Shown here: positions 1 to 12,945 of the stretch, one piece after another | Layout of the letters: each line of letters begins with the position of its first letter | Position numbering within the stretch: the first letter of the stretch is position 1 | Position numbers and translations under genes: made by a program | Origin: Bacteriovoracaceae bacterium | GTDB taxonomy: Bacteria; Bdellovibrionota; Bacteriovoracia; Bacteriovoracales; Bacteriovoracaceae | Direction of reading: 5' to 3' | NCBI GenBank assembly: GCA_048270185.1 | Contig: JBLWTJ010000008.1 | Coordinates: 1 to 12,945 of the forward strand | DNA: 12,945 nt | Notes under the pieces: generated by a model | The model's database searches: none | Told to the model about the DNA's origin: nothing | What the model saw: the letters and a program-made list of their open reading frames with translations, nothing else

Positions 1-57
1 AACCTGTGACCTTCGGTTTCGTAGACCGACACTCTAAATCCGCTGAGCTATACCCCC
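1..57 (-). tRNA. tRNA-Arg(ACG), 3' end truncated by window edge
   Basis: Reverse complement reads GGGGGTA-TA-GCTC-AGCGGATTTA-GAGT-G-TCGGT-CTACGAA-ACCGA-AGGTC-ACAGG-TT: acceptor 5' strand, U8A9, D-arm with GG and A20, 5-bp anticodon stem with ACG, start of T-arm. Confidence 0.95.
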
Positions 58-90
58 AGACCAGAAGGCTCTCGCCCTCTTGTTGATTAC

Positions 91-120
91 AGTATATGGG
101 GAATATGAAGTGCCTGTCAA
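91..120 (-). promoter_or_regulatory. sigma70-type promoter for the tRNA
   Basis: Minus strand TTGACA (120-115), 18-bp spacer, TATACT (96-91), with an A/T tract upstream (UP-element-like). Confidence 0.75.
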
Positions 121-308
121 CAACTAAATTAAAAAAAATCCAATTAAATCATGCACTTATGCCAGTTTTCTATGGGCGATAAAAGCCCTCGCCAATTAAG
201 ACGATTTTTGATTAAGATGCAATCATCGGACTATAAAAATCACATAGTCACAAAGGAAAGCTAATACAAAATTTGTTTAATATTGCGCAGAGATGCGCAC
301 AGAGAAGC

Positions 309-491
309 TTACCTACGTCTTATAGTAGATAAACTGGATATTCGACTGGATAAGAAGATTGGAGTTTCGAAAGTTTCAATAGCATCAAAGTCAGAGATCT
401 TTGAGAGGAATTCTGACTGTAGGCATTCAGCTTGTGGTGTCTCCATATGGGGAGAGCCATATTCTTTTGACGTTTTCATTTTTGTTCTCAT
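309..491 (-). CDS. small hypothetical protein (60 aa; alternative start at 479)
   Basis: ORF begins just downstream of a near-consensus promoter (540-512). No clear SD and no recognisable motif. Confidence 0.35.
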   Translation of the reverse strand: MRTKMKTSKEYGSPHMETPQAECLQSEFLSKISDFDAIETFETPIFLSSRISSLSTIRRR

Positions 492-511
492 TATTTATAT
501 ACAACTATTTA

Positions 512-540
512 ATTATATAGATTGGATTTTTCCATGTAAA
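512..540 (-). promoter_or_regulatory. sigma70-type promoter
   Basis: Minus strand TTTACA (540-535), 17-bp spacer, TATAAT (517-512). Confidence 0.65.
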
Positions 541-563
541 GATTTTCATTCAAAATCGTTTTT

Positions 564-887
564 TTAAAGGTCGGTTTCAGATAGGCGTCTAATTTCCTCA
601 ATGCGTGTCACAGAAGAGCAATCATCATCAATCCAAAAGGCAATATCGTCCAACGAAATGCTTGTATGCTGCAAAATGAAATCTTCCTTTTGCATCCCTT
701 CACAAAAGATAACAATATCCTCTGGAAAGTGCTCAAAGATGTCATCATTACCGCTGTGAACTGAACGCGCAGTACAAATCATGATGTCGAAACCTGAATC
801 TTTAAAAATTTTCATAACCGACTTGAACAGGGACACGTTTAGGCTGATCGTTCGATCAAAATCGAGCATGATGATCTTTTTCTTCAT
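564..887 (-). CDS. minimal cap-less HAD-superfamily phosphatase (107 aa from ATG at 887)
   Basis: Motif I DFDRT (DxDxT), motif II ICTAR, motif III Lys (QKED), motif IV WIDDD. ATG at 887 (MKKKIIML) preferred over TTG at 914, which lies right next to the -10 box. Confidence 0.85.
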   Translation of the reverse strand: MKKKIIMLDFDRTISLNVSLFKSVMKIFKDSGFDIMICTARSVHSGNDDIFEHFPEDIVIFCEGMQKEDFILQHTSISLDDIAFWIDDDCSSVTRIEEIRRLSETDL

Positions 888-916
888 TCGATAGTCTCTT
901 TTAATTTGTTTCAACC

Positions 917-978
917 TTTATACCATTAAAGATGATAGTTATCAATATTGTTGACTCTTAATGCTATGCATGTATACT
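917..978. promoter_or_regulatory. divergent promoter pair
   Basis: Minus: TTGATA (945-940), N17, TATAAA (922-917) with TGn extension. Plus: TTGACT (951-956), N16, TATACT (973-978), followed by GGAGG SD before ATG 1002. Confidence 0.6.
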
Positions 979-1001
979 ACAAACAACATCCTGGAGGCTA
1001 A

Positions 1002-2018
1002 ATGATACCTGAAAATGTACAGCAGTTGATTGATAAGATTGATTCTGGAGTAATTCTAGATTCATTTGATGAGATTCTATCATTCGTAAAACAGGGTGAT
1101 TTTGTAGGAATGAATGAGCTACAAAAGCGATTTAGTGATGATGGGAAGCTTTCTGAAGACTTCATTAGCAACCATTTTCAATCACTTCGTTCGCTGTTAA
1201 TCTCGGAAAAATTGCAATCGATTGGAATGTACGCGCCTATTTCTTTAGAGGGAGCTGATTTATTCGTAAGGTTCTTTAATGATCTTTCAGTTATAGACCC
1301 AATAGCTGGAAGAGGATTCTTTGCAAAAGCACTGAGAAAGCGCGGCGTTGAGGTTCTGGCTGGCGATATAACCCCATACAAACCTGTAACTGAAGTTGAG
1401 CAGAGCTGTGCCAAAAACCTTGTAGAAATCCATAAAGACAAATACGATCTACTATCATTGTGCTGGCCTGAGATGAGTGAGCTAGATTATGAGCTTGCTT
1501 TGCAATGGGGTGTATCAAAACCCATCCTTTTTTATGGTGAAATTGGTGGATGTACAGGAAGCTCAACATTCAGGGATCATTTTATTCAGCTATTTTCTTT
1601 AGATAGCCCTGATGATTATCTAGATCATGTTAAGCAATCAATGTACTTTGGCTATTTGATGCCTGAGGATTATACTCCTGGAGACTTCAGAAAAAGCATT
1701 GATGTTGCTGTCTACGCATTACACACGGTGTTAAAGCGTCAATCATACACCATAGCTGACTTGTACTTAGGTGATAAAGAATTCATCAAGGATAAGATTC
1801 AGTCAGAAGTTATGATTAAGGAAGCACTAGCAAAAATTTTGACTTCAAAAAGATGGGTGCCTCTTAAAGATAGGCTAGAAAAAATTACCCCTCAGATACG
1901 AGATGAAGTAAAGCGAATCATCGTTATGTTTAGTAAAGAACCTAACCGATTCAATTTAAGTGAGTCGGAGTCAAAAGCCATCAACAAGCTAAGAGACGTG
2001 TTATTGAAACTGGGCTGA
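1002..2018 (+). CDS. class I SAM-dependent methyltransferase-like protein with helical C-terminal extension
   Basis: Motif I-like VIDPIAGRGFF, acidic end of strand 2 (VLAGD), LLSLCWP and FYGEIGGCTGS. Strong GGAGG SD. Substrate unknown. Confidence 0.7.
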   Translation: MIPENVQQLIDKIDSGVILDSFDEILSFVKQGDFVGMNELQKRFSDDGKLSEDFISNHFQSLRSLLISEKLQSIGMYAPISLEGADLFVRFFNDLSVIDPIAGRGFFAKALRKRGVEVLAGDITPYKPVTEVEQSCAKNLVEIHKDKYDLLSLCWPEMSELDYELALQWGVSKPILFYGEIGGCTGSSTFRDHFIQLFSLDSPDDYLDHVKQSMYFGYLMPEDYTPGDFRKSIDVAVYALHTVLKRQSYTIADLYLGDKEFIKDKIQSEVMIKEALAKILTSKRWVPLKDRLEKITPQIRDEVKRIIVMFSKEPNRFNLSESESKAINKLRDVLLKLG

Positions 2019-2028
2019 TTTTCAGCCC
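2012..2028 (+). terminator. GC hairpin at stop codon (weak terminator or processing stem)
   Basis: GGGCTGA-TTT-TCAGCCC, followed only by TT. Confidence 0.35.
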
Positions 2029-2049
2029 TTAAATAATTAAAGTGAAATC

Positions 2050-2808
2050 ATGAAAAAGTACGCTGAAATTACAAAATCAAATCAATCAAAAATCGAAAAT
2101 TCATACTTCCATAAAACCGTCAAAGCTATGCTTGACTTCATCGATGTGTATCCACCGTCTGTAATGACGAAAATTAATGATGATAAGAAGCTTAGAAAAA
2201 TTTCGGTTATGGCAGATCCAGTATATAAACTACAATCTTCCTTCGGTAGTACGGTGAATGACATTAAGTCTTCTATCATCCTAGCAAGTAATGAAAACGT
2301 AATTCCTCATTTTATTGATGAGATGGCAATGTTCGCAGCAAAATTCAAATACTTGTTAGAGGAAAAGGATAAGCTAAAATCATCTCAAGAGCTTAATGCA
2401 TACTACAAAGATCTGAAGCTTAAACAAAAAGATATTAAAGATTCTCTTGTTTCGGATTTGAAGCAATTCTCAGAAAGTTTTGATATCGGTATCGATATTA
2501 AGCAAGCAATTATTATGTTTGATATCTTATTAGATAAGCACTATCTTACTTTAACGCTTAAACGAAGCTTTGAAGATGGTGAAAAATCAGTCAGTAAGCA
2601 TCTTTCATTAATTGATAAACTTTATGAAAAATCAAAACAAGTTGAAGAATTGCTTGTGGGTGATACTGTTTTAGATATGGTTAAAAAGACTAAAATCTCG
2701 AAAAGAAATCTAAAGAATCACTTTATCGAAGAAGTTAAAAAACTATTGGAAGACTCAAGCGTAAACATTAAGCTGTCAAAAGCAGACATTTTGAATATCA
2801 TCAAATAA
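2050..2808 (+). CDS. hypothetical Lys-rich helical/coiled-coil protein (252 aa)
   Basis: Long ORF filling the space between the previous gene and a terminator. No recognised motif. Confidence 0.85.
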   Translation: MKKYAEITKSNQSKIENSYFHKTVKAMLDFIDVYPPSVMTKINDDKKLRKISVMADPVYKLQSSFGSTVNDIKSSIILASNENVIPHFIDEMAMFAAKFKYLLEEKDKLKSSQELNAYYKDLKLKQKDIKDSLVSDLKQFSESFDIGIDIKQAIIMFDILLDKHYLTLTLKRSFEDGEKSVSKHLSLIDKLYEKSKQVEELLVGDTVLDMVKKTKISKRNLKNHFIEEVKKLLEDSSVNIKLSKADILNIIK

Positions 2809-2811
2809 AGT

Positions 2812-2840
2812 AAAAGGGCGGTACAAACCGCCCTTTTTTT
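2812..2840. terminator. bidirectional intrinsic terminator
   Basis: AAAAGGGCGGT-ACAA-ACCGCCCTTTTTTT between convergent genes. Confidence 0.9.
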
Positions 2841-3357
2841 ATTTCTTAATTAAATTGAATGTGAAGTGCAATGCCATTAGTAATGCCACTACAATAAATC
2901 CAAACAAACTTAGTTCCATCAGTGTGATGTCAGCAAACAGGGTTGGTGAAACCCCGCAAATACCATGAGGCTGAAATACAAAAGGAAAAATAGAGTCCAG
3001 AGGAAGGAAGCTTGGGAATGGTGATGATGTTGAACAAGTTGCGATCATTTTGCCTTTTTCAATCATTAGACCTTCATAAGTAAAGCTAAGCATCCAGTAG
3101 ATTGAAGCTACAGATGATAGGAAAACAAGAGGCTTCTTGAACCAGTCAATCTTCCCATCAGGTAAAACAATTTGAACTAACCCTGCTATACCCATAAGAG
3201 CTACAGCGCTTCTCATCAACACACACAAAGAACATGGCTGATATCCTAAACCATACTGTATGAAGAGAGCTAAAGCTTCTGATCCCAAAGAAATTGCGAT
3301 TAAAAAATATCCAAATAACTGTTTGTTTTTAATTAAGTCTATAAATTTACTTTTCAT
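2839..3357 (-). CDS. dsbB: disulfide bond formation protein B
   Basis: Four hydrophobic segments, QYGLGYQPCSLCVLMR (CxxC plus conserved Arg), and a second Cys pair in the periplasmic loop (IATC...FPSFLPLD..FP.VFQPHGIC). Confidence 0.93.
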   Translation of the reverse strand: MKSKFIDLIKNKQLFGYFLIAISLGSEALALFIQYGLGYQPCSLCVLMRSAVALMGIAGLVQIVLPDGKIDWFKKPLVFLSSVASIYWMLSFTYEGLMIEKGKMIATCSTSSPFPSFLPLDSIFPFVFQPHGICGVSPTLFADITLMELSLFGFIVVALLMALHFTFNLIKK

Positions 3358-3434
3358 TTGATTAAACCTAGTGTTATAGTTCGGGCTATTGATTACGGAG
3401 CATTACATAAATTGGTAAAACTTTCAAAAAGATT

Positions 3435-3462
3435 TTGCCGCTAAGTTTTTATGCTGTATAAT
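3435..3462 (+). promoter_or_regulatory. promoter of ssb
   Basis: TTGCCG (3435-3440), N16, TATAAT (3457-3462). TAAGGA SD before ATG 3516. Confidence 0.65.
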
Positions 3463-3515
3463 AATCAAGAATCATTAATCAATAAATTAAATAGTAATAA
3501 TTTAAGGAATAAAAA

Positions 3516-4250
3516 ATGGCATCTCGTGGCATAAATAAAGTCATTCTTGTCGGCAATCTAGGTAACGATCCTGAAGTTCGTGCTATGCCGAATGGTGGTA
3601 ATGTAGCTAACATAACTATCGCTACTTCTGAGTCATGGCGTGATAAAGCGACAGGCGAGCAACGTGAGAAAACTGAATGGCACCGCGTGTCACTGTTTGG
3701 CGTTCTGGCTGATGTAGCAGCTCAATACCTGAAAAAAGGTTCTCAAGTATACGTCGAAGGTCAACTTCAAACTCGTAAATGGCAAGATCAGCAAGGTCAA
3801 GATCGCTACACAACTGAAGTAGTTGTTCAAGGATACCAAGGCGTAATGCAAATGCTTGGTGGTCGCCCACAAGGTCAGCCTGCTCAGGGTCAACCTGCAC
3901 AAGGTCAGCACCAAGGTCAACCTGCACAAGGTCAGCACCAGGGTCAACCTGCACAAGGTCAGCACCAATCTTATGATGCACCTCAACAATTCTCTCAGCC
4001 GAGCGATCAGGGCTTCCCGCAAGATAATGGTCAACCTCAACAATACGCTGCTCCGCAACAACATGCTCCACAGCAGCAATATGCTCCACAGCAGCAACAT
4101 GCTCCACAGCAGCAACATGCTCCACAGCAGCAACATGCTCCGCAACAGCAACATGCTCCGCAACAGCAACATGCTCCGCAACAGCAACATGCTCCGCAGC
4201 AGCAATTCAATGAGCCACCAATGGACTTTGATGACGACATTCCTTTTTAG
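3516..4250 (+). CDS. ssb: single-stranded DNA-binding protein with expanded Gln/Pro-rich linker
   Basis: [16 protein letters not shown]...EKTEWHRV...[18 protein letters not shown] fold and C-terminal [10 protein letters not shown] tip. Confidence 0.99.
3888..3968 (+). repeat. 3 x 27-bp in-frame tandem repeat (GQPAQGQHQ)
   Basis: GGTCAACCTGCACAAGGTCAGCACCAR at 3888, 3915 and 3942. Confidence 0.95.
4065..4208 (+). repeat. 8 x 18-bp in-frame tandem repeat (APQQQH)
   Basis: GCTCCRCARCAGCAAYAT units starting at 4065, 4083 ... 4191 (last unit ends TTC). Confidence 0.95.
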
Positions 4251-4282
4251 GCTAAGTCATTGATTTATAACAATATTTTCCG

Positions 4283-4314
4283 AAAAAAGCCCGCTTGATA
4301 GTGGGCTTTATTTT
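4283..4314 (+). terminator. intrinsic terminator of ssb
   Basis: AAAGCCCGCT-TGAT-AGTGGGCTTT followed by ATTTT. Confidence 0.85.
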
Positions 4315-4329
4315 GCCTAAAAACTGCAT

Positions 4330-4367
4330 ATTGACTCTGAGTTCAATATATGTATAATAGAGTCAAT
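4330..4367 (+). promoter_or_regulatory. promoter bracketed by a 9-bp inverted repeat
   Basis: TTGACT (4331-4336), N16, TATAAT (4353-4358). ATTGACTCT (4330-4338) and AGAGTCAAT (4359-4367). Confidence 0.7.
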
Positions 4368-4394
4368 TAAGAAATCAAAAAATAGGTAAAAGTA

Positions 4395-4655
4395 ATGAAA
4401 GTGAATAAAGTCCTAATGGTAGTTTTGGCTACAATCTCGTTAAACGTTCAGTCTGCAACTTACGAAATGGAAAGAGCTGATACATACTATGCAATTAAGT
4501 CTGATCATGTAGCATCTGTTTGTTTCAATCTAGCAAGAGAATCTCTGATTGAAGCGGGTCTAAGTCCTCAATCAGCTATTAGGGAAGACATCTACAATAC
4601 GTGCATGTCAAAGCTTTCAAAACTTGATACTTTCACAGCAAAAAGAAAGTACTAA
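4395..4655 (+). CDS. small exported protein (86 aa, Sec signal peptide, two Cys)
   Basis: MKVNKVLMVVLATISLNVQSA signal peptide, own promoter, TAGGT SD and downstream terminator. Confidence 0.85.
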   Translation: MKVNKVLMVVLATISLNVQSATYEMERADTYYAIKSDHVASVCFNLARESLIEAGLSPQSAIREDIYNTCMSKLSKLDTFTAKRKY

Positions 4656-4669
4656 CTTTTATCGAAACG

Positions 4670-4696
4670 AAAAAGCCAGCTATAAGCTGGCTTTTT
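4670..4696. terminator. bidirectional intrinsic terminator
   Basis: AAAAAGCCAGCT-ATA-AGCTGGCTTTTT between convergent genes. Confidence 0.9.
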
Positions 4697-4698
4697 GA

Positions 4699-5436
4699 TT
4701 AAAATGCTGGCACCCATCCTTTTGGAGTACTGCTTTTATTTTTTATTGGCTTTTCTTCAGGAATCAAAAGTCTATCCTTCCATACATGAAATTTTTTCTG
4801 ATCTATTTTACTCATTATTGGGAAAAGATTTTTTTGGAATGTATCAAGGTTATTGTAGTAAAGTGTGCTTTCCTTAAGATTCTCGAAATCTCTAGCTATC
4901 AAATTCATCGAGTATAATTGGTTAGAAACTTTAGTTCGAGTAAACTCTAATCCTGAAATATCAGCAATCACTTCTCTCTCGTCATTATTTCTATATTGCT
5001 CAATAGCTTTCTTGATACTTACTGGACTACCATGCTTATCATAAACCTTGTGGTTTAAGCACTTTTTCAGTTTATCCTCTATCAAAGGAAGGCAAGTATC
5101 GAAGTCAATCAGAATTCTATCTTTTGGCACATTAAAGGAAAAAAGGTGCGCATCTAAAGAAATCGTAGAGTCCTTTGTGAAAACGATGGAAGGCATTGAG
5201 TTAGCTATATTCAAGCAGCTAGAAATATTGTGTGATAATGAATCAACCCCAAACCCATTTAAGTCACTATCGCTCTCTAACATTAGAACTCTATACAAAC
5301 GAGTTGGGGTATATGACTTTTGGCTAAGTTCTACAAGTTCAGGGAACAAGGTAAAGAAATCTTCACTTGTAAACCTATCACTCTTTTTAGAGTGAGTTAT
5401 ATGTTGAATTAACTTTTTGGCGTGTTCGAATTTCAT
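4699..5436 (-). CDS. putative R-S-E clade ADP-ribosyltransferase (245 aa)
   Basis: Ordered motifs TRLYRVL (R), VDSLSHNISSCLNIA (SxS followed by helix) and DEREVIA (ExE). The ORF is confident; the function is motif-based inference. Confidence 0.6.
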   Translation of the reverse strand: MKFEHAKKLIQHITHSKKSDRFTSEDFFTLFPELVELSQKSYTPTRLYRVLMLESDSDLNGFGVDSLSHNISSCLNIANSMPSIVFTKDSTISLDAHLFSFNVPKDRILIDFDTCLPLIEDKLKKCLNHKVYDKHGSPVSIKKAIEQYRNNDEREVIADISGLEFTRTKVSNQLYSMNLIARDFENLKESTLYYNNLDTFQKNLFPIMSKIDQKKFHVWKDRLLIPEEKPIKNKSSTPKGWVPAF

Positions 5437-5492
5437 ATAAAAACCAGGGCGTAAGTTATTTAATTTATATTAATAAAATACGCCCTCAATGT

Positions 5493-5789
5493 CTATTTCC
5501 TGCCTCTATGAGGATTGTTTGCTTGCTTCCATCCTTCAATAGCTAGTTTCTTTGTTGTGTCATGTGACTCAAACCCATAAGGGCATGAAATTGGGTCATG
5601 CACCACTACATGAGGATGATCTCTATCTAATAGACATCCTTCGCATGGAGACTCTTTAGAACATTCTGAAGAGCAGTTTTCGCCCCAAGTTGTGTCATAA
5701 AAATACTTCGGACTTTCCTTACAGTTAAAGCACTTCAACCTATGAAGGATAATTGGATTCTCTTTTGTAGGCAGTTCTGATTCACACAT
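5493..5789 (-). CDS. small Cys-rich putative zinc-binding protein (98 aa from ATG 5789)
   Basis: CFNC, CSSEC, CEGC, plus C-terminal TKKLAIEGWKQ reminiscent of Lar-like phage proteins. GGAG SD precedes ATG 5789, which overlaps the end of the upstream gene (translational coupling). Confidence 0.75.
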   Translation of the reverse strand: MCESELPTKENPIILHRLKCFNCKESPKYFYDTTWGENCSSECSKESPCEGCLLDRDHPHVVVHDPISCPYGFESHDTTKKLAIEGWKQANNPHRGRK

Positions 5790-6999
5790 CAATAAGCACT
5801 CCATTATGTAACCAGTTTACTTTATGAGCTTCATCTTCAATTGGCAATTCAAACTTTGAACACTGATTTTCAATAACCTCAGGGATAACTCGTTTTTTAC
5901 GGCTTTTGTTATCAATGTGAAGTTGCGCTTTATCTTTGATGAAAACAAAAAATCGAACATAAGCTTTGTACTTAAACGCTAGTTCAGTAACCTTGCTCCT
6001 AAAGTCATATCTGTAGTTTGTTGCATCCCAAATTACATGATTTCCACTTCTCAAGTGATCCTTTAGTTCCTCTAGTGCAATTCTTAACACTTCATTGTTC
6101 ACATCTTGTGAGTCAATGTGTTTAAACCTAGCTCTAATGTTGTCCATACTAATGACAGGGCATTCAGGTACTGTTTTTGTGTATGTAGATTTGCCAGAGC
6201 TAGCCACACCAACCAAAACATCTACAATTGGATAGCCCATGTGAGCATAAGGTTTACTTAGAGACTCTTCAATCATATAGATGTTGCCATCAATAATGTT
6301 TGAAATACCTCTGATACTAATATGCTCAGGGTTTTGACTTGGCTTATGAATTAATTTAGCAACTTTTTCTTTTTGCTTTAGCTCATAATCTTTGAAGTAA
6401 CCACCAAGATTGTAGTCTAGATAGTTGAGTTTGAAAAACTCAACATAGTCAAGTTGCTCTTGTTTGTCTTCACAGTCTCTACCTAAGATATCTGCCATTG
6501 CTAAGTAATAAAGCAGGTCGAGAGATTTTACCTCTCTAAATAGGCGAATGTATGAACGGTAGTCTTCATTTCGGATCACCAATAACTTTGCTTGCTGGTG
6601 GAATCCAACTAGCTTGATGATGACCAACCATTCTTCATATGTAAGCTCATGTGGCTTTTTGCATGAAAATAATAATGATGCACCAATCTGCTCGTGCTTT
6701 GGCGCTACAACGCGAATCTCGCCATTGATTTCTCTTTCATGAGTTGTGATTGGCTTCGCGTAGTCGTGCAAAGCTGCTGACCAAAGAAGAATTTTTTGTT
6801 CAGACTCAGAAAGTTGCGGATTTTTTAAAATTAGTTTTTTCATCTCTTGGATAACTAGGTCTGTGTGAATTTTCACATTACCTTCACTATGCCAACGACT
6901 GTCTTGAACGGTACTTTCAAATTCCGCTAGTAGAGGAAATTCTTGAAGGTGATTGTTCAAAACTGAGTCTAGAGAGAAAGAATGAACAAAATCACTCAT
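5782..6999 (-). CDS. HD phosphoesterase + P-loop kinase fusion (HD-Pnk-like RNA end-healing enzyme)
   Basis: HD domain: WHSEGNVKIHT, AALHDYAKP, KHEQIGA, FHQQ, MADILGR. Kinase: GVASSGKST, ISMDNIR, VIWDATN, lid NKSRKKRV. AGGAGG SD. Confidence 0.88.
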   Translation of the reverse strand: MSDFVHSFSLDSVLNNHLQEFPLLAEFESTVQDSRWHSEGNVKIHTDLVIQEMKKLILKNPQLSESEQKILLWSAALHDYAKPITTHEREINGEIRVVAPKHEQIGASLLFSCKKPHELTYEEWLVIIKLVGFHQQAKLLVIRNEDYRSYIRLFREVKSLDLLYYLAMADILGRDCEDKQEQLDYVEFFKLNYLDYNLGGYFKDYELKQKEKVAKLIHKPSQNPEHISIRGISNIIDGNIYMIEESLSKPYAHMGYPIVDVLVGVASSGKSTYTKTVPECPVISMDNIRARFKHIDSQDVNNEVLRIALEELKDHLRSGNHVIWDATNYRYDFRSKVTELAFKYKAYVRFFVFIKDKAQLHIDNKSRKKRVIPEVIENQCSKFELPIEDEAHKVNWLHNGVLIDV

Positions 7000-7022
7000 A
7001 CTGCCTCCTTAAAGCTTTCCTT

Positions 7023-7062
7023 ATTATATATAAAAACAGGCACAAGTAAATACCTTGTGCCT
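7023..7062 (-). promoter_or_regulatory. terminator hairpin of the upstream operon overlapping the HD-Pnk promoter
   Basis: Stem AGGCACAAG (7038-7046)/CTTGTGCCT (7054-7062) with GTTTTT on the minus strand. TTTACT (7050-7045), N16, TATAAT (7028-7023). Confidence 0.65.
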
Positions 7063-7093
7063 ACTAAGCGAGTTTTTGTTTTGTAGCTATAAA

Positions 7094-7546
7094 TTAGTAT
7101 GCGAACATTAAATCTTTTGGATTTAAAGTGGAACAAACAACGTTTTTATCACCGACACATAAGTAATCAATTCCTTCTTTGGAGCCTTTCCAGACGCTAG
7201 AACCAGGCTTAATTAAGGGTATCTCCCTATCCAGAACAAAAGATTTATTATTGCTAACTAAAACAAGGGTTAAATTCCTAACAATATGTACTGAGTCTCT
7301 AGTGATACCAGAATCAAAATCTTTATAGGTGTAAACATATGATTGCTCGACAGTTCCAATCCTTTCAAACTCTTTTTTAGCGATCTCTTTCATGCTATCA
7401 GTCTTTTGAAACTGAGCTTGCCTTTGTTCGTATTGAGCCGTTTTTACATCTTTAAAAAATGAGAAGCCTAACGCACTAAAAGCACAGAAAGCTGTGACAA
7501 GTAAAACAATTCTTAAACTCAGATTTCTTTCATTTCTTTTATCCAC
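7094..7546 (-). CDS. hypothetical membrane-anchored/exported protein (150 aa, GTG start)
   Basis: N-terminal hydrophobic anchor (IVLLVTAFCAFSALGFSFF), C-terminal Cys pair (YLCVGDKNVVC), AAGGTAAG upstream. Confidence 0.8.
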   Translation of the reverse strand: MDKRNERNLSLRIVLLVTAFCAFSALGFSFFKDVKTAQYEQRQAQFQKTDSMKEIAKKEFERIGTVEQSYVYTYKDFDSGITRDSVHIVRNLTLVLVSNNKSFVLDREIPLIKPGSSVWKGSKEGIDYLCVGDKNVVCSTLNPKDLMFAY

Positions 7547-7565
7547 TTTATCTTACCTTTTGCGC

Positions 7566-8177
7566 TTATAGTTTTCTGATTGTGCCTTTCTCTAAGGCTG
7601 AAATTATAGTATCTAATTTTGAAGTGTTCTGTGAAGAAATTTCAATCAAGTGAGAAACTGAACTTTCAACTTTTGAATCTTTACTGAGATCTACAGCTTT
7701 GTATTTAGACGGATTTTTTATCTCGTCTAGCTCTCTTTGTTTTCTCACTGCTGCCGTGTGTAGATCGTCGTATAGGTTACTTTGAATTGAAGCTCTTACT
7801 ATGGAACTGATAAATGTTCCATACATGATCAGCGACACAAATGAGCCGACAGCAATAACTGCTATTCCTTGATTCGCAGTATTCGCAACATAGAATGCAC
7901 TTAGGAGCGGTATTAAAGAAGTGATTGAGATTATTACACTACGTTTAATTGCATTATTCATCGAACGATTTTTATCGTAGTTCGTTATCTCGATTACTCT
8001 TCGGTCGTTTTTCGAATCAGTTTCATTATCAGAAAACTTTAGTCTTAGTCCGTTCACATATTCAGAGGCGTAGTAAACAAGCAGGAAGGCAAGGACACCA
8101 GCTAAGTAGTAAGGTACGAATTGAAAGTAACAGCCTATAGCTATCACTATGCTGAAAATTGCATTGAAAAAAATCAT
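7566..8177 (-). CDS. hypothetical integral membrane protein (~4 TM helices, charged C-tail)
   Basis: Two hydrophobic hairpins separated by a charged loop. Promoter at 8227-8200. Confidence 0.85.
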   Translation of the reverse strand: MIFFNAIFSIVIAIGCYFQFVPYYLAGVLAFLLVYYASEYVNGLRLKFSDNETDSKNDRRVIEITNYDKNRSMNNAIKRSVIISITSLIPLLSAFYVANTANQGIAVIAVGSFVSLIMYGTFISSIVRASIQSNLYDDLHTAAVRKQRELDEIKNPSKYKAVDLSKDSKVESSVSHLIEISSQNTSKLDTIISALEKGTIRKL

Positions 8178-8199
8178 GTTTCATTCTCTTTGAGTGCTT

Positions 8200-8261
8200 A
8201 TTATACAGTTATTGCTTTTAAAGTAAATAGTGCTTGACTTTGTTTTTATTTATATTAATAT
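8200..8261. promoter_or_regulatory. divergent promoter pair, both with 16-bp spacers
   Basis: Minus: TTTACT (8227-8222), N16, TATAAT (8205-8200). Plus: TTGACT (8234-8239), N16, TAATAT (8256-8261). Confidence 0.65.
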
Positions 8262-8324
8262 TTTGGTTGTTGGTAAGCAATACCAATGACAAAAAAATTA
8301 ATCAATTAAAGTAAGGGTTTAACT

Positions 8325-8426
8325 ATGGCTAAGCGCGTTGGTGCTAAGAAAGCACTTCAAATGATGGATGATGTTAAAAAGCATGTTGCTCAACAAGCTA
8401 AGAAAGAGTCCAAAGACAAATCCTAA
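8325..8426 (+). CDS. 33-aa basic small protein MAKRVGAKKALQMMDDVKKHVAQQAKKESKDKS (not in ORF track)
   Basis: Own promoter, TAAGGG SD, ATG 8325 to TAA 8426, immediate terminator, and codons typical of highly expressed genes (GCT, GTT, GGT). Confidence 0.75.
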   Translation: MAKRVGAKKALQMMDDVKKHVAQQAKKESKDKS

Positions 8427-8441
8427 TTTTTAGGTATTAAG

Positions 8442-8471
8442 AAAACCTTGGCTATTAAGCCAGGGTTTTTT
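8442..8471 (+). terminator. intrinsic terminator
   Basis: AAAACCTTGGCT-ATTA-AGCCAGGGTTTTTT (one G-U pair). Confidence 0.85.
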
Positions 8472-8492
8472 GATCTGTAAGGGAAATGCTGA

Positions 8493-9101
8493 ATGCGATA
8501 CTCATTACTAATCTGTATGATTTTAATGCTCGGTTGTGCAAGAGCGAATGCAATGGATAGGACAGGAGTCGAACCGTCAGATCCATTCAATTTTTCTAAA
8601 ATTGCCGATGATCTCATGAAAAGTTATGACATTGTGGATATGAAAATTTCAATGTTCAGTGAGCAAAACACGGTATGTCGATTTTTAAAAATGTCATTCT
8701 TCGAGATTGAAGTGGTATCGAGACTTATAGATTTCGGCGGTGATGATTTGCAAGGAACTCAAAACGCTAAGCAATATCAGCAGTATTTTCTGAATAGAAA
8801 GATTCAGTTTGATGAAAGAACCAGTCTGTCTATGGGTGTGGGCGCGGTACTATCATTTAAAACTGATGAATCCATGAGAAATCTTCTTGCGAACAATGCT
8901 TTGGTAATTGAAAAGACAGGCGTTCCCGTAATGATGTCTCAAATTTCATTCAATACAACCCAACCGATCTCAGAGCATTCAACTATAAATTTTGGGATTA
9001 AGGTCGTAAAGGATTTTGACGCATTCGGATCAAAAAAGGGTATGTATCAAAAGAGTATGAGTGAGTCTCAGCTATCCTTAGAATACGTGCTTACATTTTA
9101 A
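8493..9101 (+). CDS. putative outer-membrane beta-barrel protein (202 aa)
   Basis: Signal peptide ending A-N-A, alternating amphipathic strands, and C-terminal QLSLEYVLTF beta-signal with terminal Phe. Confidence 0.65.
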   Translation: MRYSLLICMILMLGCARANAMDRTGVEPSDPFNFSKIADDLMKSYDIVDMKISMFSEQNTVCRFLKMSFFEIEVVSRLIDFGGDDLQGTQNAKQYQQYFLNRKIQFDERTSLSMGVGAVLSFKTDESMRNLLANNALVIEKTGVPVMMSQISFNTTQPISEHSTINFGIKVVKDFDAFGSKKGMYQKSMSESQLSLEYVLTF

Positions 9102-9110
9102 CTTTTTATA

Positions 9111-9139
9111 TTGATTAATAATTCTCATAACGTTATGAT
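9111..9139 (+). promoter_or_regulatory. promoter of the RING/TerD gene with 14-bp palindromic operator candidate
   Basis: TTGATT (9111-9116), N17, TATGAT (9134-9139). Perfect palindrome TCATAACGTTATGA at 9125-9138. Confidence 0.6.
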
Positions 9140-9188
9140 TAATGGCTAATTAAATTAAATAAAATCTAGTCAATCTAAAGGATTCTTC

Positions 9189-11750
9189 ATGAAAACTCAT
9201 GTGCAAACAGAAAATCAAGATAATTCGAACTTTCAACACTTACAATCAATAATGCTTTCAAAGCGTAGTGCGTACTATGTAAAGAGCGAATCATCTTCCA
9301 ACCCTGTGAGCGCTGAAATCGCTAAAGAGATTTTTGATGAGATAGACACAGAGATGCTGCGTCTAGGTTACGTCATGTCAGCACATTTAAAGCTTTCGTT
9401 AAAACAGCTTTCAGAAGAATCTTTGATTGAAGAAGCTAAGTCACTTATCTATACGCTTTCTGAAGCAAAAGGTGATCTTAATAATTTTGTGACTCTTCAC
9501 GCCAACTTCCCTTATACAGCTCAAGATCGTTCTTACCATGATAACCGAGCTGGAGTGATTTTTAGCCACATCTTCGGCTTAAATGCCAAACCTACTTCAC
9601 TTCAGGTCAAGTTACCATGCGGTTGTTCTTTCGATGATCAATTATTCGACTTATCCATGTTCAATGCTTGCCCTGTATGCCAGCATCAAGTCGAGGGATT
9701 ATCCGACAATGTAGAAGGTGAAAAGCAAGGAACTGTTGAATTTTCTCTTAACGATAACATCGTTAAGTTATCAAATGTTGGACTAGCATCTAAAGCTGAT
9801 TTATTTGAGGTTTTCGGCAACTTACTAGCATCAAGCACATCAGTTACGGCTTTTGATAAAGAGTTTGTTAAGCAAGTCATTATTGAATTCAAAGAAGAGG
9901 CTCTTGAATACATTCCTGTTTCGATTGCACATAAAGAACAACTTTGCTTTCTTACTGGAGTGATTTCTGAACACTTGCCAGAAGCTATTGAGCTTATGAG
10001 ACACAAATTCAAAACATATACGGATGTGTTGCGATTAGCAGCTTACCTGAGTGGTTTTGATGTTTCTCTTGAGGCATGTAAGAAAATCAGATTTAAGCTG
10101 TCCAGAAAGCAACGTAAGTTGGTTATGACTCTATTAGATAGACATATGCTTATGGAAGACATGATTCGTCGTAGAGGGCTTTTCTTAGCCTTAGGTCGAT
10201 ACTTACATGTTGGAGCTGAATCAAACAAGTATCCTCATGCTGCACATGCTTTCAATGTCCTACGCAACGACCATAAAAGTATCAAGACTTTTAACTCGAA
10301 GAAAGAAGCTCTGTTGATGGATGCTATGGGTGTTCAGCAGACCCCAAAAGGAACTATCCCTAAAAAAGACGTGGAAATTCAATTACACAACACATCTTTG
10401 AAAGTAACTATTGGTGATACTGTTGGTGATAAAACACTAAAAACTCTCCTAGCCATGTGTTCGGAAAAACATGAAAGTGTTGAATCTTCTGAAAAGCTTG
10501 CTACTGATTTAAAAGAAAGAGGTGAAGCATTCACAGCTTTGGTAAGCTTACTTTCTTCACGACCAGGAGAGTTTGCCAGAAATATCGATTTGATGTTGAG
10601 AATTGGCGATGCTTTAGGCGATGATTACACCGAAATTGTAATTAATGCTTTAGAAAAATCAGTTGTTCAAGAATTGAAGATTAGTCAGTTATTCCAACTA
10701 AGAGCTTATTTTAATAGCCGTGTGGTAAATGAAGGATACCGATACTTCATTCCAAAAGGAAACCGAGCTAAACTTTTCTATCTTGAAGAGGATAAGCGAG
10801 ATTCACTGAGTCAAGCTAATGCTAATAAAGTATCATTATGTCTATTAGCAGAAATCAACAAACGGCTATCTCAAAAAGAACCCTTGGGTACTGTTTACAT
10901 TGATCCAGCATTAAAGAACATTGTTCTTCCGCTTTCCATGCGATCTATGGCTTCCTCACTATCACTTTATCCAAGAGGTAGCCGAATTCCTTTAGAGAAA
11001 GATGCAGACATCCTGCGCATGTTCATGTACTGGAAAGGTGAAGTTGATTTTGACTTGAGTGCAAAAGCGCTTGATGAAAGCTGGAACACAATGAAAGATA
11101 TTGGGTATTGGACATACTGGGATTGTGATCCAGAGGATACATACTCTGATTGGAGTCAGGACGAATGGGCTAGGTTCAGTGGCGATATTCAAGATGCACC
11201 ATTGGGCGCTGCTGAGTGTATTGATATCAATATCAAAAAATGCGCTGACATGGGTATCCGATATGTAGTTATGTTCGTTAATATCTTCAGCGGCGGTAAA
11301 TTTGAAGATTACAATGCCTTTGTTGGAGTGATGGAAAGAAAGGATGCTAAAGTTGGTGAGTTGTTTGAACCATCTTCTGTTAGTCAGAAACTTGACCTTG
11401 TTGGAGAAAGCAAAGGTTGCGTTCCTTTAATCTTGGATATCCAGGATATGTCTTACTTCGTTTGCGATATGGACTCTTCGACTAGAGCCGATGGTCTAAA
11501 CTCCAGCACAGAATCTAAAAAGATGATTAATATAGCTAAATCAACGGAAGCAATGAGCCGTACAAATCCTACGATGTACGACTTGGCGTTAGCGAATGCT
11601 GTTGCAAGAGGTCAACGTGTCACTTTAGTAGATAAACCTATTGAAGAAATCGTTAATGATGAAGTCGTGAGGCACGAAATTGACTTTAGGTTCGATATGG
11701 ATTTTGCCATGCAATTAGATACCGTAATGGGTAAATGGCTTGTAGATTAA
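9189..11750 (+). CDS. prokaryotic RING-like Zn knuckle + helical domain + C-terminal TerD-like domain protein (resembles the MXAN_6230/SCO0854 family)
   Basis: LPCGC...FDLSMFNACPVC knuckle, TYTDVLRLA, RYLHVG, RPGEFARNID, PRGSRIP, and TerD-like acidic motifs DFDLSA and FSGDIQDAP..AAECIDI. AAGGA SD. Family assignment is from motif recognition, not a search. Confidence 0.8.
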   Translation: MKTHVQTENQDNSNFQHLQSIMLSKRSAYYVKSESSSNPVSAEIAKEIFDEIDTEMLRLGYVMSAHLKLSLKQLSEESLIEEAKSLIYTLSEAKGDLNNFVTLHANFPYTAQDRSYHDNRAGVIFSHIFGLNAKPTSLQVKLPCGCSFDDQLFDLSMFNACPVCQHQVEGLSDNVEGEKQGTVEFSLNDNIVKLSNVGLASKADLFEVFGNLLASSTSVTAFDKEFVKQVIIEFKEEALEYIPVSIAHKEQLCFLTGVISEHLPEAIELMRHKFKTYTDVLRLAAYLSGFDVSLEACKKIRFKLSRKQRKLVMTLLDRHMLMEDMIRRRGLFLALGRYLHVGAESNKYPHAAHAFNVLRNDHKSIKTFNSKKEALLMDAMGVQQTPKGTIPKKDVEIQLHNTSLKVTIGDTVGDKTLKTLLAMCSEKHESVESSEKLATDLKERGEAFTALVSLLSSRPGEFARNIDLMLRIGDALGDDYTEIVINALEKSVVQELKISQLFQLRAYFNSRVVNEGYRYFIPKGNRAKLFYLEEDKRDSLSQANANKVSLCLLAEINKRLSQKEPLGTVYIDPALKNIVLPLSMRSMASSLSLYPRGSRIPLEKDADILRMFMYWKGEVDFDLSAKALDESWNTMKDIGYWTYWDCDPEDTYSDWSQDEWARFSGDIQDAPLGAAECIDINIKKCADMGIRYVVMFVNIFSGGKFEDYNAFVGVMERKDAKVGELFEPSSVSQKLDLVGESKGCVPLILDIQDMSYFVCDMDSSTRADGLNSSTESKKMINIAKSTEAMSRTNPTMYDLALANAVARGQRVTLVDKPIEEIVNDEVVRHEIDFRFDMDFAMQLDTVMGKWLVD

Positions 11751-11760
11751 GGTTGTAATA

Positions 11761-11789
11761 AAAAAGCCCATTCAATTGAATGGGCTTTT
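11761..11789 (+). terminator. intrinsic terminator (bidirectional type)
   Basis: Perfect 28-bp palindrome AAAAGCCCATTCAA-TTGAATGGGCTTTT (11762-11789). Confidence 0.9.
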
Positions 11790-11808
11790 AATTTAAAGAT
11801 AAAAAAGA

Positions 11809-11837
11809 TTGCATTTAGAATACCTTTAGAGTAGTAT
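11809..11837 (+). promoter_or_regulatory. promoter for the non-coding unit
   Basis: TTGCAT (11809-11814), N17, TAGTAT (11832-11837), with an A-tract upstream. Confidence 0.7.
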
Positions 11838-11843
11838 TTACAA

Positions 11844-12123
11844 CATGGAAGCTTAGAGATGACTTTGAGTTTCTATATCATGGCTTAGAATTTTCTTCCT
11901 TCTAACTATATTTTTTCTTTCAAAAAAAACGCTGATAGAGAATTCAATTTCCATGATTCGCAACTTTGTTGCGATACCATTAGATACTTTGTAGCGTCTA
12001 ATGGTATCTCATTAGAGATGGCACGGCACAAAACTTTCTTCCTTCTAACTTACAAAATTAAAATTGCATATTTGATCATAGAGAGTTTAATTTCCGATAA
12101 AAGCACCCAGAAGGGTGCTTTTT
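11844..12123 (+). ncRNA. candidate structured ncRNA with two copies of one fold (11853-11957 and 12012-12096)
   Basis: No ORF of note, own promoter and terminator. Shared blocks TTAGAGATG, TTTCTTCCTTCTAACT and ATAGAGARTTYAATTTCC, with compensatory changes in the paired stems between copies. Confidence 0.75.
12099..12123 (+). terminator. intrinsic terminator ending the ncRNA unit
   Basis: AAAAGCACCC-AGAA-GGGTGCTTTTT. Confidence 0.9.
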
Positions 12124-12164
12124 GCTTTTATTAAATAATAAAATTGGCGATAAAGGGTTAATAA

Positions 12165-12800
12165 ATGAAAGATTATGAGCTGATATATCAAGGAATTTTA
12201 GAAAAAAATCGGGATTTGATAACTACTGAGGATATTATCGTCGCACTACACCTAAAGAACATTCTTAATCAAAAGATTGTCATGATCAGGTCTATGAGCA
12301 AAGAAAACGATAAGGAAACAGTAATTAATAAGCTTGAGGGAAAGGTTTCTGAGCTTGAGAAAGTTGCTTTGCCAGTGAATGTTATTGATACCATAGAGTG
12401 CTTAGAAAAACTGATAAACAAAAACCCAAACAAGCTAACTGACTTCGATTTATGCTTATCAGAATCGCTCAGAGAGCGTCTGGCTGGTCTTCATAGCTAT
12501 TTAAGGGGGAAGTGTAGTAGAACCAGTTTTGGAAAGAGAGCGCCTTTCACAATCACTTCACTAAAAAGGCTTCCATATAAAAAAGATTTTCGATTGATTT
12601 TTCATTCAATAAAGAGAGCCAGTGACATTGCAGATGAGATTTCAATGTATAAAATCTGGTGCATGGATGGAAATGCAGTCAATGGTCTTGTAATTCATAA
12701 AGATAGAGAAAGATACCTGAATCAGTTAAAAAAACTAAAAGAAGACCTTAATGCAAATATGGATAAAGTTAAGGTTTGGGTTAATTTGCCGAATAGATAA
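12165..12800 (+). CDS. hypothetical protein (211 aa)
   Basis: Long ORF, AAGGG SD, downstream terminator. No recognised motif. Confidence 0.85.
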   Translation: MKDYELIYQGILEKNRDLITTEDIIVALHLKNILNQKIVMIRSMSKENDKETVINKLEGKVSELEKVALPVNVIDTIECLEKLINKNPNKLTDFDLCLSESLRERLAGLHSYLRGKCSRTSFGKRAPFTITSLKRLPYKKDFRLIFHSIKRASDIADEISMYKIWCMDGNAVNGLVIHKDRERYLNQLKKLKEDLNANMDKVKVWVNLPNR

Positions 12801-12804
12801 AAAT

Positions 12805-12837
12805 ATAGAAACCTCTACCTTGAGGTCTCTATGTTTT
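12805..12837 (+). terminator. probable intrinsic terminator
   Basis: ATAGAAACCTC-TACCTT-GAGGTCTCTAT (one mismatch) followed by GTTTT. Confidence 0.6.
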
Positions 12838-12945
12838 ATAAAGCTCTAGAACTCTAAAGCTTTTTCATTAGAAGTATTTATGTCATAAATATAAACTTCA
12901 AAATTCCTGTCTCCAAAATCTATCAAATCATTGCGATTGCAATCT

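Follow-up and report, generated by a model that had tools for sequence, protein, structure and literature searches.

Evidence for an undescribed structured small-RNA gene with two paralogous modules on a giant Vibrio replicon

The window analyzed here, a stretch of 12,945 nucleotides deposited in the assembly of a predatory bacterium, contains between ~11830/11845 and ~12130 what looks to be a real, undescribed gene for a structured small RNA, encoded on the + strand and with a predicted length of ~285 nt. The RNA would consist of a 5′ hairpin, two paralogous stem/internal-loop/stem modules with three hairpins between them, and an intrinsic terminator. Our best explanation, which we offer tentatively as quite possible but somewhat short of probable, is an independent + strand small-RNA gene of a ~0.9-Mb Vibrio replicon, ~285 nt long, non-coding, and most likely acting in trans, a mode of action that we infer.

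The window belongs not to the predatory bacterium of the assembly but to a giant Vibrio replicon, as it is 95–99% identical to ~0.9-Mb, low-GC, Rep.3-type "chromid" replicons found in Vibrio parahaemolyticus and in V. vulnificus. Fragments of the Vibrio replicon account for 18 of the 30 contigs of the predator assembly, and findings on those contigs are therefore not attributable to the predator. In Vibrio cholerae, V. parahaemolyticus, V. vulnificus, and V. fluvialis, replicons of the Rep.3 type enlarge the genome by almost 1 Mb and carry ~1000 genes, 960 of them reported as hypothetical (PMC4480378; PMC6381281). The FORC_036 record contains 85 tRNA genes (ARAGORN). Because the DNA belongs to this replicon, comparative support is limited to five near-identical alleles, and our comparisons were based on these alleles (~98% identical) and on the two paralogous modules within the RNA.

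Across genome, metagenome, viral, plasmid, and phage collections, the RNA was found only on the Vibrio replicon, to which it seems to be confined. BLAST detected no homologue elsewhere in the assembly, among 40 genomes related to the main organism of the assembly, or in a phage collection, and its only matches in a plasmid collection, in both near and distant modes, were four Vibrio records. A covariance model built from the two modules, which themselves score 105–108 bits, returned only noise from 150 family genomes (top match 30 bits, E 0.013; the ten best without the motif set) and two modules from each of three whole plasmid records, with the next match at E 0.09. Pattern scans gave 10 matches in the genome collection, approximately the chance expectation and including 0 full modules by covariance-model score, 1 and 0 matches in the viral collection, and 0 in the metagenome collection. 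No syntenic loci were recovered from metagenomes or viral contigs via the neighboring 853-aa protein, and plasmid tblastn matches to this neighbor drop from at least 95% to at most 35%; therefore, no intermediate relatives of the replicon are reachable. The earlier note could assign the RNA to no named family, and we reached the same result with Rfam 15, for which a truncated tRNA at 1–57 was the only match to pass its gathering threshold anywhere in the window. When 11740–12180 was searched at E up to 10, none of 39 weak matches reached threshold, and the highest score within the RNA body was 21.6 bits, where thresholds are 41–229. A full-text literature search, judged mostly from search results, yielded no report of an RNA gene on a Rep.3 replicon.

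The + strand from 11838 to 12130 folds at −82.3 kcal/mol (z −6.97), a value equaled by 0 of 200 shuffles, and 7 of the 81 predicted pairs are G·U. Folding places a hairpin at the 5′ end (H1; 11845–11876; 14 bp, four of them G·U, loop AUGA), which includes the first UUAGAGAUG and differs sharply between strands, with −14.8 kcal/mol (z −6.3) on the + strand and 0 kcal/mol on the minus strand. Module 1 (11877–11957) follows and comprises a 7-bp outer stem, P1, a CUUA/AAUUU internal loop, a 9-bp inner stem, P2, with one U·G pair, and a 40-nt loop. Three hairpins then lead to the second module: H3 (11958–11974; 7 bp, loop UUU; from folding and alleles), H4 (11975–12006; 11 bp plus 2 bp; from folding), and a small UCUC-AUUA-GAGA hairpin (12007–12018; from folding and the repeat scan) that overlaps the second UUAGAGAUG (12012–12020). 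Module 2 (12024–12096) has the same plan, with a 3-bp P1, a CACA/AAUUU internal loop, a 9-bp P2 with one U·G pair, and a 40-nt loop. In isolation the modules fold more weakly, at z −2.1 for module 1 and z −1.6 for module 2.

The sequence elements that the earlier note had listed for the two modules all occur where it placed them. Copy 1 consists of ATCATGG (11877–11883), CTTA, GAATTTTCT (11888–11896), TCCTTCTAACT (11897–11907), AGAGAATTC (11937–11945), AATTT, and CCATGAT (11951–11957), and copy 2 of CGG (12024–12026), CACA, AAACTTTCT (12031–12039), TCCTTCTAACT (12040–12050), AGAGAGTTT (12080–12088), AATTT, and CCG (12094–12096); TTAGAGATG lies ahead of each, at 11853 and 12012. Both module halves repeat in a register of exactly 143 nt, and the two large loops are consequently equal in length (40 nt) while unlike in sequence, their divergence being near-random. 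Compensatory swaps had been proposed for the stems, and across the 16 pairs of that structure, 12 of which are common to both copies, we counted three double changes and no single change, an outcome with a probability of ~6 × 10⁻⁵ for six randomly placed changes by a simple combinatorial estimate. All cells of the 9-bp stem (100%) and 87.5% of those of the whole structure are paired, compared to 31–56% when the partners are slid by 1–3 columns. Four outer pairs of copy 1 are missing from copy 2, which leaves the latter with an outer stem of just 3 bp.

Alignment of the modules also agrees with the claim that the internal loop CNNA/AAUUU and the 11-mer are kept between copies while the large loops differ. 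Each module thus retains, at a fixed distance from one another, two unpaired elements, CNNA/AAUUU and UCCUUCUAACU with a 3′ AU. The exposed motif UCCUUCUAACU (+ strand, 11897–11907 and 12040–12050; identified by repeat scan, predicted unpaired probability, and allele comparison) is part of a 16-mer, UUUCU-UCCUUCUAACU, made up of the 11-mer and the five preceding bases, which is identical in both modules. The mean predicted probability of being unpaired is 0.86 for copy 1 of the motif and 0.78 for copy 2, compared to 0.39 for the whole RNA. UUAGAG of the conserved 9-mer could form a weak pseudoknot of six pairs (−3.7 kcal/mol) with UUCUAA of the 11-mer; this pairing remains an idea, as the copy 1 9-mer is buried in H1.

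Comparison with the most distant allele points to purifying selection on the RNA, which differs at 6 of 288 sites (2.1%), whereas third codon positions and flanking spacers differ at 111 of 1337 (8.3%; binomial P 8 × 10⁻⁶), a fourfold stronger conservation than that of neutral-like sites. Relative to the FORC_036 allele, divergence was 2.1% for the RNA and ~1% for the flanks, and the RNA was not better conserved. None of the five alleles differs in the motifs, P2, or AAUUU. One allele carries a C-to-U change at 11972 in H3, which converts a G-C pair to G·U and keeps the pairing, and one loses a pair at 12004 in H4. The compensatory changes between paralogues, H1, the 7 G·U pairs among 81, the wobble-keeping C-to-U change, and the divergence of 2.1% versus 8.3% together support the conclusion of the earlier note that selection acts on an RNA fold of the + strand. 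Its description of the motifs as protein-binding fared less well, as nothing here indicates it, and the motifs are no less likely to pair with other RNAs.

We also considered whether the locus might have no RNA function and be either a DNA relic, left by a local duplication together with inverted repeats, or a group of DNA sites that bind a protein and are based on the TTAGA/TCTAA word. TTAGA or its complement occurs ~7 times in 280 bp (by eye), the minus strand of the stretch also folds well (z −5.1), and transcription rests on inference. However, the G·U pairs and H1 function on the + strand only, the compensatory changes hold pairing while the loops have diverged, the terminator is correct in place and orientation, and conservation exceeds that of neutral-like sites fourfold. 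We judge an explanation at the level of DNA to be very improbable.

A perfect 14 + 14 palindrome at 11762–11789 (inverted-repeat scan, 100% complementary), which resembles a bidirectional terminator and closes the upstream 853-aa gene, divides that gene from the RNA gene. Several Rfam models align to this palindrome by their terminator parts. The promoter region (11792–11837, + strand) contains two overlapping candidates. The one proposed previously, TTGCAT-17-TAGTAT (11809–11837), is visible by eye and falls below the rule of our scan, which instead picks TTTAAA-18-TAGAAT (11792–11821). All four hexamers are invariant in the five alleles, and promoter-like sites are no commoner than chance (5 versus 4.8 ± 2.7 in shuffles). 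From these candidates, the 5′ end is predicted to lie between ~11828 and 11845.

At the other end, the terminator claimed in the earlier note was recovered by a terminator scan (12099–12130, + strand) as a strong terminator whose stem at 12099–12122 has 10 pairs, five of them G-C, and a loop of 4, followed by a T-rich tail that would be U-rich in the RNA. It begins 2 nt past module 2 and varies among alleles in its loop only. For alternative pairing of the terminator arms, an inverted-repeat scan returned only extensions of the stem, and pairings found by eye were at most 4–5 bp.

Two raw-read RNA runs contained 0 reads on the locus; as there were no locus reads at all, the strain of those runs is taken to be without the replicon element. 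In two RNA-library assemblies, one 4498-nt contig at a depth of 85 spans the whole region, with strand and transcript ends undiscernible, and DNA carry-over could also yield it. By arithmetic, the two ends of this contig lie in spacers, one ahead of the 853-aa gene and the other past a convergent gene, a placement that fits transcript-driven assembly and is not proof of it. The stretch contains no meaningful open reading frame, as had been stated: none reaches 60 aa, and four of 34–41 aa lack conservation. Two of the five alleles have lost the ATG at 12018, and an A inserted at 11921/2 throws both overlapping minus-strand ORFs out of frame. We rejected small peptides as products of the locus because neither start codons nor reading frames are conserved across alleles.

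A 211-aa gene (12165–12800, + strand) starts 35 nt past the terminator tail and is a possible cis target or partner of the RNA. Its second codon positions change least, and RNA and ORF co-occur in five of five alleles. The protein is modeled with a pLDDT of 89.9 as all-alpha apart from one beta-hairpin (pLDDT 42 for a single-sequence model); the model has no Foldseek match at E up to 0.001 and aligns only with generic helical bundles in VIA-align (Z up to 9.1). No family was assigned to the protein from NCBIfam, PADLOC, or PHROGs, and Pfam at E up to 10 gave three DUFs below cut-off. Relatives fell into two clusters in a word-index search and into eight remote clusters in a full HMMER search, and an Atlas search gave no match.

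The order of promoter, two homologous domains, terminator, and an ORF starting 35 nt on, present with its ORF in all five alleles, could also describe a cis-acting 5′ leader of the 211-aa gene, in which aptamer-like modules, by sensing a ligand or protein, would control read-through at the terminator (12099–12122), or in which UCCUU of the motif would mask the AAGGG ribosome-binding site of the gene. The conserved bases lie in internal loops and the distal parts are variable, as in aptamers, and the 39-nt spacer at 12126–12164 is without a promoter-like site (by eye) and is the least conserved part, with 4/39 and 2/39 differences. Glycine and NAD+-I/nadA riboswitches have a tandem-domain architecture, and the RNA resembles them in its two serial homologous bulged stem-loop domains, conserved internal loops, variable distal parts, and downstream terminator and ORF. 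Unlike them, it matches no Rfam 15 riboswitch or leader model, and the inverted-repeat scan revealed no antiterminator pairing as an alternative. Moreover, module 2 has a P1 of just 3 bp that lies clear of the terminator, whose 10-bp stem and U tail appear constitutive. We consider a leader unlikely.

The same order of promoter, direct structured-RNA repeats, terminator, and ORF is that which defines type III toxin–antitoxin loci (PMC3401426), and here a palindromic terminator (12099–12122) likewise precedes an ORF within 50 bp (12165). In such a locus, the RNA would neutralize the 211-aa product, the terminator would set the RNA:protein ratio, and the pair would help to retain the giant replicon; Rep.3 is reported to be stable through 30 daily subcultures (PMC4480378). 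However, known type III antitoxins consist of short units repeated head to tail, each 36 nt long in ToxI (PMC3401426), whereas the two repeats here have diverged, are not head-to-tail, have a period of 143 nt, and flank three other hairpins. An array search with Tandem Repeats Finder, which serves as the operational test in PMC3401426, returned 0 rows for 11700–12300 even at a minimum score of 30. The ORF falls outside ToxN, CptN, and TenpN by sequence, has no match in Pfam, NCBIfam, PADLOC, or PHROGs, and its all-alpha model with a single hairpin appears unlike ToxN, which PMC3401426 relates to Kid/MazF. A type III-like system is highly improbable.

Returning to the trans-acting small RNA that we favor, each module holds an 11–16-nt pyrimidine-rich segment, UUUCU-UCCUUCUAACU, that is predicted to be single-stranded on the 5′ side of the large loop. 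The two redundant motifs may pair in trans with purine-rich, Shine-Dalgarno-like mRNA segments (…AGAAGGA…), and pairing would change the translation or stability of the target mRNAs. An Hfq-type chaperone could help, either that of the host or one of two divergent Hfq-like proteins of the replicon, whose genes lie ~12 kb from the RNA (each Hfq domain 33.1 bits, cut-off 27). RsaE of Staphylococcus and RoxS of Bacillus are examples of Hfq-associated sRNAs that act in trans and carry a pyrimidine-rich, anti-Shine-Dalgarno-like motif twice in their loops. Like them, the Vibrio locus would be a stand-alone gene with an intrinsic terminator, several hairpins, and a C/U-rich motif present twice in loops predicted to be unpaired, and the complement of its motif, AGAAGGA, resembles a ribosome-binding site. 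The conserved single-stranded seed expected of Hfq-dependent sRNAs would be the 16-mer (predicted unpaired 0.86/0.78), which is invariant in the five alleles. In contrast to the RsaE/RoxS type, the RNA is two to three times longer at ~285 nt, is without similarity to Rfam sRNAs, and repeats, beyond the loop motif, an entire module of 80 nt that includes a conserved internal loop.

A target search on the 925-kb replicon gave nothing above chance. The complement of the 11-mer has no other occurrence in the FORC_036 plasmid record, that of the 15-mer with up to 2 mismatches has 2 other sites on the replicon compared to 5 for a reversed control, and sites on the replicon with at least 10 contiguous pairs number 141 compared to 370 ± 264 for shuffled seeds. 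One 14/15 match covers the start codon of an ORF of 50 aa and is a lead only. With tRNAs of the replicon, the best pairing was −14.7 kcal/mol (D-arm of tRNA-Met), and 8% of shuffled seeds did equally well or better.

The replicon yielded no base-pairing target, which is in keeping with the protein-binding role suggested in the earlier note. In a fuller form of that reading, a protein, perhaps dimeric, would bind the two modules as twin sites through a recognition surface formed by the internal loop and the 11-mer, and the RNA would titrate or assemble this protein. Each module keeps two kinds of conserved unpaired element at a fixed distance, both loops are 40 nt despite their unlike sequences, and Hfq-like proteins are encoded nearby. 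The conserved CNNA/AAUUU loop itself, which a pure seed-pairing model leaves unexplained, hints at a protein or tertiary contact. CsrB/RsmZ-type sponge RNAs carry a GGA motif repeated in hairpin loops and have CsrA/RsmA as their partner. The RNA shares with them one motif repeated in several hairpin loops of a single terminator-ended RNA, but its motif, UCCUUCUAACU rather than GGA, occurs just twice, and the predicted loops are without the GGA repeats of CsrA/RsmA-type sites. Domain searches found neither a CsrA nor a ProQ gene on the replicon, the model of the 211-aa protein matches generic helical bundles only, and neither a ligand nor a protein partner was found; the evidence equally allows pairing. 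We regard a scaffold or sponge as rather unlikely.

A more specific proposal, which we consider doubtful, is that the RNA serves the divergent Hfq-like proteins of the replicon as their dedicated partner in a private riboregulatory system, with its anti-Shine-Dalgarno-like loops occupying ribosome-binding sites. The two-module design with built-in covariation is a clean object for structure probing, and a replicon-specific structured RNA near the Hfq-like genes of the replicon offers a small, testable handle on regulation of the element or its dialogue with the host. If the RNA does act as a partner of these Hfq-like proteins, a horizontally acquired replicon with its own tRNA set could re-program the translation of host or replicon mRNAs or silence its own genes.

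Reading the sequence bore out all of the strings and coordinates quoted for the two modules of the candidate RNA in an earlier note. Module 1 (11877–11957, + strand) runs ATCATGG, CTTA, GAATTTTCT, TCCTTCTAACT, 29 variable bases, AGAGAATTC, AATTT, and CCATGAT, and module 2 (12024–12096, + strand) follows the same plan with an outer stem (P1) of CGG and CCG. By repeat finder, the 5′ halves and the 3′ halves of the modules each repeat at a spacing of exactly 143 nt, so the 40-nt loops are equal in length; outside a common 11-mer, their sequences are essentially unrelated. The same program found the 9-mer TTAGAGATG ahead of both modules, in agreement with the conserved element reported there. When the two copies were aligned on this structure, three pairs differed on both sides (in P2, the 9-bp inner stem, G-C/A-U and U-A/C-G; in P1, U-A/C-G) and none differed on one side only, confirming the two inner-stem swaps and the outer-stem swap that had been noticed by inspection. 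P2 was paired in all cells of this alignment, four pairs of the module 1 outer stem had no counterpart in module 2, and pairing fell from 87.5% of cells to 31–56% once partners were slid by 1–3 columns. By a simple combinatorial estimate, the chance of six changes landing in three pairs with pairing kept is roughly 6 × 10⁻⁵. This comparison between paralogous modules is the covariation evidence; the five alleles of the RNA (the window and four Vibrio plasmid records) align at 98% and the RNA was found on this replicon only, making classical cross-species covariation analysis impossible.

On the + strand, 11838–12130 folds at −82.3 kcal/mol (z −6.97; 0 of 200 shuffles equaled it). The predicted fold has seven elements, including, besides the modules, hairpins H1 (11845–11876, 14 bp), H3 (11958–11974), and H4 (11975–12006), a 4-bp hairpin (12007–12018), and a terminator (12099–12122), all on the + strand. 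The terminator, claimed earlier at 12099–12123, was placed independently at 12099–12122 by a terminator scan, with 10 pairs, 5 of them G-C, and a T-rich tail; sites of this type numbered 4 in the region compared to 0.6 ± 0.8 in shuffles. Folded singly, the modules were of modest stability (z −2.1 and −1.6), and the minus strand folds too (z −5.1). The strand of the RNA is nevertheless fixed as + by H1 (−14.8 kcal/mol and z −6.3 on the + strand, 0 kcal/mol on the − strand), by the G·U pairs (7 of 81 predicted pairs, with four in H1 and one in each P2), by a C>U change at 11972 that converts a G-C pair to G·U in one allele, and by the orientation of the terminator. The word UUAGA occurs at 11853, 11885, 11980, and 12012, and its complement UCUAA at 11902, 11998, and 12045; modeled pairing of UUAGAG in the conserved 9-mer with UUCUAA in the 11-mer (6 pairs, −3.7 kcal/mol) could be an alternative or pseudoknot contact.

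Among the five alleles, eleven sites vary within the RNA: seven are unpaired, one (11972) keeps a wobble pair, one (11993) lies in a marginal 2-bp helix, and two break pairs, at 11877 (the P1 closing pair) and 12004 (H4). The 11-mers, P2, and AAUUU are untouched. In the comparison with the most distant allele, 6 of the RNA's 288 sites (2.1%) are different, as against 111 of 1337 (8.3%; binomial P = 8 × 10⁻⁶) for third codon positions of both neighboring genes pooled with the flanking spacers and 4.4% for all sites of the two genes (P = 0.03). Relative to the allele on the Vibrio vulnificus FORC_036 plasmid (NZ_CP015514.1), the RNA is no better conserved than its flanks (2.1% versus about 1%). 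Overall, these substitution patterns argue for purifying selection on the RNA. Strand-specific pairs, covariation, and selection all contradict the reading that the stretch has no function as RNA, which we regard as very improbable; in our judgment, this is likely to be a real structured RNA gene.

The RNA belongs to an unexpected element. The window is an entire contig (C8) of its assembly, and 9000–12945 matches four 882–939-kb plasmids of Vibrio parahaemolyticus and V. vulnificus at 99.3%, 98.9%, 95.4%, and 95.3% identity; the whole contig matches one of these at 96.8%. Eighteen of the 30 contigs of the assembly, all small (C6–C8, C10–C12, C14–C16, C18–C20, and C23–C28), match FORC_036 (~925 kb) at 94–99.5%. 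The assembly is therefore mixed, and anything found on these small contigs is to be ascribed to a Vibrio replicon. Neither the RNA nor the 211-aa protein encoded downstream was found in 40 relatives of the assembly's predatory bacterium. We infer that replicon DNA was binned or co-assembled with the predator genome owing to its similar GC content (34–39% across contigs of the assembly). PMC6381281 reports 'chromids' of ~900 kb (37.2% GC) from V. vulnificus FORC_36 and SC9729, and the equation of the window's replicon with Rep.3 of V. cholerae TSY216 rests on that paper. Rep.3 has 896 kb, 37.3% GC, and 999 coding sequences, 960 of them without known function, and was stable through 30 daily subcultures but lost at 42 degrees (PMC4480378). 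By ARAGORN, the FORC_036 replicon has 85 tRNA genes, compared to 66 reported for Rep.3 (PMC4480378), and a tRNA gene cut by the contig end occupies window 1–57 on the minus strand (Rfam tRNA score 34.9 bits). Window 5782–6999 (minus strand) encodes an HD domain fused with an AAA_33/Pnkp-like kinase domain; downstream of this gene, plasmid locus L034 carries an 'RNA ligase family protein' and a metallophosphoesterase (14920–15558 and 21264–21953). Taken with the many tRNA genes, these resemble a gene set for RNA repair or modification. Between the HD-kinase gene and a 150-aa gene, the FORC_036 allele has an extra 2988-nt gene for a 995-aa hypothetical protein (L034 3912–6899), which is missing from the window (~7000–7090) and from the 16-VB00198 plasmid.

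Each replicon has a single copy of the RNA. A covariance model built from the two modules matched only these modules in each of three records, with the next match at E = 0.09, and gave no convincing match in 150 genomes of the predator's family. Motif patterns gave 10 chance-like matches in the genome collection, 1 and 0 in the viral collection, and 0 in the metagenome collection; sensitive blastn recovered solely the four known Vibrio records among plasmids and nothing in the phage collection. The stretch is present nearly unchanged in twenty public runs from 13 studies. Rfam contained no matching family, in keeping with the earlier failure to assign a named one, and neither Rfam nor a full-text literature search yielded a description; nothing is annotated under the RNA in the PLSDB gene tables, which omit RNA genes. 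On the predator's main contig (C1), the 16-mer TTTCTTCTTTGTAACT, with 2 mismatches to the RNA motif, stands at 717804 and 717906 on the + strand, 102 nt apart.

The promoter and 5′ end are the weakest part of the case for an RNA gene. The promoter proposed earlier, TTGCAT-17-TAGTAT (11809–11837), is visible in the sequence, but its first hexamer matches at only 3 of 6 positions and a promoter scan did not list it, reporting TTTAAA-18-TAGAAT (11792–11821) instead; promoter-like sites were no more frequent than in shuffles (5 versus 4.8 ± 2.7). All four hexamers are invariant across the five alleles. The predicted 5′ end falls between ~11828 and ~11845, which would give an RNA of ~285–300 nt. 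The absence of a meaningful ORF held up: no ORF of at least 60 aa overlaps the stretch, and four of 34–41 aa do. The sole ATG-started one (12018–12134, + strand) has no ATG in 2 of 5 alleles, where G>T at 12020 removes it, and the corresponding module 1 frame meets a stop after only two codons. Both overlapping minus-strand ORFs are put out of frame in one allele by an additional A at 11921/2. The lost ATG and the frame shift led us to reject a small-peptide reading. Two raw-read RNA runs whose species label could carry the replicon had 0 reads on the locus, so the strain concerned is without the element. One identical 4498-nt contig (depth 85) with FORC_036-type differences spans the stretch in both of two RNA-library assemblies; by arithmetic, it starts ~30 nt 5′ of the upstream 853-aa gene and ends ~17 nt past the start of the downstream convergent gene. 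These ends are as expected from transcript-driven coverage, and DNA carry-over is also possible; the contigs give no strand, ends, or level, and make transcription no more than plausible.

The product of the upstream gene (9189–11750; 853 aa) falls in the MXAN_6230/SCO0854 RING family with a score of 363 bits, short of the equivalog cut-off of 600 bits, and is annotated 'TerD family' in one plasmid record; elsewhere, relatives of ≤35% identity are carried by large Variovorax, Streptomyces, Bacillus, and Clostridium plasmids. An inverted-repeat scan gave this gene its own palindromic terminator. The 211-aa ORF (12165–12800) starts 35 nt past the terminator tail of the RNA and is a real gene, since its substitutions by codon position (11/3/16) are fewest at second positions. 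Its product had no match in Pfam, NCBIfam, PADLOC, or PHROGs, and a word-based search returned the replicon's own two clusters only; a full HMMER scan covering 1.84 billion representatives added 8 remote clusters (27–38% identity), rare and unnamed, whose alignment has conserved KNPNKF, SFKNIPxKK, YxIW, and NGLxIxxDRxRY segments. AlphaFold predicts a helical protein with one beta-hairpin (pLDDT 89.9 with the alignment versus 42 from the single sequence), for which Foldseek found nothing at E up to 0.001 and VIA-align only generic helical bundles (Z up to 9.1). Could the RNA be the leader of this gene? By eye, the poorly conserved 39-nt spacer shows no promoter, and the modules resemble tandem aptamers, but no Rfam riboswitch model matches and no switchable pairing was seen by inverted-repeat scan; a leader is unlikely. 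With a strong terminator 2 nt 3′ of module 2 and no antiterminator alternative in that scan, the RNA is most simply its own gene. A type III-like antitoxin is very improbable: the order of the locus agrees with published criteria (PMC3401426), but Tandem Repeats Finder detected no array, the two repeats are long and diverged and stand apart from each other, and the 211-aa ORF is no known type III toxin by sequence and is not predicted to have a ToxN-like fold.

Each module places UUUCU-UCCUUCUAACU at the 5′ side of its large loop, and the 11-mers, predicted to be 86% and 78% unpaired compared to 39% for the whole RNA, are the only long unpaired stretches identical between modules, the rest of the loops having diverged to randomness. 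The 11-mer complement, AGUUAGAAGGA, holds a Shine-Dalgarno-like AAGGA. Several base-pairing sRNAs that block ribosome-binding sites, RsaE and RoxS among them, share this design of a terminator end and a duplicated, exposed, pyrimidine-rich motif, and for this likeness we favor a trans-acting sRNA. Such a stand-alone + strand gene, ended by its own terminator, would present two redundant seeds that pair in trans with mRNAs and block their ribosome-binding sites, probably with assistance from Hfq. Taken whole, this proposal is tentative. A target search on the replicon produced no standout site; a 14/15 match to the loop-motif complement (NZ_CP015514.1 316512–316526, minus strand; locus L048) covers the ribosome-binding site and start codon of a 50-aa hypothetical protein (WP_021485666.1) and is only a candidate target, within chance expectation. 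The best tRNA duplex of the loop motif, with the D-arm of tRNA-Met(CAT), was not significant. A pure seed model has no need of the conserved CNNA/AAUUU internal loop, which is suggestive of a protein contact or a tertiary one; we count this loop, with the lack of a standout target and the chance-level match, against the proposal. A protein scaffold or sponge, in line with the protein-binding motifs inferred in the earlier note, would account for this loop and for the fixed loop length, but no partner protein was found, and we think it unlikely.

Two adjacent Hfq-domain genes lie on the minus strand of the replicon, ~12 kb from the RNA (NZ_CP015514.1 775437–775946 and 775964–776503; locus L098 5438–5947 and 5965–6504). 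Each domain scores 33.1 bits against a Pfam cut-off of 27, and one product is annotated 'RNA chaperone Hfq'; at 169 and 179 aa, both are unusually long. No ProQ or CsrA domain was found on the replicon. As a candidate sRNA family, the RNA is new, well supported, and restricted to a single enigmatic giant replicon; its clean internal covariation, unusual host element, and neighboring Hfq-like genes make it worth a bench test.
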